A stretch of DNA of 45,302 nt from Candidatus Zixiibacteriota bacterium (lineage in GTDB: Bacteria > Zixibacteria > MSB-5A5 > CAIYYT01): contig JBECKX010000203.1 of NCBI GenBank assembly GCA_040235515.1, positions 1 to 45,302 on the forward strand, in the 5' to 3' direction. This document shows, piece after piece, positions 1 to 45,302 of this stretch (its first letter is position 1; each line of letters begins with the position of its first letter). The position numbers and the translations under genes are program-made. The notes below the pieces were generated by a model. The model was not told the origin of the DNA. It saw nothing but the letters and a program-made list of their open reading frames with translations, and ran no database searches.

Positions 1-621
1 GTCCTGTCGCGTCCGATTGCCTATCTCTTCTTTTTGATCTACCTGATCCAGTCATCGGTGCTGGTTTATTTCGTCTACGAGTATTACGAGAACCAGGAGT
101 TGATTGCGTTCCAGCAGAAGCGGATCACCGAACTGGAGGAGCGCCTTCAGATTCTCGACATCATCGAGGATTTCCAGGTTGGTTTCAACGACAAAGAGGT
201 GGGGCAGCTCGCCAACACGATTTATGATGAGAGCAAGAAGTATGGCTACGATCCGCGTCTGATTATGGCGGTTATCCTGACCGAGAGTTCCTTCCGCAAG
301 GGACAGATGTCTCATGTGGGGGCGCAAGGTTTGATGCAGATCAAGGCACGAACAGGGGCCGACGTGGCGACGCGGCGCGGGCTGGGCTGGCAGGGGGAGA
401 GGCCACTTTTTGACCCGGCGTTCAATGTCAAGGTTGGGAGCCTTTATCTGTTTGAGCTGATTCTGAAATTTGGTGATGTAAAGAAAGCGCTTGTTGCCTA
501 TAATCTGGGTGAAACAGAATTGCGACACCGTCTGATCACGGGGCAGAAGATTCCGTCGCAGTATCTCAAGAAAGTTTTAGTACGCTACCGAGAGTTAGTG
601 GAAAATTACCCGGATGTTTAG
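1..621 (+). CDS. Lytic transglycosylase (SLT domain) with N-terminal TM segment and coiled coil; 5' end probably outside the window
   Basis: The frame is open from base 1. Motifs AVILTESSF (catalytic Glu), GAQGLMQI and AYNLG match SLT motifs I-III. Confidence 0.9.
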   Translation, partial: VLSRPIAYLFFLIYLIQSSVLVYFVYEYYENQELIAFQQKRITELEERLQILDIIEDFQVGFNDKEVGQLANTIYDESKKYGYDPRLIMAVILTESSFRKGQMSHVGAQGLMQIKARTGADVATRRGLGWQGERPLFDPAFNVKVGSLYLFELILKFGDVKKALVAYNLGETELRHRLITGQKIPSQYLKKVLVRYRELVENYPDV

Positions 622-1297
622 CTGCGCTGACAAGCGTCGATTTTTCCAGATTACGAATTCCCCCCTTGAGCACTTCCTGGTTGCTCTGCTGTTTGCGATC
701 CTGGTTGTGGGTTTGCCGCAATCGAGTGATGCGCAGACTGCCTCACGCAATCGTCCACCTGACAATGCAAAATTCGTCGTAGCGGGTCTTGAATCATTCG
801 CCGATACGCTGCTAACGCGCGGCGAGGCATTTCTGGGTATGTCCCGCGTCTCGCTTACGGTTGAGGCGGGCAGGTATGCGGAGCAGCTTCTCAATGCGCT
901 GACGGCTGAGCTGACATCGGTTCGCGAGATGGAGGTTTACCTGCAGCCGCCAGATTCGTTGCGGTTACCGAGATTGGAAACGAGACTGGATGCGATCGAG
1001 CTGTCATACGTCGGAATAGGCAGGGGGGTATTGAAGTTTCCGGCAATAGACCGGAGGTTGTTGCTGAGCGGGTTCGGGAGGGTGATCGACTCTGATGGCA
1101 AGCTGCTGAGCACAATATCGGTTGCGGATTTGGTTTTTTCCGATACGTTGAGCTACGCTGATGCGGAAGCTGCGAGGGGTTATGAGCCGTTTCTGGCGCC
1201 GTCGCTGCCGGCATCACCATATCGGCGCCTGGTCGAACCGGGATTGGTATTGACGATAACCGGCGCACTGGTCTACGTGTTTTTTGCGTCGCGGTAG
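614..1297 (+). CDS. Hypothetical exported protein with a C-terminal membrane anchor
   Basis: Hydrophobic N-terminal segment (LVALLFAILVVGL) and C-terminal TM (GLVLTITGALVYVFF). Overlaps the previous stop; start codon uncertain. Confidence 0.7.
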   Translation: MFSCADKRRFFQITNSPLEHFLVALLFAILVVGLPQSSDAQTASRNRPPDNAKFVVAGLESFADTLLTRGEAFLGMSRVSLTVEAGRYAEQLLNALTAELTSVREMEVYLQPPDSLRLPRLETRLDAIELSYVGIGRGVLKFPAIDRRLLLSGFGRVIDSDGKLLSTISVADLVFSDTLSYADAEAARGYEPFLAPSLPASPYRRLVEPGLVLTITGALVYVFFASR

Positions 1298-1319
1298 TTT
1301 GTCTTTGTATAAGGATTGT

Positions 1320-2195
1320 ATGAAAAAGAGATCAACATCGGATAGAGTGACTGTTTCGGGCATGATCCGCGTCGGCATGCTGCTCGCGATTGCGGCGGTG
1401 TCTTTCACGCTGCTGAGCATCATCGGTTGTGCAGCGGGTGGTTCTTCGGGATTCATTGCCGATCCACGCGCGCAGTATGATCTGGCGATGCGCCTGTTTG
1501 AGGAAGGAAACTACTCTGAGGCTACGAAGCAGTTTCAGCGTTTGTTGTTAGGGTTCCCCGGGCTGAGTTATATCGACAGTGCGCAATATTTTTATTCGCG
1601 GTCTTACCATGAGGATGGCGAATATCATCTGGCGGTCGCTGAGTATCGCCGTGTCATAAACAATTTCCCGAGTTCAGACCTGGTCGATGATGCGCAATAC
1701 CTGATCGGTAAGGCTTACTTTGATGCATCGCCGGAGAATCCGGGGCTGGATCAGACAGACACCGAGGATGCAATCCGCTGGCTTCGGACATTCCTTGAGG
1801 ATTACCCCTATTCGCCGCGCAAGGTAGAAGCAGAGCAGACTTTGTCGCAGGCGATCGAACGCCTGGTCTCGAAGCAGTTTAAGAATGGGAAGCAGTACTA
1901 CAAACTTGGGTATCTTTCGGCGGCACGGATCTACTTCGAGGATCTGGTAACGTCGTATCCCGAGTCGGGTCGTGCCCCTGAGGCGCTCTATCTGCTGGCG
2001 CGTATCGATGAGCGGCAGGAGAAGTATGGCGACGCCCGCGACAAGTTGAACAACCTAATCCATGCCTTCCCAGATTCGGAGTTCGCCGGAAAGGCGAAGG
2101 AGCGCCTGCCGGAAGTTGAGCGGAAGGTTGCGGAGGCAGGGGCGAATCAGGAATCGTCGTCGGTCACTGAACCTGTGCAAGCAGCCGGAGAATAG
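1320..2195 (+). CDS. bamD: Outer-membrane protein assembly factor BamD (TPR lipoprotein)
   Basis: Lipobox IIGC, TPR helices with FP/YP turns, and a DQTDTEDAI..F...YP.S motif typical of BamD/YfiO. ATG 1320 has an AAGGA Shine-Dalgarno. Confidence 0.85.
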   Translation: MKKRSTSDRVTVSGMIRVGMLLAIAAVSFTLLSIIGCAAGGSSGFIADPRAQYDLAMRLFEEGNYSEATKQFQRLLLGFPGLSYIDSAQYFYSRSYHEDGEYHLAVAEYRRVINNFPSSDLVDDAQYLIGKAYFDASPENPGLDQTDTEDAIRWLRTFLEDYPYSPRKVEAEQTLSQAIERLVSKQFKNGKQYYKLGYLSAARIYFEDLVTSYPESGRAPEALYLLARIDERQEKYGDARDKLNNLIHAFPDSEFAGKAKERLPEVERKVAEAGANQESSSVTEPVQAAGE

Positions 2196-2200
2196 CGCTG

Positions 2201-2791
2201 GTGCATGGCGTGGCTGAACGGCTGGGAATCCTCGGGGGAGCCTTCGATCCGCTGCATATCGGACACCTGATCCTTGCCGAGCAAGCGCGCTGGCAGCTTG
2301 GACTTGAGCGCGTCCTTTTCATCCCGTCGTTTGACCCGCCGAAAAATCACAAATCAATCGTTACATCATTTGCGCATCGTTGTGAGATGCTCACGCTGGC
2401 GCTTGAGGGGATCGACTACTTCGAGGTTTCGCGCATCGAGGAGGAGCTGGAGCCGCCAACATTTTCGGTTCGGATGCTTGAAGCTTTGAGTCGAAAGCTA
2501 CCCGGAGCTGAGTTCTATTTCCTGATGGGCGCCGATTCGCTGGAGCAGCTTGACTCCTGGTACGAACCGGAGCAACTGCGGAAGCTCTGCAGGCTTGCGG
2601 TTGCGCGGCGGGTGGGACATCGGGAAGAGGATGAGCACGAAGTGACGTGGCTTGAGATGCCGTTGATCGCAATTTCGGCGTCCGAGTTGCGCCGACGGGT
2701 GGAAAAAGGGATTTCGCTTCGCTTCCTTGTCCCTGATCGTGTCATCGAGTATATTGCCGAGCACAATTTGTACAAATCGGATCGGGACTGA
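2201..2791 (+). CDS. nadD: Nicotinate-nucleotide adenylyltransferase
   Basis: GGAFDPLHIGH, FLMGADSL and ISASELR motifs. Confidence 0.95.
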   Translation: MHGVAERLGILGGAFDPLHIGHLILAEQARWQLGLERVLFIPSFDPPKNHKSIVTSFAHRCEMLTLALEGIDYFEVSRIEEELEPPTFSVRMLEALSRKLPGAEFYFLMGADSLEQLDSWYEPEQLRKLCRLAVARRVGHREEDEHEVTWLEMPLIAISASELRRRVEKGISLRFLVPDRVIEYIAEHNLYKSDRD

Positions 2792-2842
2792 CTCGGTCGT
2801 AATCGACTACCCGCAACTTCAATCGATAGGTAACCTGGGCAG

Positions 2843-5536
2843 ATGGCTTCAAAGAGTAACTCGCTGTATCTGGTTGATGGAAGCGCGCTGGCATATCGCT
2901 CCTATTTCGCTTTCGCACAAAATCCGCTTCGCACGAAACGCGGGGAGCATACTTCGGTCGTCTATGGATTCGCCACGACGTTGCTGCGCCTCCTGAACAA
3001 AGAGCAGCCGACTCATATTGCCGTCGCGCGCGACACCAAGCATAAGAATTTCCGCCATGAGCTTTACTCGGAGTACAAAGCCACCCGCGAACGGATGCCG
3101 GAGGAAATGGTGGATCAGCTGCCACGGCTGGATGAATTGCTCGAGACGATGGGGATTGCGAACCTGGAAGTGAAGGGATACGAGGCTGATGATATTATCG
3201 CGACGCTTACGCGGCAGGCTACGGAGGCAGGTTGGGAAGTCGTGATCGTTACGGGGGACAAGGATCTGTTTCAGCTGGTCAATGACAAGGTCAGGGTATT
3301 CAATCTGCGCAAGGTATCTGAAGCGGGCGAGTGGTTTGATCCGGCTGCCGTGAAAGAGAAGATGGGTGTGCCGCCGGAATTGATCCGCGACTTATTGGCG
3401 TTGATGGGGGATACTTCGGACAATATCCCGGGTGCCAAGGGTGTGGGCCCCAAGACAGCGGTGAAGCTGCTCGAGGAGTATGGCGACCTCAAAGGTGTTC
3501 TGGAAAACATCGATAAGATCAAGCGACCGAAATTGAGGGAGTCGCTGGAAGAGTTTAAGGAACGTGCCGAGACGGTAAAGCAACTGGTTGACCTGGCTTA
3601 CGACGTCGATGTCGGCAGCAAGATTGAGGATCTCCAGGCGCCTGCCCTGGATGATGCAAAACTCAAGAATCTCTTCGTTGAGCTGGAGTTCACTTCACTG
3701 ATCAAGTCACTCGGGACTTCGGAGTCGGCTCAGCCTGACATCAAGCAGCAGTATGAAACGATTGATTCAGAAGCTGCGCTGAAGAGGGTTGTGGCAGCCA
3801 TCAAGAAGAAGAAGCTGTTTGCCTTCGATACCGAGACCACCGGACTGGACTGGCTGACATGCAAGCTGGTGGGTATTTCGCTGGCGACCGATGTGGGAGT
3901 AGCGTGTTACATTCCGCTGGCGCATGCGGAGGGGAAGAACCTGGATGCCAAGCTGTGTCTCGAGTTGCTCGGACCGGTTTTTGAGGATAAGACGATCAAG
4001 AAGATCGCGCAGAATTTCAAGTATGATTATCACGTGCTGGTACGGCATGGTTACGAGATATCGAGTTTTGATCATGACCCGATGCTGGCATCGTATGTGC
4101 TTGACCCTGCGGGACAGCATGGGCTCGATGCGCTGGCGTTGAAGCATTTCGACTACACGATGCAGCCGATCAGTGACCTGATCGGCAGCGGCAAAAAGCA
4201 ACTTACGTTTGACAAGGTGCCGATCGAGAAGGCGTCGTTTTATTCAGCGGAAGATGCCGACTTCACCTTTCGCCTCAACCAGGTGTTAGAGCCGGCGGTC
4301 AAGGAGATTGGCGGTGACAGGTTGCTGCATGAGATCGAGCTACCGCTTTCGCGTGTCCTGGCCACGATGGAGCGCACGGGTGTCCGAATTGACGTACCGT
4401 TCCTCGAGTCGTTGTCGGAGGAGATTGCCGCAGAACTGGAGAGGATCATCGCTGACATTTATGAGCTTGCGGGTGAGGACTTTAATATCAACTCCACGGC
4501 GCAGCTATCGACGATTTTATTCGAGAAGCTCAAGCTGACGCCGCTGCGTAAGACGGCAAAGAAGACCGGTTACTCTACGGATGTGAATGTGCTGACCGAA
4601 CTGGCGAAGCTGCATGACCTGCCGAAGCGGATACTCGACTACCGGAAACTGCAGAAATTGAAATCGACCTACATCGACAGCTTGTCAAAGCTGGTGAATG
4701 CGGAGACCGGGAGAATCCATACATCTTACAATCAAGCGGTTGCCGCTACGGGTCGGCTGTCCTCGACCGATCCGAATTTGCAGAATATTCCGATCAAGAC
4801 GGAGGAGGGAAGCCGGATCAGGATGGCGTTCATACCCAGCGACAGCGATCATCGGATCATGGCCGCTGATTACTCGCAGGTTGAGTTGCGGGTGCTGGCG
4901 CACTTCGCCAAAGAGGATGCGCTGGTGGAGTCGTTTCGGAACAATGAGGATATCCATCGACGAACCGCCTCGGAAGTTTACGGCGTTGCCCTGGATGCCG
5001 TGACCGCCGATCAGCGTCGGGTGGCGAAGACGGCGAATTTCGCCGTGATCTATGGTGTCACCGCGTTCGGGTTGTCGCAGCAATCTGATATGACGGTGGG
5101 GGAGGCGAAGGAGTTCATCGATATCTACTTTGCCCGCTACCCCAGGCTACGGGAGTTTATCGAGAGTACGATCAAACAGGCGCGCAAGGATGGTTATGTG
5201 ACAACGCTGTTCGGCCGCCGGCGTTATCTTCCCGAGATAAATTCGAGCAACAACTCCCGCCGGCAGTTTGCGGAGAGAACCGCGGTGAATACCATTATTC
5301 AGGGAACCGCGGCGGAGATGATCAAGATTGCGATGATCGAGATTGACGAAAAATTGAGCAGGCTGAAATCAAAGATGATCATGCAGGTGCACGATGAACT
5401 GGTGTTTGACATTCATGTCGATGAGACAGAGAAGATGAAGAAGATCGTGCGAGAGAGCATGGAGAACTGCGTCAAGCTGGATGTCCCGGTTACGGTTGAG
5501 ATGGGGATCGGCCCCAACTGGCTTGATGCGAAGTGA
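2843..5536 (+). CDS. polA: DNA polymerase I
   Basis: 5'-3' exonuclease (LVDGSALAYR, EADD, GDKD), 3'-5' exonuclease (FDTET), and polymerase motifs (DYSQVELR, AKTANFAVIYG, QVHDE). Confidence 0.99.
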   Translation: MASKSNSLYLVDGSALAYRSYFAFAQNPLRTKRGEHTSVVYGFATTLLRLLNKEQPTHIAVARDTKHKNFRHELYSEYKATRERMPEEMVDQLPRLDELLETMGIANLEVKGYEADDIIATLTRQATEAGWEVVIVTGDKDLFQLVNDKVRVFNLRKVSEAGEWFDPAAVKEKMGVPPELIRDLLALMGDTSDNIPGAKGVGPKTAVKLLEEYGDLKGVLENIDKIKRPKLRESLEEFKERAETVKQLVDLAYDVDVGSKIEDLQAPALDDAKLKNLFVELEFTSLIKSLGTSESAQPDIKQQYETIDSEAALKRVVAAIKKKKLFAFDTETTGLDWLTCKLVGISLATDVGVACYIPLAHAEGKNLDAKLCLELLGPVFEDKTIKKIAQNFKYDYHVLVRHGYEISSFDHDPMLASYVLDPAGQHGLDALALKHFDYTMQPISDLIGSGKKQLTFDKVPIEKASFYSAEDADFTFRLNQVLEPAVKEIGGDRLLHEIELPLSRVLATMERTGVRIDVPFLESLSEEIAAELERIIADIYELAGEDFNINSTAQLSTILFEKLKLTPLRKTAKKTGYSTDVNVLTELAKLHDLPKRILDYRKLQKLKSTYIDSLSKLVNAETGRIHTSYNQAVAATGRLSSTDPNLQNIPIKTEEGSRIRMAFIPSDSDHRIMAADYSQVELRVLAHFAKEDALVESFRNNEDIHRRTASEVYGVALDAVTADQRRVAKTANFAVIYGVTAFGLSQQSDMTVGEAKEFIDIYFARYPRLREFIESTIKQARKDGYVTTLFGRRRYLPEINSSNNSRRQFAERTAVNTIIQGTAAEMIKIAMIEIDEKLSRLKSKMIMQVHDELVFDIHVDETEKMKKIVRESMENCVKLDVPVTVEMGIGPNWLDAK

Positions 5537-5624
5537 GGATCAGCAAGAACCGCCGACCGGCATGAAGAAGCATCGTGATAATGAGAACAGCGCCACAGAA
5601 CACCCATCAACTTGAGTCTACTCT

Positions 5625-6860
5625 ATGAGCAAGCGCCGCAAGAGTTCCGGCAGAAGGCCGCAACAACGTACCCGTAAAAAGCAATCACAACCACGTCAAA
5701 GCTTGTTGCAGAGGCTGGCAGGGCAGAGGAAACGAATTCTGCTGATTGTGGCTGTCATCGCGTTTGCGGTGGCGGCGTACTACCAGATCGATCGATTAGG
5801 GAAGCCATCGGTCGAGGAGCGGCTGGCGAGTGCGCGTCACAATCTTATGCTGGGGCGGGTGCAGGATGCGATAGTGGACTATCATCGTGTACTCAATGAG
5901 CTACCCGACAACGAGCAGCTTCAGTATGAACAATACCTGGCTCAGACGCGGGCGGGGGCTGTTTCCTCACCGGGTGCAGACCAGGTTGTAGCAGCGGCGC
6001 AGCGAGTGAAGAACAGGGGTTCGTATCCGTTGCTTGGCTCGGTGTTGCTGGCCCAGATGTACCAGCAGACGGCGGAGAGTGATGCGGCTGCGGCAGAGGC
6101 GCTGCCAGCGCTGGAGCAGGCGGCTGCCCTCAACGACTCTGCAGCGCAGGTTGCACTGTATGAAGTCCTTGCGATGCACTACCGCGAGGCCGCGAACTTT
6201 GATTCCTCCCTGTTGGTCTCGAAGGCCGCAATCGGTATCGCGACGGCGCTCGACGATTCGTTTCATGTCGCGGTATCTCAGTTGACAGCGGGCATTGCCG
6301 CGCTGCATATCGACAGCCTGGAGTTTGCGGGCGAGGTGTTCCACCGGTTGATCGGGTATACGGGGATATCGAGCGGCGAGATTGTGCCGGTTGCAACGGT
6401 AGCGCTGGCGGATAGATACGAAAAGTCAGGACAGAGTGATTCTGCGCTCTTCTATCTCAGACGGGTCGAGACACGGCTGCGTCCCAACGCCAGGGATGCC
6501 GTGGCGGCGTATGGGTTTACCGTAATGGGAAACACCAAATGCGCTCAGGGCGAGCATGACGCGGGAACGGAGTTTCTGGAACGCGGCATAGAAGTTTATC
6601 GATTGCTGGGAAATGTCTATGAGGGAATGCTTGCGATGAACAGCATTGCGGCCTGCTACCGCGATGCTCGTGATTGGTACAATGCGCGCAAGTACTACAT
6701 GGCTGCCGGTAACCTGGCGAAGGAGTACGGGCATAGTGAGTTGAATTTGTACAGCGCAGACCTGAATGTTCGCTTCCTGAAAGAGTTGTCGCAGAGCGAC
6801 TATAAGCGCTCAGGTGAAGAAGGGCTTGAGCTTGCGGCACAATTCTCTCGGAGAGAGTGA
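5625..6860 (+). CDS. Membrane-anchored TPR-like helical repeat protein
   Basis: Very basic N-terminus, one TM segment (ILLIVAVIAFAVAAYY), Ala-rich helical repeats. Overlaps the coaE start (GTGA). Confidence 0.75.
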   Translation: MSKRRKSSGRRPQQRTRKKQSQPRQSLLQRLAGQRKRILLIVAVIAFAVAAYYQIDRLGKPSVEERLASARHNLMLGRVQDAIVDYHRVLNELPDNEQLQYEQYLAQTRAGAVSSPGADQVVAAAQRVKNRGSYPLLGSVLLAQMYQQTAESDAAAAEALPALEQAAALNDSAAQVALYEVLAMHYREAANFDSSLLVSKAAIGIATALDDSFHVAVSQLTAGIAALHIDSLEFAGEVFHRLIGYTGISSGEIVPVATVALADRYEKSGQSDSALFYLRRVETRLRPNARDAVAAYGFTVMGNTKCAQGEHDAGTEFLERGIEVYRLLGNVYEGMLAMNSIAACYRDARDWYNARKYYMAAGNLAKEYGHSELNLYSADLNVRFLKELSQSDYKRSGEEGLELAAQFSRRE

Positions 6861-7474
6861 TGCTGAGCGTCGGCATTGTCGGACAGATGGGTACCGGCAA
6901 GAGCACGGTAGCTGATGAGTTTGTGCGCTGCGGTGCGGAGTTGATTTCTGGTGATGAAATCGGACGGCAGGTTGTGGAGTCGAATCGTGGGATTCAGGCG
7001 CGGCTCGTGGCTGCGTTCGGAGCGGAAATCCGCAGCAGGAACGGTGGGATAGAGAGGGCGATCCTGGCAGAGAAGGCCTTTGCCGGTCCGGAAAGGCTCG
7101 AACAGCTAAATGCGATCGTCCACCCAGCGCTGCTCAAGGAGTTGCGCCGCCAGATCAAAGAGTGCCGGCGTCGTGATACAGCGCCGATGGTAGTTGTGGA
7201 TGCCGCACTGATCTTCCAGTGGGGACTTGAAGCTGAGCTGGATGTCACGATCTTCGTCGATGCGCCTCGGAGTCGACAGCTTGCCTGGCTGAAGCGGAAG
7301 GGGATATCCCGCGGCGAAGCGTTGAGCCGTATCTCTCTTCAACTCCCCAAGTATCGCCAACGGGAACTGGCTGATTTTGAGCTTCGCAATGGCGGTTCGG
7401 TGGAGGATTTGCGGCGCAGGACGCGGCGATTGTACCGGAAGCTGCTATTGAGATTTCCCACTTCAAGTTCCTGA
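6857..7474 (+). CDS. coaE: Dephospho-CoA kinase
   Basis: P-loop GQMGTGKST, LNAIVHP and VVDAALIF motifs; usual position downstream of polA. Confidence 0.95.
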   Translation: MMLSVGIVGQMGTGKSTVADEFVRCGAELISGDEIGRQVVESNRGIQARLVAAFGAEIRSRNGGIERAILAEKAFAGPERLEQLNAIVHPALLKELRRQIKECRRRDTAPMVVVDAALIFQWGLEAELDVTIFVDAPRSRQLAWLKRKGISRGEALSRISLQLPKYRQRELADFELRNGGSVEDLRRRTRRLYRKLLLRFPTSSS

Positions 7475-7482
7475 CTCTTAAC

Positions 7483-7545
7483 CATAGACTTCGATCATAG
7501 ACTTCTATCATAGCCTGCTATCATAGACTTCAATCATAGTCTTTG
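7483..7545. repeat. 13-bp tandem repeat, ~4.5 copies (CATAGACTTCNAT)
   Basis: Units catagacttcgat, catagacttctat, catagcctgctat, catagacttcaat, then catagtctt. Confidence 0.9.
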
Positions 7546-7936
7546 TCCGCTGAGCCTGCGATGAGCTTAGTCTTGGCTTTCGCTTCCGTTTGATCAACGA
7601 ATTTTCGCGGATATGCGTTCAGGCAAGGCATCAAACAAGTGGGGTAAGCTGCACTTCTACAATGAAATAGCAACGACAGTTAAACCGGGTTTTCAGATAT
7701 CGGTTTCTGGGGGGAGTCTGCGACATTTTCTGGATCGGGCAGGAGATTGCGGTTTATATTCGCATCGCCCTGCAATTGCATAATATGTTGTGTGTTAGAG
7801 TGTTAGCGATTCTCGCGCGATTTCGGTGGGCGGGTAGTCAGGAAAAGTTGAGTTAATTCAGGGGTTTTACATTTGCCGGTGACAACATATGACACTAACC
7901 GTCATTATACTGGGGCTGGCTGCTAGAAAAGCCCCG

Positions 7937-7992
7937 AAAAAGGGAGATAATAGCGGGGAATCTATGGTCCAAGGTAGATCCCCGCTATTATC
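7937..7992 (-). terminator. Long hairpin followed by a pyrimidine tract on the minus strand (possible terminator)
   Basis: gataatagcgggga(a)tcta at 7946-7964 pairs with tagatccccgctattatc at 7975-7992; the minus strand continues tccctttttc. Confidence 0.45.
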
Positions 7993-8145
7993 GGGGGATC
8001 CGAATTACTCCAGACAGATGAATATTATCGAAGCCTGCCTGCTGCGTGCCGGCGGAGGGGTTGGTTGACCCTGGGCCGGCTATGAGTTTCGCAAGTCACG
8101 CCCGAGCGAAAATTGCGTCAACGGCACAGCAGAAGTCTCACCGGC

Positions 8146-8170
8146 GCAACATTTTGACACAACCTCCGTA
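8146..8170 (+). promoter_or_regulatory. Candidate ECF-sigma promoter (GCAAC-N16-CGTA)
   Basis: gcaac attttgacacaacctc cgta lies ~40 nt upstream of the GGAGG/ATG of the 8213 gene and fits the AAC-N16-CGT ECF pattern. Confidence 0.4.
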
Positions 8171-8212
8171 GACCTAAGTAAAATACTCAGATCGAAATCG
8201 AATGGAGGATTC

Positions 8213-9469
8213 ATGCTACGACTCGTTAAACTTCATCTTCTGGCGTTGTTCGCGCTCAGCTTGCTAATCGGTGCAACGTCAATCTATGCGGCTTCGGGTC
8301 GAATTTATGGCAAACTGACTACGGTCGACAATGACGTCTTTGAGGGATGGATTCGTTGGGACAAGAATGAGGCGTTTTGGGATGATCCAATCGATGGAAC
8401 GATTGAGAAGGATCGGTTTTCTGACACCGGCAAGAAGGGGCGACGCTACAAGGATAAACGCGATCGCACCTTCGACTTCTTCGGGTTGGCAAACCGTGAG
8501 GGGAGCAGTGTCTGGTTCGGCTCCGACTACGCATCATCATCACAGCTTCAATTCGGTCACATCAAGACATTATACTGCGACGGGGAGGACGAGGCGCGGG
8601 CGCTGCTGAAGAGCGGGCAGGAGGTGACATTTGTCTCCGGCGCGGATATCGGCAGTTCGGTGCGTGAGATTTTGCTGACAGATATCAATGAGGGTGATAT
8701 TTACTTCGACTGGGATGATATCGACAAGATCGATTTCATGGAAGAGCCGCGCGAGCCGAATGATGGATTGAAGCGGCTTTACGGTCGCGTTTCCACCCGG
8801 CGTGCCGGTGAGTTTACCGGCTGGATCGAGTGGGATGTGGATGAGGTTTTCAACCGCGACTATCTGGACGGTGACGAGGACCGTGACCGGCAGCGCAAGA
8901 TTCCTTTTGAACGGATCGCGGTAATCGAGCGACGTTCGTCATCATCCTCATCGGTGACGCTCACCGATGGAAAAGAGCTTACGCTACGCAACTCCAACGA
9001 TGTGAACTCAGAGAACAGGGGAATCGTCGTCAAGTCGGCGGAGTTCGGCAAGATCAAGGTGGACTGGAAGAACTTCGAGAAGGTGGAGTTCATGGAGGCG
9101 CCGACCAAGGATCTGCCGCGCTATGATGACTTTGACGGTGGAGCGATGATCAGGGGCGAAGTGGAGACGGAGTTCGGCGAGAAGTTCGAGGGTGAAATCG
9201 CCTGGGACAATGATGAGCAGTGGACGTGGGAACACCTGAATGGTGAGTATAAAGACCTGGAGATGGATATTCCGTTCTCGGTGATCATGTCGATCGAGAA
9301 GAGTTCGCAGCGCAGCGCGTTGGTGACGCTCAAGAATGGCAATCAGTATCTGTTGAGCGGTTCGAATGACGTGGATGAGGACAACAAGGGAATCTTCGTG
9401 ATCAAGAATGGTGAGGTCATGGAGCAGATCGACTGGTACGATTTCAGAAAGCTTGCCGTCAAGAATTAG
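8213..9469 (+). CDS. Secreted hypothetical protein with three ~130-aa internal repeats
   Basis: Signal peptide and strong GGAGG SD. Repeats read IYGKLTT..FEGWIRWDKNE, LYGRVST..FTGWIEWDVDE and IRGEVET..FEGEIAWDNDE. Confidence 0.85.
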   Translation: MLRLVKLHLLALFALSLLIGATSIYAASGRIYGKLTTVDNDVFEGWIRWDKNEAFWDDPIDGTIEKDRFSDTGKKGRRYKDKRDRTFDFFGLANREGSSVWFGSDYASSSQLQFGHIKTLYCDGEDEARALLKSGQEVTFVSGADIGSSVREILLTDINEGDIYFDWDDIDKIDFMEEPREPNDGLKRLYGRVSTRRAGEFTGWIEWDVDEVFNRDYLDGDEDRDRQRKIPFERIAVIERRSSSSSSVTLTDGKELTLRNSNDVNSENRGIVVKSAEFGKIKVDWKNFEKVEFMEAPTKDLPRYDDFDGGAMIRGEVETEFGEKFEGEIAWDNDEQWTWEHLNGEYKDLEMDIPFSVIMSIEKSSQRSALVTLKNGNQYLLSGSNDVDEDNKGIFVIKNGEVMEQIDWYDFRKLAVKN

Positions 9470-9640
9470 GGGCTACAGGCGTCTGCGAGGAGTCTGGGCT
9501 TCGTGGCTCGCTTAAGGAGAAAGCATACTCGAAAGCACCGTTAACTGTGTGCCCATAATGGAAATGACAGAAATGCGGTTGATGCCCTGCCCGGGGAATC
9601 GACGCAGCAAATCTTCCTCACAGTTATCTGTTTCACCGTC

Positions 9641-9676
9641 GACCCCGTTGGTACCTCACCGACGGGGTTCTTTTTT
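9641..9676 (+). terminator. Intrinsic terminator
   Basis: Stem gaccccgttggt / accgacggggtt followed by ctttttt. Confidence 0.85.
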
Positions 9677-9725
9677 GGGAGTCGAGGGGTCCACAGTTGC
9701 GCGGGGGGATGTGGCCAATTCAATC

Positions 9726-9753
9726 TTGACATTGGCACTCCACTAACTACTTT
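9726..9753 (+). promoter_or_regulatory. Sigma70-type promoter of the 9821 gene
   Basis: TTGACA-N16-TACTTT. Confidence 0.6.
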
Positions 9754-9820
9754 GCAGCATCAAAGATTATTCAATGCAGACTAACCTGGTCGCGCGGGCG
9801 GTCAGCCGGAAGGAGAGGTA

Positions 9821-10840
9821 ATGCTACAACTACGCAAGTATCTGATTTTAGCGCTTTGTGCGGTGGTGATGACCGCGGCGGTCGCCAATGGAAGCGTGAC
9901 GCAGAAGCAGATGTCGGAAATGAAGTTGAGTGGTCCGATGAAGGTGATCGCGAAGCTTTTCGGCTGGGATGGTCCGCGTTACACGGTGGAGTATTATCAG
10001 GGTCACCAGATGCGCACCGACTATCTGAATGACAAGGGTGAGAAGGTGGAGCGTTCGGAGATTGTGGATCTCGACAAGGAGCTTTTCATCAGCGTCAACC
10101 ACAAGAAGAAGCGTTACTCGCAGATGACGTTCGCGGAGTGGCGTGAGATGATGCGCAAGGCGGTCGAGGACATGAAAGCGCAGATGCCGGAGAATAGCGG
10201 CGAGGGGATGACCGGAGAGGGGTATCCGGAGCTTAGCTACAACTTCAATATTGACCACACCGGCTCGGTGGAGGATATCAATGGTTTTCAGGCCGAGAAG
10301 GTAATCGTCACCGCGACCTCGTCGATGGCGGAAGATGCGGCGGCGCAGGGTGATGCGGAAGCGGCCGCGATGGTGGTTGAGATGACGACCTGGGTGGTGG
10401 AGGAACTCTACGGCACGGCGGAGATGGCGGAGTTCGCGAAGCTGCTGGTGGAAAAACTCGGGATGGATCCTGAGGTTGAGGATATGAAGAATATGCTTGA
10501 GATGGTGTTCGTCAGCAATCCGGCTGCCGGGGGTGCGATGAGCCAGATCAGCGAGGCGCAGGAGCAAGTTGGCGGGCATAGTGTGAAGACGATCGTGAAG
10601 ATCAAGAATGCGCCTGCGGCGGAGTCTGAATCAGAGGCGGAAGCTGAGGAGGAATCGGGGGGCGGCTCAGGATTGTTCGGGAAGCTTGGAGGCAAGTTCA
10701 TGGGTGGCGGAAAGAAGGATAAGGATCAGGGGCCTGCGGTTCTGATAGAGACGCATTCGGAGAGGTTTGCGATCGATGATGCTCATATTGACCCATCGAT
10801 GTTTGCGCCGCCGGAGAAGTACAAGCTGGAGAAGAAGTAG
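9821..10840 (+). CDS. Secreted hypothetical protein (DUF4412-like beta-rich fold)
   Basis: Signal peptide and AGGAGAGG SD. Pattern MRTD..IVDLDK..VNHKKKRYSQM, TG..EDINGFQAEK, ending F.PP..YK. Confidence 0.75.
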   Translation: MLQLRKYLILALCAVVMTAAVANGSVTQKQMSEMKLSGPMKVIAKLFGWDGPRYTVEYYQGHQMRTDYLNDKGEKVERSEIVDLDKELFISVNHKKKRYSQMTFAEWREMMRKAVEDMKAQMPENSGEGMTGEGYPELSYNFNIDHTGSVEDINGFQAEKVIVTATSSMAEDAAAQGDAEAAAMVVEMTTWVVEELYGTAEMAEFAKLLVEKLGMDPEVEDMKNMLEMVFVSNPAAGGAMSQISEAQEQVGGHSVKTIVKIKNAPAAESESEAEAEEESGGGSGLFGKLGGKFMGGGKKDKDQGPAVLIETHSERFAIDDAHIDPSMFAPPEKYKLEKK

Positions 10841-10873
10841 GGGGTGGGCGTACGGAACCAAAGTAAACAAGGC

Positions 10874-10909
10874 AACGGGCACAGTGATGTGCCCGTTTTT
10901 TGTTTTTTT
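10874..10909 (+). terminator. Intrinsic terminator between convergent genes
   Basis: aacgggcaca-gtga-tgtgcccgtt followed by a long T tract. Confidence 0.85.
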
Positions 10910-10923
10910 GGGTGTATCTAGGA

Positions 10924-12348
10924 CTAGTTCGTCGTGGGGTCTTGGCTGGTGACGGTGGCGATTGCTTGTAGCGTGCGCGCGACATCGGTTTCATCGGTGC
11001 GCCAGTTGACCACGCTGACCCGCATCGCTTTCTTGCCGCGCCAGGTCGTGCCGCTGAAGAATGCTTCGCCGGTAGCATTGATTCGCCTAATCATAGCATC
11101 GGTGCGATTGTCGTGATCGGCGTCGGTGGCGGTTGGAGCGGGATCGAGGAACCGCACCAGGCCTTGATTGAAGTGGGGGCGCCACAGCACCTGCGCATTG
11201 GGTAGTTTGCCGATGCCGTCGACAATGGCGCGGGCTGAGTCGCAGCAGCGATCAACCATCTGCTCCAGCCCGCTGCGACCCAGCTCGCGCAAGGCAGCAT
11301 AGACTGTAAAGCCGCGAGCACGGCGGGAGAAGTCGGGATTCCAGTCAACCTGATCGCGCGCGAGCCCTCGGTCGGCGATGTAAGAGGCGCTGGCGGTCAT
11401 CGAGGCGCGATGCGCGGCAGCATCCCGGATGAATGCCATCCCGCAATCAAACGGCACATTGAGCAGCTTATGCCCATTGGTCACCCAACTGTCCGCCAGC
11501 TCGACTCCTTCGAGGAGGTGTCGTTTGCTGCGGCTGAGTCTGGCGAATAAGCCGAAGGCGCCGTCGACGTGCACCCAGGCGCCGGCTTCTTTGGCGATCG
11601 GGATGACTGTCTTGAAGTCATCGAAGGCGCCAATGTTGAGGTCAGCGGCATTCAGCACCACAACCATAGGGCCATCACATCGGGCTAACTCTTCGCGAAG
11701 TGCGTCATGGCGAATGCGACCATCGTTGTCGGTGGCCACGGGTAGCAGTTGTTGTGCGCCGATCCCGAGGAAGTTGATGGCACGATCAACGGTCTTATGG
11801 CGTTCTGCGGAAGCGAGCACTTTGAAGGGAGGCGCAGCAAACAACCCGCGATCGTTGACATCCCAGCCACGCGCCTGCAGTAATGCCTGCCGTGCCGCCG
11901 CGAGCGCGGTGAAGTGGGCCATCTGACAACCGGTGGTGAAGGCAAAAGATGCCTCGCGCGGCAGCTCGAATAGCTGTTTCAGCCAGTCGCCCGCTACCTC
12001 CTCGGTGACGGCAGCCGCCGGGGCGACGGCATACATGCCGGCGTTTTGATCCCAGAGAGAAGTAAGCCAGTCGGCAGCCATAGCGGCGGGCAAGGTACCG
12101 CCGATTACCCAGGCGAAGAAGCGGCTGCAGGGCGTGCCGAGCAGACCGCCCTCAGCGGCTTTCACCAACTCATCGATGATGGTTACCGGATCGACGCCCT
12201 CGTCTTTCAATTCGACGAAGAACCGGGCGCGCAGTTCCTCCGGGGTTGTTGTGGTTGCCACGGAACGATCGTTGATCCGGAATAGAAAATCCTCGGCGTG
12301 CTCCAGGACACGCTTGAGGACAGCGTAATGTTGTGGGTCGGTTCTCAT
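10924..12348 (-). CDS. PLP-dependent group II amino-acid decarboxylase (aromatic-L-amino-acid/aspartate decarboxylase family)
   Basis: RFFAWVIGG, WVHVDGAFG, DSWVTNGHKLLNVP (PLP lysine), FSRRARG and RVSVVNWRT motifs. Confidence 0.92.
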   Translation of the reverse strand: MRTDPQHYAVLKRVLEHAEDFLFRINDRSVATTTTPEELRARFFVELKDEGVDPVTIIDELVKAAEGGLLGTPCSRFFAWVIGGTLPAAMAADWLTSLWDQNAGMYAVAPAAAVTEEVAGDWLKQLFELPREASFAFTTGCQMAHFTALAAARQALLQARGWDVNDRGLFAAPPFKVLASAERHKTVDRAINFLGIGAQQLLPVATDNDGRIRHDALREELARCDGPMVVVLNAADLNIGAFDDFKTVIPIAKEAGAWVHVDGAFGLFARLSRSKRHLLEGVELADSWVTNGHKLLNVPFDCGMAFIRDAAAHRASMTASASYIADRGLARDQVDWNPDFSRRARGFTVYAALRELGRSGLEQMVDRCCDSARAIVDGIGKLPNAQVLWRPHFNQGLVRFLDPAPTATDADHDNRTDAMIRRINATGEAFFSGTTWRGKKAMRVSVVNWRTDETDVARTLQAIATVTSQDPTTN

Positions 12349-12617
12349 GTGGTATATCCGTCACTCGCTTTCACAGGTTGACCAGCTATGTAGTGGGATT
12401 GTGCGGCACGGCTGGATGAGAGAAGCGCATCAGGGGTGTCTGCCGCGAGCCGGGTGTTGTAGATTTCCTGAGCCTGCCAGCGGTGCTCACCGCGCTTCTC
12501 TGCAAGGTGGTATAAGGGACTAAGGGTTGCATGGCGGGGAAGCTACGGCAACATGTAAGATTCGAAAACAGTTTTTTGAGCCGAAGATGAGGCGTCAAAC
12601 TCGAGATAGAGAAGTGT

Positions 12618-12646
12618 TTGGAGCGGGGTGGGCAATTCGTTATTTT
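12618..12646 (+). promoter_or_regulatory. Candidate sigma70 promoter of gatE-gatD
   Basis: TTGGAG-N17-TATTTT just upstream of gatE. Confidence 0.4.
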
Positions 12647-12660
12647 CTGTGCCGCCGTGA

Positions 12661-14667
12661 ATGAGAGAGGAACAACGCGAGATCATGAGTTATAGATTCG
12701 ACCCACGTGAAAACTACGAGCAAAGCCGAGAGAGGGTAGGTTGGGTGCCGCTTGAAGAGGCGACGCCGGAGACTTACGAACGGATCGGCTACAAGTCGGG
12801 CCTTGAAGTCCATCAGCAGTTAAAGACGAAGAAGAAGCTGTTCTGCCGTTGTCCGGCGGGGATTTACCAGGACCCGGATGACTATGATGCAGAGGTTATC
12901 CGGCATATGCGTCCTACTTTGAGTGAGCTGGGTGAGTATGACGGGACGGCCTTGATGGAGTTCAAGACCAAGAAGAACGTGATCTATCGCATCAAGGGGC
13001 AGACGGCGTGCACGTACGATATCGATGATACTCCGCCGTTTCCGCTCGATCGCGAAGCGCTTGAGTATGCTCTGAAAATCTCGCTGATGCTGAAGTTGAA
13101 CATCGTGGGTGAGCTTCATATCACGCGCAAGCAATACCTTGACGGCAGCATTCCAACCGGGTTTCAGCGCACCGGGATCATCGGGATCGAGGGTGAGATT
13201 CCACTGCGGAACAAGAAGGTGCGAATCATGCAGTTGAGCATCGAAGAGGATGCTTGCCGGGAGGTCTCGGATGTCGGGCACTGGCGGATATTCATGACAG
13301 ATCGGCTGGGAATGCCGTTGATAGAGACGGTGACCTATCCGGAATTGCTTACACCCTGGGAGTGTGCTGAGGCGGCGCAGTATCTTCGTTTTCTGGCGCG
13401 CAGTTCGGGGGTCGCTCGTGTTGGAATCGGCGCGGCGCGAGAGGATGTCAATGTGAGCGTGCGCGGCGGGACGCGGGTGGAGATCAAGGGGGTGTCCCAC
13501 ATCAAGTTGATCCCGCGATTGACGCATACGGAGGCATTCAGGCAGGTGGCGTTGTTGCAAATTCGGGATATCTTGAGCGAGCGGATAAAGAACCGGGATG
13601 AGTGGCAGATAGCGAGCGCGGAGTTAGAACCGACGCTGCTACCGCGTGAACATAAGGCTTTCCAGCGGCTACGGGCACGGGGTTGGATCGTTGCGGCGGT
13701 TAACCTGCCGAAGTTTGGCGGCATACTCTCCTACTTCACGCAGCCGGACAAGATGTTTGCGAATGAACTCAGCGATCGGCTGAAGGTGATTGCGTGCCTG
13801 GAACGGCCGAACCTGCTGCACTCGGAGCAGTTCTCGATCGAGAATGAGCAGGTGGAGCTGGAAGCGATCCGCAAGTTGCTTAAGTCCGCTGACGAGGACG
13901 CGCAGGTGGTGGTGTGGGGACCGCCGGAGGATGTCGAGACCGCGATCGGTGTAATCGAAGAGCGCTGCCGGCTGGCGATGGAGGGGGTTCCGAATGAAAC
14001 GCGCAAGTCGCTGGCGGATGGTACGACGGTGTTCGAACGAGTGTTGCCGGGACCGGATCGGATGTATCCCGATACCGATAGTGCGCCGATTCCGATTCGC
14101 GACAGTCTGATCGAAGATATTCGAAAAACTTTACCACTCGAAGTTGTCGATCGGGTGAAGCAGTTGAGGGAGTGGGGTGCGCCGGAGGACACGCATACTT
14201 ATATCCTGCGCAATAACCTGGTGCCACTGATGGAGCGGATCATCGCTGATTGCGGACATGAGCCGAAATTCGTGTCGACCTTTCTCGGGCACACGCTCAA
14301 GAGCATTGAGGGACGAATCAAGGCGGGCACCGATTTCTCTTACGAGCGGGTTTACGAGCTATGTCGCTTTGCCCAGCGGGAGGGGCTGACACGGGATATT
14401 CTGGCGAAGATGCTGCCGGTAGTGTATCGGCATCCCAATATGCATTTTGATTCGGTGCTGACGACGATCGAGTTCCACCCGCTGACATTCGACGAAGTGT
14501 TGGAGTTTCTGCCGTCCCTGGTGCGCAAGGCGAAGGCGATCGGGACGACGGCGAATTCGGGTGCTGATGTGCGCTGGATCATGGGGCAATTGCGGCGGAA
14601 GGCATGCGGCAACGTGGCTCTCCCGGCATTGAGGAATCGTGTAGAGGAGGAGCTGAAGCGTGGCTGA
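12661..14667 (+). CDS. gatE: Glu-tRNA(Gln) amidotransferase subunit E, archaeal type (start may be ATG 12685)
   Basis: KSGLEVHQQL..KKLFCRCP, RPTLSELGEYD..A..E, DGSIPTGFQRT, EEDACR, DRLGMPLIE, EDVNVSVRGGTRVEIKGV, GVPNETR and PGPDRMYPDTD. Has the central insertion and 668-aa length of GatE rather than GatB. Confidence 0.93.
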   Translation: MREEQREIMSYRFDPRENYEQSRERVGWVPLEEATPETYERIGYKSGLEVHQQLKTKKKLFCRCPAGIYQDPDDYDAEVIRHMRPTLSELGEYDGTALMEFKTKKNVIYRIKGQTACTYDIDDTPPFPLDREALEYALKISLMLKLNIVGELHITRKQYLDGSIPTGFQRTGIIGIEGEIPLRNKKVRIMQLSIEEDACREVSDVGHWRIFMTDRLGMPLIETVTYPELLTPWECAEAAQYLRFLARSSGVARVGIGAAREDVNVSVRGGTRVEIKGVSHIKLIPRLTHTEAFRQVALLQIRDILSERIKNRDEWQIASAELEPTLLPREHKAFQRLRARGWIVAAVNLPKFGGILSYFTQPDKMFANELSDRLKVIACLERPNLLHSEQFSIENEQVELEAIRKLLKSADEDAQVVVWGPPEDVETAIGVIEERCRLAMEGVPNETRKSLADGTTVFERVLPGPDRMYPDTDSAPIPIRDSLIEDIRKTLPLEVVDRVKQLREWGAPEDTHTYILRNNLVPLMERIIADCGHEPKFVSTFLGHTLKSIEGRIKAGTDFSYERVYELCRFAQREGLTRDILAKMLPVVYRHPNMHFDSVLTTIEFHPLTFDEVLEFLPSLVRKAKAIGTTANSGADVRWIMGQLRRKACGNVALPALRNRVEEELKRG

Positions 14668-16042
14668 TCTATTTAAGGGATACAAGGGTGCGGCGCGGGG
14701 AGTCCTCACCGATTTCAATGTGCGGGTTTGGGGGCAGGTGACCGTCGAGTCGAGCCGGGGGACCTTTAAGGGTATCCTGCTGCCGAGGAGTGAGAATGAT
14801 GACGACCAGCACCTGGTGTTAAAGCTGCCGACCGGTTACAACGTGGGGGTTGCAGTTTCGACGATCACCAACATCGTTGAGGATGGGTACAAGGAAGCTC
14901 ATTATAAGATTCCTGAGAAAGAATTTCCGGTTACGCCGAACCTGCCACATGTCAAGCTACTGGGCACGGGCGGCACGATTGCATCGCGGCTTGATTATCG
15001 CACAGGGGCGGTGATTCCGGCATTCTCGCCGGGTGAGCTTTATGGCGCGGTACCGGAACTAGCGGATATCTGCAACCTGACAACAGAGAAGCTGTTTGCG
15101 GTGTTCTCGGAGAATATGGGACCGGAGCAGTACAAGACGCTGGCGGTTGCGATCGGGCAGGAGATCGAGAAGGGGATTGATGGGATTGTGATCGGGCATG
15201 GTACTGATACAATGCACCATACGGCCTCGGCGTTGGCGTTCATGATCCAGAATTCACCGATTCCGATCGTGATGGTTGGCTCGCAGCGATCATCCGATCG
15301 GCCGTCATCTGATGCGGCACTCAACCTGATGCATGCTACCAAGACGGCTGCCGAGTCTGATATTGCTGAAGTGATGGTGTGTATGTTCGGGCCGACCTCC
15401 GATGAGTATGGCTTGCTGCACCGGGGGACACGGGTGCGGAAGATGCATTCATCATACCGTTCGACGTTCAGGACGATTGGGGATGTGCCGTTGGCGATGG
15501 TGGATCGCAAGAAGATCACGCCGATCAAGCAGAACTACAACCACCGCCGCAAGGATCGCAACGTCAAGATTACGCCGACATTCGAGGAGAAGGTTGCGAT
15601 AGTTTACTACTACCCGAACATGCAGCCCGACATTATCGAAGCGTTGATTGATAATGGTTACAGGGGGATCGTGATCGCGGGCACCGGGTTGGGGCACATC
15701 AATAAGCCGCTCTACCCGGCGATCGAGAGGTGTCAGCGTGAGGGGATCGCGGTCTATATGACTGTGCAGACACTGTGGGGTTTTGTGCATATGTTCGTGT
15801 ATGACACCGGTCGTGATCTGATGGCTAAGGGGATCATCCCGCTGGGGAATATGCTGCCGGAGGTAGCGTATTGCAAGCTTGGTTGGGCGATGGGGCAGAC
15901 GCATGACCTGGAGAAGGTGAAAGAGTTGATGCTCACCAATATTGCAGATGAGATTACCGACCGCGAACCGCACAATGGATATTTGATTTTCCAGGGTGGC
16001 GTACCGGAGATCGAGCGATTCTTGCGGACGGTGCATAAGTAG
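14660..16042 (+). CDS. gatD: Glu-tRNA(Gln) amidotransferase subunit D (asparaginase-like glutaminase with N-terminal beta domain)
   Basis: N-terminal GILLPR..LVLKLPTGYNVG domain, then TGGTIASRLDYRTGAV, HGTDTM, GSQRSSDRPSSDA, RGTRVRKMHSS, GTGLGH and MLPEVAYCKL. GTG start with GAGGAGG SD overlaps the gatE stop. Confidence 0.95.
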   Translation: MADLFKGYKGAARGVLTDFNVRVWGQVTVESSRGTFKGILLPRSENDDDQHLVLKLPTGYNVGVAVSTITNIVEDGYKEAHYKIPEKEFPVTPNLPHVKLLGTGGTIASRLDYRTGAVIPAFSPGELYGAVPELADICNLTTEKLFAVFSENMGPEQYKTLAVAIGQEIEKGIDGIVIGHGTDTMHHTASALAFMIQNSPIPIVMVGSQRSSDRPSSDAALNLMHATKTAAESDIAEVMVCMFGPTSDEYGLLHRGTRVRKMHSSYRSTFRTIGDVPLAMVDRKKITPIKQNYNHRRKDRNVKITPTFEEKVAIVYYYPNMQPDIIEALIDNGYRGIVIAGTGLGHINKPLYPAIERCQREGIAVYMTVQTLWGFVHMFVYDTGRDLMAKGIIPLGNMLPEVAYCKLGWAMGQTHDLEKVKELMLTNIADEITDREPHNGYLIFQGGVPEIERFLRTVHK

Positions 16043-16198
16043 GGGTGGGCTTGGCGTTTGACGGTCCGCACGAGGTCAGGTATACCTGGCGCGTGATATG
16101 AGCTGGCTTCACCTCGCTGACGCGGCAACTAAACATTCTGCCGTGCCAGATCGTTATCCTGATTGAACTTATTATCTGACAAAATGGGAGAGTATGAT

Positions 16199-17098
16199 TT
16201 GATCTTGCGAGCGCTTAAGATACTCGGTCTGGTTGTGCTTCCGCAGTTTCTTGGAGTGCACACCATAGTGGCGCAACCGTGTCCCCTGGAATTCAAGATT
16301 GAGGCAGAGCAGGCTGAGGTCGAACCATACGAGAGTGTCTGGGTACGTTTGAGCCTGACCAACATTGGCGACACTGCGATCGATGTCAGACCATTGCAGC
16401 CCGATCTGTGGTACGTCGACGTGTCAGTGCTCGACTCCGTGGGGGATGAGCTTTACTACACAGGTTTACACGGGGAGATAGGAGGAGATGGTGAATGGAT
16501 CACTCTCATGCCAGACACCACCCTGTCGCGCTGGATTGATATCTGCGAGACTCACGGTCGGCATCTGTCCAATAATGTTGGACTATCAGTGATGCCAGCG
16601 GGTTTCTATCGCTTGGTGTGCAGATTCTCTGGCGGACGATTCGGATGGATAGAATCGAATGAAGTGACTTTCCGGGTGAACTCCGAGGCCACTGATTCCT
16701 TGCTTTGGCAAGAACTCCGTGAGGTTGATGTCCAGTTCAATCATGCCGAGTTTCGACGGAGTAAGGTGGCGGGCTATCTTAAGCTGGCGAATGAACACCC
16801 GACCAGTACGCTGACCGAGCGAATATTGCTCTTGCTGCAGGTTCTTGACTCCGAGTCGGCGGTCGAGTACGCGCATCGCATCGTTGAAAACTTTCCAAAC
16901 TCGCACGATATTGCGCGGTGCTTCGGTTACGTCTACTGGGTGAGCAATAGGGAGCACGATGCCGGCATCGTCCACGATTTTTTGCGAGTGGTGCGCGCCT
17001 CGTACGATTCCACGCAGGCAGGCAGGCTGGCCACGGAGCTGTTGTCTCCGGCAAACTCAGGGGGGAACATAAGCAAGATTCTGGATGCGTTTCAGTAG
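16199..17098 (+). CDS. Secreted hypothetical protein (Ig-like N-domain, helical C-domain)
   Basis: Open frame from 16163. TTG 16199 has a GGAG SD and gives a signal-like N-terminus. V.L.LTN.G...I strand pattern, then helices with HP.S/FP.S turns. Confidence 0.65.
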   Translation: MILRALKILGLVVLPQFLGVHTIVAQPCPLEFKIEAEQAEVEPYESVWVRLSLTNIGDTAIDVRPLQPDLWYVDVSVLDSVGDELYYTGLHGEIGGDGEWITLMPDTTLSRWIDICETHGRHLSNNVGLSVMPAGFYRLVCRFSGGRFGWIESNEVTFRVNSEATDSLLWQELREVDVQFNHAEFRRSKVAGYLKLANEHPTSTLTERILLLLQVLDSESAVEYAHRIVENFPNSHDIARCFGYVYWVSNREHDAGIVHDFLRVVRASYDSTQAGRLATELLSPANSGGNISKILDAFQ

Positions 17099-17319
17099 GG
17101 TGTGGGCAAGACCGATTGGTGCTTGATGCTGAGGTCAATCAAGCCTCACCCCCGGGACCCGCTCCTTGCGGATTAGTAGGAGGCCAGGCATTCCTGCCTG
17201 ATCGGCTACGCAACAACTTGCCGTGGTGCGAAGAGTGGTAACAGTACCTGTCGCGTCGACAAATCGGCAATTGTACGGAGTGCTTGCATAAAGTGACAGC
17301 ACTCCCATCTTAGGAATAA

Positions 17320-18066
17320 ATGAGTCACACCTTCCTCTCCCAATTTCCCTACACCTGCAAACTTGACTGGGGTGTGCTTGGTGCTAAGCGTGCTGCTGAA
17401 CGGGGAGAGGTAATTTTGATTGTGGATGTATACAGCTTTTCGACCACGGTTGCGTATGCCGCTGCGAGAGGAGCTTCCGTGATACCGTGTGGCAAGTCTG
17501 ATAACCCAGTTGAGATTGCGAAAAGTGTGGGAGGCACTGTGGTTGTGAATCGCAGGGATGTTCCGACGTTGGGCAAGTATTCGCTTTCACCGGAGACGAT
17601 GCTTAACGCTCAGCCGGGTGAGAAGATCATTCTGCCATCCCGCAACGGTGCTAACTGCAGTCGGGCGGCTCAAGGTGCTCCGCACGTAATTGCCGGGGCG
17701 TTCGTCAACTTAAAGGCAGTCGGAGAGTGCGTTAACAAGCTGCTGGAGACCGAGAAATGCGGAGTGACTATCATCGCCTGCGGCGAACGTGAGAAGGAAG
17801 ATGATCACCAGCTTCGTGTTGCGATTGAGGATTATTTGGCAGCCGGCGCGATTGTCTCGATGGTCAAGGGGGAAAAGTCGCCTGAAGCGGAGGTTTGTGA
17901 GGGAGCTTACCTCAGCAGGCGATCCAGGCTCAAAGAGATCCTGTGGGAGTCGACCAGCAGCCGGGAGTTGCGTGAGGCAGGGTTTGCGCGGGATGTGGAG
18001 TTGTCGATTGCAGTGGATGCTTTCTCTATAGTGCCGTTGCTCAGGAAAGGAGCATATTCCGGGTAG
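17320..18066 (+). CDS. comB: 2-phosphosulfolactate phosphatase (ComB) family protein
   Basis: IVDVYSFSTT, SLSP, LPSRNG, IIACGER and IEDYLAAGAI motifs. Confidence 0.85.
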   Translation: MSHTFLSQFPYTCKLDWGVLGAKRAAERGEVILIVDVYSFSTTVAYAAARGASVIPCGKSDNPVEIAKSVGGTVVVNRRDVPTLGKYSLSPETMLNAQPGEKIILPSRNGANCSRAAQGAPHVIAGAFVNLKAVGECVNKLLETEKCGVTIIACGEREKEDDHQLRVAIEDYLAAGAIVSMVKGEKSPEAEVCEGAYLSRRSRLKEILWESTSSRELREAGFARDVELSIAVDAFSIVPLLRKGAYSG

Positions 18067-18133
18067 TCCGAATGGTCCTATTTTTGGGCGGCCTCAGCTC
18101 TCAATGCCGCGTAAAATCCAACCTACTGCGGTT

Positions 18134-18156
18134 GGGCGAATGCCATTCGCCCCTAC
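18134..18156 (-). repeat. GTAG-type REP-like palindrome
   Basis: The minus strand reads GTAGGGGCGAATGGCATTCGCCC: a GTAG foot plus an imperfect palindrome. Confidence 0.65.
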
Positions 18157-18274
18157 GGGCATACTTTGGTCTGATATCCTCCTAATTTCCCGCAAAATCC
18201 GCAAACATCTGTCGTGTGTTCCGTATAACTAATTGGACGCTCTGTTGTCGGCTGTGTGACAGTTGACATAATTA

Positions 18275-18302
18275 TTGACAGGGCGGTTTTTTTTGCTACC
18301 TT
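18275..18302 (+). promoter_or_regulatory. Sigma70 promoter of the hrcA operon
   Basis: TTGACA-N16-(TGc)TACCTT immediately upstream of CIRCE. Confidence 0.7.
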
Positions 18303-18304
18303 CT

Positions 18305-18331
18305 TTGGCACTCTGGACGGCAGAGTGCTAA
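18305..18331 (+). promoter_or_regulatory. CIRCE operator (HrcA binding site)
   Basis: TTGGCACTC-N9-GAGTGCTAA, one mismatch from the TTAGCACTC-N9-GAGTGCTAA consensus, upstream of hrcA. Confidence 0.95.
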
Positions 18332-18405
18332 TCCGATTCGCCTAAGTTGTTGTAAGATGGCATTTTGCTAAACGCCGTCTGATGAAGCCATAAGGAATTC
18401 AAGGT

Positions 18406-19440
18406 TTGGCCAAGCAATTTGAGTTGAACGAACGCGAGCGCGCCGTTCTGGCGGTGCTGATCGACCATTATATCCGTACCGCCGAGCCGGTCGGATCGCG
18501 TGTCATTGCGACCAAGTTTAACCTTGGTGTCTCGCCGGCGACGGTGCGCAATACGCTCGCCGACCTTGAAGATCGCGGCTTAATCGAGCAACCGCACACA
18601 TCGGCGGGACGGGTGCCGACAGAGGTTGGTTACCGTTTGTATGTTGACCATCTGCTAAAAAGTGAACGTCTCAGCAAAAACGACCGCGAGAAGATCAAGC
18701 GGTTGCTGACGGTTGACTATGGCGCGGTAGAGGATGTGCTCGACCAGACGGCGCGGGTGTTGGCGCAGGTGAGCTCGCAGCTTGGCGTGACGGTGCTGCC
18801 GAAGTTCGAGAATGCGATCCTGACCAAGATAGACCTGGTTCCGGTCACCGACACGAAGATGATGGTGATTATCGCCGTAAAGTCAGGCTTTGTGCGGACG
18901 CTCCTGGTTGAGGTTGAGGCGCAGGTGGATCAGAACAGTCTGAGTGACACGGTACAGATTCTCAACGAGAAGGTCTGCGGGTTGTCGCTCGGGGAGATTC
19001 GAAATACGATCAGGGAGCGGTTGCATGGAGTGAGTAATGGCGAGCCGCAATTGCTCAAGCTCTTCATCGACCAGAAAGAAACGATCCTTGATGACACCAG
19101 TTCTCCGACAATCCACACCGAGGGAACATCGAACATCATCTCGCAAAAGGAGTTCCAGGACCCGGAGAAGTTGCGGGAGTTTATATCACTACTTGAGGAA
19201 CGCAAGAGCCTGGTGCATCTGTTGAAGGGGAGTTCGCTGCCGGATGGAATCAGTGTCACGATCGGCACCGAATCGAACATCGGTGGGTTGCGGGATCTGT
19301 CGGCGGTGATTAAGACATACAAGATCGGTCAGACGCATGGTTCGATTGGAATCATCGGTCCGACGAGAATGGAATACGCAAAGCTCATCTCCGTCGTTGA
19401 TTACACGGCGAAGGTGTTATCGGAGATACTGTCACGCTGA
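18406..19440 (+). CDS. hrcA: Heat-inducible transcription repressor HrcA
   Basis: YIRTAEPVGS, SPATVRN, QPHTSAGRVPT and IGIIGPTRMEY motifs; TTG start. Confidence 0.98.
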   Translation: MAKQFELNERERAVLAVLIDHYIRTAEPVGSRVIATKFNLGVSPATVRNTLADLEDRGLIEQPHTSAGRVPTEVGYRLYVDHLLKSERLSKNDREKIKRLLTVDYGAVEDVLDQTARVLAQVSSQLGVTVLPKFENAILTKIDLVPVTDTKMMVIIAVKSGFVRTLLVEVEAQVDQNSLSDTVQILNEKVCGLSLGEIRNTIRERLHGVSNGEPQLLKLFIDQKETILDDTSSPTIHTEGTSNIISQKEFQDPEKLREFISLLEERKSLVHLLKGSSLPDGISVTIGTESNIGGLRDLSAVIKTYKIGQTHGSIGIIGPTRMEYAKLISVVDYTAKVLSEILSR

Positions 19441-19477
19441 GGTGAAGGAGTGACAGCGAGAGTAGTTATACAGCGAT

Positions 19478-20110
19478 ATGTTCAAGAGAAAGATGAAGAA
19501 ACAGGAAGAACTTACAAAAGCTGAAGAAGTTAAGCAGGACTCTGCTGAGGCGGAAGCTGCTACTGACGAGCAGGGAAGTGTTGAAGCCGGTGAGTCCACT
19601 GAGGAAACTCCTGCTGAGGAGGAGGCGGTAGAAACTGCGCCGCCGACGGATGAGGATCGGATCGCGACGCTGGAACGCCAGTTGAGTGAGCAGCAGGATC
19701 GTTTTACGCGATTGGCTGCGGAATTCGACAATTACAAGAAGCGAACGTCGCGGGAGTTCACCAATCTCATAAAGTCTGCCAACGAAGAGCTGATCGGCGA
19801 GTTGCTGGAGGTACTGGACAATTTCGATCGTGCCTTCGAGAGCAGAGAGAAGGGCGCCGATATCGAGGCATACGACAAGGGGATGAAGCTCGTATATAAT
19901 CGACTGCTGGAGACTCTCAACCGCGCGGGACTGAAGAAGTTCGAGTCGGTGGGTGAGAAGTTCGATCCAAACCTTCACGATGCCCTGATGCAGGTGGAAG
20001 ATGAGGAGAAGGAGGCGGACACGATCGCGCAGGAATTCCAACCGGGGTATTACCTGAACGACAAGGTGTTGAGGCACGCCAAGGTCGGAGTTGTAAAAGG
20101 AAAAGAGTAA
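19478..20110 (+). CDS. grpE: Nucleotide exchange factor GrpE
   Basis: RLAAEFDNYKKR, FDPNLHDA and GYYLNDKVLRHAKV motifs. Confidence 0.98.
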   Translation: MFKRKMKKQEELTKAEEVKQDSAEAEAATDEQGSVEAGESTEETPAEEEAVETAPPTDEDRIATLERQLSEQQDRFTRLAAEFDNYKKRTSREFTNLIKSANEELIGELLEVLDNFDRAFESREKGADIEAYDKGMKLVYNRLLETLNRAGLKKFESVGEKFDPNLHDALMQVEDEEKEADTIAQEFQPGYYLNDKVLRHAKVGVVKGKE

Positions 20111-20212
20111 GGATATTTTATCAGGATTTCGCGTCGGGCGCGTGAGTTGAATGAGATTTTGCAGGCGCCCGGGAGAAGATAGAAGTTTCGTGTATCGATG
20201 GAGGATAGATAG

Positions 20213-22150
20213 ATGGCTAAGGTAATCGGTATAGATTTGGGAACGACGAATTCGTGCGTTGCCGTGATGGAAGGCGGTGAGGCGACGGTCATCCCGAACC
20301 AGGAGGGAGGTCGCACGACGCCGTCGGTGGTGGCATTTCAGGAAGGTGACGAGCGCCTGGTCGGTCAGATCGCGAAGCGGCAGGCGGTCAAGAATCCCGA
20401 AAACACAATCTTCTCTATCAAGCGTTTCATGGGGCGTCGTCATTCCGAGGTGGGGGAAGAGGAGAAGATAGTCCCATACACGATTACGGAAAATGAATCG
20501 GGTGATTGCCGGGTAGAGGTACGCGGCAAGCAATATTCTCCGCCGGAGATCTCGGCGATGATCCTGCAGAATCTGAAGGCCACCGCGGAAGCGTATCTTG
20601 GCACGACGGTGACGCAGGCGGTCATCACGGTGCCGGCATATTTCAACGACAGTCAGCGACAGGCGACCAAGGATGCGGGCAAGATCGCGGGGCTTGAGGT
20701 GCTCCGCATCATCAATGAGCCGACCGCCGCGGCGCTGGCGTATGGACTCGACAAGAAAGAGAATCAGAAGGTTGCGGTATATGACCTTGGGGGCGGCACA
20801 TTCGACATCTCGATTCTCGAGATCGGCGATAATGTTGTGGAAGTGATGTCGACTAACGGCGACACGCACCTGGGTGGTGACGATTTCGACCAGCGGTTAA
20901 TGGATTACATCGCCGACGAATTCAAGAAGCAGGAAGGGATTGACCTGCGCAAGGATCGGATGGCGTTGCAGCGCCTCAAGGAAGCCGCAGAGAAAGCGAA
21001 GTGTGAGCTTTCCTCGACGATGCAGACGCAGGTGAATCTCCCCTTCATCACGGCGGACCAGGATGGACCGAAACATCTTGACCTGACAATCACGCGCTCG
21101 AAGCTGGAACAACTCACCGAGGACCTGATAAATCGTTCGCTGGAACCGTGCCGTCATGCGCTGCGGGATGCCAACCTGAGCACCTCGCAGGTTGATGAAG
21201 TGATTCTGGTGGGTGGCATGACGCGCATGCCGAAGGTACAGGAAGCGGTCAAGGAGCTGTTCGGTCGCGCACCACATAAGGGTGTGAATCCGGACGAAGT
21301 AGTCGCCATCGGCGCAGCGATCCAGGGCGGCGTGCTGGCGGGAGATGTAAAGGATGTGCTGCTGCTTGACGTGACGCCGTTGTCGCTCGGTATCGAGACG
21401 CTGGGCGGAGTGATGACGAAGTTGATCGAGCGGAACACGACGATCCCGACGCGCAAATCTCAGATTTTCTCGACCGCGGCTGACAACCAGCCTGCGGTGA
21501 GCATTCATGTGCTTCAGGGTGAGCGTGAAATGGCGATCGACAACCGCACGCTTGGTCGTTTCGACCTGGTGGGAATTCCGCCGGCGCCGCGCGGAATGCC
21601 ACAGATCGAGGTGACATTCGACATCGACGCCAACGGTATCGTTCATGTTTCGGCCAAAGATAAGGGGACCGGCAAGGAACAGAAGATCAAGATCGAGTCC
21701 TCCTCCGGTTTGAGCGAGCAGGAGATCGAGAAGATGGTGAAGGACGCCGAAGCCAACGCCGAATCTGACAAGAAGAAACACGCGCTGGTGGAGGCCCGCA
21801 ACAAGGCGGACCAGGTGATCTATTCGACCGAGAAGACGCTCAAGGAGCATGGGGACAAGATCTCGGAGGATGAGCGCAAGAAGATAGATGAGGCAAAAGA
21901 ACGCCTTGAGGCGGCAGTCAAGACGGATCAGCCGGAGATAATCAACCAGAAAATTGACGACCTGATGACCGCCGCGCAGGCGATCGCTGAGCATATTTAC
22001 AAAGAGACTGCCCAGCAGGAAGCTGCTCAAGGGGGTGGCCCGCAGCCACAGGGTGACAGCGGCCAATCGGGAACGTCGCAAGCGAATAAGGAAGGCGACG
22101 AAGCTGTCGATGCGGATTTTGAGGTTGTGGACGACAAGAAGGAGCAGTAG
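20213..22150 (+). CDS. dnaK: Chaperone DnaK
   Basis: [25 protein letters not shown] and VNPDEVVA motifs. Confidence 0.99.
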
Positions 22151-22206
22151 CAGCAACTACGGCCTGACGAAGCACAACTTCAGTCGAGCATTGCAGATTA
22201 TTTTAT

Positions 22207-23394
22207 ATGTCTAAACGTGATTATTACGAGATCCTCGGTATCGAAAAGGGTGCGTCGGAGGATGAGATCAAGAAGGCTTACCGCCGACTGGCGGTCAAGT
22301 ATCATCCCGACAAGAATCCCGGCGATAAGGAAGCCGAGGAGAAGTTCAAGGAAGCGACCGAAGCGTATGAGGTCTTGAAGGACCCGCAGCGACGCCAGCA
22401 GTATGACCAGTTCGGTCATGCGGGATTTCAGCAGCATGGTGGATTTGGTGCTGGTGGTTTCGGCGGCGCCGGGTTTGACATCAACGATGCGCTGCGTGCG
22501 TTCATGCGGGATTTCGGCATGGGCGGCGGTGGTGGCGGCGGTTCGATTTTCGACGAGATATTCGGTGCGGCCGGCGGACGCAGCACGCGCGGAAGGCAGC
22601 ACAGTTTCCGTGGTGAAGATATCAAGATCCGCGTCAAGCTGACACTGGAAGAGATCGCGACGGGTGTATCGAAGAAGATCAAGATCAAGCGCTACAAACG
22701 CTGCCATACCTGTTCCGGCTCGGGGGCGAAGGCGGGTACGGCACGCGAGACCTGTCCACAGTGTCGGGGAGCGGGGGAGGTGCGTCAGGTGACGCGCTCG
22801 ATGTTCGGGCAGTTCATTAACGTTACGACGTGCGATTACTGCGGGGGAACGGGCCAGGTGATTCAGGATCCGTGCGGCACCTGCAGCGGATCGGGGCGAG
22901 TGGAGGATACCTCCACGATCACGGTGAAGATTCCCGCGGGGGTGGCGTCGGGCAACTATATCCCGATGCGCGGGGAGGGGAATGCCGGCATGCGCGGTGG
23001 CGAAGCCGGCGACCTGATAGTCTTGATCGATGAACAGGAGCATGAGCGGTTCGTGCGGCATGGTGATGATATCCTTACTGAGGTACCGATCACCGTGGCG
23101 ATGGCGGCGCTGGGAGGCGAGATTCAGATCGAGACGCTCGAAAGCAAAGTCAAATTGAAGATCCCCGCCGGGACGCAATCTGGCAAGATCCTGAAGTTGC
23201 GTGGCCAGGGCCTGGGTAAGCTCCGTTCGAATGGGCGGGGTGATCTTCTGGTTAAGGTTAGTGTCTGGACACCGACAAATCTCACGAGTGAGCAGAAAGA
23301 ACTCTACGAGAAGCTAATGGAAATCGAGGGAGAGGTACCGCCCAAGGTATCGAAGTCGATTTTCGAACGCTTGAAAGAGTCCCTGGGAGTATAG
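22207..23394 (+). CDS. dnaJ: Chaperone DnaJ
   Basis: J-domain with HPD, G/F-rich region, four CxxCxGxG motifs. Confidence 0.99.
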
Positions 23395-23395
23395 A

Positions 23396-24265
23396 TTGAC
23401 ATCATACCTGGAGATCAGCGTCAAGTGCTCGCCACAGGATGAGGACCTGGTGACTGGTTTCATTACTACAGCCTTGAGTCAGGGCCTGGTGACTGAGGTT
23501 GACGATAAGGATTTTGTCGTTAAGTTCTACCTGCCCGCCGAGGACTCATCACGAGAGAAAGTCGAGGACCTGGGTCGCCACCTGGTGAAGACGGGTTTGG
23601 TGCAGCCTGAGAGCCTCGACAAGATGATCTCAGTTCGTTCGATCGATGAGATCGACTGGATCGAGTCATACAAGAAGTCGTTCAAGCCGGTCGTGGTGGA
23701 CAATTTCGTCGTGAAGTCAAGCTGGGATACGACAGAGTATCCCGACAAGATTCCGATCATCATTGAGCCGAAGATGGCGTTCGGTACGGGACACCATGAG
23801 ACCACGCAGCTCTGTATGCGCCAGTTGACGGCGGATTTGCGGCAGGGAGACAAGGTGCTTGATCTTGGTTGTGGCTCGGCGATTTTGAGTATCCAGGCTG
23901 CCAAGCTCGGGGCATCGGAATGTTATGGTCTCGACATCGACTTGGTTGCGATCGAGAATGCGGAAGAGAATATCGCATTGAACGGTGTCGGGAATACCGT
24001 GCGGGTGGAATTCGGATCGATGGAGAAAGTGAGCCGGCATGGCTACTACGATATCGTCATCAGCAATCTGATCAAGGACGAGATTTTCAATTTATTCGAG
24101 AGCTTCATGCGCGCACTCCGACCGGGGGGGACGCTGATCCTGTCAGGGATATTGCTCGAGCAGGAGGAGGAGTTTCAACGCTTCCTCAAGCTGAAGAATC
24201 CGCAGGGCTACCTGGTATCCCGTATGAATGAATGGATTTGCTGTCGTGTCACGAAAGCAAAGTAG
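23396..24265 (+). CDS. prmA: Ribosomal protein L11 methyltransferase
   Basis: PKMAFGTGHHETT and VLDLGCGSAILSI motifs; follows dnaJ. Confidence 0.95.
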   Translation: MTSYLEISVKCSPQDEDLVTGFITTALSQGLVTEVDDKDFVVKFYLPAEDSSREKVEDLGRHLVKTGLVQPESLDKMISVRSIDEIDWIESYKKSFKPVVVDNFVVKSSWDTTEYPDKIPIIIEPKMAFGTGHHETTQLCMRQLTADLRQGDKVLDLGCGSAILSIQAAKLGASECYGLDIDLVAIENAEENIALNGVGNTVRVEFGSMEKVSRHGYYDIVISNLIKDEIFNLFESFMRALRPGGTLILSGILLEQEEEFQRFLKLKNPQGYLVSRMNEWICCRVTKAK

Positions 24266-24995
24266 TGTAGTTCACTTCTACATCGAACCGGGCTCAATAA
24301 GCGGCAACAGCGCACTCTTTACACGCGAAGAATCAGACCACATATTAAAGACGTTTCGGCTCTACATCGGGGATACGTTTCTCGCGACCGACGGCTGCGG
24401 GAATCTATATCAGATGGAGTTGACGGCGTTTGAAGATCGCTGTGTACTGGCTGCGATTAAGGGGAGGAGATCGCAAGTGGGGGAGTTGGCTGCGAAGATA
24501 ACGGTAGGATTTGGTATCCCGCAACTGGCGAAGGGGGATCAGATCATCGACCAGTGCACGCAACTGGGTGCCTCGGCTTTCCTGCCGATTCTCTCGAAGA
24601 ACAGCAAGACCAAGTTGACGGGGGAGAAAGCCGCCGCGCGGACCTCACGCTGGCAGAATGTCGCGATCAGCGCGGTTAAGCAGTCTCTTCGCACCGTCCT
24701 GCCGGAGATTTTGCCGCCGGGAGATTTGGTATCGGTGGTGGATGAGCTGGGGCGATATGACGGCGTATATATCGGGTCGATGCGGGGAAAAGCATTGGCG
24801 GAGGTGGAGGCGACGAAAACGGCTGGATCGATCTTGCTGCTGACGGGGCCTGAGGAGGGATTCAGTCGCATCGAGGAGGATAAACTGATCCGTGCGGGGG
24901 CGATCCCTGTCTCGCTGGGGAGTCGGCGGATGCGCGCGGAACTGGCGGCTGTGGTGATGCTGACGCTGTTTTCGAATCGATGCAGCCAGGAATGA
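24228..24995 (+). CDS. rsmE: 16S rRNA m3U1498 methyltransferase (start uncertain: ATG 24228 or GTG 24246)
   Basis: HILKTFRL, TQLGA, SAVKQS and GPEEGFS..LGSRRMRAELA SPOUT motifs; follows prmA. Confidence 0.92.
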   Translation: MNGFAVVSRKQSSVVHFYIEPGSISGNSALFTREESDHILKTFRLYIGDTFLATDGCGNLYQMELTAFEDRCVLAAIKGRRSQVGELAAKITVGFGIPQLAKGDQIIDQCTQLGASAFLPILSKNSKTKLTGEKAAARTSRWQNVAISAVKQSLRTVLPEILPPGDLVSVVDELGRYDGVYIGSMRGKALAEVEATKTAGSILLLTGPEEGFSRIEEDKLIRAGAIPVSLGSRRMRAELAAVVMLTLFSNRCSQE

Positions 24996-25018
24996 GCTTC
25001 CGCTCCCCGCTACGTGCT

Positions 25019-25045
25019 TCAATAAGGGGCTGAATCAGCCGATAA
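25019..25045 (+). promoter_or_regulatory. Candidate sigma28 (FliA-type) promoter
   Basis: TCAA-N15-GCCGATAA upstream of the prepilin peptidase gene. Confidence 0.55.
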
Positions 25046-25053
25046 GGCATAAT

Positions 25054-25854
25054 ATGGATTCACCGATGCAGACAGAGTTGATCCTCTCGATTTATGTTTT
25101 CCTGTTCGGCATATTCTTCGGGTCATTCCTCAATGTGATAATCTACCGACTGCCACGGAATGAGAATTTCGTGGTGGGTCGCTCCCGCTGTCCCGGTTGC
25201 GGGCAGCGAATTGCATGGTATGACAATGTCCCGCTGATCAGCTACATCATCCTCGGTGGGCGCTGCCGGAAATGCAAGGTGGCGATTTCGTGGCGTTATC
25301 CGGCAGTTGAGTTGATTACGGCGGGATTTTTCCTGCTCGCCTTCAAGATGTACGGCCTGTCGGCTTACACCGGCGTCGTGAGTCTCTTCTTTGCGCTCTT
25401 GCTGGTGGCCACGGTCATAGACTTCCAGCATTTCATCATCCCCGACAAGATTACCTATCCCGGCATGTTGATCGGGCTGGCGCTCTCTTTCGTCAATCCT
25501 GAATTGAGTCCGCTCGATTCGTTGATTGGCTTGCTGGCGGGCGGTCTTTCGCTCTACCTGCTGGCGCTGGTAGGTGATTTCCTGTTCAAGAAGGAATCGC
25601 TCGGTGGTGGGGATATCAAGCTTGCAGCTATGCTGGGTGCGTTCCTGGGCTGGCGCGCGATCATCATCATCTTTTTCGGCGCTGCAGTTCTGGGCTTGAT
25701 TTACGCCATCATTCAGCTGGCTGTTTCACAGAAAGCACGCGAGACGCGGATGATTCCTTTCGGACCGTTTCTTTCGATGGCTGCGCTGATCGCGCTCTTT
25801 TTTGGTGATGCGATCATCAATTTCTACCTTCACGAAATCCTGATGCTACAGTAG
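25054..25854 (+). CDS. pilD: Prepilin peptidase / N-methyltransferase (A24 family)
   Basis: GSFLNVIIYRLP, RSRCPGC..GRCRKC zinc motifs, catalytic ID and GGGDIKL, IPFGPFL. Confidence 0.95.
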   Translation: MDSPMQTELILSIYVFLFGIFFGSFLNVIIYRLPRNENFVVGRSRCPGCGQRIAWYDNVPLISYIILGGRCRKCKVAISWRYPAVELITAGFFLLAFKMYGLSAYTGVVSLFFALLLVATVIDFQHFIIPDKITYPGMLIGLALSFVNPELSPLDSLIGLLAGGLSLYLLALVGDFLFKKESLGGGDIKLAAMLGAFLGWRAIIIIFFGAAVLGLIYAIIQLAVSQKARETRMIPFGPFLSMAALIALFFGDAIINFYLHEILMLQ

Positions 25855-25991
25855 GGGACGATCGCCCCGCAGTAAAACGCTTCAATCTGGAACCGCTGCA
25901 CTAAGCTTGCACCCGCAGGCGTGCAGAATTGGGGGATGAATCGCGGGTCTGCCACTTCGCGCATTCCCAAATCTGCCGATAATTCACCAGT

Positions 25992-27890
25992 ATGAGGAAA
26001 GAGTCTGCGCAGCCAGCCACTACGGGAGTCGTGAAGTCGTGGCTTCAGCGACACGGCCTCAGCTACGAGCTGATGATAAAGGTTACGCTCGGGCTGATGT
26101 TCGTTCTGATTATCGGGGCGAACCTCAATTCGATGCGCTTTTTCAATACGGTGGAAAGCGTAAACGAGCAACGTCTCGCACGGGATGTTGCCGAGCGGCT
26201 TGCACTGATATCTCAGACATTGAGTGACCACCCGCGGCTGGGAATCAACACGAACGAGACGCGACGGCTTGCGGAAGCGGCTGGATTCGAGAAGCTTTAT
26301 GTTGTGGAGACCGAAGCGTTGCGCCACACGGAGGTCGGCTACTCCGAGTATACGAGCATTGCCAACCTGCACCTGTTGCAGGAGCTTTACGGGCTGCCGA
26401 AGAAACTTGCCGGCGGCGCTACGACCAGCTTACCTACCTCGCTGACTTATCCATACGCCGGGATCGGGGGGGAATCGATGCGAGCCGGGTTTTATCATTT
26501 CATGTCGTCAGAGGGTGTGCCACTGACCCTCGTCGGGACCCTGGTGGTGCCGGGAGATCGTGAAGTGAACAAGCTAGCGAAGCTCAACACCGTATTTCAG
26601 ATATTGAGCGTTCTCGCCGTCCTGACGATAGTGCTGGTGCTGTTGCGCCTGACCCTCACTCCTTACCGCAAGATCAAGTCACAAGCGATCGCCGCAGAGA
26701 TAGCCTCCACCGAGCAGGCGGAGTCGGTCGATTTTGCCGTGGAGACATTCCAGAAGGTGATCGATGAGTTGCGCCAGAAGGAGGAGAAGCTGCAACGGCT
26801 GTATGCGCAACAGAAGAGCCGGGCAGCGAGTCTGGAGCGATACAACGAGTTTGTTCTCGAGAGTATGTATTCGGCGGTCGTGAGTTGCGACACCGATGGG
26901 AACGTTACGCACTACAATCGTGCAGCAGAGGAGCTCTTCGGAGGTAAACGTTCCGAGAAGCTGCACAAGCCGATAGGTGAGGCAATCTCTAACTGTCCCG
27001 GACTGGCTGAGCTGGTGAAGGAAGTGCTGGCGAGCGGACTGGAGGCAACTTTACCGGAACGAGAGCAGCAGGTTGGCGGGGCGCGCAAGATCTGGCTGAA
27101 TATCAGTTGTACTTTATTGCGCGATCTGCAGGGGCATATACAGGGAGCGATGCTGCTGGCGACCGACCTGTCTGAGATCAAAAAGCTGGAGGCTGAGATC
27201 TCGCTCAAGGATCAGATGGCGACTATCGGTGAGATGGCTGCCGGGCTGGCTCATCAGCTGCGAAATTCCCTCGGCGCGATGATCGGCTTCGTGCAGTTGT
27301 TGAAGAAGATTACCGCTGACAGCCCGCAGGCTTCCGGGATCGTCGAGAATATTCTGGTGGAGACCAAGGATACTTCGGCGATGGTAGATCGTTTCCTGAC
27401 GCTGTCGCGTGACACCAAGTTCTCGCCTGCGGAGGTGAGTTTGGCGCACGTCGAAGCAAGTCTACGCGCCAAGCTGGAGCCGGAGCTGGAAGCCAGGGAT
27501 ATCAAATTGAAGATTGAGATCGATCGAACGCTGGACGAGATTGTTGTCGATGAGATGTTGTTCGTGAACACGCTGCATAACCTGATCCAGAACGCGATTC
27601 AAGCGTCACAGGAGGGTTCGAGCGTGCACCTGATTATCAGATCACGTTCGGCTGAGGAGATCGAGGTCCAGGTGAGGGACCAGGGGAGCGGCATTTCAGC
27701 TGAGAACCTACCAAACATCTTCACTCCGTTCTTTACCCACGGCAAGGTGGATGGCACGGGGCTTGGGTTGGCGCTGGTGCGCAAGTGGGTCCATCAGCAT
27801 GGTGGAACGATCCAGTGCGAATCGAAAGAAAACGAGGGTACGACGTTCACTTTGACCTTCCCACAGAACCTGCCGGTGTCACTGTATTAG
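25992..27890 (+). CDS. Membrane sensor histidine kinase with PAS domain
   Basis: Two TM segments, PAS (NRAAEELFG), H-box AGLAHQLRNSL, N-box NLIQNAIQA, DQGSGI, FTPFFT and GTGLGL. Confidence 0.95.
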   Translation: MRKESAQPATTGVVKSWLQRHGLSYELMIKVTLGLMFVLIIGANLNSMRFFNTVESVNEQRLARDVAERLALISQTLSDHPRLGINTNETRRLAEAAGFEKLYVVETEALRHTEVGYSEYTSIANLHLLQELYGLPKKLAGGATTSLPTSLTYPYAGIGGESMRAGFYHFMSSEGVPLTLVGTLVVPGDREVNKLAKLNTVFQILSVLAVLTIVLVLLRLTLTPYRKIKSQAIAAEIASTEQAESVDFAVETFQKVIDELRQKEEKLQRLYAQQKSRAASLERYNEFVLESMYSAVVSCDTDGNVTHYNRAAEELFGGKRSEKLHKPIGEAISNCPGLAELVKEVLASGLEATLPEREQQVGGARKIWLNISCTLLRDLQGHIQGAMLLATDLSEIKKLEAEISLKDQMATIGEMAAGLAHQLRNSLGAMIGFVQLLKKITADSPQASGIVENILVETKDTSAMVDRFLTLSRDTKFSPAEVSLAHVEASLRAKLEPELEARDIKLKIEIDRTLDEIVVDEMLFVNTLHNLIQNAIQASQEGSSVHLIIRSRSAEEIEVQVRDQGSGISAENLPNIFTPFFTHGKVDGTGLGLALVRKWVHQHGGTIQCESKENEGTTFTLTFPQNLPVSLY

Positions 27891-28108
27891 AGGGCTGGAA
27901 CGGGGTAATTGAGGCGGTTCAATTGCCCTTGCTAAAATGGCAGAATCGGACATATTAAGAGCCTGAGCGGGTTTCAAATCACAGCAGTACCACGCACCGG
28001 TGATTTGTAGTATCAGACCCTCCGGCGCTCTGTCCAAATGTGAGCTACCCAACTGAACTGCTCAGACGATTTGTCCGTTAGAACCGCTAGTCCCCTGAGG
28101 AGCCCAAG

Positions 28109-30361
28109 ATGCCGCACCTTATTGCTACTGCAGTAAATATCTCATTCTCACGTTCGCTCATTGTCTCATTGCTGGTTTTGCTGTTCCTGGCTGCCGGCGG
28201 CAGTGTAGTGGCAGAGCAGACCGCTCAAATCAGAATCGAATTCAAGGATAAGAAGCAATTCCAGGAAGTCCGCCAGCTTCAGCTTGACGTGGTTGAGTCG
28301 GAAGGCAATACGCAGGTTGCCTTCGTGTCACCGGAGGAGCTTTCACGACTGGACCAACTTGGGATCGAGTATACGGTGATTCACTCCGACGTTTCGGCCT
28401 TCTATGCAAGCCGTCTCGACAAGAATCGGACCATGGGTGGCTACCGGACGCTCTCGGAGATATACCTTGCGATGGATTCCATCGCGGCGGCGCATCCCGC
28501 GATTGTTTCCCCGCGAGACTCGATCGGCGCAACGATTGAGGGCAGGCCGATCTATGTGATGAAGATATCTGACAATGTGAGTTTTGATGAGGATGAGGAG
28601 GAGATTTACTACCACTCGGCGATTCACTGCCGCGAGGTGATTACCCCCGAAGTGCTGATCTACTTTATGCGCCATCTCACCAACAATTACGGTATCGATC
28701 CGGAAGCGACCTACATTGTCAACAATCGCGAGTTGTACTTTACGCTCGTGGTCAACCCGGACGGTTACTATTACAACGAGTTGACTGAGCCGAGCGGAGG
28801 AGGACTCTGGAGGAAGAATCGGCGGAACAATGGGGATGGCACCTTCGGAATAGACTTGAACCGCAATTTTGGCTATGAGTGGGGCTACGATGACGAGGGA
28901 TCGTCACCGTTCAGCAACAGCGAGACCTACCGCGGCACGGGACCGTTCTCGGAGCCGGAGACGCAGGGGATTCGCGACTTCATCGAATCGCGCAATTTTA
29001 CGATCACGCTGTCTTATCACTCGTACAGCAATATTTTCATCTATCCGTGGGGGTATGAAGAGATATACACACCGGAGCACTCGATCTTTGTCGCGATGGG
29101 GGATTCGATCCAGTCGTTCAATGGCTACAACCCGGGTACCGCCTGGGAGTTGCTGTATCCGGTCAACGGATCGACGGATGACTGGGGCTATGGCGAGACC
29201 ACGACCAAGAACAAGAACTATGCAGTCACGATAGAGGTGGGTGGATCGAGCGATGGCTTCTGGCCTCCAATATCCCGCATCACGCCATTGGTGCAGGAGA
29301 ACCTGGAAGGGAATCTTTTCATGGCGCGGATTGCTGATAAATTGCAGCAACTGGCGCCACCGGAGGCACCGGTCATTGTGCCGGTGGCTGACCCGATCGA
29401 GGTCGATTCCTTTACGCTTACCTGGACCCACAGCGATACATTAAACCCGGCTGTCTCATTTGAGGTGTGGCAACTGAGCGGTTTTGCGGCGACTTCGGAC
29501 AACGCGGAGACTCAAGCTAACCCGCGCTGGAATTTTGACGGATTCGAGGTGTCGACACAGTATGCTTCGAGTGGCACTCACTCGTACCACAGTGACTCTG
29601 GGGACGACCTCGACAATCGCCTGACGACGATCTACCCATACACGGTGCAGGCCGGAGACTCGCTTTTCTTCAAGGCGCGCTGGGATATCGAAAACAACTG
29701 GGATTATGCCTACGTTCAGGTATCAACCGATCAGGGTCTTAACTGGACCTCCATCCCCGGAAACATAACGACGACATCCAACCCCAATGGCACGAACCTG
29801 GGGAATGGCATAACGGGATCGCAGACGTTCTTCACGCAAGCGAAGTTCAGTCTTGGCAGTTACGTGGGGCAGTCGATCCTGTTGCGCTTCCGCTATGTGA
29901 CGGATGGATTTGTCGCCAATCCGGGATTCTGGGTTGACGATATTACTCCGATCGCGGGTTTTGCGAATGTGGGCCTGCTCTCAAGTTCGGTAGTGGGTAC
30001 TGAATATCTCGTGGAGGATCTGGAGAGTGGCATTTACAGTTACAGGGTGCGGGCGAAGGATGCCGAGAACCAGCAGTCTGTGTTCAGCAATCTGGAAGAG
30101 GTTGAGATCGATCTGCCGCCGGCTTGCAGTTGGTTGGTGGGTGATGCAAACGGTGATTTAACTTACTCGATTGCGGATGCGGTCCATATCATCAACTTCA
30201 TTTTCGGCGGTGGTGCCGCTCCCGTTCCGAGCGCTATAGGATCGGGCGATGCCGATTGCAGTGGCAGTGTTTCGGTTGGAGATGCGGTGCTCCTGATAAA
30301 CTACATCTTCGGTAGCGGAAGCGCGCCGGGTAGTGGGTGTAGCTGCACAGACTTTCTCTAG
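28109..30361 (+). CDS. Secreted M14 zinc carboxypeptidase (carboxypeptidase T-like) with FN3/jelly-roll region and C-terminal dockerin-like domain
   Basis: HCRE, WRKNRR, GIDLNRN, SEPET, YHSYS and TIEV motifs; DIENNWDYAYVQVSTD module; duplicated GDA(N/D)..G....DAV..IN.IF motif. Confidence 0.93.
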   Translation: MPHLIATAVNISFSRSLIVSLLVLLFLAAGGSVVAEQTAQIRIEFKDKKQFQEVRQLQLDVVESEGNTQVAFVSPEELSRLDQLGIEYTVIHSDVSAFYASRLDKNRTMGGYRTLSEIYLAMDSIAAAHPAIVSPRDSIGATIEGRPIYVMKISDNVSFDEDEEEIYYHSAIHCREVITPEVLIYFMRHLTNNYGIDPEATYIVNNRELYFTLVVNPDGYYYNELTEPSGGGLWRKNRRNNGDGTFGIDLNRNFGYEWGYDDEGSSPFSNSETYRGTGPFSEPETQGIRDFIESRNFTITLSYHSYSNIFIYPWGYEEIYTPEHSIFVAMGDSIQSFNGYNPGTAWELLYPVNGSTDDWGYGETTTKNKNYAVTIEVGGSSDGFWPPISRITPLVQENLEGNLFMARIADKLQQLAPPEAPVIVPVADPIEVDSFTLTWTHSDTLNPAVSFEVWQLSGFAATSDNAETQANPRWNFDGFEVSTQYASSGTHSYHSDSGDDLDNRLTTIYPYTVQAGDSLFFKARWDIENNWDYAYVQVSTDQGLNWTSIPGNITTTSNPNGTNLGNGITGSQTFFTQAKFSLGSYVGQSILLRFRYVTDGFVANPGFWVDDITPIAGFANVGLLSSSVVGTEYLVEDLESGIYSYRVRAKDAENQQSVFSNLEEVEIDLPPACSWLVGDANGDLTYSIADAVHIINFIFGGGAAPVPSAIGSGDADCSGSVSVGDAVLLINYIFGSGSAPGSGCSCTDFL

Positions 30362-30438
30362 AATTGGACGTGGGCCGACCAGAAGCGGCTGGTGGGGCAC
30401 GATTGTTTCTCCGGACTTAACTCTCAGAATTTCCCCCC

Positions 30439-30474
30439 AAAAAGAAAGCAGAGGCTCTGTTGAGGAGCCTCTGC
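30439..30474 (-). terminator. Intrinsic terminator oriented for a minus-strand transcript
   Basis: Perfect 10-bp stem gcagaggctc / gagcctctgc; the minus strand continues tttcttttt. Confidence 0.75.
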
Positions 30475-30513
30475 CTAGCGGATAGTTTGGTAAGACACTA
30501 CTGGCCAAGACAC
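30439..30513 (-). ncRNA. Candidate ~75-nt sigma54-dependent small RNA
   Basis: Bounded by a -24/-12 promoter and a terminator in the same orientation, with no SD-preceded ORF between them. Confidence 0.55.
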
Positions 30514-30522
30514 CATATTTAA

Positions 30523-30567
30523 AGCAATGACCGTGCCGAATTCCGAGAAAGTTTAACTTGTTGTATT
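30523..30567 (-). promoter_or_regulatory. Sigma54 (-24/-12) promoter with upstream IHF-like site
   Basis: Minus strand CGGCACGGTCATTGCT (GG-N10-GC) at 30538-30523, and atacaacaagtta (CAA-N4-TTA) at ~30566-30554. Confidence 0.65.
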
Positions 30568-30858
30568 TCAAGCGATTTCCGGCCACTTAATGTCGGCCTT
30601 CAAACATAGAGTGTCGATAATCTGAACACCCGAGTCAGTCTCGGCATTATCAGAATCTGTTAAAGGGTTGCAATAGTTAGCTTTAGATTGAAGATTAGTT
30701 TCGTTCAAGTTAGCGACATCCCGCATCGCTTTCGTCAAAGGCAGTCGTATCGGATCGAAGGAAGTAGAGTTTCGGGTCAGAGTTTGAGAGTCACTTCCTG
30801 CTTTCGTGGCGTTGAAAGTCCTTGAGTCGGGAAATTCAATTTCATAACCTCAGTGCTA

Positions 30859-32076
30859 ATGAACGACTCAGGCACTACATATTCGGTCAGCGAGATCACG
30901 CGTCAGATCAGAGAGTTGCTTGAAGGGGAGTATCAATCGATCTGGGTGGAGGGTGAGATATCCAATTACAAGCATCACACCTCGGGTCATCGTTATTTCA
31001 CGCTGAAGGATGAATCTGCGCAGTTAAAGGCGGTGATCTGGCGGTTCAACGCTCAGTCGCTAAAGCTTGACCCCAAGGATGGGCTCCAGGTGCGCGCTTT
31101 CGGTGATATTACGCTTTACGAGAAGGGTGGTTACTATCAGCTACGGGTTATCAGGATGGAGCCGCTTGGTCTGGGATCGTTGGAGGAGCGCTTCCGCCGC
31201 CTTAAAGAAAAGCTTGAAGCTGAGGGATTGTTCGATCCGGCGCACAAGAAGCCGATACCACGCTTTCCAGCGACGATCGGGCTGGTGACTTCAGCAACCG
31301 GAGCGGCGATTCGCGATATGGTTCATGTCGCCCGCCGTCGTGCGCCGATGGTGCGGCTGGTTGTGCGTCCGACAGCAGTACAGGGTGATGCTGCGGCACC
31401 CGATATCGCCAGGGCGATTGAGGAGTTTAACCGTTGGGGTGAGGCGGATTTGTTGATTGTTGGAAGGGGAGGCGGTTCACTTGAGGATCTCTGGGCGTTC
31501 AACGAAGAGGTTGTGGCCCGTGCGATTTATGATTCGAGGATACCGATAATTTCCGCGATTGGGCATGAGACAGACTTTTCGATCTCCGATTTTGTGGCTG
31601 ATCTGCGCGCGCCGACCCCATCGGCTGCGGCGGAGGTGGCGACCTACGATGCTGCTTCGTATCGCGCGCTGCTGCAGGAATTGACGATTCGTATTCGCAA
31701 TGCTCTGCAGCGCAACACGGCGTTGCGCAGAGAGCGGCTGGAACGGCTGGTTCGTTCGCGCTGGCTGCGTTCGCCTCAAGTATTACTTGAAGCTCCGGCG
31801 CAGCGGCTGGATGATCTGTCGAGCAGACTGGCGCGCGCTGCCGGGCAACTATTGAAGGATCGGCGCAGCCGGTTTTCGTTGCTTGCGGAGAAGCTGGCTG
31901 TCTTGTCGCCCCAGAGCGTGTTGAAACGGGGATTTGCCGTGGTCCGAGGCGTGGATGATGGTGGAATCGTAAAATCGGTGAGTGCGCTGACGGAGGGGAG
32001 TGCCATAGAGGTAGAGTTTGCGGATGGGAGCGTGGCGGCGAGCGTTGAGCGGATTATTCCGAAACAGGGGGAGTAG
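30859..32076 (+). CDS. xseA: Exodeoxyribonuclease VII large subunit
   Basis: WVEGEISN..SGHRYFTLKD, GRGGGSLEDLWAFN, AIGHETD and RAPTPSAAAE motifs. Confidence 0.98.
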   Translation: MNDSGTTYSVSEITRQIRELLEGEYQSIWVEGEISNYKHHTSGHRYFTLKDESAQLKAVIWRFNAQSLKLDPKDGLQVRAFGDITLYEKGGYYQLRVIRMEPLGLGSLEERFRRLKEKLEAEGLFDPAHKKPIPRFPATIGLVTSATGAAIRDMVHVARRRAPMVRLVVRPTAVQGDAAAPDIARAIEEFNRWGEADLLIVGRGGGSLEDLWAFNEEVVARAIYDSRIPIISAIGHETDFSISDFVADLRAPTPSAAAEVATYDAASYRALLQELTIRIRNALQRNTALRRERLERLVRSRWLRSPQVLLEAPAQRLDDLSSRLARAAGQLLKDRRSRFSLLAEKLAVLSPQSVLKRGFAVVRGVDDGGIVKSVSALTEGSAIEVEFADGSVAASVERIIPKQGE

Positions 32077-32102
32077 GGGCAAGTATTTATCGGTAAGAAT
32101 GA

Positions 32103-32130
32103 TTGCTTTACCGCCTCAATCTGATATACT
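32103..32130 (+). promoter_or_regulatory. Sigma70 promoter upstream of xseB-ispA
   Basis: TTGCTT-N16-(TGa)TATACT. Confidence 0.6.
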
Positions 32131-32258
32131 CTCTGCACGCGAAAAGTTACTGATTGGTGACGCTTGAGGCGTAGCACTTACAATATGCCGTAGATTCCCT
32201 GTATGCCCACTATGGAGGCTGACAGCAACGGCTGTGGGATTCAACCCGAAGTTTTGAG

Positions 32259-32504
32259 ATGATGGCCAGGTCAGAAGCTACATTCGAACAAAATTTGGAA
32301 GAGCTTGAGGAAGTCGTTGCTAACCTCGAGCAGGGTGATCTGCCGCTCGATGAGGCGATCAAGCTGTTTCAGCGGGGCATGGAGCTGACGAAGTTGTGCG
32401 GTGCACGGCTGGCGACCGCTGAGGAGAAGATTCAGAAGCTGGTTGCCGAGCATGACAAGTTTACTTTGCAGCCATTCGGGAATAGTGATGACGACGACAG
32501 CTAA
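32259..32504 (+). CDS. xseB: Exodeoxyribonuclease VII small subunit
   Basis: FEQNLEELEEVVANLEQGDLPLDEAIKLFQRGMEL..C...L..AE.K motif. Confidence 0.97.
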   Translation: MMARSEATFEQNLEELEEVVANLEQGDLPLDEAIKLFQRGMELTKLCGARLATAEEKIQKLVAEHDKFTLQPFGNSDDDDS

Positions 32505-33363
32505 GGCACCAGAGGTCAGATTTGGCGCGATGCGGGAACGGATTGACCAGACCCTGTCGCAGTTGCTTCCGGAGCCGACCCCGGATCCGGGAAAGTTGCA
32601 TGAGGCGATGCGCTATTCTGTGCTCGCGGGTGGAAAGCGGATCCGTCCGGTGCTGGCGATTTCATCCTACTACGCGACCGGGGGGGAGAGTGACGATATC
32701 TATCGTTATGCCTGTGCCCTGGAGTTGCTCCACACCTACTCGCTGATCCACGACGATTTACCATGTATGGATGATGACGATTTTCGTCGCGGGCAGCCCA
32801 CGCTCCATCGCAAGTATTCTGAGTATATCGCGGTGCTTGCGGGGGATGCGCTTCATGCGCTGGCGTTTGAGGTCCTGGCGGGCAGTGGCGATACAGAGGT
32901 GATCAGAGAAGTGAGCCAGGCGATCGGCACAGAGGGGATGATCGGCGGACAGGTACGTGATGTGGAAGCGGAGGGGCACGAGGTGAACCTGAAGCAGGTG
33001 GAGGCGATCCATCGACGCAAGACCGCTGCGCTGATTCGCGCTTCGATCAAGATCGGCGCAATGCTGGCGAAGGCTCCGGCTGAAGTGGTGAATAAGCTGG
33101 AACAATTCGGCGAGCGACTCGGTTTGGCATTTCAAATAATCGATGACGTGCTGGATGTCGAAGGGGACTTTGCCGACCTCGGCAAGTCTACCGGCGCCGA
33201 TTCACGGCTTGCCAAGGCGACTTATCCAAAGGTCCTCGGGGTCGAGAAGTCGCGCAAGGAGGCGTTATCTTTAATTGCGGAAGCGAAAAGTATTCTGGCA
33301 GAATTTCCTCAACGTGATATCTTTTGCGAATTGGCCGACTTCGTGGTTGCCCGGAAGAACTAG
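32488..33363 (+). CDS. ispA: Geranyltranstransferase / farnesyl-diphosphate synthase
   Basis: GGKRIRP, YSLIHDDLPCMDDDDFRRG and FQIIDDVLD motifs; start placed at ATG 32488, overlapping the xseB end. Confidence 0.95.
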   Translation: MTTTAKAPEVRFGAMRERIDQTLSQLLPEPTPDPGKLHEAMRYSVLAGGKRIRPVLAISSYYATGGESDDIYRYACALELLHTYSLIHDDLPCMDDDDFRRGQPTLHRKYSEYIAVLAGDALHALAFEVLAGSGDTEVIREVSQAIGTEGMIGGQVRDVEAEGHEVNLKQVEAIHRRKTAALIRASIKIGAMLAKAPAEVVNKLEQFGERLGLAFQIIDDVLDVEGDFADLGKSTGADSRLAKATYPKVLGVEKSRKEALSLIAEAKSILAEFPQRDIFCELADFVVARKN

Positions 33364-33484
33364 CGCCGGCAGTGCGGTTGTTTACCGGGAGAGGATGAAT
33401 GAAGGCGCGGCCGAGAGGAAAATCGCGCAGTGGTGTTCAGATTTAGCATGAACTTGAATTCAGTTGTGGAGTATCATATAGCAA

Positions 33485-35473
33485 ATGAGTGAGCAAACGA
33501 CGCCGTTACTTTCAGGCATAAAATCACCCGCGGACTTGAAGAAGCTTTCGGTAGAACAGCTTCCCGAACTGTCAAAGGAGATTCGCGACCAGCTATTGAC
33601 GGTTCTCTCGCAGGTTGGCGGACATCTTGGCGGAAATCTCGGCGTAGTCGAACTCTCCGTGGCGCTCCACTACATTTATGACAGCCCGACAGACAAGATT
33701 ATCTTCGACACCGGCCATCAGAGCTATGTACACAAGATGCTTACCGGTCGCAACGAGAAGATGCATACGATTCGCCAGCTCAACGGGCTCTCCGGATTCG
33801 CGAAGATAACGGAGTCGGAGCATGACATTTACGGCGCCGGTCACGCATCGACGTCGATCTCCGCCGCTTACGGAATGGCGGTGGGACGCGACCTGTCCAA
33901 GCAGAATCATCATGTGGTCGCGATCATCGGCGATGGGGCGCTGACCGGGGGGATGGCGTTCGAGGGCTTGAATAACCTCGGCCATTCGGGTCGCAACATG
34001 CTGGTAATCCTCAATGATAATTCGATGTCGATCGACAAGAATGTCGGTGCGATGTCGGAGTATCTCACCGAGGTGCGCGCGGATCAGACCTACAATAAGA
34101 TTAAGGATCATATCTGGCAGCTCACCGGGAAAGCACCCCTCGGGTCGACGATCAGAGAGGTGATGCACAAGGTTGACGAGACGGTCAAGAGTGTGCTGGT
34201 TCCGGGAGTGATATTCGAGAAGCTGGGATTCCGTTATTTTGGCCCGATCGACGGCCACGACGTCAAAGCGCTCGTGAAGATCATGCGAGACATCAAGGAG
34301 TTAAACGGCCCGGTGCTGTTGCATTTCAGGACTCAGAAAGGCAAGGGTTACAAGCCGGCCGAGGAGGATGCCTGTTGTCTGCACGGTGTCGGCAAATTCG
34401 ATAAGGTTACCGGCAAGGCTGACAAGAAGAAGGGGATGGCGTATACCAAGGTGTTCAGCCAGGCGATCTGCGAGATGGGCCGGGAACACCCCGACATGGT
34501 GGCCATTACGGCGGCGATGCCATCGGGCACGGGCTTGATTCCGTTCAGCGAGGAGTTTCCGGAACGGTTTTTTGATGTAGGTATTGCGGAGCAGCATGGA
34601 GCGGTTTTCGCGGCGGGATTGGCGCGCGCCGGAAAGAAGCCGGTGTTTGCGGTGTATTCGACATTCCTGCAGCGGGCGTACGATCCGGTAATCCATGATA
34701 TCGCGCTACAGAAACTTCCGGTGCTGTTTGCGCTGGATCGTGCGGGCCTGGTGGGCAACGACGGTCCGACGCACCACGGCTGCTTTGATATCTCCTATCT
34801 CAGACCGGTGCCGGGGATGACGATCATCGCACCGAAGGATGGCACGGAGATGCATCAGGCGCTTCACCTTTCGATGAAGAATTTCGACGGCCCGATAGCG
34901 ATCCGCTGGCCCCGGGGGAATATCCCTGAGGGCGAGTTACAGCAGCGTCCGATGTTCGAGTGGGGGACGTGGGAAATTCTGCGGGACGGAATGCATGGCG
35001 TGATTCTGGCGGTCGGTACGATGGTGAACAGCGCCCTGACTGCGGCGGAGCAACTTTCCGCTGAGGGAATGGAGCTGGCGGTGGTCAACTGCCGCTTCGT
35101 GAAGCCGTTCGACGAGCAAATCCTTACCCAGGTGGTGAATCGTTACCAGAACATAATCACTATCGAGGAGGGGAGCCTGATAGGCGGGTTCGGATCGGGA
35201 ATCGGAGAGTGGTTGACGGAGCATGGGCTGCGGGACAAGAATCTTCTGCGGCTCGGGTTGCCGGATAAGTTTATCGAGCATGGCGGGCGCGACGAGTTGC
35301 TGGCCATGGTCAACCTGCTGCCTGCGGGGATTGCGAAGTCGATCGCTAACTTGATTCGTTCGGAAGGCAAGCATCGCCTTCAGATAAAGCCGCTGTCCAC
35401 CGGGGTTGAGCACCCGCTCGAGAAGACGGTTGACAGGACCGCTGAGTACCGGGTAGCTGAGGGAAACGACTAA
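33485..35473 (+). CDS. dxs: 1-deoxy-D-xylulose-5-phosphate synthase
   Basis: GGHLGGNLGVVEL, GHASTSIS, GDGALTGGMAFE..NDN, DVGIAEQH and DGPTHHG motifs. Confidence 0.99.
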   Translation: MSEQTTPLLSGIKSPADLKKLSVEQLPELSKEIRDQLLTVLSQVGGHLGGNLGVVELSVALHYIYDSPTDKIIFDTGHQSYVHKMLTGRNEKMHTIRQLNGLSGFAKITESEHDIYGAGHASTSISAAYGMAVGRDLSKQNHHVVAIIGDGALTGGMAFEGLNNLGHSGRNMLVILNDNSMSIDKNVGAMSEYLTEVRADQTYNKIKDHIWQLTGKAPLGSTIREVMHKVDETVKSVLVPGVIFEKLGFRYFGPIDGHDVKALVKIMRDIKELNGPVLLHFRTQKGKGYKPAEEDACCLHGVGKFDKVTGKADKKKGMAYTKVFSQAICEMGREHPDMVAITAAMPSGTGLIPFSEEFPERFFDVGIAEQHGAVFAAGLARAGKKPVFAVYSTFLQRAYDPVIHDIALQKLPVLFALDRAGLVGNDGPTHHGCFDISYLRPVPGMTIIAPKDGTEMHQALHLSMKNFDGPIAIRWPRGNIPEGELQQRPMFEWGTWEILRDGMHGVILAVGTMVNSALTAAEQLSAEGMELAVVNCRFVKPFDEQILTQVVNRYQNIITIEEGSLIGGFGSGIGEWLTEHGLRDKNLLRLGLPDKFIEHGGRDELLAMVNLLPAGIAKSIANLIRSEGKHRLQIKPLSTGVEHPLEKTVDRTAEYRVAEGND

Positions 35474-35547
35474 CCGGCAGACGCGGTTAGAGCGACATTC
35501 CCGGCAGCCGGATGGTTCAGCTTAGACTTTTGCGAGAGTAGTATCAG

Positions 35548-36417
35548 ATGCGCATCGGAATCATTGCCAACAGGAAACGTCCGCGCGCTGATCAGATAAT
35601 CCGCGAAGTCCTCGATTGGATTTCCTCCCATCAACAAGAATATTACCTCTGCCATGAATTGATAGACCTGGCTCCCGATCCGGAGCGGGCGTTGCCTCGT
35701 TCCGAGTTGTGCAGCAGTTGTGATTTGATCGTTTCGATGGGTGGAGACGGTACCTTGCTGGCGACAGCGCGCGATGTTGGGGATGCCGAAACGCCGATCC
35801 TCGGGGTCAATCTGGGTTCGCTTGGTTTCCTGACACAGATCTCGGCGCAGGATGTGAGTGAGTACCTGCAGTTGATTGTGGATGGCAAACATGAAGTGGA
35901 ATCGCGCATGATGCTTCAAGCAAGCCTGATAAACTCGGACAAGAATGTGGTTTACAAGGCGCTCAATGATGTCGTCGTTGATCGCGGTTCGGTGGCACGC
36001 CTGATTCATCTCGATTTGTATGTGAACGACGAGTATATCTCGACCTATCGGGCAGATGGGTTGATTATCTGCACGCCTACCGGCTCGACCGCTTACAACT
36101 CTGCCGTCGGTGGACCGATTTTGAACCCGCTGATGTCAGCGATAACAGCTTCACCGATGGCGCCTCAGTCGCTGGCGGCGCGACCGCTGTTGTTTGACGG
36201 TGACGATGTGATACGGATCAAGGTTCCGTCGCAGGAGCATAACGCGCTGATGACGATCGACGGACAAATCTCGGCGCCGATCGATCAGCACGTAGAGGTG
36301 GAGATCAGGAAAGCTAAGTCGGTGACAAAGCTTGTAACGTTCCCGCACAACTCGTTTTACAAGATTCTTCGAACAAAACTGCACTGGGCTGTGTTGCCAC
36401 GGACACAGTCTGAATAG
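35548..36417 (+). CDS. nadK: NAD kinase
   Basis: GGDGTLL, GVNLGSLGFL, ALNDV and DGLIICTPTGSTAY motifs. Confidence 0.98.
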   Translation: MRIGIIANRKRPRADQIIREVLDWISSHQQEYYLCHELIDLAPDPERALPRSELCSSCDLIVSMGGDGTLLATARDVGDAETPILGVNLGSLGFLTQISAQDVSEYLQLIVDGKHEVESRMMLQASLINSDKNVVYKALNDVVVDRGSVARLIHLDLYVNDEYISTYRADGLIICTPTGSTAYNSAVGGPILNPLMSAITASPMAPQSLAARPLLFDGDDVIRIKVPSQEHNALMTIDGQISAPIDQHVEVEIRKAKSVTKLVTFPHNSFYKILRTKLHWAVLPRTQSE

Positions 36418-36548
36418 GTTATGCAGATTTAATTTCCGCCGGACACAACCGATTTCATTCCCCTAAAACTCTATTGGACGGTATCTTGTACTTCTGCGTA
36501 CAATCAGTGACACGGACGGTGACACTGGCAGAACCGGGTACAGTTGGG

Positions 36549-39500
36549 ATGAATCGAACTATCAAACTCCGCATAATCGCCAGCCGCGCAGTATTCGCAC
36601 TATCACTGGTTTGTTTGACAACGAGCCTGTGGGCGGCGAACGATTACCACCCCACCAGACTGATCGTTAAGTTTCGCGATTTTCCAGCTGCGAGCACGCT
36701 TGCAGGAACACTCGCCAGCGCAGGGGCCAGCGGCTATGAACCGGTCGTGCCGGCAACGGCGCGGGTGACGAAGTCACGCTCGGAGTTGGAGAAGAGTTTC
36801 GTGTTTACGTTCGAAGATTCACTGGCGCGGAGGGCGGCGCAGGCGGAGCTTGAGACTGATAATGCGGTGCTGAGCGTGGAGCTGGACTACAAGATGCAGC
36901 TATTTCACGATCCGTTGTATCAGTATCAGTGGGGACTTGAGAACAACGGGCAGTCGTACCCCGGTATCATTCGCGTCGACGGACCCGGCAATGACACTCT
37001 TAAGTTCACCAACGGAATTGCCGGAGAAGATATCAGGCGCGCCGCGGTGGCGGAGTTGCCGACTGACCGCGACAGGGTGCTGGTTGCTATCATCGATACC
37101 GGCGTCGACTACGAACACGTCGATCTGGCGGCGAACGTGTGGCGAAATCCGCTTGAAGCCTCGGGGCTGCCGGGTGTGGATGATGACCTGGATGGGCTGA
37201 TCGATGATGTCTATGGCTACGACTTCTCGGGCGATTCGACCGATGTTGTCAATGTGATCCCCGACCCGCTCCCGAAGGACCTGATCGGGCATGGCACTCA
37301 CGTAGCCGGAATCGTCGGGGCGGTTACGGGGAATGGGATCGGGGTCGAAGGGGTGGCGTCCTCTGTCGAGATCATGTGTTTAAAGATCTTTCCGAATGCA
37401 TTCACATCCGTCTCCACCAAAGCGATCATTTATGCAGTAGATCATGGCGCGAAGGTGATCAATGCCTCGTGGGGATCGCCGTACTTCAGCACGATCCTGA
37501 ATGATGCGGTCAAGTATGCCCGCAGCAACGGCTGTCTGTTCGTGGCGGCTTCCGGGAACTCAGGAGACTCATCGCCATTCTATCCTGCCGTGTTGCCGGA
37601 TGCGATTACCGTGGGCGCCTGCAATTCATCCGGCATGGCGACCGACTTTTCGACTTACGGGAGTTGGGTGGACCTGTCGGCGCCGGGGCGTGATATTCTT
37701 TCGCTGCGGGCGAGGGGCACCGACCTGTATGCGGATGCCGGCGAACCGCGGATCAGGATCATCAACAGCAATTACATCCTGGCGGATGGCACATCGATGG
37801 CTGCGCCCCACGTTGCGGGAGCTGCGGCTTTCCTGCTCTCATACTCGCCCGGATTGAGGGTCGACAGTCTGCGCAACCTGTTGATGGCGACGGCTGATCA
37901 GATAGCAGACCCGCAAGGGAGGGAGCAGGGGGAATACAGCATTTACACCGGCTATGGCCGGATTAACCTCGAACGAGCTACCGGGGTGCTTTCGGGCAGT
38001 TATGCCGAGATCAGTTCACCTATCCCTAACTCTGTTCAGAAGGGGATGGTTAAGATAGCTGGCTCCGCATACTCAGCCGATGGTGAAGAGTATCTGCTTG
38101 AGGCAAAGCCGGCATCAGAGGGTGTCTGGATCGAGATCGCGCGCGGAAATGCGGCGGTGATCACGGAACAACTTGCCGAGTGGGATTCTTCTCCCTATGA
38201 TGGTCCGACACCGTTGCGCCTCAGGGTCGGGGAGGGAATTGCCTTCACTACGACGATCCGACTTCTCAACAACACACGCTTTGCGATCGAGAGTCCGACC
38301 GAGAGCGATACGATTCGTTCCTCGGTTGAGATTCGGGGTACGGCGACTGCACCAGACTTTCAAGCTTACGATCTTTACTTCTATCCCGACACGGAGCCGA
38401 AACAACCGGTTTTCATTGAGCATGGCACCGTTCCGGTCTTTTCAGAGTTGATCGAGGATTGGAGCGTTGGTCCGGTACGCAGCGGAAGTGGTACACTCGA
38501 ACTGCGGCTGATCGCCGGCGGCGTGGTGCATGAGGCGTTTCAGCCTGTTGTGATCAAGACACTGCTCAACGACGACTATCCGGTTGCCCCTGCGACGCGC
38601 CCACACTTCGTATCGAAGTCCGCGGATCTTAATGGCGACGGCAAGCTGGAATTGATTACGGGCGGACAGGCGGGAACGATTATTCTCGACCCGGAGTCGC
38701 TTGAGACCTACACGCTCGACCCGAATGGGACGGTTTATCAGTCGTCGCCCGCGGTCTACGACTTCAACGGGGATGGTAAGGATGAGCTGGCGATTGTCTC
38801 TGACTCAGGATTGACGGTAGTCGATGGAGCGGGCAACAACCTCCCCGGCTGGCCACGCGTGTTTCCGGTGGGTGCGCAGTTTCTCTCATTTCCGACGCCT
38901 CATGTGAGCGATATCGATGGGGATGGCAGCCCTGAGATCGTGGTGCTGAATTCTAACGGCAGTTTTTATTGTTTTCGCGCGGATGGCAGCGCCTACTTCT
39001 ACAGCCACAACGGAAAATTCGCCAGTGTCAACGACACCGAGCTACCACGGCAGTTCAGTGGTGCGGTGCCGGCGTTTGTATTCAGTTACGATTTTGACCG
39101 GGATGGATTCCGCGATATTGGTGGCGCTTATGGTGTTTCGGGCCGGCGTGGTGGAATCTACCTCTTCTCGGGGAAGAACGGACAGCCGCTCTACCCTGAG
39201 ATCGGTGCGCGGGTGATATCGACCGGACCACCATTTGGTGCAGTACTGGCGGACTTTGACTTCGACGGTGAACCGGAGATCGCTTTCGCGCATTACAACG
39301 ATGACTACTCGATCACGGTTCGCATCATCGAGTCGAACGGCACCGACCTGCCGGGCTGGCCGCGGCACTATGACGACAAGTTTCAGTACCTCTCACCCTA
39401 TCCGGCTGCGGGTGACCTGGATGGGGATTCGATTCCGGAGTTGGTTGTTGCATTCAGCGCACCACTAGATGGCGGAGAGATTTATGTGTGGCACGGTGAC

Positions 39501-40235
39501 GGCACTCCCTGGCTGGAGTCGGAGCTTGGCCGCAATGATGGTTTCCTGGTTGCGGTGAATAATGCTTTATCGAATCCCATGATTCTCGACACCGACAATG
39601 ACGGTGAGCCGGAAATCATCTGCCGTGCCGGTGCGACGTTGTTTGCCAACGCGGAAAAGGTTTATTCGTTCGAACTGGATGGCAGAATCACGCGCGGCTG
39701 GCCGCTTTACACCTTTGCGCCTGCCGGCACGGTGCTTTATTCACCCAATACTCCGCTGGCGGGGGACTTCGATCAGGATGGGCTGCTCGAACTTTATATG
39801 GGGGCGTCCGATCTGAAGCTTTACCTCTGGGATTTGCCGACGGTAGCTTCGGAATCGGCAATAGTCTGGAACGGGTTCCTGAATGATTCGCAGAACAGCG
39901 GGATGCTGCCATTTCTTGCCAAGCCGACTGCGCCACCGAGCGAGCCACCTTTGCCGACCAGCTTCAGACTCGCACAAAACTATCCCAACCCATTCAATGC
40001 CACGACCGCGATCGAGTTTGACCTGACTGCGGAAGTCGATACGAAGCTGGAGGTGTTCAACACGCTCGGACAGCGGGTCAGGACGATTGTGAGGGGGCAG
40101 ATGCCTGCCGGCTTTTATCGTTACGAGTGGGATGCCAACGATGACAGGGGAGAAAGGGTTGCGTCCGGCGTCTATTTTTATAGACTCAGCTATGGTGACG
40201 CGCAAGAAACCCGGACGATGGTGTTGCTGAAGTAG
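36549..40235 (+). CDS. Secreted S8 subtilase with Ig-like domains, FG-GAP/VCBS repeats and a C-terminal PNPFN sorting-type domain
   Basis: Catalytic triad IIDTG / HGTHVAG / GTSMAAPHVAG, repeated D(L/F)DGDG..E motifs, FRLAQNYPNPFN...MVLLK tail. ATG 36549 gives a signal peptide. Confidence 0.93.
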   Translation: MNRTIKLRIIASRAVFALSLVCLTTSLWAANDYHPTRLIVKFRDFPAASTLAGTLASAGASGYEPVVPATARVTKSRSELEKSFVFTFEDSLARRAAQAELETDNAVLSVELDYKMQLFHDPLYQYQWGLENNGQSYPGIIRVDGPGNDTLKFTNGIAGEDIRRAAVAELPTDRDRVLVAIIDTGVDYEHVDLAANVWRNPLEASGLPGVDDDLDGLIDDVYGYDFSGDSTDVVNVIPDPLPKDLIGHGTHVAGIVGAVTGNGIGVEGVASSVEIMCLKIFPNAFTSVSTKAIIYAVDHGAKVINASWGSPYFSTILNDAVKYARSNGCLFVAASGNSGDSSPFYPAVLPDAITVGACNSSGMATDFSTYGSWVDLSAPGRDILSLRARGTDLYADAGEPRIRIINSNYILADGTSMAAPHVAGAAAFLLSYSPGLRVDSLRNLLMATADQIADPQGREQGEYSIYTGYGRINLERATGVLSGSYAEISSPIPNSVQKGMVKIAGSAYSADGEEYLLEAKPASEGVWIEIARGNAAVITEQLAEWDSSPYDGPTPLRLRVGEGIAFTTTIRLLNNTRFAIESPTESDTIRSSVEIRGTATAPDFQAYDLYFYPDTEPKQPVFIEHGTVPVFSELIEDWSVGPVRSGSGTLELRLIAGGVVHEAFQPVVIKTLLNDDYPVAPATRPHFVSKSADLNGDGKLELITGGQAGTIILDPESLETYTLDPNGTVYQSSPAVYDFNGDGKDELAIVSDSGLTVVDGAGNNLPGWPRVFPVGAQFLSFPTPHVSDIDGDGSPEIVVLNSNGSFYCFRADGSAYFYSHNGKFASVNDTELPRQFSGAVPAFVFSYDFDRDGFRDIGGAYGVSGRRGGIYLFSGKNGQPLYPEIGARVISTGPPFGAVLADFDFDGEPEIAFAHYNDDYSITVRIIESNGTDLPGWPRHYDDKFQYLSPYPAAGDLDGDSIPELVVAFSAPLDGGEIYVWHGDGTPWLESELGRNDGFLVAVNNALSNPMILDTDNDGEPEIICRAGATLFANAEKVYSFELDGRITRGWPLYTFAPAGTVLYSPNTPLAGDFDQDGLLELYMGASDLKLYLWDLPTVASESAIVWNGFLNDSQNSGMLPFLAKPTAPPSEPPLPTSFRLAQNYPNPFNATTAIEFDLTAEVDTKLEVFNTLGQRVRTIVRGQMPAGFYRYEWDANDDRGERVASGVYFYRLSYGDAQETRTMVLLK

Positions 40236-40252
40236 AGCGCCGAGTAGATGAG

Positions 40253-42430
40253 ATGAAGCGATACACGCAGTACAGAATCACCTGCCTCCTTGCAGCTTTG
40301 TTGTTGCTGGTGAGCGGGGGAGTCGCACAGGCACAGTTGACCGCTGACTATTTTCACCTGGTGGCGGAGCGGTCGATCGGAGCTGTGGTGGATATTGCGA
40401 TGGACGATCAAGCGCTGTACCTGCTTGCCCCCAACGAAATCAGAAAAGTAAACCTGGGAGATCCGGGCGCTTCGCTGGTGCCAACTCGACTGCGAGCGAC
40501 CGGAATGGCGTTCGAGCAGATGATCATCGCTGGGGATGACTTATGGCTCTGGTCTCAAGCTGGCAGGCTGGGTAGGGCGGCATTGGCGGGGCCGGCGGCG
40601 GAAGTGCTCCAATCGTGGCAACTGGAGGATTCGGTTTACGCGGTCATTCCGGTTGGCGGATTTGTGGCTGTGGCTTCAGGTTTCAACGGTGTACAGCTGT
40701 ACCTTCTGGCCGGGGACGAGTTGAAGCCAATGCAGAGTCTGACGAACGGGGTGCATTACTCCGGGCTGGCAGCGAGTGGTCAATTGCTGGCAGCGATCGA
40801 TGACTATAACGGGGTGGAGTTATATCATTTTGCGGATGACTCACTGGAGTTGATCTCGGAGTTTCTTTCGCTGGATCCGCTGTTGGAGGTGGCGATTGCA
40901 GAAGTCCCGTCGGGTGCACGATTGGTTGCGACGAACGGACTGAATGATCTCATGGTTTGGGATGTCAGCTCCTCCGGGGTGTCGATCACGAGCAAAGTGA
41001 TAGAAACGGATTTCGTCGTCACGGCGCTTACCGCAGCAGGGAGTCAAATCTTGATTTCGGGCAGGGGAGGGGAACTGATGATCTTGCCTGAAGGGGGAGA
41101 CGCGCCGGTTACGGTGGAAACTCCGGGTGTGGGTGCGAGACGAATGGTTTCCAGCGGAGGTACCGGGGAGTTCAGCGTAGGGCTGCTTGATCCCTACGCG
41201 AATGTTACGGTCTGCGATGTAGCCGGATCACAACTCAGCCGGGCTCGCTGGATTGTTACGCCGCAAGCGCCGAGTTCGGTAGCGCTGACTGGGGATGGCG
41301 CGCTTGTGGGCACGGTCAGCGGTATCGCTCAGCTCTATCAGACGGGAAGTGACTTGATTCAGTTTCCGCTCTGGGAGAATGGTGGCGGATTTGACAAGCT
41401 TGCAGAACTTGATTCGTTGTTGTTTGGCATCTCAAAATCGCAACAAAGGTTGGAGGCGTTTGCTGCGCGTAGCGGCAAGCTGCGGCGGGTGGCATCCCTG
41501 GAATTGTTGCAACCACCGATAGATATTATTCCGTTGGGGCAACAATCCGGTCGCGTGGCGCTTGCAGTGGTTTTGACCGGTCAGGTACAGGTAGTCGAGT
41601 TCGATCAACTCGATGGCTCATTTGCCTCGATCTGGAATGTGAACCCGCAGTTCAAGATTGCCGTAGCCGCCGTAGGGGAGTCTTCGCTGGTCATCCTCTC
41701 ACAGGAGGGTGAGGTCTACCGGGTGAGTTTCTCAATCAGTTCCGGCCCGCTCGGGATGCCGATTCTCGGAGTACTGGATAGATATCCCACTGCGGCTGCA
41801 GTTGCGGATGACTTCGTTGCGATCGGGTATGCCGACAAATTGATGATCTACCGGGTAGATAGCGAACAGCAGCAATTTGAGTATCTGCTGAGTCCGCTTG
41901 CGATTACAAACGTGATAAGGCTGCAATTCGATCCGCAGAGTGAGGTTCTGGTGATCGGGGGACGGCATGGAGTGCAGTTCGCTGATTTCTCTCATCCAGC
42001 GGAGTTGGGAGTAGTGTACAGTGTGCCGGGCAGTGATGCTGTGCTCGACCTGGCCTACCGGGATGGACGACTGTGTGTCGTTTCGCGCGCTGCGCTGCAA
42101 CTGTTCGAGGCGAGCGGAGTAGCACCGGAGCGCAGACTGCCTGATGAGCAGATCGCTGCTGAAGAGTTTGCTCCGAACCCGTTTAACAACGCCTCCGAGG
42201 TAACGATTTCGCTGTCGCAGGAGTTGATCGGCAAACCAATTACTTATGAGATTGTAAACATATTAGGGGAGCGGGTGGTGGAGTTGCGGGAAACCGTGAC
42301 GCGCCCGCAGGAGACGTTCCGGTGGGAGGGGAGGTCGGAGCGCGGGACGACGGTAGCTTCCGGGGTATATTTCTTCCGAGCCTCCGTTGCCGGCAACGTA
42401 TTAGTACGGAAGCTCGTTTATCTCAAGTGA
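40253..42430 (+). CDS. Secreted beta-propeller-like (LVIVD-type) protein with C-terminal PNPFN domain
   Basis: Signal peptide, repeated VA.G..GV.LY strands, APNPFNN...SGVYFFR...KLVYLK tail. Confidence 0.8.
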   Translation: MKRYTQYRITCLLAALLLLVSGGVAQAQLTADYFHLVAERSIGAVVDIAMDDQALYLLAPNEIRKVNLGDPGASLVPTRLRATGMAFEQMIIAGDDLWLWSQAGRLGRAALAGPAAEVLQSWQLEDSVYAVIPVGGFVAVASGFNGVQLYLLAGDELKPMQSLTNGVHYSGLAASGQLLAAIDDYNGVELYHFADDSLELISEFLSLDPLLEVAIAEVPSGARLVATNGLNDLMVWDVSSSGVSITSKVIETDFVVTALTAAGSQILISGRGGELMILPEGGDAPVTVETPGVGARRMVSSGGTGEFSVGLLDPYANVTVCDVAGSQLSRARWIVTPQAPSSVALTGDGALVGTVSGIAQLYQTGSDLIQFPLWENGGGFDKLAELDSLLFGISKSQQRLEAFAARSGKLRRVASLELLQPPIDIIPLGQQSGRVALAVVLTGQVQVVEFDQLDGSFASIWNVNPQFKIAVAAVGESSLVILSQEGEVYRVSFSISSGPLGMPILGVLDRYPTAAAVADDFVAIGYADKLMIYRVDSEQQQFEYLLSPLAITNVIRLQFDPQSEVLVIGGRHGVQFADFSHPAELGVVYSVPGSDAVLDLAYRDGRLCVVSRAALQLFEASGVAPERRLPDEQIAAEEFAPNPFNNASEVTISLSQELIGKPITYEIVNILGERVVELRETVTRPQETFRWEGRSERGTTVASGVYFFRASVAGNVLVRKLVYLK

Positions 42431-42442
42431 GACAATAGATTA

Positions 42443-42475
42443 AATGCTTGACTCAAGCATTGAGCTTGCTATTAT
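42443..42475 (+). promoter_or_regulatory. Sigma70 promoter overlapped by a perfect 19-bp palindrome (candidate operator)
   Basis: AATGCTTGA-C-TCAAGCATT covers the -35 element TTGACT; N16 spacer; TGc-TATTAT. Confidence 0.6.
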
Positions 42476-42530
42476 TTTCAAAATCTCCTTTCGATGTCTC
42501 CAGCGGAGTGGAGGGACAGGGGTAACTACA

Positions 42531-43283
42531 ATGACATATATCGCTAATAGACGATTCGGCGCGATCCGGCATATTCTCATATTGCCGACGCTGGCTATCT
42601 TGTTGTTGAGCAGCGGATTTGCGTTCGGTAAGGATGACAACAAGACCGGTTACGAGAAGGATGATGTCTTCTACGACAATCGCTACGGCTATTCGTTCGA
42701 ATTGCCGGAGGATTGGAAGGTCGGCAAGACTTATGATGAGAAGGATGGGCGTTCGATCGATCGTGTGATCGTCTTCCGCAAGAAGTTCCGCATCCCGGTC
42801 AAGCTGCAGGAGTATCGCGAACTGGTGCAGCGTCCGACCGCGCTGATTCTGATCGATTCCACTGAAATGACTCCGGCGCAGTTGTTCCAGCGCATCACCG
42901 GGTCGCACGAGTTAGACAAGTTCGGCGAAGCGATTATTTCTCGTTCGATCTTGTTGCAGCGAGGCGTACAGACGCCCGCGCAGGTGACAGAATCGGTGCC
43001 GGTCACGATCGCGGGGAGAGAGGGTGTCCGCTGGCAGGTGAGGCTGGAGTACGCGCACCAGCTGCAGACACAGTTCGGTCCACAACTGGTACGGGACTGG
43101 TGGGTCGGCAACGTCTACATCCTTCAACTCGACGGCAAATTGATGTACCTCGAGCAGGTGTGTGAGAATCAGTCGTTCGACTCGTTGATGGAGGAGTTCG
43201 GCGTGATAACATCCACGCTAAAATTCGCATCCGACAGTTCCGCTGATTCGACCAAGGCTGGTGCTGAGGAGAAGAGTGAATAG
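42531..43283 (+). CDS. Exported hypothetical protein (PsbP/DcrB-like pattern)
   Basis: Signal peptide ending AFG; YGYSFELPEDWK, VTIAGREG and F..I.STLKF motifs. Confidence 0.7.
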   Translation: MTYIANRRFGAIRHILILPTLAILLLSSGFAFGKDDNKTGYEKDDVFYDNRYGYSFELPEDWKVGKTYDEKDGRSIDRVIVFRKKFRIPVKLQEYRELVQRPTALILIDSTEMTPAQLFQRITGSHELDKFGEAIISRSILLQRGVQTPAQVTESVPVTIAGREGVRWQVRLEYAHQLQTQFGPQLVRDWWVGNVYILQLDGKLMYLEQVCENQSFDSLMEEFGVITSTLKFASDSSADSTKAGAEEKSE

Positions 43284-43351
43284 GGTGCGAGGCAAGCATA
43301 CTACTTTACCGGGATACATGGGGACTCTAACCCATAAAGGAGCATTAGTCT

Positions 43352-43654
43352 ATGTGGGCGGTTAGGATGTTTCTGATCATCGTGTTCCTGATCGTTGCGA
43401 TCGGGTTCTTTGTCTACAACTCGAATGAGGTTGTGGATATCTTCATCCTGCACACACATTACCTCGATGTTCCTTTGATGGTGGTGTTGCTGATTGCTTT
43501 CGGTGCCGGCATGCTGGCGAGTTTCTTAATCGCCGTCACTTACTTTTTCAGGATCTCCTCGGAGGCATCGCAGGCCAAGCGGCAGGTAAAGAAATTAGAG
43601 GCGGAAATCACGGCGTTGCGCAATCGCCAGATTGATCAGATAGACTCGGTATGA
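43352..43654 (+). CDS. LapA-family (DUF1049) membrane protein
   Basis: Two TM segments, N..V...F and PL.VVLL.AF.AG motifs, C-terminal coiled coil, AAGGAG SD; lies upstream of a LapB-like gene. Confidence 0.85.
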   Translation: MWAVRMFLIIVFLIVAIGFFVYNSNEVVDIFILHTHYLDVPLMVVLLIAFGAGMLASFLIAVTYFFRISSEASQAKRQVKKLEAEITALRNRQIDQIDSV

Positions 43655-43730
43655 GTAACGATGCCGCCGCGGTCCTGTTGACAGGGTGGTTATGCGGGCG
43701 GCCTCACGGAAGGAAATGGAATAGCACAAG

Positions 43731-44801
43731 ATGTTTGATTTGAGCATGTGGTATTACATAGTCGGGCTGGCAATTATTCTTCTCTTCGCCGGATTGCTGT
43801 TGCTGCAGATGAAGCGAAGGAAGCGTCGCGAGGCTCGTGATGGTGGACTTTATATCTCGGCGCTGCAAGCGATCCTTGCGGGCAACCAGGTCGACGCCTT
43901 CTACAAGTTGAAAGAGGTCGTATCGCAGGACTCTTCGAACATCGATGCCTACCTGCGGCTGGGAAAGATTCTGGGTGATCGCGGCAAAGTGAAGCAAGCG
44001 ATTCAGATTCACTCCGACCTGTTGTTGCGAGCCGACTTGACCCCGGCTCAGAAGGCGGAGATACATCATTTCCTGATCGAGGATTATGTGCGCGACGGCC
44101 AGATCGAGCAGGCGATCGCGTTGCTGCGGAAAGAATTCGACAATGACGCATCCCGCGCCGACACCGGCTCGCGGCTGGTAGACCTCTTGATGGAGGCGGG
44201 ACACCTCGAGGAGGCGGAAGCGATCGCGGAGAAGTTGCACAAGCGCAACGCGGAGCGGTTCGCATCCAAGCTTGCAGCCGTCAAGATTCTGCGGGCTGAC
44301 CGCTTGCATCAGGAAGGTAAGGGGAAGAAGGCTCGTATCCTTTACAAGGCGGCGCATCAACTCGACGGCAGCAAGAACGATGTCTGGGTCAAGATCGGTG
44401 ATACCTATGTCGACGAGGACCGCACCGAGGACGCAGTGAAGGCGTGGATAACGCTGACGGAACTGAGCCCTCAGGATGCGCACCTGGTGTTTGACCGGCT
44501 GCGTCGGTCGCTCTTTGATCTCGGGCAGTTCAATACGATCAACAGCGTGTTCGAGGAGATCCTCGAGCGCGATCAGAATAACGTATCCGCACTTCTCGCA
44601 CTCGGCGAACTATACCACAAGAAAGGCGACCACCAGCAGGCGTTGGAGTATTACCGGCAGGCCCTGACTCTGACACCTGATTTAGTCGCCGCGAATCTCG
44701 GTATCGCGCGCATCTACCGCGATCAGGGCAGAATCGATGACGCATTTGACATTTTGGAAAAGCAATTCTTCCAGTCGGAGGCAATGCGGCAGCGGTCGTA
44801 G
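43731..44801 (+). CDS. LapB-like membrane-anchored TPR protein lacking the rubredoxin domain
   Basis: N-terminal TM, AYLRLG.I...G...AIQIH..L..R.DL motif as in LapB, TPR array, no CxxC. Confidence 0.8.
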   Translation: MFDLSMWYYIVGLAIILLFAGLLLLQMKRRKRREARDGGLYISALQAILAGNQVDAFYKLKEVVSQDSSNIDAYLRLGKILGDRGKVKQAIQIHSDLLLRADLTPAQKAEIHHFLIEDYVRDGQIEQAIALLRKEFDNDASRADTGSRLVDLLMEAGHLEEAEAIAEKLHKRNAERFASKLAAVKILRADRLHQEGKGKKARILYKAAHQLDGSKNDVWVKIGDTYVDEDRTEDAVKAWITLTELSPQDAHLVFDRLRRSLFDLGQFNTINSVFEEILERDQNNVSALLALGELYHKKGDHQQALEYYRQALTLTPDLVAANLGIARIYRDQGRIDDAFDILEKQFFQSEAMRQRS

Positions 44802-44999
44802 GGTTGGTTGCATCGCACTCACTCGTTTGTTACCGCTGGCTGAAACTGCATCAATGCCCCAAGTAGCCCCTTTGCATTCAATGATAGTTCCTGTAGTCGT
44901 TTCATGCGGCAATCTCGTGTCGAGTGGTGAGATACGCCGGCCAGGCGCAACGGCCGGAACGCCAGCGCCTGAAACCGCCGACCGGGCCAATTGAGTCAG

Positions 45000-45302
45000 A
45001 TGACGACGAAACAAACTCCGTTGATGGAGCAGTATTTCTCCATCAAGAAGCAGCACCCCGACAAGATCCTATTCTTCAGGGTGGGCGATTTCTATGAGAT
45101 GTTCGGCCGAGATGCCGAGGTTGCGGCGCCGATTCTGGGAATCGCGCTGACGAGCCGGGCGCATGGCAAATCGACGAAGCTACCGCTGGCTGGTGTGCCG
45201 TACCATTCGGCCGAGAAGTACCTGACACAGTTGTTGCGCGCCGGTCTGAAAGTTGCCATTTGCGAGCAGACTGAGGACCCGAAGAAGGCCAAGGGGTTGG
45301 TG
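45000..45302 (+). CDS. mutS: DNA mismatch repair protein MutS (N-terminal part; runs off the window)
   Basis: Read directly from the [38 protein letters not shown]...AGVPYH...KVAICEQ. Confidence 0.97.

Follow-up and report, generated by a model that had tools for sequence, protein, structure and literature searches.

An uncultured sediment bacterium carries, on a bacterial contig, an intact pair of genes for GatE and GatD. The pair is an unremarkable representative of bacterial GatDE, a very large group that is old and widespread in bacteria and that almost always accompanies GlnRS and/or GatCAB. On balance, our analysis leans towards a working Glu-tRNA(Gln) amidotransferase that would be kept as a parallel route to Gln-tRNA. 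In the cited passages, GatDE is the archaeal Glu-AdT of cells that have no GlnRS (PMC2330236, PMC9499178) and is termed an "archaeal signature protein" (PMC2330236), and the cited sections of reviews up to 2022 confine it to archaea (PMC9499178, PMC2330236). Here the host is bacterial, and both GlnRS and GatCAB are present. A literature search, limited for subscription journals, turned up no description of bacterial GatDE.

The gatE and gatD genes and their products

The window, by which we mean the whole 45,302-nucleotide stretch analysed, contains the following features.

12349 to 12660, no strand: intergenic region between a divergent gene for a PLP-dependent decarboxylase and gatE
12661 to 14667, plus strand: gatE, 668 aa if read from the ATG at 12661 and 660 aa if read from that at 12685; product assigned as the tRNA-dependent kinase/transamidase subunit (NF003107, 2D6F_C alignment, AlphaFold model)
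14644 to 14652, plus strand: Shine-Dalgarno-like GAGGAGGAG within the 3′ end of gatE, 7 nt upstream of the gatD GTG (sequence reading)
14660 to 16042, plus strand: gatD, 460 aa, GTG start; product assigned as the asparaginase-type glutaminase subunit (NF003217, Pfam)

The open reading frames and their junction read as the first-pass annotation had described them: gatE is intact and overlaps an intact gatD by 8 nt (gatD GTG at 14660, gatE stop TGA at 14665-14667), with the Shine-Dalgarno-like site in place. The N-terminal extension that it had ascribed to GatE is present; as the database model of this protein begins at the second ATG (12685, 660 aa), it comes to ~28-36 residues beyond M. thermautotrophicus GatE. 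Within 12349-12660, Rfam gave no leader RNA at the gathering score and one chance-level match (E 0.6), and consensus scans for promoters and terminators around the operon found no more sites than in shuffled sequence.

Identity as GatE rather than GatB, claimed at the outset, was upheld by profile comparison. GatE scored 467.5 bits against NF003107 (cut-off 456, a small margin of ~11 bits) and 394.5 bits against TIGR00134 (cut-off 319.55), whereas GatB models reached no more than about 130 bits (best 130.3, cut-off 338; the GatB cut-offs used were 315 and above; all NCBIfam). The protein aligns over its full length to 2D6F_C (E 4.8e-91), and its residues H51, E195 and E222 are invariant in a 44-sequence alignment of bacterial and archaeal proteins. 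They align to H15, E157 and E184, given in the cited passage as the Mg-site residues of M. thermautotrophicus GatE (PMC2330236). The top PDB matches of the AlphaFold model (pLDDT 90.5) are GatE structures, 1ZQ1_C and 2D6F_C/D, with 1ZQ1_C (E 4.6e-47, TM 0.84 on target) matched better than any GatB. The model also matches AspRS weakly, keeps a domain at the position of the insertion domain, and has a confident helical C-terminal region at residues 481-667; as modelled, the GatE layout of cradle core, AspRS-like insertion, and helical and tail domains is present. In sequence, the insertion and the tail have diverged, and the Pfam GAD and YqeY (GatB_Yqey) domains went undetected in GatE by sequence even at E 5.

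GatD exceeded the cut-offs of NF003217 (515 bits, cut-off 310) and TIGR02153 (509.5 bits, cut-off 324; both NCBIfam) and aligns to 2D6F_A (E 1e-119). Pfam identified GatD_N (50.2 bits, residues 26-72) and the asparaginase N and C domains, and the motifs TGGT at 103, HGTDT at 180 and RKMH at 260 were located, so that both the N-terminal domain and the catalytic motifs listed by the first-pass annotation are accounted for. We take T103, T182-D183 and K261 in these motifs to make up the GatD triad. Residues T103-G-G-T106, H180-G-T182-D183 and R260-K261-M262-H263 are at least 98% conserved among 56 bacterial GatD sequences, as are 168 of the 460 positions across phyla. The cited account of GatD catalysis describes a Thr nucleophile and a Thr-Lys-Asp triad (PMC2330236). 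The subfamily model TIGR00519 also matches (381.6 bits), below the GatD equivalog scores; a type I L-asparaginase (AnsA) was discarded as an identity, given the N-domain, the higher GatD scores and the overlap with gatE.

Compared with archaeal GatDE (M. thermautotrophicus, 2D6F; Pyrococcus abyssi, 1ZQ1), the bacterial pair thus agrees in both subunits, which align over their whole length, and in the Mg site, the asparaginase-type residues and the fold. It differs in an insertion and tail too divergent for Pfam, in a host cell that has GlnRS and GatCAB, and in being known here from its genes, with Glu-tRNA(Gln) activity predicted. The core of GatB is paralogous to GatE (PF02934), and GatCAB is described in the cited passage as sharing its three-step chemistry with GatDE (PMC2330236); in contrast to GatCAB, the glutaminase here is an asparaginase homologue and not an amidase, and gatB, gatA and gatC occur separately in the genome.

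Distribution of GatDE and of other routes to Gln-tRNA

Of 151 genomes of the phylum, which is Zixibacteria going by the names of homologues, 103 were classed as having GatE (96 near full length, 7 contig-end fragments), single-contig genomes among them, and 48, by the same classing, as lacking it. All five searched genomes in which gatD does not adjoin gatE carry it elsewhere. Relatives of GatE were counted in at least 597 species genomes, which span more than a dozen bacterial phyla; the 77 that were sampled fall into one clade apart from archaeal GatE (SH-aLRT support 100). The window protein falls inside an 84-row clade (support 100), with the genome's own GatB as a long outgroup branch, and the stem of its GatE subclade is long (0.7 changes per column). 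Where a locus holds both genes, gatE precedes gatD on the same strand in 59 of 67 cases. The distinct bacterial clade with E-before-D order that the first-pass annotation had proposed is therefore real, its guess that annotated homologues might already be in databases was right (NCBI names them GatE), and in the tree with archaeal sequences that it suggested the protein groups with bacterial GatE and not with GatB. A distribution of this breadth contradicts its further proposal of an inter-domain transfer specific to this lineage, and points instead to long residence in bacteria. An Asgard origin was also considered and dropped. A quick tree placed Heimdallarchaeota GatE as sister to the bacterial clade (support 98), but the tree holding the 38 archaeal rows together fits better, with a log-likelihood 47.9 higher and p-AU 0.91, so the sister relation is not established.

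Nor does this lineage need a third route to Gln-tRNA. Profile searches showed that the genome encodes GlnRS (741.5 bits), AsnRS, GatA, GatB, GatC and one GluRS, with gatB and gatA adjacent on one contig (C132) and gatC on another (C10), GlnRS on C8 and GluRS at C126:463-1872, and two AsnB proteins score over the cut-off. Across the 151 genomes surveyed, GatDE is the sole Gln-tRNA route (GatE present, GatB and GlnRS absent) in none of the 103 that have GatE; 44 have GatE and GlnRS without GatB, and 8 have GatE and GatB without GlnRS. Five of five GatDE genomes checked in other phyla likewise have GlnRS or GatB. GatE is commoner with GlnRS (95/127) than without it (8/24), raw counts from related genomes that do not amount to a statistical test.

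The GatCAB of Deinococcus, Thermus and Bdellovibrio reportedly serves tRNA-dependent asparagine synthesis. These bacteria are described, in the part of the source cited, as having GlnRS, AsnRS and a seemingly surplus GatCAB (PMC4206432). The present genome resembles them in keeping an amidotransferase despite both direct synthetases, but here the enzyme is GatDE, and AsnB occurs twice.

The tRNA(Gln) first pair and the substrate of GatDE

The single tRNA-Gln(UUG) of this genome has an A1-U72 pair and G73. Among the 61 genomes read, A1-U72 occurs in five, this one and four close relatives, and U1-A72 in the other 56. Both this genus and its sister genus have only one tRNA-Gln, and it carries A1-U72, with the pair in the five remaining sister-genus genomes assigned from alignment extents only; the presence of A1-U72 in the two genera is a new observation. 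According to the cited passages, A1-U72 is the pair read by archaeal GatDE and U1-A72 the one read by S. aureus GatCAB (PMC2330236), and the tRNA(Gln) substrate of GatDE has A1-U72 (PMC2330236, PMC9499178). In this genome the first pair is thus that of archaeal systems, and the prediction of an archaeal-like tRNA(Gln) came true here. It failed for most of the group: of 42 genomes with GatE in which tRNA-Gln was read, 37 have U1-A72, so the archaeal recognition rule cannot cover the whole bacterial clade.

A guide to tRNA(Gln) mischarging was sought in GluRS, where Arg358 of the T. thermophilus enzyme, described as a tRNA(Gln) discrimination marker (PMC2978374), maps to R367 of the present protein. 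Arginine occupies this position in all 81 GluRS sequences from 80 genomes, and in 23 of 23 GlnRS-less genomes read (15 without GatE, 8 with it). As GlnRS-less genomes must mischarge tRNA(Gln) and yet have Arg, the marker is uninformative in this phylum and was dropped. Separately, an odd-looking tRNA-Glu(CUC) on contig C209 resembles the tRNA that adjoins gatE at another locus (L091, 166 nt upstream). Since 140 of 151 genomes carry it regardless of GatE status, it is the phylum's normal tRNA and not one dedicated to GatDE.

In the mechanism that we favour, the single GluRS would mischarge tRNA(Gln), and GatE, by homology to the solved archaeal enzyme, would bind the resulting Glu-tRNA(Gln) and phosphorylate its glutamyl side chain with ATP/Mg2+. 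GatD would hydrolyse Gln or Asn, releasing ammonia that would tunnel to GatE to yield Gln-tRNA(Gln). GatDE would then act next to GlnRS as a parallel or clean-up route and not as the only one. With A1-U72 on the only tRNA(Gln), that tRNA would be seen by GatDE and not by GatCAB, which may be left for tRNA(Asn). That a swap at 1-72 from the bacterial U1-A72 to the archaeal A1-U72 moved tRNA(Gln) from GatCAB to GatDE, which presupposes that this GatDE reads the pair as the archaeal enzyme does, strikes us as rather unlikely.

A possible, though less probable, alternative to a Glu-tRNA(Gln) amidotransferase is that the chemistry (kinase plus glutaminase) was kept for another substrate, either Asp-tRNA(Asn) for asparagine synthesis or an aminoacyl-tRNA used outside translation. 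It would account for a GatDE that is nowhere the sole route, is commonest alongside GlnRS and mostly faces a U1-A72 tRNA-Gln, and the divergent insertion and tail and the long branch of the window's subclade are also in its favour. The asparagine version is unsupported, however: all 151 genomes have AsnRS, this genome already has its two AsnB, the 18 genomes lacking both AsnB and GatB split into 10 with GatE and 8 without, and GatE is commoner in genomes with AsnB (74/99) than in those without (29/52). In addition, the fold model of GatE retains a domain at the place of the insertion domain, for which the cited passage reports a modelled clash with AspRS (PMC2330236). Other substrates are disfavoured by the lack of a conserved partner gene: when the ORFs of 80 loci were clustered, no family recurred apart from gatE, at 71 loci, and gatD, at 60. 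In favour of the Glu-tRNA(Gln) reading, genes for glutamine metabolism or Glx-tRNAs adjoin the operon sporadically. Besides the tRNA-Glu(CUC) of L091, glnS is divergent from and adjoins gatE in G047, G112 and L093 and is convergent with gatD in L104, gatE of L112 has a tRNA-Gln(CUG) 70 nt upstream, and glnA-like genes adjoin the operon in L088, L124 and L139.

Selection, genomic setting and significance

Purifying selection acts strongly on both genes. For the congeneric species G000 and G043, pN is 0.113 and pS 0.718 for gatE, and the corresponding values for gatD are 0.033 and 0.681. These data already contradict the very improbable reading of the operon as a redundant relic, intact by chance, without present function and drifting towards loss. 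On paper the redundancy is full, with GlnRS, GatCAB and AsnRS all present, and the distribution in the phylum is patchy; against this stand the low pN in both genes, the conservation of GatD across phyla and the retention of the pair in about two-thirds of the phylum's genomes. As to expression, the public runs listed as carrying the sequence included no RNA data set.

The flanks had been called bacterial on the strength of bamD, polA, hrcA with a CIRCE element, and mutS. The first three were confirmed, and a CIRCE-like repeat lies at 18305-18331, with one mismatch to what we presume to be the CIRCE consensus; MutS had no match among the 28 scanned window ORFs of at least 150 aa. The genome is a draft of 218 contigs. 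Short independent contigs from three runs tile 10500-18500 at ≥99% identity, and their pieces span 12348, 14660 and 16042-16163, so that both flanks are crossed without joints or loose ends; this support is weak, as depth is low and the source sample is possibly among the three runs. The neighbours of the operon in the window (the decarboxylase, a 311-aa ORF and a ComB-like gene) were not seen beside it on the 7.8-kb contig of G043. A mis-assembled or mis-binned archaeal fragment, or a transfer into this genome alone in the very recent past, has next to no chance of being the explanation: beyond the draft state of the assembly nothing was found in its favour, and it is opposed by flat GC content across the locus, the tiling contigs, the grouping of GatE with bacterial and not archaeal proteins, and the occurrence of the same operon in G043, a member of the genus, where protein identity is 81% and 94%, as well as in relatives assembled as one contig, for example G137, G033 and G099.

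The window adds no new kind of system. Its genome offers a test bed in which three routes coexist with an A1-U72 tRNA(Gln), set against close relatives with U1-A72, and the presence/absence table for the phylum leaves simple "replacement" and "asparagine" explanations without support. Two readings follow: bacteria retain an additional, unexplained path to Gln-tRNA, or GatDE does another job; the archaea-only view of GatDE enters into arguments on the early evolution of the genetic code. If the 1-72 swap did move tRNA(Gln) between enzymes, tRNA identity would have been rewired naturally from one amidotransferase to another in a GlnRS-bearing bacterium, and GatDE would then provide a live second route to Gln-tRNA, possibly with Asn as amide donor.

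The gatE-gatD operon and its surroundings

The window is one entire contig (C18; 45.3 kb). It comes from a draft genome of 3.59 Mb, split into 218 contigs, with a completeness rating of 100%. The relevant features are:

12661-14667, + strand: gatE ORF, 668 aa
14660-16042, + strand: gatD ORF, 460 aa, GTG start
7 nt 5′ of the gatD GTG, + strand: GAGGAGGAG, read from the sequence
18305-18331, + strand: CIRCE-like inverted repeat, 75 nt 5′ of hrcA; dnaK and dnaJ come after hrcA

The first-pass annotation had described an intact operon, and this was borne out. The two ORFs overlap by 8 nt, and the gatE product exceeds the cut-offs of the NCBI curated GatE models (NF003107, 467.5 bits, cut-off 456; TIGR00134, 394.5, cut-off 319.55) and falls below those of all GatB models (at most 130 bits vs. 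cut-offs of at least 315). The gatD product scored 515 bits (cut-off 310) and 509.5 bits (cut-off 324) against curated GatD models; it contains the expected GatD-specific N-terminal domain, and its TGGT, HGTDT and RKMH motifs (T103-G-G-T106, H180-G-T182-D183 and R260-K261-M262-H263) show conservation of 98% or more in a set of 56 bacterial GatD sequences. Both proteins align end to end with the Methanothermobacter thermautotrophicus subunits of a solved structure (GatE with 2D6F_C, E 4.8e-91; GatD with 2D6F_A, E 1e-119). The catalytic Mg2+ of GatE is reported, in a passage of PMC2330236, to be held by His15, Glu157 and Glu184; their counterparts here, H51, E195 and E222, are invariant across 44 aligned bacterial and archaeal GatE sequences. 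In an AlphaFold model (pLDDT 90.5, pTM 0.88), the predicted GatE fold matched Pyrococcus abyssi and M. thermautotrophicus GatE before any GatB chain, and the C-terminal region was confidently predicted to be helical. Pfam detected the catalytic domain alone in the GatE sequence, even at E 5.

The flanks are bacterial, as first read, with bamD, nadD, polA, coaE, hrcA, dnaK, dnaJ, prmA, xseA, dxs and proteins with type IX secretion tails, and GC content is level across the locus. The repeat 5′ of hrcA has one mismatch to the CIRCE consensus. A flanking mutS had also been listed; no MutS was found among the window ORFs scanned. Divergent from gatE lies a group II PLP-dependent decarboxylase gene (10924-12348, - strand), a weak match to diaminobutyrate and aspartate decarboxylase models, far under their cut-offs, which was not seen adjoining the operon on the short contig of the same-genus genome G043. 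Elsewhere, a 1253-aa subtilisin-like protease (36474-40235, + strand) adjoins a 725-aa protein (40253-42430, + strand), both with type IX sorting tails.

Distribution and phylogeny of bacterial GatDE

The nearest homologues of the window GatE (59-66% identity) carry the NCBI name GatE and come from genomes labelled Zixibacteria, Aminicenantes and Bacteroidetes. Of 151 sampled genomes of the phylum with completeness of at least 80%, 103 were classed as GatE-bearing: 96 encode a near full-length protein and 7 a contig-end fragment. GatE exceeded the curated cut-off in 80. A scan with one genome per species gave at least 600 matching stretches, at least 597 of them confirmed. Labels among the best 80 of these included Myxococcota, Bacteroidota, Ignavibacteriota, Chlorobiota, Planctomycetota, Acidobacteriota, Calditrichota, Cloacimonadota, Fermentibacterota, Krumholzibacteriota, KSB1, WOR-3 and others, with Thermoplasmatota accounting for two. 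This breadth is at odds with the initial view that the lineage made its own acquisition of GatDE.

In a 123-row tree, all 77 of the best 80 matches that were of sufficient length formed one clade (SH-aLRT 100), which includes six named homologues besides the window protein. Phyla are intermingled within it, and the window GatE falls in a seven-row subclade with a long stem (0.7). The distinct bacterial clade and E-before-D order proposed at first reading were thus recovered, gatE lying 5′ of gatD on the same strand at 59 of the 67 loci with both genes. A quick tree placed a Heimdallarchaeota GatE beside the bacterial clade, but a tree constrained to keep all archaeal rows in one group scored 47.9 log-likelihood units higher (p-AU 0.91), so that an Asgard origin of the clade is not supported. 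GatDE is called archaeal only in passages of PMC2330236 (2008) and PMC9499178 (2022), and no paper describing a bacterial GatDE turned up in the literature searched.

Two contigs labelled Thermoplasmatales/Thermoplasmatota (L088, L123) encode a bacterial-clade GatE, and in both gatD is on the other strand. They could reflect mis-binning or a genuine archaeal holder; the L088 neighbours (aldolase, glnA, a Fic-like protein) are uninformative on domain. The phylum also holds a second, distant GatE lineage (41-51% identity to the window GatE), with gatD mostly unlinked. In three genomes of one family (G084, G066 and G078; loci L236, L237 and L238, respectively), 1.6-2.9 kb separate a GatE gene of this type from gltX, and 3-5 kb separate it from the tRNA-Glu(CUC) gene. 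Small opposite-strand genes lie between, and gatD is at another genomic site. G084 carries two genes for GluRS.

Other routes to Gln-tRNA and asparagine

The first-pass annotation saw GatDE as a third route to Gln-tRNA; that it is a needed one does not fit the gene content. The genome encodes GlnRS (741.5 bits), adjacent GatB and GatA genes on contig C132, GatC, AsnRS, a single, bacterial GluRS and two AsnB-type asparagine synthetases, so that GatDE is unneeded on paper. Across the phylum it was never the sole route: GatB was present in all 24 GlnRS-less genomes and GlnRS in all 61 GatB-less genomes. Five GatDE genomes from other phyla follow the same rule.

GatE, GatB and GlnRS in 151 phylum genomes (raw tallies; as the genomes are related, these are not a statistical test)
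GatE+ GatB+ GlnRS+: 51
GatE+ GatB- GlnRS+: 44
GatE+ GatB+ GlnRS-: 8
GatE+ GatB- GlnRS-: 0
GatE- GatB+ GlnRS+: 15
GatE- GatB+ GlnRS-: 16
GatE- GatB- GlnRS+: 17

A role in asparagine supply was likewise unsupported: AsnRS occurs in 151/151 genomes, GatE is commoner with AsnB (74/99) than without it (29/52), and 8 of the 18 genomes lacking both AsnB and GatB also lack GatE. A 370-aa ORF of the same genome (C199:22498-23466, - strand) matches the catalytic part of AsnRS only (154.6 bits, model positions 103-435) and may encode an AsnA-like asparagine synthetase paralogue.

Arg358 was rejected as a marker of GluRS discrimination, being Arg in 81/81 sequences, including genomes that must mischarge tRNA(Gln). 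A divergent GluRS (~465 bits vs. ~520-570 elsewhere), with a distinct motif near the Arg358 position, occurs in GlnRS-less genomes of two genera (G011, G012, G019, G024, G026, G029, G045; loci L199-L202, L180, L227, L228) and may be a form adapted to tRNA-Gln.

None of the neighbouring genes recurs throughout the bacterial clade (80 loci). Particular neighbours hint at a connection with glutamine and Glx-tRNA. In G047 and G112, from another family of the phylum, glnS adjoins gatE divergently; tRNA-Gln(CUG) lies directly upstream of gatE at 1/80 loci, and tRNA-Glu(CUC) upstream at 1/80 (L091, 166 nt; it resembles the C209 gene described below). Loci of other phyla include:

L093 656-2497: glnS beside gatE, Myxococcota
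L104 9291-10973: glnS beside gatD, Bacteroidetes
L088 8008-9309, L124 4913-5941, L139 4912-5940: glutamine synthetase-like (glnA-like) genes directly beside gatE or gatD

The tRNA(Gln) 1-72 pair and the role of GatDE

Outside the window, ARAGORN found a single tRNA-Gln in the genome:

C13:2643-2717 (L010): tRNA-Gln (UUG), A1-U72, G73

Passages of PMC2330236 state that archaeal GatDE recognises A1-U72 and Staphylococcus aureus GatCAB recognises U1-A72. By this rule, the lineage's only tRNA(Gln) looks like a GatDE rather than a GatCAB substrate. The orthologous gene was read in 60 further phylum genomes, and among the 61 A1-U72 is limited to this genus (G000, the window's own genome, and G043) and three sister-genus genomes (G003, G009, G017); alignment extents, rather than sequence, suggest A1 in the five remaining sister-genus genomes. 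The other 56 have U1-A72, among them one sister-genus genome, both genomes of the family's third genus, 37 genomes with GatE and all 19 without it. The archaeal-like tRNA(Gln) anticipated at first reading is thus present here but absent from those 37 genomes, and the archaeal recognition rule cannot hold for the bacterial clade as a whole. A tRNA-Glu(CUC) gene of the same genome (C209:2837-2910, L011), for which ARAGORN draws an acceptor stem of 8 bp (alternatively, G1-U72 and A73), has near-identical counterparts in 140/151 phylum genomes, regardless of GatE status.

On balance, we lean towards GatDE being an active Glu-tRNA(Gln) amidotransferase, retained alongside GlnRS as a route that works in parallel or for clean-up; its chemistry is taken from homology, with Glu-tRNA(Gln) as the putative substrate. 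Repurposing to another function, which fits its never being the only route, seems to us less likely. A relic or artefact is very unlikely. The operon is maintained by selection: against G043, protein identity is 81% for GatE and 94% for GatD, with pN 0.113 and pS 0.718 for gatE and pN 0.033 and pS 0.681 for gatD, the ratios of ~0.05 and ~0.02 being rough because synonymous sites are near saturation. The operon is a real, well conserved and ordinary member of a large, database-annotated bacterial GatDE clade, and the only feature distinguishing this genome is the local switch of its tRNA(Gln) to A1-U72.
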